Source: Zootoca vivipara (taxonomy: Eukaryota). Taken from it: a stretch of DNA of 64,000 nucleotides. The notes beneath the pieces were generated by a model, which had not been told where the DNA came from, ran no database searches, and was given only the letters and a program-made list of their open reading frames with translations. The position numbers were made by a program, and so were the translations under genes. The stretch covers positions 82,150,001 through 82,214,000 of the forward strand of contig NC_083276.1 in the NCBI RefSeq assembly GCF_963506605.1, in the 5' to 3' direction. Shown here piece after piece: positions 1 through 64,000 of the stretch; positions within the stretch are counted from its first letter, which is position 1, and every line of letters starts with the position of its first letter.

Positions 1-217
1 CTCGCCTTGCTCCAGCGGTGGCAGCAATTGGCAGTGATGCCCAGCAGGAAATTGGTGGCCACAGAAGCAATGGAGACGACAAAGCCCACAAAGGCAATGA
101 AGAGATAGTCATCCAGTGTCAAGGTCAGGTGGCAGGCCTTGAAGCTCTCCTCCGTCAGTGAAAACAAAGGGGCTCCCTCCACTTCGGGTGGCTCCCGGCA
201 CTCCGCCAACTCAGTAT
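1..217 (-). CDS. LRRC55: LRRC55 last coding exon (LRRCT end, transmembrane helix, cytosolic tail); runs off the window
   Basis: Reverse complement reads (D)[71 protein letters not shown], recognised as the LRRC55 C-terminus. Acceptor AG at 219-218 is phase-compatible (phase 1) with the donor at 5583. Not listed in the ORF track. Confidence 0.95.
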
Positions 218-333
218 CTGCAACAAGAACCAAGAGGGGTCAGGCCAGCGCCCACAAACACAGAGCAACACCCAGAGAAGAGAGCCATTTCTCCTCCTTT
301 CCCAACCCATTCCTCTCTGGTCCCATCAGAAAT

Positions 334-490
334 TATAGGAAGCTGCCTACAGGAGGATAGGAAATCAGACCATTGATCCATCTAGTTCCATGATGTCAAC
401 ACTGTCAGGCAGCAGCTCTCCAGGGTTTCGTGAGGCAGGGGACAATCATAGTCCTACGTGCAAAGAATGCAAAGCAGATGCTCTACCAAT
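334..490 (-). mobile_element. Degenerate tRNA-derived SINE with CR1-like tail (Squam2-like)
   Basis: ATAGGAAGCTGCCT...TCAGACCATTGATCCATCTAG...ATGCTCTACCA; a similar copy lies at 44140-44288. Confidence 0.45.
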
Positions 491-1004
491 GGCTCCACAG
501 AACCAAGAGGCAGGTGGCAATCAATTCTCTAACGTTTTCATGACAAGGTATGTTCTATGAACACCCAGACTTCTAGCTGTAACTAGGGATGCGGGATGAA
601 TTCAGTGTGGAATTCTTGAAACAACAGGTAAATCAAAACACAGCTATCCCCAAGGTCTGTTGGGAGATTATGCACAATGAGAGTAACAACAGCAGCAGCA
701 GCAGCCAGAGATTGTGCAAAATGCAGTCAATATATGCACATTCTCTAAGACCTACAGGAGATTATGTACATTGACCAGGAAATGTGCACAGCTATCCATT
801 CATGGAGAGATTAAATGCAAATTTTCCATGAGGCCTGGTAAATGTGCACAATTCACATTACCCCCTGACATATACAAACAGCTACTTTAGTCTCTTTTTA
901 ATACCCCAGTTTAAATGTTGTTTGCTATTCCACCCCATATGTGTGCAAGTGCCTCTTCCTCTCTACCCCTGAAGATACTCCCAGTCCCCCCTTATTACTG
1001 ATGC

Positions 1005-1049
<45 letters not shown>
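1005..1049. repeat. (TTA)n microsatellite
   Basis: Seen directly; explains the poly-Ile ORF 941..1129. Confidence 0.95.
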
Positions 1050-1052
<3 letters not shown>

Positions 1053-1781
1053 GGTATTCAGAAGCATCATTGCCCCTGACAGGGGAAGTAGAACATAACT
1101 ATCAGGGATTGTATCATACACCAGATTAGGTAGATGCTTTCAAGGAAAAAAACAACTGGGCTCACCTTAACCATTCTTCAATTTTCTTTCTTCTACCCCA
1201 TCACCAGCCTATTATCTCTCCTCATAATCTCCTTCTTATTTGTAACACAGACTATAAGACAGCTTTCTGCATCTTAGTGCCCTCTGTTCTGGCTGAGGAT
1301 GCTAGGAAGCCCTAATCCAAAACTTCAAGAAAGCACCAGGTTGGAGAAAGCTGCTGCAAGAAAACCAATTTACACCTGCAGTGAAGCCTTTTTCTTCCAT
1401 GGCTTGTAACATGCCAGACAGGAGTGGCATGTGTGTCTCGTTTCTGAATGATCCCCCATCAGGAAAAAGCAAAACAAAAACAAAATCCTCCTTGCTCATA
1501 CCGGTAGATAACTAGAATGCCAGGGAGGACTGCACACTAATATTCTCGCTGATGTACAATGTTTCTTTGTTGGGGGAGACTACGGCTGGATCTACGCTGA
1601 TCTAAAAAAACACTAAGAATAAAATGTTATATAGCTCTCAATACAATTTCCCATTGACTGCTGTACCCCGCCTCCCCGGTGTCACATTTATAAAGCATTT
1701 ATAACATTATAACTCACAAGAGTAGATTAGTCCTATGTGGGGAGTAGGGCTGGGAGATATCTGGTTTTCAGCAGCTAAACA

Positions 1782-1970
1782 CAGTCGTTCCTTGAAAGTC
1801 GAATGGTATCCATATTGGAAGTCCGTTTGACTTCCAAACTGTTCGGAAACCAAAGCGTGGCTTCTGATTGGCTTCAGGAAGCTCCTGCAGCCAATCAGAA
1901 GCCATGGAAGCCCTGTCGGGGGAGGGCATTTGTTAGGGAGCCAAGGCGTTTGAGATCCAAGGTATGACTG
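1782..1970. mobile_element. Tc1/mariner (Tigger/pogo-like) MITE
   Basis: Imperfect TIRs CAGTCGTTCCTTG / CAAGGTATGACTG followed by TA; internal palindrome GGCTTCTGATTGGCT...AGCCAATCAGAAGCC. Confidence 0.7.
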
Positions 1971-3184
1971 TACTGCAATATACTGCAATATACTGATATA
2001 TCACAATGTCTGGAATGTTTCTCAGCTGCTTCTTCCTCCCCACCTTAGGGAAACCAAGATATATTGCCCAGCTCTACTGAGTAAGCCTCCATACCGCTCT
2101 GGCTCAGGAGAGTCCGAGGGGCAGAGAGGCTTCACTGAACTGCTCAGCTGAGGGACAGGAAGTCTCCCGCCCCCCAGCTGAACAAGCCTCAATACCACTC
2201 CGGCTCGCATTAGCTGAAGTGGTGTGGGGCTTCCTCAAAGGCGCAGATAGGTGGAGCCCAAGAAGATACTAGCCCGGAACTTTCTCAGGCACCATCTGCC
2301 TGCCTGCACCTTTGCTGTCTGCTGGCAATTTGTCAATCCTTGAAAAAGCCAACTGACGTTGGCTCCAATTCAGCACTAAAGAGTCAGTTTCCCTAGGGGA
2401 AAGTGCCTGGACTAGGGGAACCGAGCTTTGCAGAGGGCAACCACTACCTGAATGTTAAGCACTAATGAAAACTCACTGGGGAGTTGAGATTTGCCATCTT
2501 AAGAAACTAGAAGAAGGTGCACAAGACAGATAATCTTCCTCCCTGCTTGGGTTCGCTAAGAAGACATCACTACACATAAATGGGATGAGGGCACCAAACA
2601 ACAGCCACCCCGTGCATCAGGGAAGAAAAATGCTGCCAAAGCTGGAGAATGGATGGCATCCTTCTCCGTCACTGTCTGCTATACATCAATCACAGAGATG
2701 GGTGGGAAATGTAAATAGAATCGATGCTCCAAGGAGATGAGAATGATTGCTAAAGCAGGACTGCCGGCTGCTGGCTCCGCAAGGGCAGGATTTCCTGTCT
2801 CCAGGTCCCCTCGCTTGCAGCTCATGAGATAAGCAAGAAGGTCAGGAAAGGACTAATGCCAGGGAGGGGGAAAAAATCAATAGAGAGTGGGAGTGGATGC
2901 TGATTTATGATTCCCAATGCAAGCTGGGGATCTGTCACTACAAGGACGCAGGGAGAGCAGAGCAGCGTGATGACACGTCACAAGGGCATCTCATTCCCTT
3001 CTAGCTCTGACAAAAATCTCGGCTTTAATGAGCAGAAAGCCTTGGTGTGCTTCTGAAAGGCCATTTGCAGCATGGTGGCAGCCACTAGGCAGCTCCACAC
3101 ATGGTGGCATCATTGTGTGGATATCTGGTTGTCAGTGGCCTCCAACTATATGGTGAAGTGAGCATTGCCACTGCAAGCCCCCAG

Positions 3185-3275
3185 CATAGCTGTCAAGTTC
3201 TCCCTTTTTAAAAAGGGAAATTCCCTTATGCTGAATAGGCTTCCTCGTGAGAAAAGGGAAAACTTGACAGCTATG
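3185..3275. mobile_element. 91-bp hAT-type MITE
   Basis: TIRs CATAGCTGTCAAGTT(C/T)TCCCTTT; perfect 8-bp TSD GCCCCCAG (3177-3184, 3276-3283). Confidence 0.9.
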
Positions 3276-3346
3276 GCCCCCAGGTACCAACAGGACTCAT
3301 TCATCTGTCTCTTTGCTCCTTAAAAACGCTGTGCAATGGATCTAAC

Positions 3347-4163
3347 TAGGGTGGATTTGATTTAAATCAAATTGATTTAAATCACTAGTCAGTAAGACTT
3401 CATTTAAATCATTTTTTTTATAATTTTTTTTTACAGAAAGACTCAATCTTGCTGGTATAATCCTGACATTTACAACCAGCTGAAGGTTTCATTTTTGGAA
3501 TAATAATTTTTCAGAGTACAGTAGTTTCTACAGTTATATCAAAAATTATACTCTTAGCAATACATAGACAAATATATAAAATATATAAATATATATAAAA
3601 ATTATACTCTTAGCAATACATAGACAAAAATTATACTCTTAGCAATACATAGACCGATAATTATGAAATTATTGTGAGGTTTAATGAGTTAAATGTTTAT
3701 ATTTGGACAACTTTTCTGCTGCACTTTATTGGAAGGAGAAAAATAATCGTTTCCTTAATAACAACTTAAACCATTTATTTAACTAAAACAATAACATTAT
3801 AGCATATGTATCCATGTTTGTTAACTTATGTAATTAAACAGTTTCATTTTTATTTTTTTAAAAAAGCTTAGACTGAGTTTTAGCACACATGAAAAACTTT
3901 AGCCTTTGGAAATTCCAAATTTCCTGATGAATAGCCTTTGGAAATAATGTAACTTAAATAAAAAAATATAAATAAAAAACTATCTTCAGAAAGATTTTTT
4001 CCTCCAAAAAGCATTTTAATTTAAAAATCTAATTTAAATAAAAAAAATCTGATTTAAATAAAAAAACCTGATTTAAATAAAAAAATCTGATTTAAATAAG
4101 AAAACTGATTTTTTAAAAAATCTGATTTTTTAAAAAATATATTATTGATTTTTATCCACCCTG
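3347..4163. mobile_element. AT-rich non-autonomous hAT element (Tip100/Zaphod-like)
   Basis: Ends TAGGGTGGAT / ATCCACCCTG; 8-bp TSD GATCTAAC/GATCTAGC; repeated subterminal GATTTAAAT motifs at both ends. Confidence 0.85.
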
Positions 4164-5583
4164 GATCTAGCCTCACAGAAGGCCAGTCGGCTGTTGCCTC
4201 TAGCCACATGGGGAGGTGATCCTCACTGTGCTCTTGGAAATCAGTGGATGTGAAGAGTCGGGTTGTGTGTGATGAGGTTCAGGCCTTTTTGTGTGTGCAG
4301 TTAGAGCTGCCACAGGACTTTTTAGCAGCCACCATGCCATACCTGCTTCTTTGCCCCACCTTTGCCCCATAAATAATTAAAAAAGCAAGGCAGATGTGTG
4401 TGGATAAACTAGGCCCCAAACTTTATTAACATTAACAGAAGGAGGTCGGCAATGGGAACTGGCTGAGGCAGAGCTTCCTGGCATTTTCTGCCTGCCTCTA
4501 CTCCATCTGGTGAAGCTATTAGGTGCCATGGGAGACTCCTCTGAGTAACTACCCCAAATCCCAGGACTCTGCATGCATGATTCTGGCACGGTCCAGGGGG
4601 GCTCTTTTCCAGCTTCCATGTCCCAAAGTCCTGAGCTGCGAAACTAGAGTGACAGTCCTTTGATGCCACTTGTTACAAAGCTACCACCTAGTCCTAGAAA
4701 GTCAGAAAAGAGTAGGAGAAAGAAAAACCCTGCTTCTTTCAGTCAAGGCTTATCCACACTTCCTCTTGCTCTTCCCATGGTGCACTTTAATGCTCATTTG
4801 GAGCAAATGGCAAAGGGGTTTTACATGGACTGTTGTTTGTTCTGATTTAAAGCCAAAGAGCAGGTTTTCCCTGGGAAAGGAGAGGGGCAAGGGGGAAACT
4901 GCTCAGACCCATGCCTAAGAAAATGTGGTTCTAGTGGAAAACCACTTGGAACAAGCCGAAGTGTGAACAAGCCTTGTTTGTTTCAGAGGCAATTTCTGCT
5001 CCACCCTGAAGTGCCCAAATGCTCTTACCCTGACTCATATTCTAGGAGAAGGAGAGCACCTCCCTGCTCTGCCTAATAGTTCTAGTAGAGAAATTCTGGT
5101 TAGTAACTTTAACAGACCATTTGGAAGAAGTAGTGACCTGTTTAGTTAACCAAGTACACTCTGTCATTTATTTGAGTTTCTGTATAGCAGTTTTTGCTAA
5201 CTGCAACTACAGATGCAACAAAGTACCCAGATCTAATGAATTCACACACACAAATGCTGCATGGTTGGGGAAATTTACAACCGTCTCTAAACTTTTTTTG
5301 CATTGTGTGGTTTATAATCTCTGGGAAACTGTGTAAAACAAACTGTTTCCTAGCGTAGCAGGTCTAAATCAGGTAGGGAAATGCAGAAGGCACAGGATTC
5401 AAATCCCATGATCCAAAAATGCCCTTCTTAGCCTCTCTGGGAGAACTGCTGCTTTTATTTCAAGCTGAGACAAGAGAGCCACCATTTTACCCAGAAGTTC
5501 ACAATGTGTTGTGTAATAGGGAACAGAATGACAGAATCCCCAAGGGGACGCTAACAACTGGACTGCCGTGTCATTTCACCTAC

Positions 5584-6253
5584 CTGACATGCATCGCTGG
5601 ATCCTATTTCTCAACCACTTCAGCAGTGGCTCCATGGTGCAACCACACACCCAGGGATTGCCTCCAATCTGAAGAGTCACCAGGCCTGTGAGACCCTCCA
5701 GGACTTCAAGGCTGAGGAAAGACAGGCCCCCATAGCTGAGATCAAGGTCGCGTAGTTGGACCAAGCCTCGGAAAGCCTGGGGGTGCACCTTCCTCAGCCA
5801 GGGATTGTGGCTCAAGTCAATGTGCACCAGGTTGTAGGCCTCTTGGAACATGTCAGCCACCACGTGAGTCAAGTTGTTGTAGCTCAAGTCCAAGTGGGAG
5901 AGGCGCTTGGATGTCAAAAAGAGTCCGGCGGGCAACTCAACGAGGGAGTTGTTCCGCAAGTCCAACACCCTCAGCTCGGAATAGCAGGTCAGGTATCCGG
6001 GAGGAATGGTAGCGATGCGGTTGTGAGCCAGGCTCAGGTTCCTGGTGTCCAACGGAAGGTCTGGTGGCACCGAAAAGAGCCGAAGCCCACTGCAATCCAC
6101 AACCTGGCTGCGGCATGTGCACAGGACCGGGCAGCCGGTGACGGCACTGGCAAAGACCACCACCGCTGCCACAAGGAAAGGGCTCAGTATCATGGCAGGG
6201 CAGCAGTGGGGTGCAAGCTGTTCTCCTCCCAGCTGAACACAGTGGGCATTCAT
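5584..6253 (-). CDS. LRRC55: LRRC55 first coding exon (signal peptide, LRRNT, LRRs, LRRCT start); BK channel auxiliary gamma-3 subunit
   Basis: ORF 5576..6253 contains [15 protein letters not shown]...[25 protein letters not shown]. Donor GTAGGT at 5583-5578. Alternative start at ATG 6193 (gccATGa, followed by a hydrophobic signal peptide). Confidence 0.95.
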
Positions 6254-7850
6254 TTTGGCAAGCTAGAGGCTACATGGCAGAGGGGAGGCCAATCAGGATG
6301 GGGAGAGCAGTGGGCAGGGATGCAGCCCAGCAAATGGGAGCCACCAATACAGAAAGCCTGCTACATTCTGACTGGGAGGAAGGAAGGACATTGAACCCCT
6401 ATTTGTCCTGCTCTTGAGGCACCTATGGGAGAACAATGTGCCAAAAAAGGGCTGTAAATGGGCCTGAAGCTGACGATTTCTAGTAGTTTTATTTAGCTGC
6501 CATAAAAAATGTTTACTGTAAGAGGATGAAGAAGAGGAAAGAAATATATTTACCTGCATACATGCACATGTGACCACCTTGGTCTATGGAGATAATATAT
6601 GTAAATAAAGCTGGTGGTTTTTACCCATGTTTGTTGAGCGTTACATATCTTGAGCTTGAATTAAGAGACAATGTGTTCCTTTTTTTTTTTTTTACCTTGT
6701 GTTAGCTGGAGACATAGGCCTCTTAGAGAAGTTTTCTGTCACTCCAGAAAAAATATATATAATCAGGCCCATAAATGTTGTTTCCAGTGACTCCACCTGT
6801 CGAGCATCGAAATGGTCTTCTCCTGGAGTCACTGAGGTGTCCTTTGACAGGAGCATTTATAAACAAAATGTGACTTTTGCAGGGTTCAATGGCTCCCCTT
6901 GCTTAATTTCCCATGTGCTGCTGTCCTGGGGTAGGCGGGGCCCTCTTGGAAAGGTGAGGAGGAACAATGGCTGGACACAAGCCACTTAGGAGTCTGTGGT
7001 TTCTCTTCTCTGGGAAGAAGGTTGGCTGTCATCGCTCAGTTTGGAACTACCAAAGAGCCACAGAATTCCATAGCTGCACGGATTCATGGTTTCTCCGACT
7101 TTGAAGTGCTGATGTGGAAGCCATGTGTGACAATGGCTACAGGATCCAAAAGGCCAAGGGCAACAGGTTGTGATGCTGTCCTTTAAGCCTGGTCTTCTTT
7201 CTCAGCAGGCAGCAACAAGACTCTGACTGTGCAACCTGCCAATGAAAATGCAAAGGGGATCAAAGGCACGGCAACCATGGTATTGATCAGCTTGCATGCT
7301 TTCCCCTGATGCTGCTAGAACCACAGTTCCCCACCCCTATCGTATACTTCTTGTGGTTGCCTTCACTCTGACATCATCCTACAGATCACCTCTTCCTTCA
7401 CCCTGCTTTATAGTATCAGCCACCATGCATTTTTCACAAGCTGCAACAGCAGCCCCTCATTTCGGATCTGGAACCCTTGATTACGACATATTTCTGGGGA
7501 CTCCACACAGCTTCCTCCTCTGTGCGTTTCTGATGTTGCAGCCATAGACTTTTGTGCAGAGAAGAACAGGGGCAGGGGAGAGCTTTGGCACGGTTCATTT
7601 GGCAAAGGAGTAAATTCATGTTAAAAAAAAAAAGCCAAAGCAATCAGATTGAAATACTAGATTAAACTTTGGGGAAGTCCTTACAAATCTCATCTCTGCA
7701 GCTAACTCCTACTTTTGCTCCCCCCTGGATTTCACACAAACTGGTCATTGTCCCTCAGTCAAGATGACCCACATTTTTTCCTAGCCCAGGCTCAGCTGCA
7801 GGGCGCCACCCATTCATCCACAGATTGTGTCCTCCCTCAAAGAGGGCACA

Positions 7851-8609
7851 TGTTGCGGTGAGACCTGGCAACCAAACCCTTGTGTTGTGGGTGGGTACGA
7901 TTGGATAGCTACAACACCCAATTGGTAGGTCCCTTGTTGCTGGGTTTAATCTGACCAATGGGACGCTAGCCAAATGGATCAAGGGACCTATATATGCCAA
8001 TGCACGTGACCCTGAGCTTTCTCTCTTGGTCAGTGCATCGGAACACCCGCCCACCTCTCCCTATATTTAGGGCTTGCGCGCTTGACCTTGCTATGCCATC
8101 ATGTGTCGCCTGTCGTTGGGATAGGGGCACGGCAGGAATTTTCCCCACTTGGCTGATTGGCTGGTGCCATTTGGGTTTTGCCTGCCACGTAGCAAATCGT
8201 CACAACTTGTAAGGTTGTAGATAGGCTCTGGTTCAGGTGATAGGGATGGGGGAAGGCTCTCGCCATCCCTATATGAAGGGACATTCCATTAAAGGAATCC
8301 AGGGACTCAATGGTTTGGTCAACCCTGTGAGGAGTTGTGCCCATGTCTGAGTCCAGGGGGACATCTGGGTGGTGGACATAGCATGTCTGCAGCTTTCTGC
8401 CATTCCAGGTGTTCACCCTTGGCTGACCTACGATAGAGCTCTGGGTCAGCACTACCTGCAAGGGTGCAGGGAGCTAGTCAAACCAGAGCCTATGCAACCA
8501 CTCACTTGCTGTAATCAATAAAGTTGTGGCCTAAATTCTGCCAAAAACCAATCCAAAAATCTGAGTCTTGTGTGAATTTATTTAAGGGGGAGGTTTAAAG
8601 GTCTGAACA
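7851..8609 (+). mobile_element. LTR-like or Ngaro/DIRS terminal-repeat unit
   Basis: CCAAT and TATATA near 7955-7995; AATAAAGTTGTGGCC at 8517-8531 shared with three other fragments; TG...CA-like ends but no clear TSD; boundaries approximate. Confidence 0.55.
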
Positions 8610-10631
8610 TGCAAAGGTCTGCTGAGAGGCAACTCATAGCTCCTTCCTCCACCATTAGCTGTGGAGGAGCTTTGGGCCTCCACACAAACACACCACTCGG
8701 ATTTTATTCTGTTGGGAGAACTGGGCCTGCGTTTCAGATTTCCCTGCATCCCTCACCATCCCTCTCCTTTATCCCCAAGTCTCTGCACATGGCTTCCTAG
8801 AGGCTCTTCCCTAACTTGGACCACACTTGCCTCTCTCTTCCCACGTCTCTCTCCTTCCAAAGCTTTCTTCATTCACCACTGCCATCCACCCCTCTCTCCG
8901 TCTCTGTTTTCTGTTGTGTCCTCCTCCTCCTCCAGCAAGATCGACCTGGATGCCCTGCAGAGCTCACATCTTATTTGCCCTCTCCCCACTCATCCTTGCC
9001 ATGTCCTCTTTCCACCCATTGCCTCCTCTCCATTACACCCCATTGTCAAATGCACCCTCCATCCTCACCCGCTGGACACACCCTGCTCACACAAGGCAGG
9101 GACTACCCAAGTCTTTGTTTTTCCACAGATGCACAGCACACAGGCATCCCCTCTTCATTTCTCCCCCCCCCCCGTCACATCATCAATTTTCTTTTGTTCC
9201 AAGGAGACACTTACTCTGAGCAGAGGGTGGCTGTTTTTCGGTTGGAGCTCAGCTCAGCTCTGGTGCTGCGGACTCCTGTGCTAGTTCCTTCCTATTCAGC
9301 TGTGCTTCTTGCCTCCTTTCATCCTTTCTTTCATCTGCACCTCTAAAAGACAGAGATGCTGTCAGTCGTCTCATTGAATTGCAGCCACTGTTGCGCTCTC
9401 TCTCTCTCTGATTTCATCCAGGTCTTTCCCCACCTCCTCTTCCCTCCTTCTCCCTCTCTCGCCACCCCCCTCTCTCTCCCCCCCTTGAGGGCCAGGTACT
9501 GACGTTTCACTGTCTCTTAGCAACTGCCTCCTCATCTCTGAGCAACAGGAGAGCTGGCTGCAGACCCCACTGAGCTGATGGGGGTGGGGTGGGGAGAGAA
9601 GAAAAAGAAGGATGAAGCAAGAGAGGATGGAATAAAAAGCGCACCCACGGAATCCCAGAGATGGGGGAGGGCACGTATCCTGGAGGGAGTGGGAAAGCAG
9701 AATCAGGCAGACGGGGGTGGTTGGCGATCTAGGAGACAGACAGGGGCAGAGAACGAGGAGGCAAACAGGGACACACAGACACACGGAAATTGAGAGCGGA
9801 GAAATAGACTGGGAATGAGCAAGATATGCTAGGGAAGCAGCTTCTCATTGCTGACTCGGATTCTTAGACTGCAAACACACCGTAAAAGTAAAGAACATTC
9901 CCCCCTCAAAGAATTTTGGGAACTCTCACAGAGCTACAATTCAAAGCACCCATAGGAAACGACAGTTCCCATAATTCTTTGGAGTGGGTGGGGGGCTGAG
10001 CTGAGTGTCTGCAGAAAGGGGGGCATGAATCTAAGGTCAGAAGGCAATTCCTTGCCTCTTCCTACAGATGATGGCTTTAACAAGGCCTGGAGACCAACTC
10101 TTCTCTTCGCCAACAACCTTGAGGCACCAGACATCCTGCCCAGCAGCCATATTGGCTTTTCCTTTGTGGCCTATGGCCACCTCACAGAGCTTTTGATTAG
10201 TTATTTAACACTCTCCACATGTGTGTGTGGAGTTATTTTCCCTCCTTTCCCTGTGGGGGTTTGGCACCTATTAGGGGGACGTTTCATGTCTGTTTTCCCC
10301 ATTGCCTCTTGCTGGCATCTGGTGGGAAGACAGATGGTGCAAAAACCCCAGGAGAGAGGTTGCTCTTTTCCTTTTGTGTATGGAGCTCTCCCTTGGGTAG
10401 ATATTAATTGGTTTTATTTCAAAATCCCAATAGGCTCCAAAGGGACCTCCCACCTGAAACGGACTTCACAAATGCAGATCTATCCTTTGCCAGTTAAACT
10501 TCACAAAGGCACAGCGGTGGGTAAATATTGCCTCATTTCCTCCCTTAAAAGCACAGCATTTCTGCCTGTGCTAATTTAGAAACCTCACCAGGTATGACTC
10601 AGGAGAACAAAGCCTGCCAAATGTCAGAGAG

Positions 10632-10850
10632 CAGTCTTTCCCAACCTGGTGCCCTCCAGATGTCACTAGACTACAATTCCCATCTTCCCTAAACATTGGC
10701 TTTGCTGCCTGGAGCTGATGGAATTTGCAGTCCAGGGATGGGAAACCTGTAGCCCTTCAGATGCTGTAGGGCTCCTGTTCCTGGGAGGCGCAGCCAACGG
10801 TCAGGGATGATGGGAGTTGTAGTCCACCACCAGATTCCTCCACTCCTGTT
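10632..10850. mobile_element. Two adjacent degenerate hAT (Charlie-like) MITEs
   Basis: GCCCTCCAGATG...ACTACAATTCCCATC and GATGATGGGAGTTGTAGTCC cores, same family as 17375-17510. Confidence 0.6.
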
Positions 10851-10982
10851 GAAGTCTAAAATAACTGTAGGGCACCAGATCGATGAAAGGATATAACAGA
10901 GTGTCCTTGATGGTATTTGCCAGTTGTTTGGCCATCAGTGAGATCTGTAGCCTGTAAAGCTACAGCCAGGGTTTAACTTAAA

Positions 10983-11143
10983 AAGGTAAAGGTAAAGGGG
11001 TACCTGACCATTAGGTCCAGTTGCGGACGACTCTGGGGTTGCACGTTTGTCTCGCTCTGTAGGCTGTGGGAGCCGGGGTTTGTCCACAGACAGCTTCTGG
11101 GTCATGTGGCCAGCATGACTAAGCCACTTCTGGCGAACCAGAG
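10983..11143 (-). mobile_element. Sauria SINE (Squam1), 5'-truncated
   Basis: (AAAGGT)n tail; GGTCATGTGGCCAGCATGACTAAGCC core. Confidence 0.85.
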
Positions 11144-11814
11144 AGAAATACACATGACTTAAAAGAGAGAGCTCTTTTCTAATAGTGTGTGACCTGCTAT
11201 GCCAACTTTGGCAATAGATCAGGACTAAGATAATGCAAGTGTACCTCTGTACCATTGTTGTGTGGCAGCATTTGATCTGTTTGGTTTTGTTGAAAATAAT
11301 AAAAATATTGTTGCACAGCACCCCAATCTCTGAGTGGTGGGAGATTCCAGGTGCTTACCCAGGGTACGTGTTTCCCTTGGAATGAGGCATAGTGAAGACT
11401 GTGGTGTCTTTAGGATATATGGTTTGTTCACGCATATCTACTGTGCATCCTGAGCCTACGGCGGAGGGGTCCACAGCATTAACACCCAAAGAGGGCCCTG
11501 GACTCGAACAAAAATCAAACACTGCTCTGTCTCTCTCGGTTCCCAGTTTGCTGCTTTGCTTCTAACCCACATCACTCCAAACTCTAAACTTTGGCTTTTT
11601 CCTCCTAACTATCCACGAGTAGGGGGACCTCTCCACCCATTTGCCATCTCATGCAGATCCCCTTTCCTTTGTTCCTCTTAATGGCCCATCACCCAGGTGA
11701 TTGCCTCACCAGGAAGCTAGCCTGGTTTATATTTTGACACTTCCTGGATCCAGGAGATCCTTCTAACCCCTGAATTCCTACACCCCCCCCAAACTCATAA
11801 CATGATATATCATA

Positions 11815-12107
11815 CAGTGGGACCTCAACTTATGAATTTAATCTGTTCCGAATGCACAGTCGTAGGTCGAAAACTTCGTAAGTCGAGTTTCCCATAGGAA
11901 AAGCGGTTTCCCATAGGAATGCATTGGAAATGGAAAAATTCGTAAGTCGAGGAAACCACATCTAAAACCTCGTAAGTCGAGGAAACCGCATCTAGCTGTG
12001 AACGGGTTTTCTGTTTGGATGTCGGAAAAAACGTAAGCGCGCAGCCACTTTTCCTGCTCATAAGTCGAAAACTGATGTCGAGGAGCTCGTAAGTCGAGGT
12101 CCCACTG
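11815..12107. mobile_element. Tc1/mariner (Tigger/pogo-like) MITE
   Basis: TIRs CAGTGGGACCTCAACTTATGA / TCGTAAGTCGAGGTCCCACTG; TA on both sides; internal repeats of CGTAAGTCGA. Confidence 0.9.
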
Positions 12108-14199
12108 TACTTTTTTTTTTAAAAAAAAGATACACAGAATCCAAGGCCAGCCAAGTTATTTTGGCACCTGAGGTAGAATAACTTGTAAGTGCTTCTGTCC
12201 TGGGCCTTACCTGGCAGTAAAAACGCAACAAGAAAGTAAATAACTAATAATATACTGTCCTTTCATTTGCTAGAATTGCAACTGTATTATCACACTTCTA
12301 AAATACGATGTTAGCATTGTTTCTTCTGCCCTACCATTATAGCTTCCCAGTCTCCTCTATATTTGTTCACCCCCCCTGCTTTTCTTTCACTAAGATGTAC
12401 CTGTCATTATCCTTCATGGACCAGCAGTTTTGTGACAGCCTGGAGAAAATGAGACTGCTGGCATCAGCTAAAAGCCGAGGAAGCCCCAGGGTCTATTTAA
12501 GCAGAAACTTCTGGGGCGAACAGGAAATGAATTGGAAAGATCAAGAATGACACAATTGGGGGAAGAGGAGACAGCGGAGACTGAGGGGGGTAGAATGAGG
12601 TAAGGCAACCTTGGATCCAGCTTTCACACAACAGAGGAGGAGAGAAACCTGATAGAATCAGGCCATATTATTTACACCATAGGGTAAATGTTGGTGATAG
12701 ACAAGCACCGGCCTCTGAACCCTGGTTGCCATTTCTCAACTGCAAATGGCAATGTGAGGGATCTTTTGTTCCTCAGGGGAGAAATGTTTATGGTGATGCT
12801 CTACCCTTCTGCATTTACTGCTTTCCCAGCTGCTTTCCTTCACCTGACACAGAGGAGACGCAACCAGGAGGAAGAGGGCTTTCAGGAGGAAGAGTGGTAG
12901 GCAGGGTGCCTCTTAAGTCCACCCTGCTCCTCCCCTGCAAGCCACCTCTCCAACTTTGCAGAGGATAATATTGGCCAGTGTGGTGGGACCAGTGGTCGTT
13001 GGTGGACTCTGGGCTTGGAGGGGTTGCTTGGCAGTCCCAGATGTTGCGTGGGCAAGGCCAAATTGCTCTGCTTCTCTCCCCATCCTCCTCCCCGGCAAAG
13101 AAGCAGTGGACACGTAAGCAGTACAGCTCTAGCAATCCTGTGATATAATAAAGGAACATCACAATGTGAGCAATTTGTTGTTATCGCTGCTATTGTGGTG
13201 TGCTTCTAAACAAACGTCACTTCATTTAGATTATATTCTCTGTAAGAGCATTCTGGAAGCAATCCTATCCCATGTAGGCCTGGCCATGAAGTGGCTCACT
13301 GTGTGACCTTGGTCCAGGCACTGTCTCTCAGCAAAATTGCTATGAAGAAAACATGTCACCTTGAGCTTCTTGGATAAAAGGTGGGATATAACGAGTAATT
13401 CCGTTGTTCCCGCAAGGGGACAATGACAATAAAGTTTTCTCTGTCTATAATCAATCAATAAATACATCATTTTCTATTAATCATAATGTACATAGAGCCC
13501 TGCTGGGACAGCCTGGCATTCTGTTCCTGACCAGATGCCTATGTAAACCACAATAGTAGAACTGAGCAATGTTCTGCAGCAAGAGAGCAACTGTGCAACA
13601 TAATCCTTCTGTATTAGATGGCACTTACTCCTATGTAAATGTATGAAGAAATCAGATTTTTTCCAGCACCCTTCTTACATCTTGCTCCAAGACAGATGAT
13701 GACAAACAAAAATAGCCAAACAAGCAAGGGTGTCTTAGGATTCCCATAGAAAGTACCTGAGAACTCTCAAGTACCTAGTACCTGAGAACGCTCAACTAAG
13801 TTACTTAGATATAACATCAGAGATATCTGAAATCTCACATATCAATTTAACATGGAATTCATGCGGATTTTAAGCAAAATCCACACCACATCGCACATGT
13901 GTGAATACATTTCTAGCCGGAGAAATGCAGTGTGAGAACATTAATCCCCCCAATATGATAGGAGACTTTGTGAATCTGTCCAGAGTTTCATAGAATCATA
14001 GGATTGTGGAGTTGGAAGATGGCTGAAGTCTCACACATCAAGTTAACACGGCATTTGAGTGGCTTTTAAGCAAGATGCACACCACATATTCACAAAGTCC
14101 CCCCACCGTATTAAAAAAAATGGTTAAAGCAGCAATCACAGTTGCAGCAATAGAGCTAAAACTCACACATGCTTTAGATGACAAAGGCTAGAAGTTAAA

Positions 14200-14312
14200 G
14201 GACTCTCCTCCCTTGGAGGTTTTAAGCAGATATTGGATGGCCATATATCATGAATGCTTTTGATGAGATTTCTGTATTACTGGGTCCCTGCCAACTCTCC
14301 CATTCTATGAAT
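14200..14312 (+). mobile_element. CR1 LINE 3' fragment
   Basis: GACTCTCC...TTGGAGGTTTTAAGCAGA...GGATGGCCAT...ATTCTATGA tail. Confidence 0.6.
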
Positions 14313-15167
14313 ATGCCCCAGCCCCCTCCTGGCTCTTGAGTTGGGGCTGGGGCTCTGGTAGGATGCCCAGTGGTGGCAGGGGATGATGCCTCCCCTCAAT
14401 ATTGGGGGGGGCTGGGTCCCCTGATTCAAAATATTGAGGGGATTGGAGCCCCTGGCGCTCCCTATACCTGGGCCGGTGCCTCTGGACCAGCCCACTGTAG
14501 GGATGTGGCCCCTGCTGGGCTGCCCAGAAGAGAATGTCAGCATGATGGTGTCAGATCTCTTCCCCAACTTGAACCAACAATCCTTTGTGCACAAGGAACA
14601 ACTGGCATGCAGGAGGCAAGGGCAAGGGCAGGGCGTGTGTTTTCAGGCTCCCTAGTTGATTTTATACAGTTTAAAGTAGCTGAAAAAGACTGCTGTGTTG
14701 TGATTATAAGGGGTGATGGCTAGTGCTAGAGGGCTGGGTTGTTACATCTCTCTGTGTGTTTGCATGGTAATAGTGCTGTCATTTATGCATCTTCATTGTG
14801 TAATCGTCAGTTGCATCTGTTGGTGTGTTTGTGCCGGGCTGGCTGTCATCTCTGAGTTGGTTTGACAGATGGATCTTGGCTGGATCTGTATTCGATAGTT
14901 ATTTCTGTATTTTTGGCAGAAAGGCTGCCTTTTATGTATGTGGATTTATGTTAGTTTGTTGAGCCTATCAGTTTGGATATTGACGTTATGCCTCCGGGAG
15001 GATTTCCATCGCTGTGTTGAATCTGGGCGGAAATATATGCTGGCAGATTGCATGGGTACCAGAGGGCTGCTCCCTAGCAGACATTTTGTACTTGAAAATG
15101 GATTCCCAAGTATAAAGTACTCAAATATGCCAGTGAGGAAGGGTGACCAGCTTTAAAAACAAATATT

Positions 15168-15457
15168 GTTTTTTAGTCGTGTCCAACTCTTCGTGATCCC
15201 ATGGACCAGAGCATGCCAGGCACTCCTGTCTTCCACTGTCTCCTGCAGTTTGGTCAGACTCATGTTGGTAGCTTCGAGAACACTGTCCAACCATCTCGTC
15301 CTCTGTCGTCCCCTTCTCCTTGTGCCCTCAATCTTTCCCAGCATCAGGGTTTTTTCGAGGGAGTCTTCTCTTCTCATGAGGTGGCCAAAGTATTGGAGCC
15401 TCAGCTTCAGGATCTGTCCTTCCAGTGAGCACTCAGGGCTGATTTCCTTAAGAATGG
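15168..15457 (-). mobile_element. Bov-B (RTE) LINE 3' fragment
   Basis: Encodes SILKEISPECSLEGQILKLRLQYFGHLMRR...; 12-bp TSD AAAACAAATATT (15156-15167, 15458-15469). Confidence 0.95.
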
Positions 15458-15568
15458 AAAACAAATATTAGCTCAGCCCAAGTAAGAAAAAGTCACAGTT
15501 TATAGCCATGGGATGAGCTCCCTTTGTTAACTGGGAAACCCAGGCAGATGTGTTTTTTTAAATAAATG

Positions 15569-15570
<2 letters not shown>

Positions 15571-15618
<48 letters not shown>
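15571..15618. repeat. (TTA)n microsatellite
   Basis: Seen directly. Confidence 0.95.
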
Positions 15619-15621
<3 letters not shown>

Positions 15622-17374
15622 TGTGTGTCTGATGAAATTGACTGAGGTCCCTGAAATGTTCTGTCATGATAAATGTGCTAGCTTTTGCCACAACAGAATA
15701 ACATGACTGCTGTTCTGGAACAGTGTAAACAAATATACCTTTTTTTTTTTTTTTACTTTTGTTGGAAATCTAGACTGCAAATGGGTCTGGTTACTATCCA
15801 TTTCTTTGCTTGTCATGTATTGGACGTTGTATTGAGGTTGGGTGAACAGCTTGTCACAGGATATATTTGTGATGTGTCATGATTACAGTACTTTACAGCA
15901 GACAAGGGAGTGCAGGCATACAAAATAATTTGTCAAGCAAACAGTCTGACTCACTGACTGCTGCGGCTGCTGCTTTTGAGAGAGCAAGGTGCTGAGGGTG
16001 TATGTGTGGGACCCACACATGGTAACAGAGATCTTTGGAGGGGAGGGCTCTGGAGAGAGCCAGGAGAAGGCATGTGGGTGAACAGGCAACATGCCTGTAA
16101 ATCCCAGTCGCTGGAAATCACAGGTGGGGAAAGCGCTATTGCACTATGGTCCTTCTCACGAGCTTCCCAAAGGCGTCGGGTTGACTACTGTGAGAACAAA
16201 ATGCCAGGGGCCTTTGCTTCTCATCCAGTAGGGCTCTTCTTATCTTTTTAAGGAGAGGAAGGTAATGAGGAGAATGTATGCATCTCACTTTGTGTCAAAC
16301 ACTTGAGGGGAAAAAAAAGTCCGACTGAGGGAGCCATGGTGGCACCACAAAAAACGGTAGTGGCAGGTGTGGTGGGGCAGAGCCGCTTCCCTGGCTGACG
16401 TTAGTTTCTCTGCAGCTCACCTGGGCAGCACTGGGCTGTGGCTGGGTGGTGGCTAAGTTGGGGCTAGAGGAGAGCTCACCAAGGCTTCCTTTTGTGCCTC
16501 AGTGTCAGAATTCTCTTCCCCCTGACTGGTGAATCCCCAGTGAAAGCCCACTCTTTACTGCTGAAAACAATTCTGCAGAAAACTCAAATTGCTGTTTGTT
16601 TCTTCTGATTGCGCTAAAGAGTGGGTTTTCCTGGGGACAGCGGCAGGGCAGGGGGAGAGCATTCTGACATGGAGCTTTAAACTGTGGACCAGCACCATTC
16701 GAGTAAGCTACAGCAATGACACTAGTCTTAGCCATACTTACTCTTGTCCTGCTGCTTCCTCCCCAGGGAAAACTGCTCTTTAGAGCTCAGTCGGAGCAAA
16801 CAGCAATTCAGGGTCTCCCCAAATTGCTGTTTTGTTCTGATCTTTTTGCTAAAGAGTGGGTTTGCCCTTAGAAAAGAGCAGGGGAAACCACTTGGACCCT
16901 TGCCTAAAAAGCATGGGTCAAGAGGAAAATGGCTCAGACCTGTATTTCTGAGGTACGCACAAACAGGTGTGGACGAGGCCACTGCCAGCTGCTACTGCCA
17001 GTGCTGACTACCTGAAGAAGTGTGCATGCACACAAAATCTCATACCAATGACAAACTTGGTTGGTCTCTAAGGTGCTGCTGGAAGGAAATTTTTTTATTT
17101 TGTTTCGACTATGTCAGACCAACACGGCTACCTACCTGTAACTATCTGATGTGGATTGAGGATGTGTGCAGGGAGGTGCTGCCCTCAAGTCATTGCCTAA
17201 ATATCTTTCTCTAAAGAGCCAGAGGTAGGCCTACTACCTGCTTCGCGAGATGTAAGTTGCAGGAAGCAACTTAAATCTAACACAAAGATGACATACGGTA
17301 TTTTAATTAAGAACTGTTAATGTTCTGCCACACAGAACAGGCCATTTTCTTACAGCTGTGTATACACTATAAAG

Positions 17375-17510
17375 CAGGCATCCCCAAACTGCGGCCCTCC
17401 AGATGTTTTGGCCTACAACTCCCATGATCCCTAGCTAACAGGACCAGTGGTCAGAGAAGATGGGAATTGTAGTCCAAAACACCTGGAGGGCTGAAGTTTG
17501 GGGATGCCTG
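17375..17510. mobile_element. 136-bp hAT (Charlie-like) MITE
   Basis: TIR CAGGCATCCCCAAACT; TSD CTATAAAG/CTATAACG; nested in an older palindromic element (about 17353-17685). Confidence 0.92.
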
Positions 17511-17699
17511 CTATAACGCATGTTTGAAGCACATTTCCACCTCAAAGAATTCTTGACACTGTCATTTGTTAAGGGTTGCTGGGAATTATACCTCTGTGCG
17601 GGGTAAACGACATACCCAGAATTCTTTGAGGGGGAAAATGTGCTCTGAATGTGCTTTAAAGGTACATTATAGTGTGTAATTAGCCATAGATAATCTCAC

Positions 17700-17734
17700 G
17701 AAGAGTCGGACACAACTAAATGACTAAACAACAA
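17700..17734 (+). mobile_element. Bov-B 3' tail micro-insertion
   Basis: GAAGAGTCGGACACAACTAAATGACTAAACAACAA flanked by the duplication AATCTCAC. Confidence 0.75.
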
Positions 17735-19142
17735 AATCTCACAAATGTGTTCTTTATTTTGGAGCTCTTTGGGTGACATTCTTAGCTGGGGGCTAACATC
17801 AACAAATATCACAGTCTCAGGGAGACAGCATTTCTTTAGTTGGTGTCATGGACCGGCTGACACATGAAGCAATTGAAAAGAATTATTCAATAAAATGACC
17901 CACGAAATGAGCCTGAAGAGGGTGGCCTGAATCACTTCCATGACAAGAAGACTCACGAGATGTTCACATTATTTAAAAGATGGGAACACGATTGATAATT
18001 CTGAACAAAACAAACGATTCTAGTGTTCAACCACTAAAATGGCTGGATTAAAAACAAGAACGACAGAAGCACTCTCTGGGAAAGTATCGAATCAAAAAGT
18101 TTAGTTTCCTTACAGATTTTGAAAAAATGAAAATGTGAACCCCCATGAAAAATTCCAGAAGCAAACATTGTATAGGTGTGGATCAAAGTATTGCTTGCAC
18201 CCCCTAAATGGTGGTGATGTTAATAATCCAAAAAAGCAGATCTCATCAAGCTCTGTTCCCTGTGTGACATTTTGGGGCAGCGTGGCAGCTGGAGGAAGCT
18301 TTGCTGTGTGTCACAGTCAAAGAAAGCTCCAGCATCTTCTCTTCCAGTTGCCTGACCGCCTTCACCCACGATAGCCCACTTCTTAATGGATGGTGATGAG
18401 TGAAAGGTTGCCATGAAAGCTGGTGGGCGGCACTGATTGGTCCTGGCTGAAGAACAGATGACAGGATGGATATAAACATGGGGGGGGGATAAAAAGAATG
18501 ACAGCATATTGTTCAGATTCTTCAAAGGGCTCCCTATAAAACCTTTGTGCCAAGTTGTTTAGTTTAATCCTGAATTCACCAGGAGATGTGAATTCACCTC
18601 CAGGCCTAGAGCAGCTCATATCAGCTGCCCTCTGATAAATAAGTTAACAGGGCTGACAGCAGTCTTGGGGTCACACAGTTACAAGGCTGAAAGTACTGCC
18701 TGCCAATGGGTGGCTGTTTCTGTGAGCAGAAAATATGGTGGTGTACTATTGCCACCTGCTGGACGTCTCTGCAAACAGAAATTCGACAGATTTCGGGCAG
18801 ATGAGCTTATATCCTGTAGTGTATTTATTGAACCAGAGCCAGGGGGTTCATAATGTCTATCAGCCACAAAAGCGCCTGTTGTCTCTGCCATGTGCATTTT
18901 GAGTGCTGACGGTGTCTGAAGTTGTCGCCGCTGCTCTCTGGAAGCTCGCGCAAAATCTTGCTCTGTCTTGAGGATGCAAATATGGAGAGAGACAGTGCAG
19001 ATTTCCCACCCATTTGCCTAAGATATACACTGTATTCCCAAAGTGCTGGAACTCTCTGTTTCTCCTTTTGGATCTTGTAAAACCTGGTCACCCAGAGAAG
19101 AAACAATGGCTTCTTACTGAGACAAATAATTGGGCTCTTTCT

Positions 19143-19362
19143 AACATTAAGAACATAAGAGGCAGTTTCCTGGATCAGGCCCATGAGCCACCTAGTCCAG
19201 CATCCTGTTCTCACAGTGGCCAACCAGATACCTATGGGAAACCACTCCTTGCTCCTGTGGTTTACAGCAACTGGTATTGAGTAGCATTTCTGCCTCCCAC
19301 TCTGGAGGCGGAGCATAGCCATTGTGGCTAGTAGTCATGGATAGCCCTCTCCTCCATGAATT
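19143..19362 (-). mobile_element. CR1-type LINE 3' fragment
   Basis: AAGAACATAAGA...CTAGTCCAGCATCCTGTTCTCACAGTGGCCAACCAG; related copy at 45381-45490. Confidence 0.65.
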
Positions 19363-20140
19363 ATTAGTATGATAATTCTAAAAGCCCTGTTCTGATGAAG
19401 TGTGCTCCACTGAAATGCTGTGCACTTTTTGATCTGCATGGATCAATATTGTGCGCCCTGTCTGTACACTTGTTGAGTGTTACATGTGAATAACTTTATA
19501 AGTTCAGCTATTTATGCACAGTGGCGCACTATGCACTCATTAAATGTAGCATGTGAGCACACCTTATTTGGGGGGGGGCTCAAGGGCAGACTTGATAAAC
19601 TCTTTGAAATACATTCAGGAACAATTCACATGCAAAAGAAGTGGCTCATCCATATCCTTATCATTTGGTCCTTCAAGGTCATGGGGCTGTTCACAATCTG
19701 GGCAAGAAACTGAAAACTGTGCAAGAAGCAAGAGATGCTGATCTGCTTCACACTAAATGCTGACTTCATTCACATTCCATTTGTTCTGTTTTATGCCAAA
19801 TAAGGTGATTTAAAAATTGCCAGGACAGATATTTTTGTTGGCAAGTGTACTAAAAATACTCCTCCTTTCTCACTTTTCTTCCTCACCTTCATTTGTTTAA
19901 TTGGCAAATACCAGAACTGAGTGAAAAATAAATAGTTCCACCAGCAGCTGTTCAGCCCTCTAAAACTCAGGAAACACACACACACACACAAAAAACCTTA
20001 CTAATATAATCCATTGGAAGAATGATGGCTCGGTTGTGGAATGCATGCTTTTTCATGGGAAAATATTCCTGGTTCAAACCCAGATTCTGTAACCTTTTTT
20101 TTGGGGGGGGGGTCCACAGGAACTATTTATTTTTCTAGGG

Positions 20141-20186
<46 letters not shown>
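20141..20186. repeat. (GT)n microsatellite
   Basis: Seen directly. Confidence 0.95.
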
Positions 20187-21291
20187 AATCACATCAAATA
20201 TACTTCTTTGCACGCTCCAGTCTTTTCCTAGCTATAAGTGTAGGACTGGGAAAGCTTTCTTGTTTTATGTGCATATCTTCAAAAAGATTAATGAGGCCAT
20301 ATCTTTAAGTGTTTCTCCTACCAGTCCAGGTAATTCTGAATACAACGCCACAGACGAATACAATATAGGAAAGCATTTTAAAAAAACAGAAAAACCCGGA
20401 ACATCAGAATTAATTAGGAAGAACCGTGCAAAACTCCTCTTCTGTCAAACATTTCTGGTGTCATATCATAAAACTGACCACATGGTCTGCTTTGTGGAAA
20501 TATTTACTGATATACCTAAAACACCCCCCCTTCTTTCTTGTATTGAAAAAGGCACAAAATAGCAGTTATGCCAGTATATCAGTCATATTGTTCACCCTAC
20601 AGAAACAATGTTAATTCTAATATTATACGAGCATACCTTTTCTTGCATAAAACGGGTTGCTTAAGACAGGGTGAGCATAAAGTTGATTAGGATCTCTTGC
20701 TGCAGATTGGCAGGAGTTTCTGACTTCTAAAAGTTGAACAATAACTGCAACTCTCTGATTGCTGAAGAAAACTTGGTGAGAAACTAAGAGCAATTTTTAA
20801 TGTGAGCTGGGCTAGACATCTACTCAGAGGTACCCCTTTGCCTCCTTTAATTCTAAGTGTATGGGTGCCTCCAGATCATCAGTATTTTTGAGGGAGGGAT
20901 TCAAATGCATACCAGGAAATTAAGGTTTACACAACTAAAGTGGTTTAAAGTGCTCTGTCGCCTATCACGTCAAAGTTTGTTTTTTTAAAAAAGAAGTTAT
21001 AAAGAAAGAAAGACCTTTTCTGGTTCGAAAGAGGACAGGGAATTGCTTTGAAAAGTTTGAACTGAATGATTAATTGGAAACCATATATACACCCTGCAAA
21101 CAAGTCAGGATGAAAGTTCATTGTTATATAACCTTTCCAAAAACAAATCAGAATGAGTGCTTAGCAGAGATCTCATACAATATTACTTCCACATAGGCAT
21201 AAACAGAGAAATTTTTGGCAAATTTTAAAAATCCACCCGGACAGAAATTTTACTCAAAAGAGAATGTGTCCTTAGGACATAGAATGTTAAT

Positions 21292-21413
21292 CAGCCCAAG
21301 GCCTGAATAAAGAGAAATGTTTTCTTCTGGAGTCTAAAGATATGTAATGAAGGCACTAGGTGAGCCTCCCTGGGGAGAGCATTGCACAAATGGGGAGCCA
21401 CCACAGGAAAGGT
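21292..21413 (-). mobile_element. L2 LINE 3' coding fragment
   Basis: Translates RTFPVVAPHLCNALPREAHLVPSLHIFRLQKKTFLF, matching the L2 C-terminal RAFSVxAPxLWNxLP motif. Confidence 0.7.
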
Positions 21414-21480
21414 CCTTCCTTCCTTCCTTCCTTCCTTCCTTCCTTCCTTCCTTCCTTCCTTCCTTCCTTCCTTCCTTCCT
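21414..21480. repeat. (TTCC)n microsatellite
   Basis: Seen directly. Confidence 0.95.
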
Positions 21481-21519
21481 TTTTTTTTAAAAAAAAGTTT
21501 ATAAGATTTTATTAATACA

Positions 21520-23126
21520 CTAGCTGACCCGGCCATGCGTTGCTGTGGTTCTTTCCTGTCATCCCCCCCACCCTGTCATGATCCATGACGTATCCTGCCC
21601 CTCCTCCCTCCACCCCGGCTCATCCCTGTGTTTCGGTAGGATACCCTTCCCTCTGTTGTCCCTGGGGAGTGTTGGCCCCTCCCCCCTGTATCTCCATACC
21701 TTGGCCCCCACCCTCGAAAAGGAACTGTTAGGTTCTGGGTTCTATTTCCCAGCATGCACTTTTGTCTGAACCTTCTGTTGTTCCTGGGGAGTGTTGGCCC
21801 CTACCCCCTGTATCTCCATACCTTGGCCACCATCCTTGGAGAAGGAGCTGTCAGTTTCTGGGTTCCATTTCCCAGTATTTACTTTTGTCTGAGCCCTCTG
21901 TTGTCCCCTCCCCCCTGTATCTCCATACATTGGCCCCTGCGCATGCATCGTGAACATTTCTATATGTTTAGATTAAGGATCGGGGGTGATGATGTGCCCT
22001 GGGACCCAGAGAACTACTTAAAGAATCCCAACCCGGGGAGGGGGGGTGTCAAATAGCGAAGCCCCACAGCCCTGTAGCAACAGACAGGCCCAGACAGAAG
22101 GAGGGGGATCATATGGGCCACTTGGCGCGGGCCTCCGAATCCAAAGCGGGCCTCGGTCAGCATATTCACAATCAGTAAAATGAAAAAAGTAACAAAAGGG
22201 TTAAAAACAGGGACACATTATCTTATCTACCTGGGCCGGGCCTCTGTCTGGCCCTGCAAGGGCCTGGCAACAGAAGGTGCGTTCTGAAGTACCCAAGTTG
22301 TTCAGTTCCATAAAAAAACCCAGGAAGTGGCAAGGGGAAGGTAGGGAATTGTAAATGGGGTGGGGTGTGTGCACTGCAAATATCTGAGGACTTAAACTGG
22401 GGAGAGAACGTGAATGGTTTTTTTTTTTTTAAAAAAAAAAGACACAGAGGCTTACAATCAGTTGTTTCTCCTAAAATAAGACATACCCATAAAATAAGTC
22501 ATATTTATTTTTGTCTTGTGGATTTTTGGGGGGTAGTGGTGCTAAATTGTAAAGTAAAAACCCCTTGCAGTGTAGGGGCCTACATAAATCGAAGGCCGTG
22601 CTGCGGTCTGTGGCAACCCCCCCCCTCAGGCAGGCCCCGACCTCCACTTGGCAATGTTGGTTCTTTGGTGGTTTTTTTTGGGGGAGGTAGTGGTGCTAAA
22701 TGGTAAAGTAAAACCCTTTGCCGTGCCCCCAAGTGTGTTGCTGTGGGTTATCCCCCTCCCCGGGTCTAGTGGAGGCCTGTCAGCCTGTCAGGGGCCTAAA
22801 ACAAAGGCCTAGATAAAATGGCTGCCTTGGTGTGCTTCAGTTGCTTGGTTGATGATGATGTCATTCGGTTTGTGGGTGTGGCTTAGATTTCTCAGGAAGG
22901 GAGGGGGTGTACTGTGGGAGGAATTCCACTTAAGGGCACTGTTTGACTTGGTGGAAAAGCAGGTCTGTACCTGGGCAGGTGTGCGATTTGAGGGATTTTT
23001 GCCCCCAACAACGCTCTAGGAGTGGCCTGGATCGTTGTGTCAAAATTTCAGGACGATCGGTCAAGCGGTTACGGAGAAAAGTGGCAAACAGGATTTCACG
23101 ATTTTTACATTTTTTTTATATACAGA
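21520..23126 (-). mobile_element. Non-autonomous Helitron, about 1.6 kb
   Basis: Minus strand starts A|TCTGTATATAAAA and ends CCACAGCAACGCATGG-CCGGGTCAG-CTAG|T: 5'-TC, subterminal hairpin, 3'-CTAG, inserted between A and T with no TSD. Confidence 0.85.
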
Positions 23127-23397
23127 TTACACTAAAAAACTAATCTAAATGAAAACAAAAACAGAAAAAAGAAAAGAAAGAAAAGCACACAAAACTCCTC
23201 TTTCACAGGTAAATCTTAACTTGACCAACACAGAGAAAGGTGAACCCTTCCAGCTCTCACGTGGGAACTTCCCTTCCTTCTCCCAGCCTCCCACCTTGGG
23301 AGATCTTCTCTTCCATGCCAACAGCAATCCCAATTAGCTCACACAAACCTGAAGTCTAACCACCCTCGGCTTAAGAAGGAATTCTATGACAGGCCCA

Positions 23398-24339
23398 CTA
23401 TTTCAATAGGAACCCCTTTCTCCCGATTACTCTCTTTACAGCATCTTTCACTTCTTTGTTCTTTACACTGTAGATCAAGGGATTTAACATTGGAATCACA
23501 ACTGTGTAGAACATGGAGACCATCTTGTCCTGATCTTCTGAGAAGCTGTTGCTGGGCTGTACCACGTAGATAAAGAAGAGGGTCCCGAAAAAGATGGAAA
23601 CGGTGGTGAGGTGGGAGAAACAGGTAGAGAAAGTCTTACGCCAGCCCTCTGCAGAGCGCATCCTCAGGATGGCAGCGAGGATGTAGATGTAGGAGATGAT
23701 GATAAGAGAACAGCTGAGAGTGCCCAGTGTGCAGGACATGGCAAAGAGCACTAACTTGTTGATTTGTGTGTCTGAGCAGGAGAGCGAAATCACTGCAGGG
23801 ATGTCACAGAAGAAGTGATTGATCTTGAAGTGACAGAAGGTTAACTGGAAAGTTAAGGTTGTGTGTGTGATGCCATTTAGCAGCCCCACACAATAGGGGC
23901 CAGCCAGCAGTTGGACACAAACTTTCCTGGACATGATGAGCTTATACAACAGTGGGTTAGAAATGGCCACATACCGATCATAGGCCATTGAAGTCAAGAG
24001 GTAACCTTCGACACCCAAAAAGAAGCTGAAGAACCACATCTGTGCTGCACACCCGGGCAAGGAAATCATTTTGCTTTCCGCAACAAAATCCACCAACATC
24101 TTAGGAGTGACAACTGAAGAATAGCAGAGGTCCACAAAGGACAAGTTGCTGAGAAAGAAGTACATGGGGGTGTGAAGCCGGGAGTCAGTCCTGATTAAGA
24201 GGATCATCCCAAGATTTCCCACGAGGGTGATGAGGTAGACGGTTAGGAAGAATATGAAGAGTAGGATTTGCAGCTCTGGAGATCCAGCAAAGCCCAGAAA
24301 GATAAATTCATGCACCATGGTGTGGTTTACATTGGCCAT
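23398..24339 (-). CDS. Olfactory receptor, class II (family 5/8/9-like), 313 aa
   Basis: Intact ORF with [37 protein letters not shown]; N-glycosylation site NHT; splice acceptor ending at 24351 just upstream of the ATG. Confidence 0.95.
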
Positions 24340-25289
24340 TCACAGTATCTCTGTGTAGAAAAGTAGAAGGTAAGTTCCATTGTAGTGCAGGGAATGTAGA
24401 TAAAGCTACTCATGAAATACAGACTGTGAATGGAAGAGGTAGTGAGGAGGGGATTTGCTGCATCTCATGCTCTGCATAAAGAAAGTCCCTGGTTCGATTC
24501 CTGGCATCTCCAGTTAAAAAGAGAATCAGGCTGCAAATGACATGGAAGGTGTCTCTGTGCTGGTGGGGCACAGAGACCTGCTGCTGGTCAGAACAGACAA
24601 AATAAAGAAATACTAGTTTTCTATTTCAGCTGTTGCATATCTAGGAAGCTATTTTAAGAAAAAAATGACTTCTGAAAATATGCATGATACCTATAATGAT
24701 ACCTATAATGTTCTCTGCTTTCCTTTTTACAAGATTCTTTTTGCACCCTGAATTTTCTGCTTAATGCACTTTCTACCTTTTAAAGAAGTTAATGGCTAGA
24801 AAAATGTTGCAAGTAATGAAAAGCAGGGGCACTGATGGAACGAGAAGGATTTTTTAAAAACTCCTATTTGAGGTGTGGAGGGGGGGAAAAATGTGTCCAG
24901 ACAATCCACATAGTGGAATTTGAAGCAAAAACTCTCTATGCCCCCAAGCCTTCCCACATCCCTATGGTTCATTAACTTTCTTATCTCTTTTACTTAAAAC
25001 AAAATACACATCCCATAATTGTCTTGGCCTCCTTAGGATTGTGGCGCTGATTTTTTTTGGCAACTTCTTTCACTGATTCAATCTTACATCACTGGGGACA
25101 TTGAAATGATGGTAGTAATTTAACTTGTAGCAATTTCTGAGTTGCTTTGGTCTGAGAACCTGTACTCTGGAGGGAAAGTCCCGTTTGAACTCAATGGGAC
25201 TTACTTTGAGAAGTCTTGTATAGGATCTCAACGCACATCTTCCAGATGAGGTTTTCTTGGCCTCTCCAGTGTTGTTTACAAAGGCAAGG

Positions 25290-25405
25290 ATCTTTATATC
25301 CTTCTGAGTTCTTCAGTCTGGGGCTTTGAGGACCCATTTCTACTGTCAGGTGGTAAAGCTGCAATTAATTTTTGTCCCACTGGGTATGAGCATTAATTGC
25401 ACTGA
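25290..25405 (-). promoter_or_regulatory. Candidate promoter of OR 23398-24339
   Basis: TATAAA on the minus strand near 25293-25298; two TAATTG homeodomain sites flanking an O/E-like TCCCACTGGG. Motif inspection only. Confidence 0.35.
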
Positions 25406-26539
25406 AAAAATGTTTTTCTTCAAAGATGCTTTGGCCACAGTGAAACCTGTCTTTTTCATCTGCTAACCTTGTAAAACAAGAATATTACTTTGAATGCCAT
25501 CAGCATTCTGAATTCAGAATAAATGTAGCCTCATAGAATCTGAAGCTGTTTAACACTTGCATTTGACATTATTTATTTCATTTATATCCCACTTTTTCTC
25601 CAAGATGCTCAAGGTGGCATCAGTATCCTGAATTCAGAAAGCACAGGTCAAAGTGGTTTTCTGCTTGTCCCATGAGTCTGAGTGGCTTTGCCATCATCCC
25701 AGCGCTTTCCTCTGGAAAGCCTGCTCTTTAGCACTAAATCGGAACCAACAACAATCTGTGAAGAACTCAATTGTCATTTGTTCCATTTCAGTGCTAAACC
25801 ATGGGTTTTCCTGGGGGAAAGTGGTGGGGCAAACGGAGGTGTGAATCAGCCCTTAATTTTGCCCTTGTAAAACTTAGCAGGGAGGAACATGGGGACAATA
25901 TTAGAATTCATTGGTAGCCTGTCATTGGCTCTGGGTGCACCTGCTGTTAACCTCCTTGCCTTCTGCCCTACCAGATCAAATGGGTGGAGGGAATAGCAAA
26001 CAATACATTCTTGTGGGGTGTAATACTGCAATGAATTGTTTTGCTGTAGTAGCACAAATGGTAATGTTTTCTGGAAGTGGATAACAAGGTGTTTGGAGCG
26101 ATAAAGTTCATACACCATTGATGCAAAACATTGACTTCCTTTTCAGCATTTGATAGATAATCCAGAACAGCCTTTACCAGGTCATGAGTATTATGGTGAC
26201 TTTGGGAGCATTTGTTTTATTCTTATTTTTGGTAAGGGTGAATGGAAAGCAGAAGGACAGAGAGCAACATAGGCTCGTAATCTTGCTCCAAGCCAACTTC
26301 CAGCATTTCTTCAAGTATTCCCAAAGCCATCTTAGATATTCTTTTCCAGCATGTTCAGGCATCTTCAGCCTCTGATATTTTTATGCTAGAAACCTCACCA
26401 ATCCCATATGTCTAGCTAGCCATGATGACCTTCTGCCAACTTTAATTTTTACATTAACCATGTAAATTAATTACATTTATTTTTTTCCTTTTCTTAGCTG
26501 CTCATTGAAAACTCTGCCCTTTTATCCATATATACCGTA

Positions 26540-26620
26540 TATAGAGAGATAGAGAGAGCTAGAGCTAGAGCTAGAGCTAGATAGATAGATATAGACATAG
26601 ACATAGACATATAGATATAT
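26540..26620. repeat. Compound microsatellite (GA/GAGCTA/GATA/GACATA)
   Basis: Seen directly. Confidence 0.85.
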
Positions 26621-26633
26621 AAAAAATCAATTT

Positions 26634-26874
26634 AAGAAGAAGAGCTTGGATTTTGTATCCCGCTTTATCACTACCCTAAGGAGTCTCAAAGTGCTAACAT
26701 TCTCCTTTCCCTTCCTCCCCCACAACAAACACTCTGTGAGGTGAGTGGGGCTGAGAGACTTCAGAGAAGTGTGACTAGCCCAAGGTCACCCAGCAGCTAC
26801 ATGTGGAGGAGCAGAGACAAACCCGGTTCCCCAGATTATGAGTCTACCGCTCTTAACCACTACACCACACCGGC
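26634..26874 (-). mobile_element. Squam3-type CORE SINE, near full length
   Basis: (CTT)n tail; CORE GTGACTAGCCCAAGGTCACCCAG; tRNA-like head GCCGGTGTGGTGTAGTGGTTAAGAGCG on the minus strand; a fragment also lies at 44529-44620. Confidence 0.85.
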
Positions 26875-28308
26875 ACATTTACAGACAAAAAATAAAAATA
26901 CAGACATTACACAGTTAAACCAAATCAAATCAAAGTTTATTGCATTAGCCATATAGCCATAGCACATATAAAAGATCAAACAGGCAACTGTCACACAACA
27001 ACACATAATACAACAAATACAACTATAACATTAAATATAATACAATGTTAAATATATATAATACACTTTTTTATAAAAAATATTCTTTTCTTTACAAATG
27101 CCAAAGTGCAAAACAACAAGCACCCACCCTCCCACCCTGAAATACCATGCAAACACATATTTATTACCTACCAGGTTTCCCCTTTAAGGCCTTAACTACA
27201 CATCTCACACATGCATAGGCTGGAAACAAAAGCTTCTTCTTCTTATGCTTAACCTTTTCTTTCCCCAAGCTTATAGGCATTAGCCTGACCCCAGAGACCC
27301 TTTTCCTCTTGCAGTGTCCCAAATGTCTATTTGCAAGCCAAACATGCATTTTAAATGTTTGGGAAGAAAAGAGGTTCAGTGCAAAACTCACTGGTTGATT
27401 TTCCTTAACAAATCATCCTCAATGGGTGGAAGGCAAGCAGGATCAGAATCAAGGTGAGTGGTTTGTAGGGGGGCTTTAAGTCTTTGCCCCATCATAGTCC
27501 CAATGAGAATCTACCCACACTTGCTATTTCTTCTTTCCCTTGATCCAACTTTGTGTTACCAGGGAAACCATGTGACAAATGTCATGTCAAACTTGGGTGC
27601 TTAATGAGGATTCGGAGCAGAGGAGCTGCAGGCAGGGAAAGGGCCAGGAAGCCCTGACCTTCTCTGGTCCAAATTTTCTCCCAAGGGAAAAACATCCATG
27701 GATTTTTGCTACACACATATATATTTAGTGTTCAGTCCCCTGCTTAATGCTAGTGCAGAGTTTGAAATTTAATTCAGTGAAGAATGACAAGATCACATTG
27801 AACTGAGTATATTTCTCTACTTCTTAGACCAGCATCCATTAGTCTACGTCCCTCTTCTTATATCACAATATTTATTAATTTGCTGTGAAATTCCTTTCTT
27901 AAACTCTTACCCATTTAGATATTAGCTGGTTCAACATTTAATGTACATGTCTACTCTGAAGTAAGGTTTCTCGAGCCCAGACAAGAGGGCACATAATTAC
28001 CACCTGGTTGAGCAGTCCTCAGTGGTAAGATGGTAGAAGAATCTTCACTTCGCTCCTTCCAGGGCATAAGGTGTATGGGAGCTGCTTTCCTGTCCTTTTC
28101 TTTCCCTATGATATATATATTTTTAAAATCCTTCCCACAAACATAAATGGGAGAGAAAACCACTATTCTACCTCCAGGGCTCAGAGAGTTTCATGCTGTT
28201 TGGGGACCTTTTCAACAGTCTTTGCCAACACACTTGCTTTCATGAATTCCCCAAACAAAAATGGATGGAAATAGCAACTTTTCTGCAACAAAACCGAATA
28301 ACTGCATA

Positions 28309-29241
28309 TCAGGAGAAATGTTTCACCCTGAGCACCCTCTTGACTGCGTATTTCACATCTTTGTTTCTTAGGCTGTAGATCAAGGGGTTTAACATGGGGA
28401 TCAGCACAGTGTAGAACATGGAGACAATCTTGTCTTCATCTTCTGTGGAGTCAGAACTGGGCCGGACATATATGAAGAAGAGGCTCCCAAAGAAAAGTGA
28501 GACAGCGGTGAGGTGGGAAAAGCAGGTAGAGAAAGCCTTGTGCCTCCCTTCACTGGAACGGATCCTCAAGGTGGCTGCAAGGATGTAGATGTAAGAGATG
28601 ATGACAATTAAGCCACTGACTGTTCCAAACATGAAGGAGAGACCAAAAAGCACCATCATGTTGAAACTTGTGTCAGAGCAAGAGAGCGATATGACTGCAG
28701 GGATGTCACAGAAGAAATGGTTGATTGTGGACTTGCAGAAAGTTAATTGGAAAGTTAAGCTGGTATGTGTCGTCGCATTTAGTAGCCCTGCAAGATAGGG
28801 TCCAACCATCAGCTGGGCACAAATTTTCTTGGACATAATGACTGTATAGAGAAGAGGCTTGGAAATAGCTACGTACCGATCATAAGCCATGGCTGCCAAA
28901 ATGAAACACTCAGTGGCCACAAAGACACAAAACATAGCCATCTGTGCTGCACATCCAGGCAAGGAAATGCTTTTGCTTTTCACGACAAAATCCATCAACA
29001 TCTTAGGGGTGACAACGGAAGCATAGCAGAGGTCCACAAAGGACAGCTGGCTGAGGAAGAAGTACATGGGGGTGTGAAGTCGAGAATCGATCCTGATTAA
29101 TAGGATCATCCCAAGATTTCCCACAATGGTGATGAGGTAGACTACAAGGAAGAATACGAAAAGCAAGATTTTCAGCTCTGGTGAGTCAGTGAAGCCCAAA
29201 AGTATGAACTCATATATGGTGCTGTGATTTTCCCTTGACAT
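28309..29241 (-). CDS. Olfactory receptor, class II (family 5/8/9-like), 310 aa
   Basis: Intact ORF with all OR motifs; acceptor AG at 29254-29253. Confidence 0.95.
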
Positions 29242-29941
29242 GCTTTTTAATTCTGTAGAGAATGTAGAGAAGAAAAGACAAGCAATTTCTGTAACATAAA
29301 CTCAAGTTTGTATCACTGAAAACTCTGCATCCTTGTATCCTGCTGGCTATCGTGCTTCCTGTGGTTATGCCTGTGCTGATCCAAGACATTTTGTTGCCTG
29401 AGGCAAACTAGAAAATGCTCTTCCAGTCATTGAACTAGGACTAGGACACTGAACAGTAAGCAGATGATAACTACCACCCCCATTTGTTTAGTTTTGTTGA
29501 GTGTTGAGCATACATCGAGCAGAAGGTTTGAGTCAGTGACTTCCAAAGTCTGTGCCAACCCTAAAATGATTTGATTTTGGGCTTCCGGTTTTGCTCTGTC
29601 TTAATGATAATTGAGGATAATTATCCATGTAAATTTCCCCCAGAGATGGGGGTGGGATGGGCTTCACTCTCATTTTGTCTCGGTACCTGGTTCTGGAATG
29701 TGGGAGTCGGTGGCACGGAGTACAAAAGCACTTTGCCTGCCAAAAACCCTCCAACACCACCATTAAGAAACAGAGGTTCTCCTGTTAATTAGAGCTAAAG
29801 TACAGGCATGTGCTGGAAGAGATGATATCACAAACTGTGGAACAAACCAACTGCAAGGACTTTAAGGTTTGAACTTGAGATAAGACTTCGTTCAGTGCAA
29901 AAGACAGTGGCGGGGGGAGCCTACGGTTTCTTTATTTAAAG

Positions 29942-30077
29942 AAGGCATCCCCAAACTTCGGCCCTCCAGATGTTTTGGACTACAGTTCCCATCATCCCTG
30001 ACCACTGGTCCTGTTAGCTAGGGATCATGGGAGTTGTAGGCCAAAACATCTGGAGGGCCGCAGTTTGGGGATGCCTG
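29942..30077. mobile_element. 136-bp hAT (Charlie-like) MITE
   Basis: Same family as 17375; perfect TSD ATTTAAAG. Confidence 0.92.
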
Positions 30078-31781
30078 ATTTAAAGTTTTCTTCTCTACAT
30101 TTATAATTTGGCAACCCTCTTCTGAATGTTAGTTCAAATTATATTTGTAGAAGCAAGGATGGAAGAAATTGGAATTTAAACATGGAATACAACATCAAAC
30201 TGAACTATGTGTGTAAAAAAAAGGAAAAAGGGAGGGAAGCTATATTTTGCAAAAGGTTTACTATGGAAACTGAGAGCTGACTCTTCCCCATCCTTTATTA
30301 TTTACAAAGTGAACTGAATAACACTTAGAGGACTTGGAATTTAATTCAATTGAAATGATAATTGCTCACAGATCTTCAGCTGGAAGGAAGGATGAAAGGG
30401 TCTGTGAACTGCCAAGGAACTGATAGGGCTCTTTATTGAGTCATTTGCAGTTTGACAGATGGCTTTTCTTCCTAGGCTGAGAGGAAAAATGGTAACAACA
30501 GGTAATATTTACTGGGACAGAGTGACTTTTGCAGCTGTTGTTAAAGTTGCAAAAAAAACGGAGCACGGGACAAAGCAAAAGAGAAATTTGTGGAACAGCA
30601 ATGGGATATCAGTTCCACCCAAATCATGGCAGATAACAGCAACAACAGGGGGGAAGAAAGACATCTTATAAGGACAGGAAGAAACACCACAGACAGAATA
30701 ATTGCCACACACAGGAAGAACAAGCATATAGTTTGAGTTCCTCACTTGTAGTTTTATAAATCATTTAATGTGCCAACACAAATAGACATTATTAATATTG
30801 TAGTTGTTGTATGAGGGATTATTATTATGACTGGAATGTAATTGAAAGTAATAAGATTTTGGAATGCAGAGATAAAGAAATTAATCAACTAATCAAATCT
30901 AGCATGCGGGACCCCCACTTTATCTAAATTATACAATTCGGTATTTGAATGATTGGTATTAACAATTGTATTATAAATTGGTATTGTTATAATGAGGCTA
31001 TTATTGGACTGTAATTGAAAACTAATAAAAACATTATTTTTTAAAAAAATAAAGTGATATGATTCTAATCTGAGCAAGAGCCCCTAATTATTACAATTTA
31101 ATGGTACTAGTGTAATAGTGTGGATTTTTACTCAGGTGAACTTACTGTATGTTCAGTGGAACATACTCATGGGAAAGTGTTCATGGGATTCATTTGTTTG
31201 TGGAGGTTAAAAAACCCATGGCCCAACCCCCAAGCGTAGCCTTCAGTCCTGAAACAAACATCAGTGGGAATGACAATATTTAAAATAAAAATGAAGCCAC
31301 TCTCTTTTTTCCACTGCTGCCTCCTCCTACCCCCACCCTTCAGCACTTTCCTTCCCTCAGCCAGTGTCCCTTCCAGGCTCTGCCTGATTTATGTGTGCTT
31401 CCTACGTCAGGTAGCTAGTCAGGATGAGAGGGAGGAGGTGAGCTAGGATCCTAATCTGCCTTCCCTCCCAAATCTGCCACTCAAGTGCCCACCTCATTGT
31501 AGAGCAGTCTCTGGGCTATATGCAAAATTGTAACTTTAGGGGGAATCTTCTGGATACTGATTCAGCATTCAGAATCAATGACTAGGCAAAGTTTGCAGTT
31601 TTGTCACCCTTTATCTGTTATGAAGCCAATAAATAATATTTTCTGCGCTTTGTCTGCTTGTTAGTGGCATGCAGGAAGGATGAAAATAACTTCTGACCTC
31701 CACCTGATGATGATCCTCCAAATTGCCCCTTCCTGACATAATGCTATGTACAGTATAAACCAGAAATTATTAAGAGAGCCT

Positions 31782-32020
31782 ACCATTGTCCTGATGGCTT
31801 TGCTGCAGTTTAATTCCTTCATCCATCATCTATTCTGAAACTATTTCCGCAAACATATGCTTCTTCAGCTGAAATTCTGCAAAGCGCTCCTGCTTCTATC
31901 ACTGAAGTAGTATCTACAGGGATGATATAACCAATGGTCTGCCATAAAGGGATACCTCATTATGGGAATTTGGTCTCTCTGAAGAATTTGAAAGCTCTAG
32001 TGGCAATTGCAATTAGCTGT
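31782..32020 (-). promoter_or_regulatory. Candidate non-coding first exon and promoter of OR 28309-29241
   Basis: Block conserved with 39345-39560; donor GTAGGC at 31783; upstream O/E-like GGGA half-sites and CTAATTG. Confidence 0.4.
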
Positions 32021-32719
32021 GGGGCAATTTTCTCTGGTTGCTATTGAAGGACTGGGATGAAATTTTCTTGCGTTTTGTCTTCCCTGTAGCAATTTGTCAC
32101 AATTTTGGCAGTTTATGGCGTAGGGTGTAATTCTTTAGTCTTTTCTTCCCTATAATGGGGGTGTGGGCATGAAGTGGTGACTCACCCCCCTGTGTCGGCG
32201 ATTCCAGGATCCTCTCTTAAAAGGGGTTCTATATGTTAGGAGTCGTCCTACACACAAGTAAAGTCCTACACTCTTGGTAAAGACACGTGCCCGACTGGCA
32301 TGTTCTTTCCCTCCTGGTCGATCGTTCGGGAGCTTCAAAAGCTTTCTTCAGCCTGAACACCACAGTGACTGATGCCAAGAAACATCAGCACACTCAGGGA
32401 TCCGCAGAGTCTTCGCAGTTTGCTTACAGACCTCAGCAACTCAGCATTTTGCCTAATCTACGTTTATTTACATATAATACACTCGGAGCACTGCAACATG
32501 GCTCCCTCCCCCTCTAGCATCAGACAGCAAAGAGAAAGAACAAAGGACAACAGTCCCACTCCACGGAACACAGTAACACAAACATCCTGTCTCCATTACT
32601 TCCCACTCTGTGGAATTAAAAACATATACAATCATGATAGACAACAATCCCATGACTGCAGACATGGGGAATGAATCTTCAACAACATAATGGGTGTCAC
32701 TGGCCATACATTTAAAAGT

Positions 32720-33003
32720 TGTCAGTGAACTACCCTATGTGCAGGGATATGGGCTGGGCTGCCTGCATACATATACGTCTCGCAGTGCACCCCCATATCC
32801 CATTTACCCTGATGTGCTCCAGTTCCCCCGACTGAGGGGCTGGGAGGGATGCACGCCCAAGGCCTAAGCCAAGGTCTTCCTACATTCAGAAGTTTAATAA
32901 AGTTGTGGCCTAATTTTAATTCCATAACACGTTGTCAGAGTCTTTATTCCTTTCTTATGATCCCTGGGGGCTGGAGCTGTCGTGGCTTGGTCACTCACGC
33001 AAA
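32720..33003 (+). mobile_element. Ngaro/DIRS-like 3' terminal fragment
   Basis: CCAAGGCCTAAGCCAA...AATAAAGTTGTGGCC (32896-32910), as in 58990-59044. Confidence 0.55.
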
Positions 33004-33449
33004 GTTACTGTGGGGATTAAATGAGGGGAGAACTTCTTGGAGAAAAGGTGGGATATAAATGCCATTATTATTATTATTATCATTATTTTCAGAGAGTTGG
33101 AGGATTTCTTGGTAGTTTTTAATATTAGTATTATTGACACATTTCTTAACCTTCCCCAAGGGGAGCAGTGCAAAGTGCAATTTTGTGACTAACAACTGTA
33201 GATTCTAATCAGGAAATGACATTATCAGAGCTCTCTTTTTTACTTCCAACCACAGTGCTTTGGGGAGGAAGTAGAAAGAACACTTCAAACAGCAATCCTA
33301 TTAACACAACTGGAAATAAGTCCCATTAAACCTGGGGGCGGGGGGACTTACTTATAGGTAGGCATGCATAGTCTGGTGCTGTCAGTGCCGTCTCTGCTCT
33401 TTGCTTGTTGACTGCCAAGCCAAAAATGATGGTCCCCAGTGCCAGCCCC

Positions 33450-33648
33450 CAGGGCCGTCTTGAGCAGATCGCGCGCCCTGGTGCTGAGGGGCGGAGATCT
33501 CTCCGCCGCCCGCCCTGCCCTCACAGGCCGCAATTGGTTTCCGCGTGGCAAAGCCGCGTGGCGCCCTCCTTTCCGGGCCGGCACCCAGCTTACCAGCCCC
33601 GCGCCATGGTGCACCGCGCCACCGGGGGTCTATGAAGAGCCGGTCCTG
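33450..33648. mobile_element. GC/CpG-rich hAT MITE (CAGGGCCG termini)
   Basis: TIRs CAGGGCCGTCT / AGCCGGTCCTG; perfect TSD CCAGCCCC. Confidence 0.9.
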
Positions 33649-33822
33649 CCAGCCCCCTCCTCTCTGGTCACTCCCCTATGGCCTTTCAGTTGGAAAGAAT
33701 ATGTGGACAGTGACTGGCTGGACATTACTGCTTGAAGATTTTATTGTGATGAAATTGTGGCTGCATCTAAGGAGGAGAACTATGTATACCACCTTGAGAT
33801 CCTTGGAAGATAAAGGGGGCAT

Positions 33823-33823
<1 letters not shown>

Positions 33824-33888
<65 letters not shown>
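33824..33888. repeat. (GAAA)n microsatellite
   Basis: Seen directly. Confidence 0.95.
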
Positions 33889-33889
<1 letters not shown>

Positions 33890-33954
33890 TTGTCATGGAC
33901 AGCACTTTGGCTCAGCACCATCATCTCTACCTGCCATATTTCTCCTCTGAACTG

Positions 33955-34650
33955 NNNNNNNNNNNNNNNNNNNNNNNNNNNNNNNNNNNNNNNNNNNNNN
34001 NNNNNNNNNNNNNNNNNNNNNNNNNNNNNNNNNNNNNNNNNNNNNNNNNNNNNNNNNNNNNNNNNNNNNNNNNNNNNNNNNNNNNNNNTTTTTTCTGGGG
34101 GGACGACGCAGGGGGACATATACCCCTAAACATTTTGTGAATCTTTGTACTTTTGTCCATTTCCTGTATTTATTTTTCCTGATTTCGACTATAAAATGGT
34201 GATTTTCTTGAGTTGAAACATTTGAGTCATTTAAACATTTNNNNNNNNNNNNNNNNNNNNNNNNNNNNNNNNNNNNNNNNNNNNNNNNNNNNNNNNNNNN
34301 NNNNNNNNNNNNNNNNNNNNNNNNNNNNNNNNNNNNNNNNNNNNNNNNNNNNNNNNNNNNNNNNNNNNNNNNNNNNNNNNNNNNNNNNNNNNNNNNNNNN
34401 NNNNNNNNNNNNNNNNNNNNNNNNNNNNNNNNNNNNNNNNNNNNNNNNNNNNNNNNNNNNNNNNNNNNNNNNNNNNNNNNNNNNNNNNNNNNNNNNNNNN
34501 NNNNNNNNNNNNNNNNNNNNNNNNNNNNNNNNNNNNNNNNNNNNNNNNNNNNNNNNNNNNNNNNNNNNNNNNNNNNNNNNNNNNNNNNNNNNNNNNNNNN
34601 NNNNNNNNNNNNNNNNNNNNNNNNNNNNNNNNNNNNNNNNNNNNNNNNNN
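33955..34650. other. Two assembly gaps (N 33955-34087 and 34241-34650)
   Basis: Runs of N. Confidence 1.
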
Positions 34651-34884
34651 ACTAGTCCATGTATGAGTGGGTATTTTTTTTGTCTCACTGCTTTCCCTGG
34701 GAAAACCCATGCTTTATTGCTGAATCACAACAGACTGCAATCAGGTTTTCCATGGATTAGATCAATATTTACTACGAAATCCCAAAGGATCCATTCTTTT
34801 AGTTACTTGAGCTTAGTGACTTACCAGAGAAAAGAATCTAGCACTATATATGCCTTTTTATTCTATAATAAAATTCACCCCCAA

Positions 34885-35207
34885 CCTGCTCAGTCGCCTC
34901 ACTGCACCTGTCATTTCTTTGTTTCTGAAGCTGCAGATCAAAGTGTTTAACTTGGGGATCATAACTGTGTAGAACATAGAGACCATCTTGTCCTCATCAA
35001 CTGAAGACCTGCCTGAAGACATATAAAGAAGAGAGTCCCATAAAAGAAAGACACAACTGTGAGATGGATTGAGCTGAGAGAGAAAGCTTTGTGCTTGTTC
35101 TCGTTGCAGCATATTCTCAGGACAGCCATGAGGATATAGTAATTATAGGTGACAATGACAACCGAAGTACTCAGAGTGCTGAAGGTACAAGACAGACCAA
35201 GAAGCAC
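34885..35207 (-). pseudogene. OR pseudogene fragment (TM5-TM7)
   Basis: Frameshifted pieces LLGLSCTFSTLS...[19 protein letters not shown] and [32 protein letters not shown]; the 5' two-thirds is absent. Confidence 0.85.
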
Positions 35208-35418
35208 TCTCTGGTTCCTGAAAAGGAGAGTGCAAACTGTGCAAAATCAGCACAAAAGGATTACTCATCAGTAGAAGAGCAGTGAGCCACCTGTGCTGAT
35301 GTCTCTGTACCTGCTTAACTCTTTCCTCACTGACAACTTGCATGCTTTAACCTGCCCCCTGTGACTCTTTTCCTCTAGCAGGGTTAAATGTATATTTGGA
35401 AGCCAAGCATGCATTTGA

Positions 35419-36647
35419 TTTTTTTTTAAATATATTTTTATTAATTTTCCAATTAAAACCAATTATATCACATTCATTATTTCAAATTATACACATATAT
35501 ATATCAATCAAACCGAATGTTATGCCAAATCATCTAGAGAATTTTTTATTTGGGTTCCCATGCTTCAAGAAATTGGGGATTCCTCGCAACCGTCCACTGC
35601 CGTCTTTTTTCTAAAGTTCAAATCGTCCTCCAAGTTCATAATAATCCAGATCTTCCCCTTACAGTCACATAGATGTTTTCCACTTTCAACCGATTGTTTC
35701 CCAGCTGCTGAGATAAATATCAAACAAGGTTTCACAAATGTTCTTTCTCCTGTGTGGGTTAATCAGTCCAGCCTCCCCATAAATCTTCTTCGTCTGGAGC
35801 TCCCTGTTGCGTCGAAGCAGCGCCATCTTAAAAAGCTCAAATCACTTTCGTTTTCTCTCATAGCCATGAAGATTAACGATCTTTATTAAATTTACAGCTT
35901 TTCCAGGCAGAAGACCCAAACATCAAACCATAATCTCTTGGTAAATTAATGGATCTCCTTGCCCTATAGCTGAACTTAGCTTCAGGTCGCTGCTCCAATT
36001 CAAAGTGCGTCACAGCTCATAAATCCTCCGAACGCGTCCAGGACTCCTTCTGTCCGACTAGGGGGGGGGGGCTTTTCTCATCGGCAACTCCACATCTTTA
36101 AAAAATATGCTCAGTAACAACAGTTTATAAAGTTCAACTCACACAGTCTTTTTGCTTCTCTTTCACTCCAAACAAGCCAGGACATCGCGTCTGGGAAGGT
36201 ACGAAGTAACTCATATGAAGAAAAATAAAAAAAAACTCAATTCCCTTATCGCTCCGTCCCCATCAATCCTTCTTCCAGATGATATACAGCCTTTGACTCC
36301 TCTCCCTCAGCAGCATAAATTTCTCAGCAGTAAACAGCGCTTCTTCCCCTCCTTCTGAAGTATGTCCATAGTTTTAAGCCTAATTATCTTCTTTAACCAT
36401 GGAAATCCCCGCCATGCAGATTAGCGTCCGGGAGTCCTGGCCCTCGTAAGTGCTTTTCAGCCCAAGCTCCCCCCACTCCATAAACAGTCGGAGTGGGTCT
36501 GGGGGCATCGCGGGCCAGCGGCCCCTCTCCGTAACCCCCGGAGAGGGTAGGGGGTTGCCATTTACTCCCCTAGCAACCGCCAAATTCCTTACGAAGGTCA
36601 GAGGGATGGAAAACAGTCCGCCATTCCTGCCGGCGGAAACCGGAACC
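35419..36647 (-). mobile_element. 5'-complete, polyadenylated, apparently non-coding L1-type retroposon (1.23 kb)
   Basis: 16-bp TSD CCAAGCATGCATTTGA (35403-35418, 36648-36663); AATAAA plus A-tail; GC-rich 5' end GGTTCCGGTTTCCGCCGGCAGGAATGGCGG; empty paralogous site near 27338-27355. Confidence 0.85.
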
Positions 36648-36700
36648 CCAAGCATGCATTTGAAATGTTTGAAGAAAAGAGGTTCAGGGTGAATCTAGAC

Positions 36701-36826
36701 CAGGGTTTCCCAACCTTGGGCCACCAGCTGTTTTTGGAGTACAAATCCCATCATCCCTAGCTAGCAGGACCAGTGGTCAGGGATGATGAGATGAGAATTG
36801 TAGTCCAAAACCAGCTGGAAACCCTG
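36701..36826. mobile_element. hAT (Charlie-like) MITE
   Basis: TIRs CAGGGTTTCC / GGAAACCCTG; perfect TSD ATCTAGAC. Confidence 0.9.
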
Positions 36827-37228
36827 ATCTAGACATTTGCTCCAGTGTGGTTGATATTCTTTTAACAAATAGCCATCACTGGACAGAGGGTGAGCAGGAT
36901 CACAATCACAGTAGAGGGTTGGTAGGGAGCTTTAAGCCTTTGCCCCATCATGGTCCCCATGAGAACCTCCCCTCTGCCCCACAAATGCTCTTTCTTCTCT
37001 CCCCCCACACTAGCTTTTTGTTAAAGAAAAATCAGCCACACCAGGGAAATCATCATGTGACAAAATTCATGTCATGTTTGGTCCTGAAGGAGGGTTTGGC
37101 GCGGAGGAGCAGCTAGGAAGCCTTGTTACTCCTTTGCTCTAAATTTAATCCCAGTTCTGGTGTTACCCAGGAAGGTGACCACCAGGCTTTTGCTGTATTT
37201 AGTGTGCAGTCCCCATCTGCTTAATGCT

Positions 37229-37274
37229 GTTGTTTAGTCGTTTAGTCGTGCCCGACTCTTCGTGACCCCATGGA
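37229..37274 (-). mobile_element. Bov-B 3' tail micro-insertion
   Basis: GTTGTTTAGTCGTTTAGTCGTG...CCATGGA with TSD CTTAATGCT; empty site at about 27743. Confidence 0.85.
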
Positions 37275-37694
37275 CTTAATGCTAGTGCAGAGCTTAATGC
37301 TAGTGCAGAGCAAAAATTTCAATTCAAGGAAGATGACCAAATCACATTGAATTTAGCATATTTCTCTGCTTCTTAGACCAGGATCCAATAATCTATGTCC
37401 CTCATTTTATATTGCAATATTTATTTATCTGCTGCAAAATTGCTTTTTAGAACTGTTAGCTATTTAGATATTAGCTTTGTAAACATTTAACAGTGCAGTT
37501 ATGTACATGTCTACTCTGAAGTAAGACTTCCTGAGCCCAGGGGATTGTGCACAGAATTACCACCTGGTTGAGTAGTTCTCAGGTGGTGGTGGTAAGATCC
37601 CTTATGGTAGAAGAATCTTCACTTCGCTCATTCCAGAGCAGAAGGTGTGGGGGAGAGGCTTTCATCTTATTTTCTGTCTCATTGTTTTTATCCC

Positions 37695-37833
37695 CAGGGT
37701 GAGGTAGACCCCCGGTGGCGCGGTGAGCTAGGGCGCCGGGCCGGTAATCATACTGCGCCCTGCGAGGGTGGGGGCACCGGAGCGATCTCCGCCCCTCAGC
37801 GCCAGGGTGGCCGACCTGCTTGAGACTGCCCTG
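37695..37833. mobile_element. GC-rich hAT MITE (family of 33450 and 63593)
   Basis: CAGGG...CCCTG ends; perfect TSD TTTATCCC. Confidence 0.9.
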
Positions 37834-38012
37834 TTTATCCCTCCCACTTATATAAATGGGAGAGAAAATCACAACCAGGGCTGGGATAGTTATATGCTCT
37901 GCAGAGGCATTTTTCAGTTTTCTCCGAAGCACTTCCTTTCATGAATTCCCCAAACATGAATGGATGAAAACATAAACTTTTCTTCAAAAAAATAAAATAA
38001 TAAAATTGCCTA

Positions 38013-38945
38013 TCAGGAGAAATGTTTCATTCTAAGCACCCTCTTGACTGCGTCTTTCACATCTTTGTTTCTTAGGCTGTAGATCAAGGGGTTTAACATG
38101 GGGATCAGCACAGTGTAGAACATGGAGACAGCTTTGTCTTCATCTTCTGTGGAGTCAGAACTGGGCCGGACATATATGAAGAAGAGGCTCCCAAAGAAAA
38201 GAGAGACAGCGGTGAGGTGGGAAAAGCAGGTAGAGAAAACCTTGTGCCTCCCTTCACTGGAGCGGATCCTCAAAGTGGCTGCAAGGATGTAGATGTAAGA
38301 GATGATGACAATAAAGCCGCTGACTGTTCCTAACACAAAGGAGAGACCCAAAAGCACCATCATGTTGAAACTTGTGTCAGAGCAGGAGAGCGATATGACT
38401 GCAGGGATGTCACAGAAGAAATGGTTGATTGTGGACTTGCAGAAAGTTAACTGGAAAGTTAAGCTGGTGTGTGTTGTAGCATTGATCAGTCCTGCAAGAT
38501 AGGGTCCAACCATCAGCTGGGCACAAATTTTCCTGGACATGATGACTGTATAGAGAAGAGGCTTGGAAATAGCTACGTACCGATCGTAAGCCATGGCTGC
38601 CAAAATGAAAGCTTCAGCGGCCACAAAGAGACAAAACATAGCCATCTGTGCTGCACATCCAGGCAAGGAAATGCTTTTGCTTTTCACGACAAAATCCATC
38701 AACATCTTAGGGGTGACGACGGAAGAGTAGCAGAGGTCCACAAAGGACAGCTGGCTGAGGAAGAAGTACATGGGGGTGTGAAGTCGAGAATCGTTCCTGA
38801 TTAATAGGATCATCCCAAGATTCCCCACAATGGTGATGAGGTAGACTACAAGGAAGAATACGAAAAGCAAGATTTTCAGCTCTGGTGAGTCAGTGAAGCC
38901 CAAAAGTATGAACTCATATATGGTGCTGTGATTTTCCCTTGACAT
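38013..38945 (-). CDS. Olfactory receptor, class II, 310 aa; close paralog of 28309-29241
   Basis: Intact ORF; 15 amino-acid differences from the paralog by manual comparison. Confidence 0.95.
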
Positions 38946-39644
38946 GCTTTTTAATTCTGTAGAGAATGTAGAGAAGAAAAGACAAGCAATTTCTGAAATG
39001 GCATAGCATATATGGAACTATGGATCACAGAAAACTCTGAATCTTTGAGTACCACTGGGTCTCATGCCTTCTATTGTAATTGGTGAAATTTTAACTTTGT
39101 GGGCATCTTCTGGATTCTGATTCAGCACTCAGTCTCAATGACTAGACAAAGCTTGCATTTTTATAATCCTTTATCTTTTATGAAATCAATAAATAATATT
39201 TTCTGAGGATTGCCAGCTGCTTAGTGGCATGCAAGAAATATGTAAAATAACTTCTGACCTCCACATGATGATGACCCTCAGTGCTATAGAGATTCCCTCC
39301 TTCTGACATAATGCAGTATAAACCAGAGATCACTAAGAGAGCCTACCCACGTCCTGATGTCTTTGCAGCAGTTTTAATCCCTCACCCATCTTTTACTTCT
39401 TCAGCTGAAATCTTGCACCTTTCTCCTGCTTGTATCACTGAAGCAGTATCTATAGGAGAATATAACCAATGATTTGCCCAAAAGGGATGCCTCGTGCTGG
39501 GAATTTGTAATATGGTCTCTGAAGGATTTGAAAACTCAAGTGGCAATGCCAATTAGCTGTTCTTGCATTTCTACCTGGAATCAGTCACCACAGTGGCCAC
39601 AGGTAGAAAAAGTAAGAATAAAACAAATGGCAAGAACAAATGGG

Positions 39645-40025
39645 TGATGCCCATGTCCGGGGCTCTGGAAATCGCTTCTGTGCATGTCCGGAAGCCAAAA
39701 ATCACGTCTGGACATACACAGAAGCGATTTCCGGCGCCCACGCTGCCCATCTCCGGGCTTTGGAAATCACTTCTGTGCATGCCCGGAAGCCGAAAATCGC
39801 ATCTGGACATGTGCAGAAGTGATTTCTGGCTCCATGCTGCCCATGTCCAAAATGTCCGCAGTGCCAGAAATCGCTTCTGCGGCTGTGCAGACGCGATTTC
39901 TGGCACTGGTCAGCGAGGGGACAGCACGGGGGACTTGCCGAGCGGGCGGCTTGGTGACTGGGCGGCTCGTGGGTCGGATAAACGGCCTTCGTGGGCTGTA
40001 TCCGGCCCATGGGCCGGATGTTGTC
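39645..40025. mobile_element. Truncated hAT-like element with internal palindromic ~95-bp tandem repeat
   Basis: Repeated hairpin unit GGAAATCGCTTCTGTGCATGTCC...GGACATACACAGAAGCGATTTCC; Charlie-like subterminal TCCGGCCCATGGGCCGGA. Confidence 0.6.
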
Positions 40026-41019
40026 TATGTACGTGCTAACATGTCACAACACACAGTTTGGAAAGCTCTGCTGTACAATGTATAGTTTACCTCTCAGTGG
40101 AAAGGTTTTTGAAGACCATTCCTTAAAGGGGCCCCAGCTTGGTTGAGGCTCTGAAACTAATTAATTATGGGGTGAAATGAGCTGAGAAATGATTCTGCTC
40201 TTTTTCAGGAACTCTTCACTCACTTCACCTGTTTCACAGACAATTAGCTGGTGATCTAAGATCAAAAGTTGTGGATAAATCTATAGGTAGCACTGCTGGA
40301 AGGCAAAGATGGGCAAACACCCACCAGCAAGATTCTTGGCTTGCCTGACAGAGGTACAAGGCTGGCTCAAGGTTTGGATCCTTCCTTGGCAGAATGCCCT
40401 CTGGCTGCCTTCTTCCTCTGCTGGTGTCTCCTAGAAGCCTTACCTGTTGGCCACAATGGACTAGTGTCTGGTACCAATGTGATGATGAGGATCAGGAAGG
40501 TGGATCTGACTCATCATTTAAATTTCCCACAATGCCCTGAATGGTAGTTCAGTGGCAGTGTGGGAAATTTAAAGGTTGGCTCAGACCTAACCACCTGGTG
40601 TCCAGGGCAAGCAGCAGCAGCAATAGTGGGCTCTGCTGGGTCCCTGCCTGAGGATACTGCATATTGATGCTGGACCTGCAAAGATCCATAATCGAGACAG
40701 CCGTTTCCCCCAGTCATGTATTCTGCTTCAGTTTCTGCCAGTCAAGTTGGCTTCCTGCAGTTATTGGAGCAGAATGTACTAAGTTCCAAACCAGATGCGT
40801 TATGCTTTTAGGAAGTCCATCATAATTAACAGCAGGAACTGGGGCCATTGTGTGTCTAACAAAAATCCCTTATATGCCCCAGAAGAATGTCCCTATGGGA
40901 GCCATTGGGGTGTTCCTTGGGCTAATAGCAGCATGGTTGGGAAAATGAATTGCATTTTAAGCAGAAGCTAGAGACTACAGGTATATACATATTTTTAAAA
41001 GAATATTAAATTTAGATTT

Positions 41020-41501
<482 letters not shown>

Positions 41502-41618
41502 TAAATTTAGATTTTTAAAAATTATTTCTTGTACTTGATGCATTTCTATTCTTACTTTCCATACCCATGTTCAACCTTAAAACATAACAATAAAATGCAC
41601 ACACAAAAGCACATCTTT

Positions 41619-43487
41619 TTAAATTAAGGTTGCTGGGACGGAGCGGAGGCGGTCCTCAAATTCCTCTGGTGTGGGCCCGGCGATCAGTACATCATCGAAG
41701 AAGGGGGTGACGCCAGGAATCCCTTTAAGGAGAGAGTCCATTAGATTCTGGAATATGCCTGGTGCCACGCTAACGCCAAATTGCAGCCGCTTTACTCTGA
41801 ATGCCCCTCTGTGTGTCACAATCGTCTGAGCCTCTGCTGTGGCTTCGTCCACAGGCAACTGTTGATACGCTTGGGCCAAGTCCAGTTTGCCAAAGATTTT
41901 TGACCCAGCCAGGGTGGCGAGGACATGGCTGACCACTGGCACTGGGTATGCATGAGCCGTGAGAGCCTTGTTTATGGTGCATTTGTAGTCTGCACAGATG
42001 CGGACCGAACCGTTAGGCTTGACGGGTGTGACAATTGGAGTTTCCCAGGGGGCGTTGGGCACCGGCTCCAGCACTCCTTGCTCCACGAGCCGGTCCAATT
42101 CCTCGTCTATGCGGGGTTTCAGGGCGAACGGGACCCGGCGGGCCTTGTGCCTGATGGGTCGTACAGCGGGGTCTAGCTGTAGGGCAATGGGGGGTCCTGT
42201 ATATCGTCCCAATGCCCCATCGAAAACCCCTGGAAACTCTTTGCATATGGCGTCCACGTCCACTTGTAAGCTAGTGCGGTTCACCCCGGTAACGGCTAGC
42301 CCCAGAGGTCCAAACCATGCCAGTCCCAGTAAGCTAGCGTAGGGGCCCTTAACTACCAGCAAGTCCAATTGTTGCTTTCGCCCTCGATATTGCACCCTGA
42401 AGGTCCCCACCCCCATTGTAGGGACCTTACGTTTCTGGAAGTCCCGGAGGGTGAATGGGGCCGGCCTTAGTTTGGGACCCCCATTAGGGCACAGTTCCCT
42501 TAATGTTCGGGCCGAGATTATGGATAGAGTTGAACCCGTGTCCAGCTCCATGCGGCATGGGGCTCCCTCTATCTGTACCTCTATATAAATTTTCTCTGTG
42601 CTGGGATGGGGCAACTGGAATACCTGGTAGTCCGTGATCTCCGTCGAGTTGCCTTGGTGCATGGTGCCGTGTGACCTGGGGCTCCTGGGTCGGTCATCTG
42701 ATGCTTGTCGACGGGTGAGTCGAGCCCGACACACCCGGGCGATGTGTCCCAATTTTCTGCACTGCCTGCACTCTGCGTTGCGGAAACGACAGGTCCTCCT
42801 CTCGTGGTTCTCCCCGCAGCTTGCACAGTTCCCTCCTTCTCGTCGAGGCTGCTGTGGTGTGTGTGCTGCTTGAGTGCGCCGCTGTACTCGGTGTACTTCC
42901 TCCCTGTCAGATTCGGATTCGTCGGTGAGGTCTTCGTGGTAGACCCTCGGTTGGGATGGCGGGGCCGGTCGTGCCTCTTGCGTTGACCTCTCGGCGGCTT
43001 TGGTTGCCAGGGCTTCCTCCAGAGCAATCTGGAACGTGAGGTCTTTTTTGGCGTAGAGGCGTCGTTGCAACATCTCGTCCCTCAGGCCACCGACGAGGCG
43101 GTCACGAAGCATGTTCTCCAACTCTGAGAAGTTGCATAACCGGGCGGCTTGGCGGAGGGAGGTCACAAACCCAGTTATGGTTTCCCCCGGGGCTTGCCGC
43201 TTTGCGTAGAAGGCATTTCGGCAAGCTACCTCCGAGGGCTGTGGTGAAAAGTGCTCCTTCAGCCGTTCCATTATTGTTTTGTAAGAGACGGTAGCGACAT
43301 CTCTAGGTGCAAGGAGAGCCCGGGCGATTTCAAACGTCTCCTCTCCACAGACGCTGAAGAATGTCGCCCTCTTCATGGCATCGTTGGTGACTTCTTTCGC
43401 TTGCAGGAGGAAGTTGAAACGGGCGGCGTACCCTTCCCAGTCTCCTGATGCTGGTTTGAATGGCAAGAAGCTGCTGTCGGTTGCCAT
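41619..43487 (-). CDS. Gypsy gag-protease-partial RT polyprotein, 622 aa
   Basis: Two Zn knuckles (CASCGENHERRTC, CRQCRKLGHIARVC); aspartic protease LDTGS; RT motifs KPNGSVRICADYK, LDLAQAYQQ, FFDD. No RNase H or integrase; the last codons come from flanking DNA. Confidence 0.9.
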   Translation of the reverse strand: MATDSSFLPFKPASGDWEGYAARFNFLLQAKEVTNDAMKRATFFSVCGEETFEIARALLAPRDVATVSYKTIMERLKEHFSPQPSEVACRNAFYAKRQAPGETITGFVTSLRQAARLCNFSELENMLRDRLVGGLRDEMLQRRLYAKKDLTFQIALEEALATKAAERSTQEARPAPPSQPRVYHEDLTDESESDREEVHRVQRRTQAAHTPQQPRREGGNCASCGENHERRTCRFRNAECRQCRKLGHIARVCRARLTRRQASDDRPRSPRSHGTMHQGNSTEITDYQVFQLPHPSTEKIYIEVQIEGAPCRMELDTGSTLSIISARTLRELCPNGGPKLRPAPFTLRDFQKRKVPTMGVGTFRVQYRGRKQQLDLLVVKGPYASLLGLAWFGPLGLAVTGVNRTSLQVDVDAICKEFPGVFDGALGRYTGPPIALQLDPAVRPIRHKARRVPFALKPRIDEELDRLVEQGVLEPVPNAPWETPIVTPVKPNGSVRICADYKCTINKALTAHAYPVPVVSHVLATLAGSKIFGKLDLAQAYQQLPVDEATAEAQTIVTHRGAFRVKRLQFGVSVAPGIFQNLMDSLLKGIPGVTPFFDDVLIAGPTPEEFEDRLRSVPATLI

Positions 43488-43596
43488 TCTGGGTTCCTTG
43501 GGTCCTGGAGCTGAAGCCTGGATGCACGGTGCGATGCAGCGGTGCAGCAGGTGGCGGTGCTGCGGTGCAGTGCGTGGTGGCGGTCAGCTCAGCAGG

Positions 43597-43614
43597 ATCC
43601 CACCTTCGTCGCCA
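43597..43614 (-). other. Primer-binding site, tRNA-Ser(GCT)-type
   Basis: TGGCGACGAAGGTGGGAT, 1 nt inside the LTR end; complementary to the vertebrate tRNA-Ser(GCT) 3' end ATCCCACC(T/C)TCGTCGCCA as I recall it. Confidence 0.8.
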
Positions 43615-43615
43615 G

Positions 43616-43991
43616 TGAAATATACTCGGAGTCGAGAGTGAATTTCATGCTCTTTATTCAGCTCATATTCATCAAGGAGAAGAAGAGAAGACGAATGGCT
43701 CTTTTCCCAAAACCATCTGCTTATATACATTATTTACACAATGGGCCTTGCGTGATTGGCTACTTCAGGGCTACACCTGTGGGCCAATTATATTGTGGAT
43801 TGACTTCTGCCTGCAGCCTGATTGGCTGCTCCTACAGGCCAATCAGGTAGCAGATTCACTTCTGCCAGCCGCCTGATTGGCTGCTCCAGCAGGCCAATCA
43901 GGTTGCGGTTTCACTTTCACCTGGAGTTGGATTGGGTAGCTCCCGCTGATTCTGAATCCTATTGTTCTAGGATTCCGCTCAGTACATAACA
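43616..43991 (-). repeat. 5' LTR (376 bp)
   Basis: TGTTATGTAC...ATATTTCA; repeated ATTGG...CCAAT palindromes; TATATAA near 43721-43727; AATAAA near 43653-43658. Confidence 0.9.
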
Positions 43992-44350
43992 GTTGCAATC
44001 CTACTCTTGCATGTATACTTTATTGAAATCTGTGATGATGTGAAATTTAGCAATGCAAAATTGAAAGATACACCAGTGGCAAGGGAGTAAAGTTCATCTG
44101 AAATATTCTGTAACTTAAGCACATTAGATATAGAATCATAGGAACATAGGCAGCTGCCTTATTTCAACTCAGATGATCACTCTGTCTTGCTCACAGTGGC
44201 TCTCTGGGTTTCCAGAACGGACATCCCCAGGCTTACCTGGGGCAATGCCAGGGATTGAAATGGGACCATGCTCTACCACTGAGCTGTGATCATAATCTTT
44301 ATCCAAATGAATTAAGGAACAAAAAGCAAGTATTCCTGAAGATGCTAGAC

Positions 44351-44486
44351 CAGGCATCCCCAAACTGCGACCCTCCAGATGTTTTGGCCTACAACTCCCA
44401 TGATCCCTAGCTAACAGGACCAGTGGTCAGGGAAGATGGGAATTGTAGTCCAAAACATCTGGAGGGTTGAAGTTTGGGGATACCTG
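44351..44486. mobile_element. 136-bp hAT (Charlie-like) MITE
   Basis: Same family as 17375; partial TSD (..TAGAC). Confidence 0.9.
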
Positions 44487-45865
44487 CTTTAGACATTAGA
44501 CCAGAATCAAATGGGAAAGCTTGTTTTGGAAGTGTGACTAGCCCAAGGTCACCCAGCAGCTGCATGTGGAGGAGTGGAGACACAAACCCGGTTCCCCAGA
44601 TTACAAATCTACCGCTCTTACAGAGAAAGAAGTTTGCATTTGTATCCTCATAGAGAATTGCCCTCCTGTGTTTATAATCTGGTTGACCTGGGGTATCTTA
44701 GCTGAATGGGAAGAGCAGAGAGGAAGGAGAGGCCAGAAGGGTGAAAAGATCTTTCCTTTTTCTTCTCATCTGACTTGGCCGGTCAGGGCGAAGAATGAAA
44801 GGATCCCTGGAACAGGCAATGGATGTATGTGGATACATTGCAAACATGTGGTTTAGGAAGTGCAATCTGGCCAAAGTCTAATTTGATAACTAAAATCTAG
44901 AAATACTTTTAAACCTACCCATCTTCTTATGACCTGCAAACACTTTTTCCTCTTGCAATTCTTGTCTCTGGTTCGTCCTGTGCATCAAGTTGAACCTCCA
45001 CTATTTACTCCACTCTCTACCACAGGAGCTGCTTTCAGTGATGAGATGAAAAGATGGCTAAATGTCATTATGATGCCTACAAATTCTTATGTATCACAGA
45101 ACTGCTTGTTGTGTGTATAACTTAGTATTTCTGAAACTGCTGTTCAGAAGGGACTTTCTATTCTGAGAGTTTGGAACTGGGGATTTTGTCCTCCGGAAGG
45201 ATCAGGTATCAGGTGGGAATTGCAATTATCTTAATGGCTTTCTGTAGTAGAAGTCAATTCCACTGCAAATGTCCTTGCAAAGCAAAAACAATATCTACAC
45301 AGTGCCAGCACAAATAGTGTAAAAAGCAGATCTAGACTACAATCCAGTAGAGAGCATAGAACACCTAAGCCCACTGATATAATAAGAATGTGCTGGATCA
45401 GACCAAAGGTCCACTCAGTCCAGCATCCTGTTCTCACAGTGGCCAACCAGAGGGCTATGGAAAGCCCACAAGCAAGTCATGAGTCTATAGCCATCTCTCT
45501 ACTTGTGTAAGTACTTATGTGACTTCTATTGCTGGATTATGGTGCTGCAACCTAGGCTTCCAGATACAGGTCTGTTTCACTGTATGGGACAAAGTCATCC
45601 CGTGGCTGTAGCAATCTCCCACTCTCCAAAGCTGTTATCCCCTGGAGATGTTCTACACCCCGCAGGAGCAAAACCCAAGATTCCCTTTATCTCCTTGGAA
45701 AAATAGTTGGGGTACATTTTTTATCAGAAAAACTTTCAGAGGTGATAGGGTTAGGCAAGTCCCACCCCAAAGTTGTCTTCCACTGCCCACTGAGTCATCT
45801 GCATCTGTATTTGATTTTCAAAGAAAATATGGGAAGAAACTTAAGTTAGATTAAAATTTAATGTA

Positions 45866-46024
45866 CAGTCATACCTCGGGTTACGGCCGCTTCAGGTTGC
45901 GCGTTTTTGGGTTGCGCACTGCGCCGAACCCGGAAGTCCCGGATGTGGCACTGCGGGTTGCGAACGCTGCGGGTTGCGAACGTGCCTCCCGCACGGATCA
46001 CGTTCGCAACCCGAGCATCCACTG
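45866..46024. mobile_element. Tc1/mariner (Tigger-like) MITE, CpG-rich
   Basis: TA|CAGTCATACCTCGGGTT...AACCCGAGCATCCACTG|TA; internal GGTTGCG repeats. Confidence 0.85.
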
Positions 46025-46136
46025 TATATGCCAACTTTTCTACAATAAAGGCACAAAATAGAAACCACAACACGTTACACATAATGTAAACACCAATGAG
46101 CATTGTGTCACAACATATCAGCAATTTCATTTCCCA

Positions 46137-46873
46137 TATATAATGAGTTAAAGAAAATGTTTAGAAAAGAATTATGAGATTAAAAATATTTAATAGGATG
46201 TGGAAGTATAAGGAGGTTGCAGAAGTAAGTTAGACTATGTAGGATGTGTTAAGATTTAGATATATGTTAGGTGGAAATAATGCCCTTAAGATTAAAATTA
46301 TATTATGAGGTTTTGGAAATTGAGGCGTGAAAAGGGATTAAGAGTAATAACTAGAATAGCTAATTATGAAAAAGAATGTTATCTAGAATGAGAAAGTGCT
46401 AAATTAGTGACTAATAGAAACATAGAAGGGAAGGGAAGGAGGAAGTCGACAAAGATATGGAATATAAGATTGAGAGATGTATTTTTATGTTGTTTTTGTA
46501 TTTTTTTCTTTTTATTTTTTATCATGGATGTCATTGTTGTTCGAATGTGTTCATTGCTTTTTTATATTTTTTATTATCACAAAATTAATAAATATATATT
46601 ATATATATATAAAAGAAAATGTTTAAAAACACTTTTGTTAAAAAACCAGAAGCCTTTTTTACTGGGTAAAAATGATACCAAAAAATGATAAAAGACTGTT
46701 CATATATGCAACAACAGCAGCAAGAATCCTTTTAGCCCCAAAATGGAAACAACAAGTACCAATGAAAGAAGAGTGGCAGATGAAAATGATGGACTTTGTG
46801 GAACTGGCGAAGCTGACGGGGGAAAAACCTGAAACCAGCACAATCAAGAATCCCAAAAAGACTGGAGTAAATT
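46137..46873 (+). mobile_element. L1 ORF2 C-terminal fragment interrupted by a second L1-type 3' UTR fragment (46164-46611)
   Basis: Rejoined frame reads IYNELKKMFKNTFVKKPEAFLLG...RLFIYATTAARILLAPKWK; the insert is flanked by the 14-bp duplication AAAGAAAATGTTTA. Confidence 0.8.
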
Positions 46874-46889
46874 GAGATCTACAACAGAG

Positions 46890-47040
46890 ACCTTCCTTGT
46901 GTGCCCACTACCTAGATCGGTGAGGCTGGTATACAAGGAAGAGGGCCTTTTCTGTGATGGCCCCATGACTTTCAAACTCCCTGCCAGTGGACAGGCTCCC
47001 ATGCTTCAAGCCTTTCAGAAGACCATGAGATGACTTATTT
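46890..47040 (+). mobile_element. L2 LINE 3' fragment
   Basis: AGGGCCTTTTCTGTGATGGCCCC...AACTCCCTGCC (RAFSVMAP...NSLP). Confidence 0.6.
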
Positions 47041-47195
47041 ATGACTGATGTTTTATGGTCTGGATTGTGACTTGTTACTGCTCTACAAAGTGTTTTAATT
47101 GACTGACTGAAATTTTGTTTCGGCTGTTCTCTTATGGGGAAAGGCAGTTGATGGTTTTTTATTGTTGATATTTTGAAAATGTTATTGTACTAACC

Positions 47196-47331
47196 CAGGC
47201 ACCCCCAAACTTCGGCCCTCCAGATGTTTTGGACTACAATTCCCATCATCCCTGACCACTGGTCCTGCTAGCTAGGGATCATGGGAGTTGTAGGCCAAAA
47301 CATCTGGAGGGCCGCAGTTTGGGGATGCCTG
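47196..47331. mobile_element. 136-bp hAT (Charlie-like) MITE
   Basis: Perfect TSD TACTAACC. Confidence 0.92.
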
Positions 47332-48175
47332 TACTAACCTATCTTGGATGGGTATTTATTATTTAAATTTGAATGCCGCTGCTTCATATAAATCTGCCCG
47401 GGGGGTTCACAACAGAACAAAAAAAATGCAAATCACTACAATGCAAATCAAATGCAAAACTATTTCAAAGCAGAACAACCTAACAAATAGCTCAGTTTGG
47501 GTACAAGGAGCGTTTTATATTTGAAGCCATCATAAAAGAAACTATCAGTTAATAACAAATATGATCAACATTCCAGCATGCCAACAATAATATAACCAGC
47601 AACCACTGTGTGGCAGTACTATACCAAATGATACAAAAAACCTAACCAAGTGTATAAAAAGTTTCATTAAGACTATTTTTTTAAAAGAAGTAAACACAAT
47701 TCCTAGCAGTTTATAAAATACATAGCAATTACAAATTAATAAATACAAAGCAATGAATAAAGGGTGTTTAATAGAAAGTAGCCAATTAAAGTACCTAATT
47801 TAGAAAAGAGGTAGTGAATCCTTGGCCCTTCAGTTGTTGTTGGACCACAACTCTCATCAGCATTGTCATGGTTAGGGATGATGGGAGATGAAGTCCTGTT
47901 CTATCTTGCAGGTCACAGCTTTGCCTGCCTGTTTTAGAGGCACTGCTACTGTATTGGTGATATTATATTGAACTGCTGCCCTGAATGTGCTGTTAGGTGC
48001 TCAAAACTATTGAGATCAGTGATCACTTGCAAAACCAGGATGTGTGTTCTTAAGGCATTGTGATGCTACTTATGCATAGGAATTTGAGAACATTCCACCA
48101 TTAAGAGAGAATGTACCACATAAATATAGACTCGGGATGGATGAATCAGTCTACTTTCAATCTCTTTCTGTTTTG

Positions 48176-48399
48176 TGTTATGTATTGAAGTCACTGTATA
48201 TAGTTTTCCCTCAGGTCCGAGGCAGTTATTTTAGGAGGGAACTTTAGGAGGGTATTTTGAAGGATGTTTTGTTACATTGTTTGAGCCAGCATCTATAAAA
48301 GCAGGCTGGCTCAGCACTTCAGTTCAGTTCTGTCCTGACTCAAATAAAGAACTGTTTGGAGAATCGCTGTGTCACCTGCTGCTTACCCACAACTTAACA
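48176..48399 (+). mobile_element. Solo LTR (Gypsy-like), 224 bp
   Basis: TGTTATGTATTGA...CTTAACA; TATAAAA at about 48294; AATAAA at about 48343; near-TSD TTTTG/TTTTC; start resembles the LTR at 43991. Confidence 0.75.
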
Positions 48400-48434
48400 T
48401 TTTCCATCTAATTTCTACATTTTAAAAAAAGCGT

Positions 48435-48747
48435 AAGTAAAGATAAAGGACCCCTGGATGGTTAAGTCCAGTCAAAGGCGACTGTGGGGTTGTGGCACTC
48501 ATCTCGCTTTCAGTCCGAGGGGGAGCCAGTGTTTGTCCACAGACAGCTTTCCGGGTCATGACTAAACCGCTTCTGGTGCAGTGGAACACTGTGACGGAAA
48601 CAGAGTGCACGGAAATGCCCTTTACCTTTCCGCCACAGCGGTACCTATTTATCTACTTGCACTGGCATGCTTTTGAACTACTAGGTTGGCAGGAGCTGGG
48701 ACAGAGCAATGGGAGCTCACGCCATTGCGGGGATTCAAACTGCCGAC
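48435..48747 (-). mobile_element. Sauria SINE
   Basis: GGTACCTATTTATCTACTTGCAC core and B-box remnant. Confidence 0.85.
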
Positions 48748-48749
48748 TG

Positions 48750-48926
48750 ATGGGAGGGCATTCCACGGGGCGGGCGCCACTACCAGGAAGGCCCTCTGCC
48801 TGGTTCCCTGTAACCTCACTTCTCGCAGTGAGGGAACTGCCAGAACGCCCTCGGAGCTGGTCCTCAGTGTCTGGGCCAAACGACGGGGGGTGGGGGTGGA
48901 AACACTCCTTCAGGTACACTGGGCCC
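48750..48926 (-). mobile_element. L2 LINE fragment
   Basis: Encodes GPVYLKE...LRTSSEGVLAVPSLREVRLQGTRQRAFLVVAPAPWNALP. Confidence 0.8.
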
Positions 48927-49530
48927 ACTCCTGCTCATTATTTGTTGAACAACAAACAGTGATGCAGCACCAAACTATATGATCAAAATCATGTCTCATT
49001 TGGACCTAGGGCAGATTGGAGACTGTCCAGGACAATCCTTGCACAAAGATGATTTTCAAGCCTTGGGACAGATGGGGGGAACCGCTGGCGTTAGATAAAA
49101 TCTCTGCTATCATTTCTGCAAGCTGTGCTTCAGCAAACAACCTCCCCTTCCACACCAATCACACCTCATGTACTGTACCCCGCTTTTATCCACTGAGCTG
49201 CAACAGTAGCAGCAGCCTGGTGCTAGACCAACACATGCCTCTCCCATCTTCCATAGTTTAAAATGTGAACTAGGCCCCTGTCAAGAATCCTTGGCTTTGT
49301 GCAGTGCTATTTTTCTATATAAAAAAGAGGTGCTGGAACTCACCATGAACCTCTTATAATGGCAATGGCGCCCCCCTGAGAGGTGAGGAATGGCTGGGGG
49401 GGGGGAAGCCCTGTGTATAATGCAATGTTATCTTACCATACATTGTTTTTATTACATTTTCATTAGCTGCCCTGACAGTGTCAAACAGGTGGGAAGCCTG
49501 ATCATGTTGAAGGTACAGGATCGACGTAGC

Positions 49531-49774
49531 GGGTGGAGTCCAACATTCTAAAATGAACATTCTATTAGTGCAAGGATTTCTGCTTGTGCAATGGAACTTT
49601 ACCCCCCCTTCTCCCCCCCCGTGCCCTCCCAATTTGTTTTTGGGGTTTCCCCAACCCTCCAGAGCAGGTTGGGGGAGGGCAAATGACATAAAAGAGACAG
49701 GGAGAAGAGTGAGAAGTCTCGCAGCACAAGCAGAAATCCTTGCACTGACGGGACAGGTTAGTTGTATACAGCCC
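49531..49774. mobile_element. Palindromic MITE (PIF/Harbinger-like)
   Basis: Perfect 23-bp inverted repeat AGTGCAAGGATTTCTGCTTGTGC / GCACAAGCAGAAATCCTTGCACT; degenerate termini. Confidence 0.55.
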
Positions 49775-51372
49775 AAAATATAAATAAATAAAAGCACAAA
49801 CAAACAAACAAACAAATAGTTTTGGAGTGTCACAAAAACATCCCAGTTGTGCTTCACATTCCCCAATGGCAAATCTTTCAGATACAGTAGTTGTAATTTG
49901 GCTCGCATTTGTCTACACCATGTAATTGGTAGGAATCAATGTTCATATGGGTCTGATGTCGTTTAGGGATAAGGTCCCAAAGCCGAGACTTTCCTCAATG
50001 GGATTGTCTTCTCCTTCTTAGTTCCAAAGATAGCAAAAGAAAAAACATTGTTTTGCTTTGATTATAGGAAGCTTCTATAGTATTCTGAGGTTGTTTTTTT
50101 TGGGGGGGGGGTTTAATTTATTTATTCTGGCAGAAGCATTTTGCTGTGTGCTCCACACAGAGAAACCCACCAAGCAATCAACATTAAACTGGAAAGAAAC
50201 AGAATGACAAAATGCTGAAGATGCAACTGAATGAAAATAAAGCAAGTACGTTCAGGTGCATTTCTAAGTCTAAGTGACGTAAGAAGCACACTGTGGTTAC
50301 TAGCAGTCTAATTTTTAAGCAGCTCTGTGTTTCTGCTTGCTGGCATATGCTTTAGTTACCAATATCTCTCCAGAAGCAGCTGTGAGAAAAGCATTTTTTT
50401 TTAAAAAAAAAGAACTAAAAGGAACAGATTGGATATTTAGAGAAGTACTGAACAAATGTATGCAGAAATAGCATGAGTGACCAGCTCAAATAAATAGCTG
50501 TTAAGGGGAAGATATAGGACCTGCATAGTAGTTTTGAAATTTCCTGCACTGCTTGTCTGATGATGAATTGTCATGCTATGGAGAGCTCATTCCCAGAGTG
50601 TGGATCTTTTGGTATCCAAAACATGAAACATGAGGGAGGTATTGGCAGACTTGGGGAAACCCTAAAGCTTTCTGGAGGACAAAGAATATTTAGCAAATGT
50701 CCCTAACCAAAGGGGACACAGCCCTCCCAAACAACCCAATGACATGGGCATGCATGGTGGACATGGAATGCTGACTGACTGTTGGGAAGGGGAGACAAAA
50801 AACTGGGTGGGGAAGGAAATTGGGTGATGGAATGCTGATCAGGAATACTGCAGACTGCAACACTTTGTGCCCAAGGATACTTGGCTGGTGCTCACTGGGA
50901 AGGTATGTAAAGGTGGGCAAGTCGCCTTGGAAAGAAGCTTGTATGTCATTGCTTGTTCTTAACAGGAAACAAATTATATACTTAGGCAGGTAAGATGGCA
51001 AATTGATATGAAAATGCAAAGGATCAGCAGGTAGAAAATAAACCATATTTACTTGGAAGTAAGTCTTATTTACATCAATGGAACCTCAGAAGAAATGGTC
51101 TCAAGATTTCAGTTTTAGGAATTAAACTATTTTTTTTGGAGGGGGATACTTTGCTGAAGATGCATTTAAATTAGATACAAAAAACAAAAGGTATACAGCA
51201 TTATTAAAATTAATGAAATGAGAGTAAATGTGGGATAGCCAACTCAGAATGAGTTTAAGTGGCTAAAGTATTGAGGTACTTCAATCTGTTCAGACCAGGA
51301 ATATATTTTTTTAAAAAATAATGTTTCATGTATATAGAATTTTTCAAACCCCAGAATATTTTGACTTCCATA

Positions 51373-51565
51373 TCATAGAATTGAAGAGTAGTTGTAAGGG
51401 ACCCCAAGGGTCATCTATTCCAACCTCCTGCAATGCAGGAATCACAGCAAAAACATCCCTAATAGATAGGCATCCAAACTCTATTTAAAAACCTCAAATG
51501 AAGCAGAATCCACCACTTTCTGAGATAGTCTATTCCAATATAAAACAGCTCTTACCGTCAGAAAG
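51373..51565 (-). mobile_element. CR1 LINE 3' fragment
   Basis: TCATAGAAT...GGGACCCCAAGGGTCATCTA.TCCAACC...AACAGCTCTTACCGTCAGAAAG. Confidence 0.75.
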
Positions 51566-52382
51566 ATATATACTAACACAGGCTGAGTGCCTAGTGATGA
51601 ACACAGCTGGGCTTGAATTCTAGCCAAGAACTACACTTGCTCATCTGTAAAAAGTCTGTCTCTTGCTTCTGGTTGGCATGAACACATTATGTTCTGTAGC
51701 ACAAACTGCCTCCAAAACCATGAGTTTACAGTAAGCAGGACTACTGCTGGAGCTTCTGTCCCTCAAAATTGCAAGGGTAAGCAGATCAGCAATCATATTT
51801 CAAATGTAAATACTACATCCCTTGACAAAGAATAAGTCGTGAAATATTTCTGGACTAAAGGATATTGCTAAAAAGGAAGTCCCGAAACTGTCCTGGAAAA
51901 AGACAATTCCACAACACAGCTAATTTTGCCCTTATTTGATGTGTATTCAGGTTCAGAACAAATCACCTGTCTCTTCTGAGGTTTTGTGAGCTACATGATA
52001 GTGATCATAGTTCTCTCACCTCCGTCCATGACTCTTGAGCAGTAAATTAGAGAAGCTTATTCATGAACCAGTATGAGCTGAGATCTCATGCCTACCGGTA
52101 ATATGTCCTAGACAATTGGCATGACTCCATGGTTAGACCTTTGTCTAGAACCCCAGTCAAGTCTACAATTCATAACTCTAGGTTATTCACTATAAACTAC
52201 GTGATTCTCATACTATACCAAAAACATTTTAATCTAGGTATGATAGTGTTACAAGTGATGCTGAAGCAGCCTGAAACTTTCTTACTGCAGACAGAGCATT
52301 ATGCTACCACTTCAGATACATCTGAAGAAATCTGCTTCTTCATTTTCCTTTGACAGAAAGTTAGAAGGAGCCCCAAGCATTA

Positions 52383-52740
52383 AGGTAAAGGGTAAAGGGA
52401 CCCCTGACCATTAGGTCCAGTCGTGACCGACTCTGGGGTTGCGCGCTCATCTCGCATTATTGGCCGAGGGAGCCGGCGTATAGCTTCCAGGTCATGTGGC
52501 CAGCATGACAAAGCCGCTTCTGGTAAACCAGAGCAGCACATGGAAACACCGTTTACCTTCCCGCCGGAGCGGTACCTATTTATCTACTTGCACTTTGATG
52601 TGCTTTCGAACTGTTAGGTTGGCAGGAGCTGGGACTGAGCAACGGGAGCTCACCCCATTGCAGGGATTCGAACCGCCAACCTTCTGATCAGCAAGCCCTA
52701 GGCTCTGTGGTTTCACCCACAAACCCACAGCGCCACCTGC
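52383..52740 (-). mobile_element. Sauria SINE, near full length, in an OR 5' intron
   Basis: (AAAGGT)n tail, full core, B-box GGTTCGAATCC on the minus strand; short duplication GCATTA. Confidence 0.92.
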
Positions 52741-52880
52741 ATTATCTGGATACAAATATTTGAGTTTTGGAAAAGAGAAGTAAACCTGGTTGTTAATGTT
52801 TATCCAATATGCCTACCTTGAGATGTTAAAAGGAGAAACAATATTGACTTCTGTGTTCTTCCCATCTCCACAGCGTCACC

Positions 52881-53873
52881 ATGATGCAGACAGAAAACAT
52901 CACGTTGGTGAACAGCTTCATACTCACAGGGCTAACAGACCTTCCTCAGTTGCAATTTGCCCTCTTTGTGATCTTTTGTGTTGTATATTCCACTACCCTG
53001 GTGGGGAATCTGGGCATGATTCTCTTAATCCGGTCCAGCCCACAACTGCAAACCCCAATGTACTTCTTACTTGGCAACCTGTCTTTCTTGGACATCTGTT
53101 ACTCCTCATCTGTCACCCCAAAGTGCCTAACCAATCTCTTAAGGGAGAAGAAAGAAATTTCTTTTGCTGATTGTTTTACTCAGCTTTTCTTTTATGGTGT
53201 ATTTGCCACCACTGAGTGTTACCTGCTGGCAGTGATGGCCTATGACCGCTACGTGGCTATCTGCAACCCGCTGCTCTACTTAATCACCATGTCCCAAAGA
53301 AAGTGCATTGAGCTAGTTGCTCTTTCCTATGCAGCTGGAACAATAAATGCTTTGGTGCACACCATTGCTGCATCAAGACTATCCTTCTGTGGACCAAACA
53401 TCATTCAGAATTTTTACTGTGAAGTTCCTCCCATACTGGAGCTGGCCTGCTCAGATATCAGTCTCAATGAAATCTTGCTCTTTGTCTTTGTCGGTTTCAA
53501 TATAACTATAACCATTATAATTGTCCTCACCTCTTACACCTGCATCCTGGTCACTATTTTAAAGATACAGTCCACTAAGAGCAAAAGCAAAGCCTTTTCC
53601 ACCTGCACTTCTCACCTCATGGTCATCACCATCTTTTTTGGCTGTGCTAGCTTCATGTATGCAAGACCTAGTTCCAGGCAGAACCACCACCTAGACAAAA
53701 TGGCCTCTGTGTTCTACGTAGTGATGACTCCCATGCTGAACCCCTTGATCTACAGCCTGAGGAACCAGGAAGTCAGGAGTGCCTTCCGAAAAATCCTGGG
53801 AAGGAAAGCTCCTTCTCAGTCTAGGCTGATACCTTCCATACAAGTTGGACCTTCTCCAGATCACAGGAGATAG
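52881..53873 (+). CDS. Olfactory receptor, class II (family 5/8-like), 330 aa
   Basis: Intact ORF with [35 protein letters not shown]; acceptor CAG at 52871-52873. Confidence 0.95.
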
Positions 53874-54142
53874 CACTATATGTAAAAGGATTGTCTGTAA
53901 CGTCTAGACTCATAACATGCAAATAAATTTGGTCTGCTTTTTGTTTACAGTTACAGTTAAGCATGTGCAGTCTTTTAGTTGGACACGACTAAACGACTAA
54001 ACAACAACAAGAAGCTGATGCTTCACCAGCATGCTGGCAGACCCTCCTCTTTCTTTACAATGCCTTAGGAACCATGCTGCATCATGGTATAGCATCATTC
54101 CAAGTTCCAAGATTTTCTTGGGGCAGGTGTCTCAATGCACAT

Positions 54143-54356
54143 TTGTGAGTCGAGGACCCGCCACCCGCTTGAAGAAATAAAGACACAAGGACATGATGTA
54201 TTCAGGTTAATGGGGGGGGGGAAGAGGCCACAACTTTATTAGTTACAGCATGTGAGTGGTATTGGCTTAGGCATTGGATCAAACAAGCTATACATGATTC
54301 CACCCCGCTCGGCGGGGAGTCATTCAAGGATTAACAACCAGAAGGTGGAGCCTGTT
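54143..54356 (-). mobile_element. Ngaro/DIRS-like 3' terminal fragment
   Basis: Reverse complement contains CCAATGCCTAAGCCAA...AATAAAGTTGTGGCC (54226-54240). Confidence 0.55.
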
Positions 54357-54374
54357 GATGCTGCATCATGGTAT

Positions 54375-54489
54375 TTTTGTTGTTGTTGTTTAGTCGTTTA
54401 GTCGTGTCCGACTCTTCGTGACCCCATGGACCAGAGCACGCCAGGCACTCCTGTTTTTCACTGCCTCCTGCAGTTTTGTCAAATTCATG
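54375..54489 (-). mobile_element. Bov-B 3' fragment
   Basis: (CAA)n tail; 13-bp TSD TGCATCATGGTAT. Confidence 0.9.
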
Positions 54490-54966
54490 TGCATCATGGT
54501 ATAGCATCATTCAAAGCTGCAAGATTTTCTTGGGGCAAGTGTCTTGATACACACTTGTAGATTACTTCTCTGTGTTCCAGGAATAAGCTCATCCAGAACA
54601 TGAACGACTATGAGAACTTTAATTATGCCAAGGCCAGGGTAGAGAGACTGCTGTCTGCCTGGGAGAGCTAGCCCCAAACTAGCATGCTGTTCACAATACT
54701 CAGGAACACAGCAATACTACCTTCTGTTCATTTGATCTCGCTAGTGGAGTGTCCTCGTAAAGTACACAGAGAGTAACAGAAATGAGAACAGCACTTTCCC
54801 AGAAACGGAGCTTTATTCATAAGTGCAGTATAGCAAGTACTACTTTAGTAGTACATTAAACTGCAAAGGCAACCCCAGAGATGGGGTCTAGAGAGAGGAG
54901 ATGGGAGAGTATAAATATTTTGGATGGTAGAGGGTGGGAGATTTCAATGAGTGGCAACTGAAATGC

Positions 54967-54967
<1 letters not shown>

Positions 54968-55027
<60 letters not shown>
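54968..55027. repeat. (GT)n(GA)n microsatellite
   Basis: Seen directly. Confidence 0.95.
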
Positions 55028-55030
<3 letters not shown>

Positions 55031-55404
55031 ATATATTTCCTTCTTTACAGTCCACCCACATTTCCCCCCAAGTAACACACATGCACACCCTTAAGATATG
55101 TACTTAAGCCTTTTTCAACAATTATCCACACACCTACTTGCCACCACCAGCAACACTAATAGAGTGATCCTGTCCTGGGCGAAAGGAAGGTAACATCCAT
55201 ACCTTCCTTACCCAGACTCTGCTGCCTGCATTTTGAAAGTTAGGTGCATTGGATACAGACCCTGATGCTTCAGAAAATATAACTTGATATACAAAAAGTT
55301 ATGTTACTCAAATGTTTTTTCTGGGTATGGGGCAACTGCAGTTTGGCCCCCATTGACTTCACGGGGTCAATATTAGATAAATGTTACATATCGTCATGTA
55401 AGTA

Positions 55405-55683
55405 TGTGCTTGGGATCTGAGGTACTTCAGGGAGCATCAAGATTTTCCCACTAGTCATAATGAAAGCCAAGTTAACATAATTGTTTGTCATTATGGTAAA
55501 AAAAAGCCCTAGAGCCATGAAGAGTTGGAATATATCTGGCTTCTTTCAAACTGCTAGATGGATTTTGCTATTCGTTTCACAAGGACTCAGGTTCACTTGC
55601 ATTCAGGCGAGAAATCGGCTTGAAAGAAACAGAAGGCTTCGAACTATTGAAGACACAATGAAGCTTCAAGAAAGAGAGTAAGT
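55405..55683 (+). promoter_or_regulatory. Candidate promoter and non-coding exon 1 of OR 56999-57988
   Basis: Block paralogous to 62010-62268 and about 50130-50300; conserved donor GTAAGT at 55678. Confidence 0.5.
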
Positions 55684-56998
55684 TCAGGAGCATTTGTGAA
55701 AAAAGCATTGTGGTTACTAATCCAACTACCTGACTGTTGCTTCATACTGTTGTTGCCTGAGATAAATATGGGGTTATAAGAAATTGCCTTAAATCATTAT
55801 AAAAGGGACAACTCAGTAAAATGTGTTCTGTGGATTCTACCTCACCCAAGGCTCAATGGCACATTCTCTGACCGTAGGGGACTCCAAATCTTCCCCTCAA
55901 AACCGCCAAATCAAGGACATTCAGTCTAGCCGCTGTAAGTAGTCTGCGGTATTCCACATATTTTTATGTATCCATCTGATGCCTTCAGTTTTATATTTTT
56001 ATATTTGTATTGAGAAATGTTTTTTTTTCCTTTCTGACTATCGGTCGAATAAAGTATATTGAATTGAATTGTTGTTGCCTGAATATGCTTTAGACACAAA
56101 CACACACACATCATTCCAACCGCAGATCTTAACAAGTTAGTATTTTTCATTTTGGCAAATAAGGAACAAAGAGAACGGTTGGGAACTTGAAAGAAGCATT
56201 CACTGGTGAAATCTCTGCAGATACAGCAGAGCATCAGCAATTAATTCTCAAAACAGGAAAGATTTAGGGCAGCCTAACTCAAGGTGGTGCCCATCAGAAT
56301 TTTAGATTGCAACTCCCAACTTCCCTGATCATTGAACATGTTGGCTGGAAATGACTGTAGTTCAAGAATATCTGGAGGGCCCCAGGTTCGGAAAGGCTGC
56401 TCTAAGCAATAGTGTTCAGTCTTCCTACTGGTCAAGACCTGTTGTTTTTTTTGGTGGTCTGTTTGGAACTATGTACATCTGCATTGAAATGGAAGGCACA
56501 CTTTGGTTATGAGGGCTCTAATACATGGTTGAAGTCAACAGGCTTCTTGGCTGTGAGTTTCTTCCTCTTTGAGACTTTATATATACAGTATTTTGGTTGT
56601 ATAATAACATATGGCTCTGCAATGTCTGACATTCCTATTCTGCTACAAAAACCTAACAGACAACAATCTGTTATTATATTTCATTGCAGCTTATCTTGCT
56701 TAAAACCAAAGCCTATTCAAAACACTGTTCACTATCAATGTATGTCCAGTATATTTAGGAAATGTTATTGATGTGTTAATGCTGTACAATCATACAGGAT
56801 GTTTTTCGCTGTGTGGGCACATCTAACAGAACAAAAAGCTACTTCTGAGGAATAGTGCGATCTCTCCACCTTCTCCAACACTTTGATACAACATGAGAGA
56901 GGAATTTGGGCTTTTTTCCAGTATTTTAGTTCTTGGGATTCTAAAAGAAAAAGCAACGCTGATTTCTGTGTTCTTCCCTTCTCCACAGTGTCACCGTG

Positions 56999-57988
56999 AT
57001 GCAAACAGGAAACAACACGTTGGTGAACAGCTTCATACTCACAGGGCTAACAGACCTTCCTCAGCTGCAAATCACCCTCTTTGTGATCTTCTGTGTTGTC
57101 TATTCCACCACCCTGGTGGGGAATCTGGGCATGATTCTCTTAATCAGGTCCACCTCACAACTTCACACCCCAATGTACTTCTTACTTGGCAACCTGTCTT
57201 TCTTGGACATCTGTTACTCCTCATCTGTCACCCCAAAGTTTCTTTCCAATATCTTAAAAGTGAAGAAAGAAATTTCTTTTGCTGGTTGTTTTACCCAGCT
57301 TTTCTTTTATGCTGCATTTGGCACCACTGAGGGTTACCTGCTGGCAGTGATGGCCTATGACCGCTACGTGGCTATCTGCAACCCACTGCTCTACTTAATC
57401 ACCATGTCCCAAAGAAAGTGTATGCAGCTAGTAGGTCTTTCCTATGCAGCTGGGACAATAAATGCTTTGGTGCACACCATTGCTGCATCAAGACTATCCT
57501 TCTGTGGACCAAACATCATCAATAATTTTTACTGTGAAATTCCTCCCATTCTGGAGCTGGCCTGCTCAGACATCAGTCTCAATGAAATCTTGCTCTTTGT
57601 CTTTGTTGGGTTCAATATAATAATAACCATTACGATTGTGCTCACCTCTTACACCTACATCCTGGTCACTATCATAAAAGTTGATTCCACTAAGAGCAGA
57701 AGAAAAGCCTTTTCCACCTGCACATCTCACCTCATGGTTGTCACCATTTTCTACGGCTCTGTTAGCTTCATGTACACACGTCCCAGTTCTAGGCAGAATC
57801 ACCACCTTGATAAAATAGCCTCAGTGTTCTATATAGTGGTGACTCCCATGCTGAACCCTTTGATCTACAGTCTGAGGAATCAGGAAGTCAGGATTGCCTT
57901 TCGAAAAATCCTGGGAAGAAAAGCTGCTTTTCAGTCTAGGATGGTACATTCAATACAAGTTTTACCTTCTCCAGATCACAGGAGATAA
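56999..57988 (+). CDS. Olfactory receptor, class II, 329 aa; paralog of 52881-53873
   Basis: Intact ORF. The paralog's first ATG is GTG here, so the likely start is ATG 56999. Acceptor CAG at 56986-56988. Confidence 0.95.
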
Positions 57989-58471
57989 CACTTCAGGTAA
58001 AAGCAGCTCTGATAGAATATGGTCCATAAGTTTTAGTCTCATAATAAGCAAATAAAACTATTCTGCTGTGCAAAAAGATCATTAGAATTCAAAGCCAGCT
58101 TTAAATCCTCAAATGAAATAGTTTCTCTGGATAAAATCTGATATAGAATTTTATATGATATTCTAGCAACACTTGAGGGAGAAATCAAAGAAGAAATAAG
58201 CATTTCACTAAGACTACAGTATCCAACACTATGTTGCCAGCAACTGGAACATCTCCAGACGTAACCAAGTTGGAAATATAAATGAATCAAAGGCTTCTGA
58301 GTGCGGAGAACAGAAAAAAGGGGACTTCCTTGAACTGAGATTAGCAGAGCAATTGCAAACTGAAACTGAGAGTGTACTTGAATCCAGTTGCACCGTGCGA
58401 GAGCTAACATTTTCTGACAAGGAACTCCTTCTCTGAATGTTGATCCTTATATAAGCAAGACAGCAACATCC

Positions 58472-59108
58472 ATGCACAAGAATGAGTCATCAAAAATCAA
58501 CAAGGCACTGCAGCATCTGACCGAGTGTTGCGGAGGACGTGCCATTTCCCATCCTGATATAAAATGTGATAAGTTGGACTTTAACAGATCCAACAGCATC
58601 CACCTAACTCCTGCAGGGAATGAGTGCTGGATAGCGGATGTGTTTCACGGCATCTCCCATTGCCTGCAGTTGTAGGTGGTTTGGCGGTGAGACATCTTAA
58701 CCGTCTGGCTGTTAAGGCATTGAGTTGAAGCCTAGCCTTCAAGCGTGGGGTGATGTGGTGCATCACCCACTATGATCCAGCGGCGTTTTCAGGGTACCCT
58801 GTTGAAGGAGTCTTGGTGGATGTCCCTGTCCTGAAGGCAAGTGTGCGGCAGATGGGCCTTAGGGCTTCCAGTGGTGGCCTTAGGATGGCCGACTCGGTAG
58901 ATCGACATCTTGTGGAGGCTTTGATCCTGGCATGACCCTGCAGCTGGAAAGTTTGGAAAGTCCTCCAGCAGGAGGTTGGAATGGATACACCCAATGCCTG
59001 AGCCAAAATTCCTCCTACATTCTGTAATCAATAAAGTTGTGGCCATTATTAATCCAGATTGTTGTCTGCCGGAGTTATTGATCATATATTACATATAGAC
59101 ACTGACAC
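58472..59108 (+). mobile_element. Ngaro-like (tyrosine-recombinase) retrotransposon 3' portion with SGNH-hydrolase remnant
   Basis: ORF end KINKAL...GGRAISHPDI...RSNSIHLTPAGNECWIADV resembles the block-V DGxHL motif; followed by AATAAAGTTGTGGCC at 59030-59044. Confidence 0.65.
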
Positions 59109-59316
59109 AGGGTGGGCGGCACTGCCCCTGGGGCCACAACTAAATATGCACACCACATGTTTTTGTGGACAGAACCTCTGTGCCTTTTAAAAGCTGCATA
59201 ACAGAACAAGAGATGAGCCCTTTTCCATTATTGCATCTTTAAGTGGAGGCTCATATGGTCTGGGAACACCAGGTGAGAGAATTACAGGGATGTATGGAGA
59301 AGCTATGGACATTTCT

Positions 59317-59633
59317 ACAGGGGCGCAGGTGCAGGTGGCGCTGTGGGTTAAACCTCAGAGCCCAGGCTTGCTGCTCAGAAGGTCAGCAGTTCCAATCCCC
59401 GCAACACTTTGAAAGCACATCAAAGTGCAAGTAGATAAATAGGTACCGCTACAGCCGGAAGGTAAACGGCGTTTCCATGAGCTGCTCTGGTTCGCCAGAA
59501 GTGGCTTTGTCATGCTGGCAAAATGACCTGGAAGCTGTACGCCGGCTCCCTCGGCCAATAATACGAGATGAGCACCGCAACCCCAGAGTCGGTCACGACT
59601 GGACCTAATGGTCAGGGGTCCCTTTACCTTTAC
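59317..59633 (+). mobile_element. Sauria SINE with internal deletion
   Basis: Head GGTGGCGCTGTGGGTTAAACC, tail CCTTTACCTTTAC; 14-bp TSD CTATGGACATTTCT. Confidence 0.92.
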
Positions 59634-59659
59634 CTATGGACATTTCTGGACAAGCTATG

Positions 59660-60120
59660 GACAATTCTATTTCTATACAACTTTTGCCACAAAAGAGTAT
59701 TACCTCCTGGCTGCTATGGCATATGACTGGTACATGGCCATCTGCAATCCACTCATCTACACAATCACCATGTCTCAGAAGGTTTATATTTATCTGGTGG
59801 CTGGTTCAAACACTGCCGGCTCTGTCTGTTCCCTGATACACAAAGGTTGTTTGACTCATTTAAAGTTCTGTGGCCCTAATGTCATTGAACATTTTACTGT
59901 GAAAGTTCTCCACTATTTCAGCTTTCCTGTTCTGATACAAGTGTCAATGAGTTTGTGGTGTTTGCATATGTTAGCTTTAACCTGAAAAGCACCCATTTGA
60001 CAGTCCTTTGACCGTGACACTCTTCTATCATTGTCACTATTTTGAGAATCCGCTCAGCTGAGGGCAGGCACAAAGCCGTCCCACCTGCTCCTCTCACCTG
60101 CTGGCTGTCATCATCCTTCT
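59660..60120 (+). pseudogene. OR pseudogene fragment (TM3-TM6)
   Basis: EYYLLAAMAYDWYMAICNPLIY...FCGPNVIEHF, then frameshifts and stops, then LSCSDTSVNE...ILRIRSAEGRHKA/TCSSHLLAV. Confidence 0.9.
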
Positions 60121-60188
60121 AACCCCTTTGAGAATTAGATTGATTGGCTGCGTGAGTTAGTGCCATTTGAGTTATTATAACCTTATAT

Positions 60189-61887
60189 CCCCTTCATGGA
60201 TCAATGCCATGTCATGGCGAAGGGGCTTGAATAACTCAGAGAAGCTATGAGCTATGCCGTGCAGGGCCACCCAAGATGGACAGGTCATAGTGGAGAGTTT
60301 TGACTAAACGTGATCCATCTGGAGAAGGAACTGGCAAGCCACTCCAGTATCCCTACCAAGAAAACTCCATGGACAAAGACAACAGGCATATAAAAATTAT
60401 GACACTGGAAGATGAGCCCCTCAGGTCAGAAGGCGTCCAACATGCTACTGAGGAAGAGCAGAGGACAAGTACAAGTAGATGCTGTTAAGGTGCTACACCC
60501 AATATGCCAGCAAGTTTGGAAAACTCAGCAATGGCCAGAGGATTGGAGAAGATCAGTCTACATCCCAATCCCAAAGAAGGGCAGTGCCAAAGAATGCTCC
60601 AACTGCCGCACAATTGCCCTCATTTCACACGCTAGCAAGGTTATGCTTAAAATTCTACAAGGCAGGCTTAGGCAGTATGTGGACCGAGAACTCCCAGAAG
60701 TGCAAGCTGGATTTCGAAGGGGCAGAGGAACCAGAGACCAAATAGCAAACATGCGCTGGATTATGGAGAAAGCTAGAGAGTTCCAGAAAAACACCTACTT
60801 CTGCTTCATTGACTATGCAAAAGCCTTTGACTGTGTTGACCACAGCAAACTATGGCAAGTTCTTAAAGAAATGGGAGCCTGATCACCTCATCTGTCTCCT
60901 GAGAAATCTCTATGTGGGACAAGAAGGTACAGTTAGAACTGGATATGGAACAACCGATTGGTTCAAAATTGGGAAAGGAGTACGACAAGGTTGTATATTG
61001 TCTCCCTACTTATTTAACTTATATGCAGAATTCATCATGCGAAAGGCTGGACTAGATGAATCCCAAGCCGGAATTAAGATTCCCGGAAGAAATATCAACA
61101 ACCTCAGATATGCAGATGACACAACCTTGATGGCAGAAAGTGAGGAGGAATTAAAGAACCTTTTAATGAGGGTGAAAGAGGAGAGCGCAAAATATGATCT
61201 GAAGCTCAACATCAAAAAAACCAAGATCATGGCCACTGGTCCCATTACCTCCTGGCAAATAGAAGGGGAAGAAATGGAGGCAGTGAGAGATTTTACTTTA
61301 TTGGGCTCCTTGATCATTGCAGATGGTGACAGCAGTCACGAAATTAAAAGACACCTGCTTCTTGGGAGAAAAGCAATGACAAACCTAGACAGCATCTTAA
61401 AAAGCAGACATCACCTTGCCGACAAAGGTCCGTATAGTTAAAGCTATGGTTTTCCCAGTAGTGATGTATGGAAGTGAGAGCTGGACCACAAAGAAGGCTG
61501 ATCGCCGAAGAATTGATGCTTTTGAATTATGGTGCTGGAGGAGACTCTTGAGAGTACCAAGGACTGCAAGAAGATCAAACCTATCCATTCTGAAGGAAAT
61601 CAGCCCTGAGTGCTCACTGGAAGGACAGATCCTGAAGCTGAGGCTCCAATACTTTGGCCACCTCATGTGAAGAGAAGTCTCCCTGGAAAAGACCCTGATG
61701 TTGGGAAAGATTGAGGGCACAAGGAGAAGGGGACGACAGAGGATGAGATGGTTGGACAGTGTTCTCGAAGCTACGAACATGAGTTTGACCAAACTGCGGG
61801 AGGCAGTGGAAGACAGGAGTGCCTGGCGTGCTATGGTCCATGGGTCACAAAGAGTCGGACACGACTAAATGACTAAACAACAACAAC
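60189..61887 (+). mobile_element. Bov-B (RTE) LINE with both ends but a large internal deletion
   Basis: Bov-B-like 5' region joined near 60478 to the RT region (FIDYAKAFD, GVRQGCILSP, YADD); (CAA)n tail; TSD AACCTTATAT; frameshifts present. Confidence 0.92.
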
Positions 61888-62009
61888 AACCTTATATACC
61901 AAGATTACCATTTCTCAAGCGGTCTTTCAGAATGTGTGAGGGATTTTAATTTTGCTGCCATCATCTTCACTAGATGACTATGAGGTCAATTTTAGATATT
62001 TTCTTGTAT

Positions 62010-62268
62010 GTTCTTGGGATTTGAGGTACTTCAGGGAGGCTTAAGATTTCCCCAATGATCCCAAAGAAAACCAAGGCAACAGCATTGTCTGCTGTGACAA
62101 TAAAAAGCCCTAGAGTCAAATAGATCTAGCTTTCTTCATATCACTAGAAGCATTTTGCTATTGGTTTCACAAGTCAGTGTTTCACCCTCACCGAAGACTC
62201 AGCTTGAAAGAGTCAGAAAGCTTCAAGCTATTAAAGACACAACTGAACTTCGAGGAAGACAGTAAGTT
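62010..62268 (+). promoter_or_regulatory. Candidate promoter and non-coding exon 1 of an OR beyond the window
   Basis: Paralogous to 55405-55683; donor GTAAGT at 62262. Confidence 0.45.
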
Positions 62269-62473
62269 CCAATGTATTTTTTCAGTCATGAGAGAAGGCC
62301 ATTGCAACACTAGCACAACTGTTTTTCTGCCACTGCATATTAGTAATGCTGGAGTAAGCTTTAGCCATACATAATATTTCACTAGCAACTAGTTATGTGT
62401 TTTGGGAAATAAGAAAGGATGAACCATTTGAATCATCAGAGAAGCATTAATTGATGTACCCTCTGCAGATACA

Positions 62474-62816
62474 GTTGGGATGTGGGTGGTGCTGTGGGTT
62501 AAACCACAGAGCCTAGGGCTTGCCGATCAGAAGGTCGGCGGTTCGAAACCCCGCGACGGGGTGAGCTCCCATTCCTCGGTTCCATCTCTTGCCAACCTAG
62601 CAGTTTGAAAGCACGTCAAAGTGCAAGTAGATATACAGCAGGAAGGTTAACGGCATTTCTATGTGCTGCTCTGGTTCACCAGAATTGGCTTTTTCATGCT
62701 GGCCACATGACCTGGAAGCTGTACGCCGGCTCCCTGGGCCAATAATGCGAGATGAGCGCCGCAACCCCAGAGTCGGTCACAACTGGAACTAATGGTCATG
62801 GGTCCCTTTACCTTTA
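62474..62816 (+). mobile_element. Sauria SINE, full length
   Basis: tRNA-like head with A and B boxes; 11-bp TSD CTGCAGATACA. Confidence 0.93.
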
Positions 62817-63244
62817 CTGCAGATACAACATGCATGATGGTGTACAAAAGCACCTGGAATTAATTCTCAGCAAAAGAAAGTTATAGGGCAGTTTTCCCCA
62901 AGATGCGACCCACCCACTGTCTTAAACTACAGCTCCCACCATCCCTGATTATCGAACACAATAGTTGAAACTAATTGTAGCTGTAACCCAACAATATCTG
63001 GAGCGCCCCTGGTTGGGGAAGGTTGATTGAAGCAATAGTTCTCTGTCTTTCTACCTGTGAAGAACCCTTTTCATTTTGGCAGTGTTTGGGGAACTATGTA
63101 TCTCACATGGAAATGGATTATGCTTCAGGCATGTAGGCTGCTCTGGTATAACTACATTCTAGTAGCCACTGATACGCTCTGAGACACCTATGATAGACAC
63201 TGGGTCCTTCATTTTATATCATTGTGCACTGTATAACACTCCTG

Positions 63245-63586
63245 AAGGTAAAGGTACACCTGACCGTTATGTCCAGTCTGGGGTTGCCTGCTCATCTTGC
63301 TCTATAGGCCGAGGGAGCCGAGGTTTGTCCACAGACAGCTTCCAGGTCAGGTGGCCAGCATGACTAAGCCACTTCTGGCGAACCAGAGCAGCACACAGAA
63401 ACGCTGTTTACCTTCCTGCCCGAGCTATTTATCTATTTGCACTTTGACGTGCTTTCGAACTGCTAGGTGGGCAGGAGCTGGGACCGAACACTGGGAGCTC
63501 ACCCTGTCACTGGGATTTAAACCACCAACCTTCTGATTGGAAAGCCCTAGGCTCTGTGGTTTAGGCTACAGCACCACCTACATCCC
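63245..63586 (-). mobile_element. Sauria SINE, full length
   Basis: Same family, reverse orientation. Confidence 0.9.
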
Positions 63587-63592
63587 TCTACG

Positions 63593-63769
63593 CAGGGCTG
63601 GCTCTAGGTAGAGTCCCGGTGGTGCGGTGTGCCAGGGCGCCGGGCCGGTATGCGGGGCGCTGCGCGGTGAAGCCACGTGGAAACCATGCTGCGCCCTGCA
63701 AGGGCGGGGGTGCCGGAGCGATATCCGCCCCTCAGCGCCAGGGCGCCCAACCTGCTCGAGACTGCCCTG
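63593..63769. mobile_element. GC-rich hAT MITE
   Basis: CAGGGCTGGCTC...GAGACTGCCCTG; TSD CCTCTACG/CCTCTACT. Confidence 0.9.
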
Positions 63770-64000
63770 CCTCTACTCCTATTTGCCTATAACTGAAAAT
63801 AGTATTCAGTTATCTTTCATTTCAGTTTACTGTTCTGAAAACCACAACCCATTCAAAACATTGTTCAATATCAATGACATATTTAGGAAATGACAGAGGT
63901 TTGATGATTGAACATTTGACACTGAACATTTTTCATTGTGTGGAGAGCATCTACCAGAACATAAGCTACTTCTGAAGGATCCTCTCATTTCATTTGCTTT

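Follow-up and report, generated by a model that had tools for sequence, protein, structure and literature searches.

The window analysed here, 64,000 nucleotides of the Zootoca vivipara genome in total (contig NC_083276.1, positions 82,150,001 to 82,214,000 of the forward strand), contains an olfactory-receptor cluster. One receptor gene is present at 38013-38945 on the minus strand (Pfam 7tm_4, E 8e-49), and paralogues lie near 23400-24300, 28300-29200, 34900, 52800-53800 and 56900-57900. A 146-bp palindromic MITE-like repeat was identified at 17370-17515, 29937-30082, 44346-44491 and 47191-47336, and was of very high copy number in the sequencing runs. Located 2.7 kb upstream of the ATG of the receptor at 38013-38945, and on the same strand, is a Gypsy copy of 2358 bp (41634-43991, minus strand). 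With no 3' LTR in place, transcripts driven by the LTR of this copy could read through towards that receptor.

The Gypsy copy begins TGTTATG and finishes ...CTCCGTCCCA. The elements present are, in order, 5' LTR-PBS-gag-PR-part of RT, and the right half is absent. The 5' LTR (43616-43991, minus strand) is intact, is 376 bp in length and is bounded by TG...CA. The primer-binding site (TGGCGACGAAGG; 43603-43614, minus strand) lies one base (C) beyond the LTR. A single gag-pol ORF (41619-43487, minus strand), with its ATG at 43487, crosses the truncated junction and meets its stop codon within host DNA. The ORF includes an aspartic protease region (42312-42584, minus strand; Pfam gag-asp_proteas, E 3e-4, under the curated cut-off) and a truncated reverse transcriptase domain (41634-41990, minus strand; Pfam RVT_1, residues 532-650, E 3e-11). 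The initial annotation had described this layout, with a stop about 19 codons past the FFDD motif (41691-41702, minus strand); the layout was confirmed, the protease match being weak, and the distance from FFDD to the junction is exactly 19 codons, including the last codon, which holds the terminal CA. A full-length copy has RT-RNase H-integrase, and the last two domains are missing from the window copy.

The flanks carry a perfect 5-bp target-site duplication (TSD), GTTGC (GCAAC on the element strand), at 41629-41633 beside the truncated end and at 43992-43996 beside the 5' LTR. Both this TSD and the TG...CA boundary of the element had been reported in the initial annotation and were found as described. 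The chance of a repeat of a given 5-mer is ~0.001, and with the exact 5-bp TSD, which is the length typical of the family, the target is neither abnormally duplicated nor deleted beside the truncated end. The left arm (41636-43991, minus strand) corresponds to positions 1-2356 of the 4961-bp element and has 99.66% identity to the nearest full-length copy, from which it has 8 differences in 2356 bases; the best copies have 0-7. The window copy is young, yet it is not among the youngest copies.

The family comprises ~900 copies. Identity over query positions 1-2356 was 99-100% for all of the best 40 of 1594 candidates, and the match of the window copy itself extended to 2358. Full-length copies measure 4961 bp and have a single long ORF; in one such copy, RVT_1 (500-647), RNase H (710-844), Integrase_H2C2 (951-1005) and rve (1021-1111) domains were identified; the protease lies upstream of RT in the window copy. 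The 376-bp LTRs are bounded by TG...CA and have 0-2 differences within a copy, with a primer-binding site after the 5' LTR and a purine tract (PPT) ahead of the 3' LTR. A perfect 5-bp TSD was present in 15/18 full-length spans and a 4-bp TSD in 0/18; two of the three misses are the halves of one tandem pair whose outer flanks match. Genome counts of exact motifs were 3670 LTR starts, 2721 LTR ends, 756 LTR-PBS borders (16-mer) and 902 PPT-LTR borders. No env was identified in a full-length copy, which has a single ATG ORF of at least 150 aa, counting both strands, and gave no env family match; in this respect the family does not fit an endogenous retrovirus or errantivirus. Based on sequence, the family is a Ty3/Gypsy LTR retrotransposon, sharing with Metaviridae-type copies the TG...CA LTRs, the PBS and PPT, the PR-RT-RNase H-IN order and the short, fixed TSD of 5 bp. 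One locus (L048; G000:C9:45.64 Mb) is a tandem of two full units with the middle LTR in common, inside one TSD (CAAAC). Two others (L172, L175) have different TSDs and a common internal deletion (about 1370/2268); the deleted form itself therefore got copied.

The truncated junction and the empty allele

The initial annotation held that excision would restore an uninterrupted site. Consistent with this, a 367-bp contig of run X15, from another individual, matches 41467-41628 and then 43992-44192, joining the flanks with one GTTGC. The second matching piece has no other letters; the first (162 bases) has 4 gap letters somewhere within it. In three other samples (runs X1, X17 and X19), the 5' LTR-host junction at 43965-44366 was observed with 0 differences. 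With an empty allele in X15 and the occupied junction in these three samples, the insertion is polymorphic, and apparently common. Sequencing runs of other organisms contained no more than about a quarter of the sequence words searched for.

The junction 21-mer has one occurrence in the 48-contig, 1.44-Gb genome, and the suggestion that the copy belongs to a single-LTR non-autonomous family was rejected on this ground. Full-length copies read CC|TGCACCG at the break, so that native element positions 2357-2358 are TG and not the CA found at 41634-41635 (minus strand). The use of a cryptic internal CA, also suggested in the initial annotation, was not upheld, as the nearest internal CA in the native sequence is 2 nt past the break and would need an extra 2-bp loss. 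Because full-length copies have TG at this position, and as judged from the native LTR end (...TATTTCA), the CA is most likely the final 2 nt of the deleted 3' LTR. The junction is blunt, from 2356 to 4960 of the reference, with no microhomology. A microhomology join through CA or GCA was considered; it would give ...GTCCTGCA plus the TSD, which is not the observed sequence.

The third suggestion of the initial annotation, a deletion that spared the last 2 nt of the 3' LTR, agrees with this anatomy. A lucky random deletion at the site is unlikely, because breaks of this kind cluster at the termini across the family. For the same reason, the view that the event was tied to integration is probably right, by a route that differs from the one first put forward.

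Breaks near the LTR termini

The first 100 of the 756 LTR-PBS elements were surveyed, 12 of them judged by coordinate lists only. Where the host junction was kept, right breakpoints were located 4 times in the last 25 nt of the LTR, 2 times in its other 351 nt and 18 times in the 4.2-kb interior. The four tip breaks retained 2 nt (window copy), 6 nt (L056), 10 nt (L170) and 23 nt (L091), all with an intact TSD. Excluding the window copy, 3 right-tip breaks were observed vs 0.11 expected (P 2e-4), an enrichment of about 25-fold. Six further elements of the 100 lacked the 3' end and its TSD, one had two left ends, and 2 of the 18 internal deletions have one junction in common. Among the first 20 sister copies fetched, one (L042) passes from position 2837 directly to the final 16-19 nt of its LTR and has an intact TSD.

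Anchored searches for a 14-nt LTR tip beside non-native bases yielded 26 matches for the right end and 47 for the left end, from which 20 and 37, respectively, were kept by eye as true breaks. The 6 right-end matches set aside were old LTR variants, low complexity and one probable chance match, and the 10 left-end matches were subfamily variants and insertions. In the left-anchored set of 37, 9 loci had a partner break at most 22 nt from the right end (7 with perfect TSDs and 2 with one mismatch), 3 had one elsewhere in the LTR, 2 were broken in the interior, 4 had two left ends, 1 was broken after the PPT and 18 were partnerless. In the right-anchored set of 20, 5 had a left remnant of 2-14 nt, 1 had a break inside the LTR, 5 had a long left arm (lacking a TSD in the case of L107) and 9 were partnerless. 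At partnerless loci, neither a partner end nor a full TSD was present within 1.5 kb, and ~3 of the 18 on the left are expected to be chance matches. Of the 18 loci with the partner break in an LTR, 14 had that break no more than 22 nt from the opposite terminus, compared with a uniform expectation of 6% (P 4e-14). Both ends are hit, with right remnants at L233, L231, L232 and L091 and left remnants at L077, L158, L070 and L065, and remnants of 1-4 nt recur (A, TG, TGT, TGTT, TTCA). Dozens of sister copies are thus cut back to 1-25 letters of their ends, like the window copy.

The density of breaks from the left end drops 4-5-fold from 14-25 nt to 30-40 nt (P<0.001). In the search at 30-40 nt, 13/18 matches were set aside as variants, small in-LTR changes or chance matches, and the 5 breaks at 30-41 nt among 2913 anchors indicate that there is no hard cap at 20 nt. 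The internal LTR borders, which are identical to the outer tips, were largely spared: 1/37 left breaks lay after the PPT vs 25% expected (902/3670 LTR starts; P 3e-4 at n=38) and 0/20 right breaks lay before the PBS vs 28% expected (756/2721; P 1.5e-3), a comparison confounded by age, as solo LTRs are older. Microhomology at the junction did not separate the tip class (0-3 nt, some small insertions) from the internal deletions (mostly 0-4 nt, up to 13).

A left tip and a right tip within 35 bp of each other were found at 21 loci, giving micro-elements of 18-34 bp; the reversed-pattern control gave 1. A perfect TSD was present in 15/21, representing 14 independent loci of 21-34 bp, with 0-3 nt of microhomology or a small insertion at the join. 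Smaller cases came from the anchored searches (L095, 17 bp; L108, 18 bp), with a left end of TG or TGT only. Over the initial 19 Mb of C1, only 4 of the 66 LTRs that were paired are 36-300 bp in length, all of older subfamilies. From this, a uniform two-break model predicts 0.7-1.4 micro-elements, and at least 10-fold more were observed. The right-end/right-end pattern of the same size had a TSD in 0/14 loci and serves as a negative control only, its size window not matching the left-end/left-end cases, which are 53 bp and longer. In standard Ty3/Gypsy decay, whole LTRs are kept (solo LTR) or a TSD copy is lost, whereas the tip-remnant class retains both TSD copies and only the tips.

Several copies have unusual ends. 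Five (L058, L165, L128, L130 and L140) have two left (U3) ends head to head within a perfect 5-bp TSD, and therefore do not come from the simple deletion of a normal copy. They show the integration of odd substrates, and may represent RT inversions followed by inverted-repeat collapse. The inverted arm of L058 consists of precisely the LTR and 2 nt of the PBS, and resembles a plus-strand strong-stop piece. Another copy (L065; G000:C1:5.516 Mb) has an 8-nt left tip, the interior from 3724, a whole LTR, 7 nt of the PBS and CA, with the TSD CACAT; from its sequence, it looks like a one-LTR circle or dimer junction with both ends trimmed. In L056 (G000:C1:82.397 Mb), a left arm of 1-672 is followed by an inverted copy of the LTR end and the 6-nt right tip, with the TSD CTGAG, an arrangement that suggests templated fold-back synthesis in repair. 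The flanks of L107 and L179 do not match, and these are possibly ectopic recombinants of distant copies. Four pairs of identical loci (L199/L200, L204/L205, L146/L147 and L254/L255) are local or segmental duplications, so that each remnant is present twice.

Proposed mechanism and alternatives

After strand transfer, one strand ties each LTR end to the host, beside a 5-nt gap. The reading we favour, with moderate confidence, is that integration proceeded normally at both ends and that, with the gaps still unrepaired, the donor was broken, then trimmed back in the direction of the unsealed junctions and closed by end joining. We infer the timing, with an unsealed intermediate, because only at that stage do the tips differ from the identical internal borders. 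Integrase would first join both LTR ends to the host in the normal way. An internal break would arise from gapped or nicked cDNA, or would be present from the outset as two separate cDNA pieces, and resection would then proceed outwards from it. Resection would halt at bound integrase, or where the short unattached strand drops off; integrase covers about 20 bp of each end (PMC11054761). Fill-in would regenerate the TSD together with 0-25 bases of the LTR, and the gap would be closed by end joining at 0-4 nt of microhomology. Trimming of one arm would give the window locus, with the left side spared and the right side cut to CA, and trimming of both would give the 18-34-bp micro-elements. The latter were shortened after strand transfer, because a molecule of 20-30 bp cannot offer two integrase-bound ends; the shortening nevertheless left both copies of the TSD intact and ended close to the tips. 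Several observations count against this reading. A full-length allele may exist at the window site, and the 8 differences of the copy mean that a deletion had time to occur later. Roughly half of the remnants are partnerless, there is no sharp cap and microhomology is uninformative. Without a right-end/right-end class, there is also no support for the free pairing of ends from two molecules.

An error of reverse transcription is a rather unlikely alternative. In this case, minus-strand synthesis would have left U5 after 2-3 nt and resumed in the RT region, the 5' LTR would have come from the second packaged RNA and integrase would have taken an end with CA only. The route has been put forward for HIV proviruses whose 3' LTR is deleted and whose 5' LTR is intact (PMC9278108), and 7/395 HIV junctions lie in U5 (PMC12657518); it could account for those sisters in which 14-23 nt of U5 survive and the junction has 2-3 nt of microhomology (L233, L107 and L232). 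The window junction, however, has 0 nt of microhomology and no attachment sequence past the CA, and one-ended retroviral integrations usually have long duplications or deletions rather than the normal short repeat (PMC5041404). Such an error also cannot produce the 18-34-bp micro-elements, or remnants of 1-4 nt at both ends. We regard as unlikely, too, an ordinary double-strand-break deletion, long after insertion, that ended by chance 2 nt short of the host junction. Deletions are common in the family, with 18 internal cases and 6/100 surveyed copies having lost the 3' end plus the TSD; the locus was chosen in the initial annotation as odd, the copy is not among the youngest, and any single locus could have this origin. 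It is the family as a whole that opposes a late deletion, through the roughly 25-fold enrichment of the last 25 nt for breaks (window locus excluded), the opposite-tip partner breaks (14/18) and the at least 10-fold excess of micro-elements over the uniform model.

Excision of the gypsy element of Drosophila has been reported. Imprecise excision, in which the integrase of active sisters would rebind and shield the resident ends while the DNA between them was cut and lost, would likewise target the termini and would act on solo LTRs, a possible source of many micro-elements. The sparing of the identical internal borders (1/37 and 0/20) and the two-left-end copies are not easily explained in this way, and we consider it very unlikely. 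It is highly improbable that integrase joined a broken cDNA through one of its internal CA dinucleotides, which in this copy would be the one located two bases past the break, with a 2-bp loss. The native sequence (CC TG CA CCG) does offer such a CA, and HTLV-1 proviruses without a 5' LTR can keep a 6-bp repeat joined to internal sequence, as stated in a review (PMC6950816); a second event would be required exactly at the junction, however, and no surveyed copy clearly ends at a native internal CA with a TSD (L065 being ambiguous), whereas LTR-tip remnants are common. An assembly mis-join, or a copy of a non-autonomous single-LTR family, has the least to recommend it and is barely credible. 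The truncated junction at 41634 is known from the assembly alone, but the junction is unique, the empty allele puts the boundary exactly at the TSD, and many independent loci have the same anatomy.

Relation to known systems and significance

HTLV-1 proviruses without a 5' LTR share with the window copy the loss of one LTR, an intact integrase-type duplication and a loss believed to fall before or during integration (PMC6950816). That case was read as integrase recognising internal sequence; in the lizard family, in contrast, the LTR tip supplies the terminal bases, either end is hit and two-tip micro-elements are found in the germline. The asymmetric-LTR proviruses of HIV-1 are explained by RT template switching (PMC9278108, PMC12657518); the assays used read neither the last bases of the 3' LTR nor both host junctions, and the sections consulted report no tip-only products. 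A strand-transfer deletion of the HIV type has an attachment site plus homology, whereas the window locus kept 2 nt with 0 nt of microhomology; some sisters fit partly. In one-ended aberrant retroviral integration (PMC5041404), the truncated end is similarly completed by host enzymes, but long host duplications or deletions are usual, whereas the window family has the normal 5-bp TSD and a terminal CA/TG. Because these are kept, both ends likely passed through integrase. The partnerless loci may, by analogy, be of the one-ended type. Deletions by host repair are described in a report on CRISPR-integrated LTR vectors without integrase (10.64898/2026.10.12.758617), a different situation.

No description of tip-clustered remnants or tip-only micro-elements was found in the literature searched, which covered few subscription papers. 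One-LTR proviruses with an intact duplication (HTLV-1) and asymmetric LTRs (HIV) are already known; the tip clustering and the tip-only scars appear to be new. Whether defective proviruses originate in reverse transcription, in integration or by later decay is still a question for HIV and HTLV-1, for which it is rare to have both host junctions read. This young germline family of 900 copies, with both junctions assembled, provides a countable series, and it points to a step after strand transfer and before the gap is repaired.

What counts here is the pattern across the family; the window locus by itself would be a curiosity. We tentatively propose that, in the short interval after strand transfer and before the gaps are sealed, LTR-retrotransposon DNA is attacked by the host's repair machinery and degraded down to the integrase-held tips. 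A few percent of germline insertions would thereby be disarmed on arrival, and the integration intermediate would have left a fossil footprint in the genome at base resolution, in the form of unannotated scars of 17-55 bp that have perfect TSDs and number from dozens to hundreds. Also predicted is a class of insertion scars, 20-35 bp in length, that are too short for most repeat annotation. If true, some truncated LTR elements would have been truncated from the start, models that use illegitimate recombination to date the loss of DNA would be biased by them, and the pattern would mark a point at which the host disables incoming elements.
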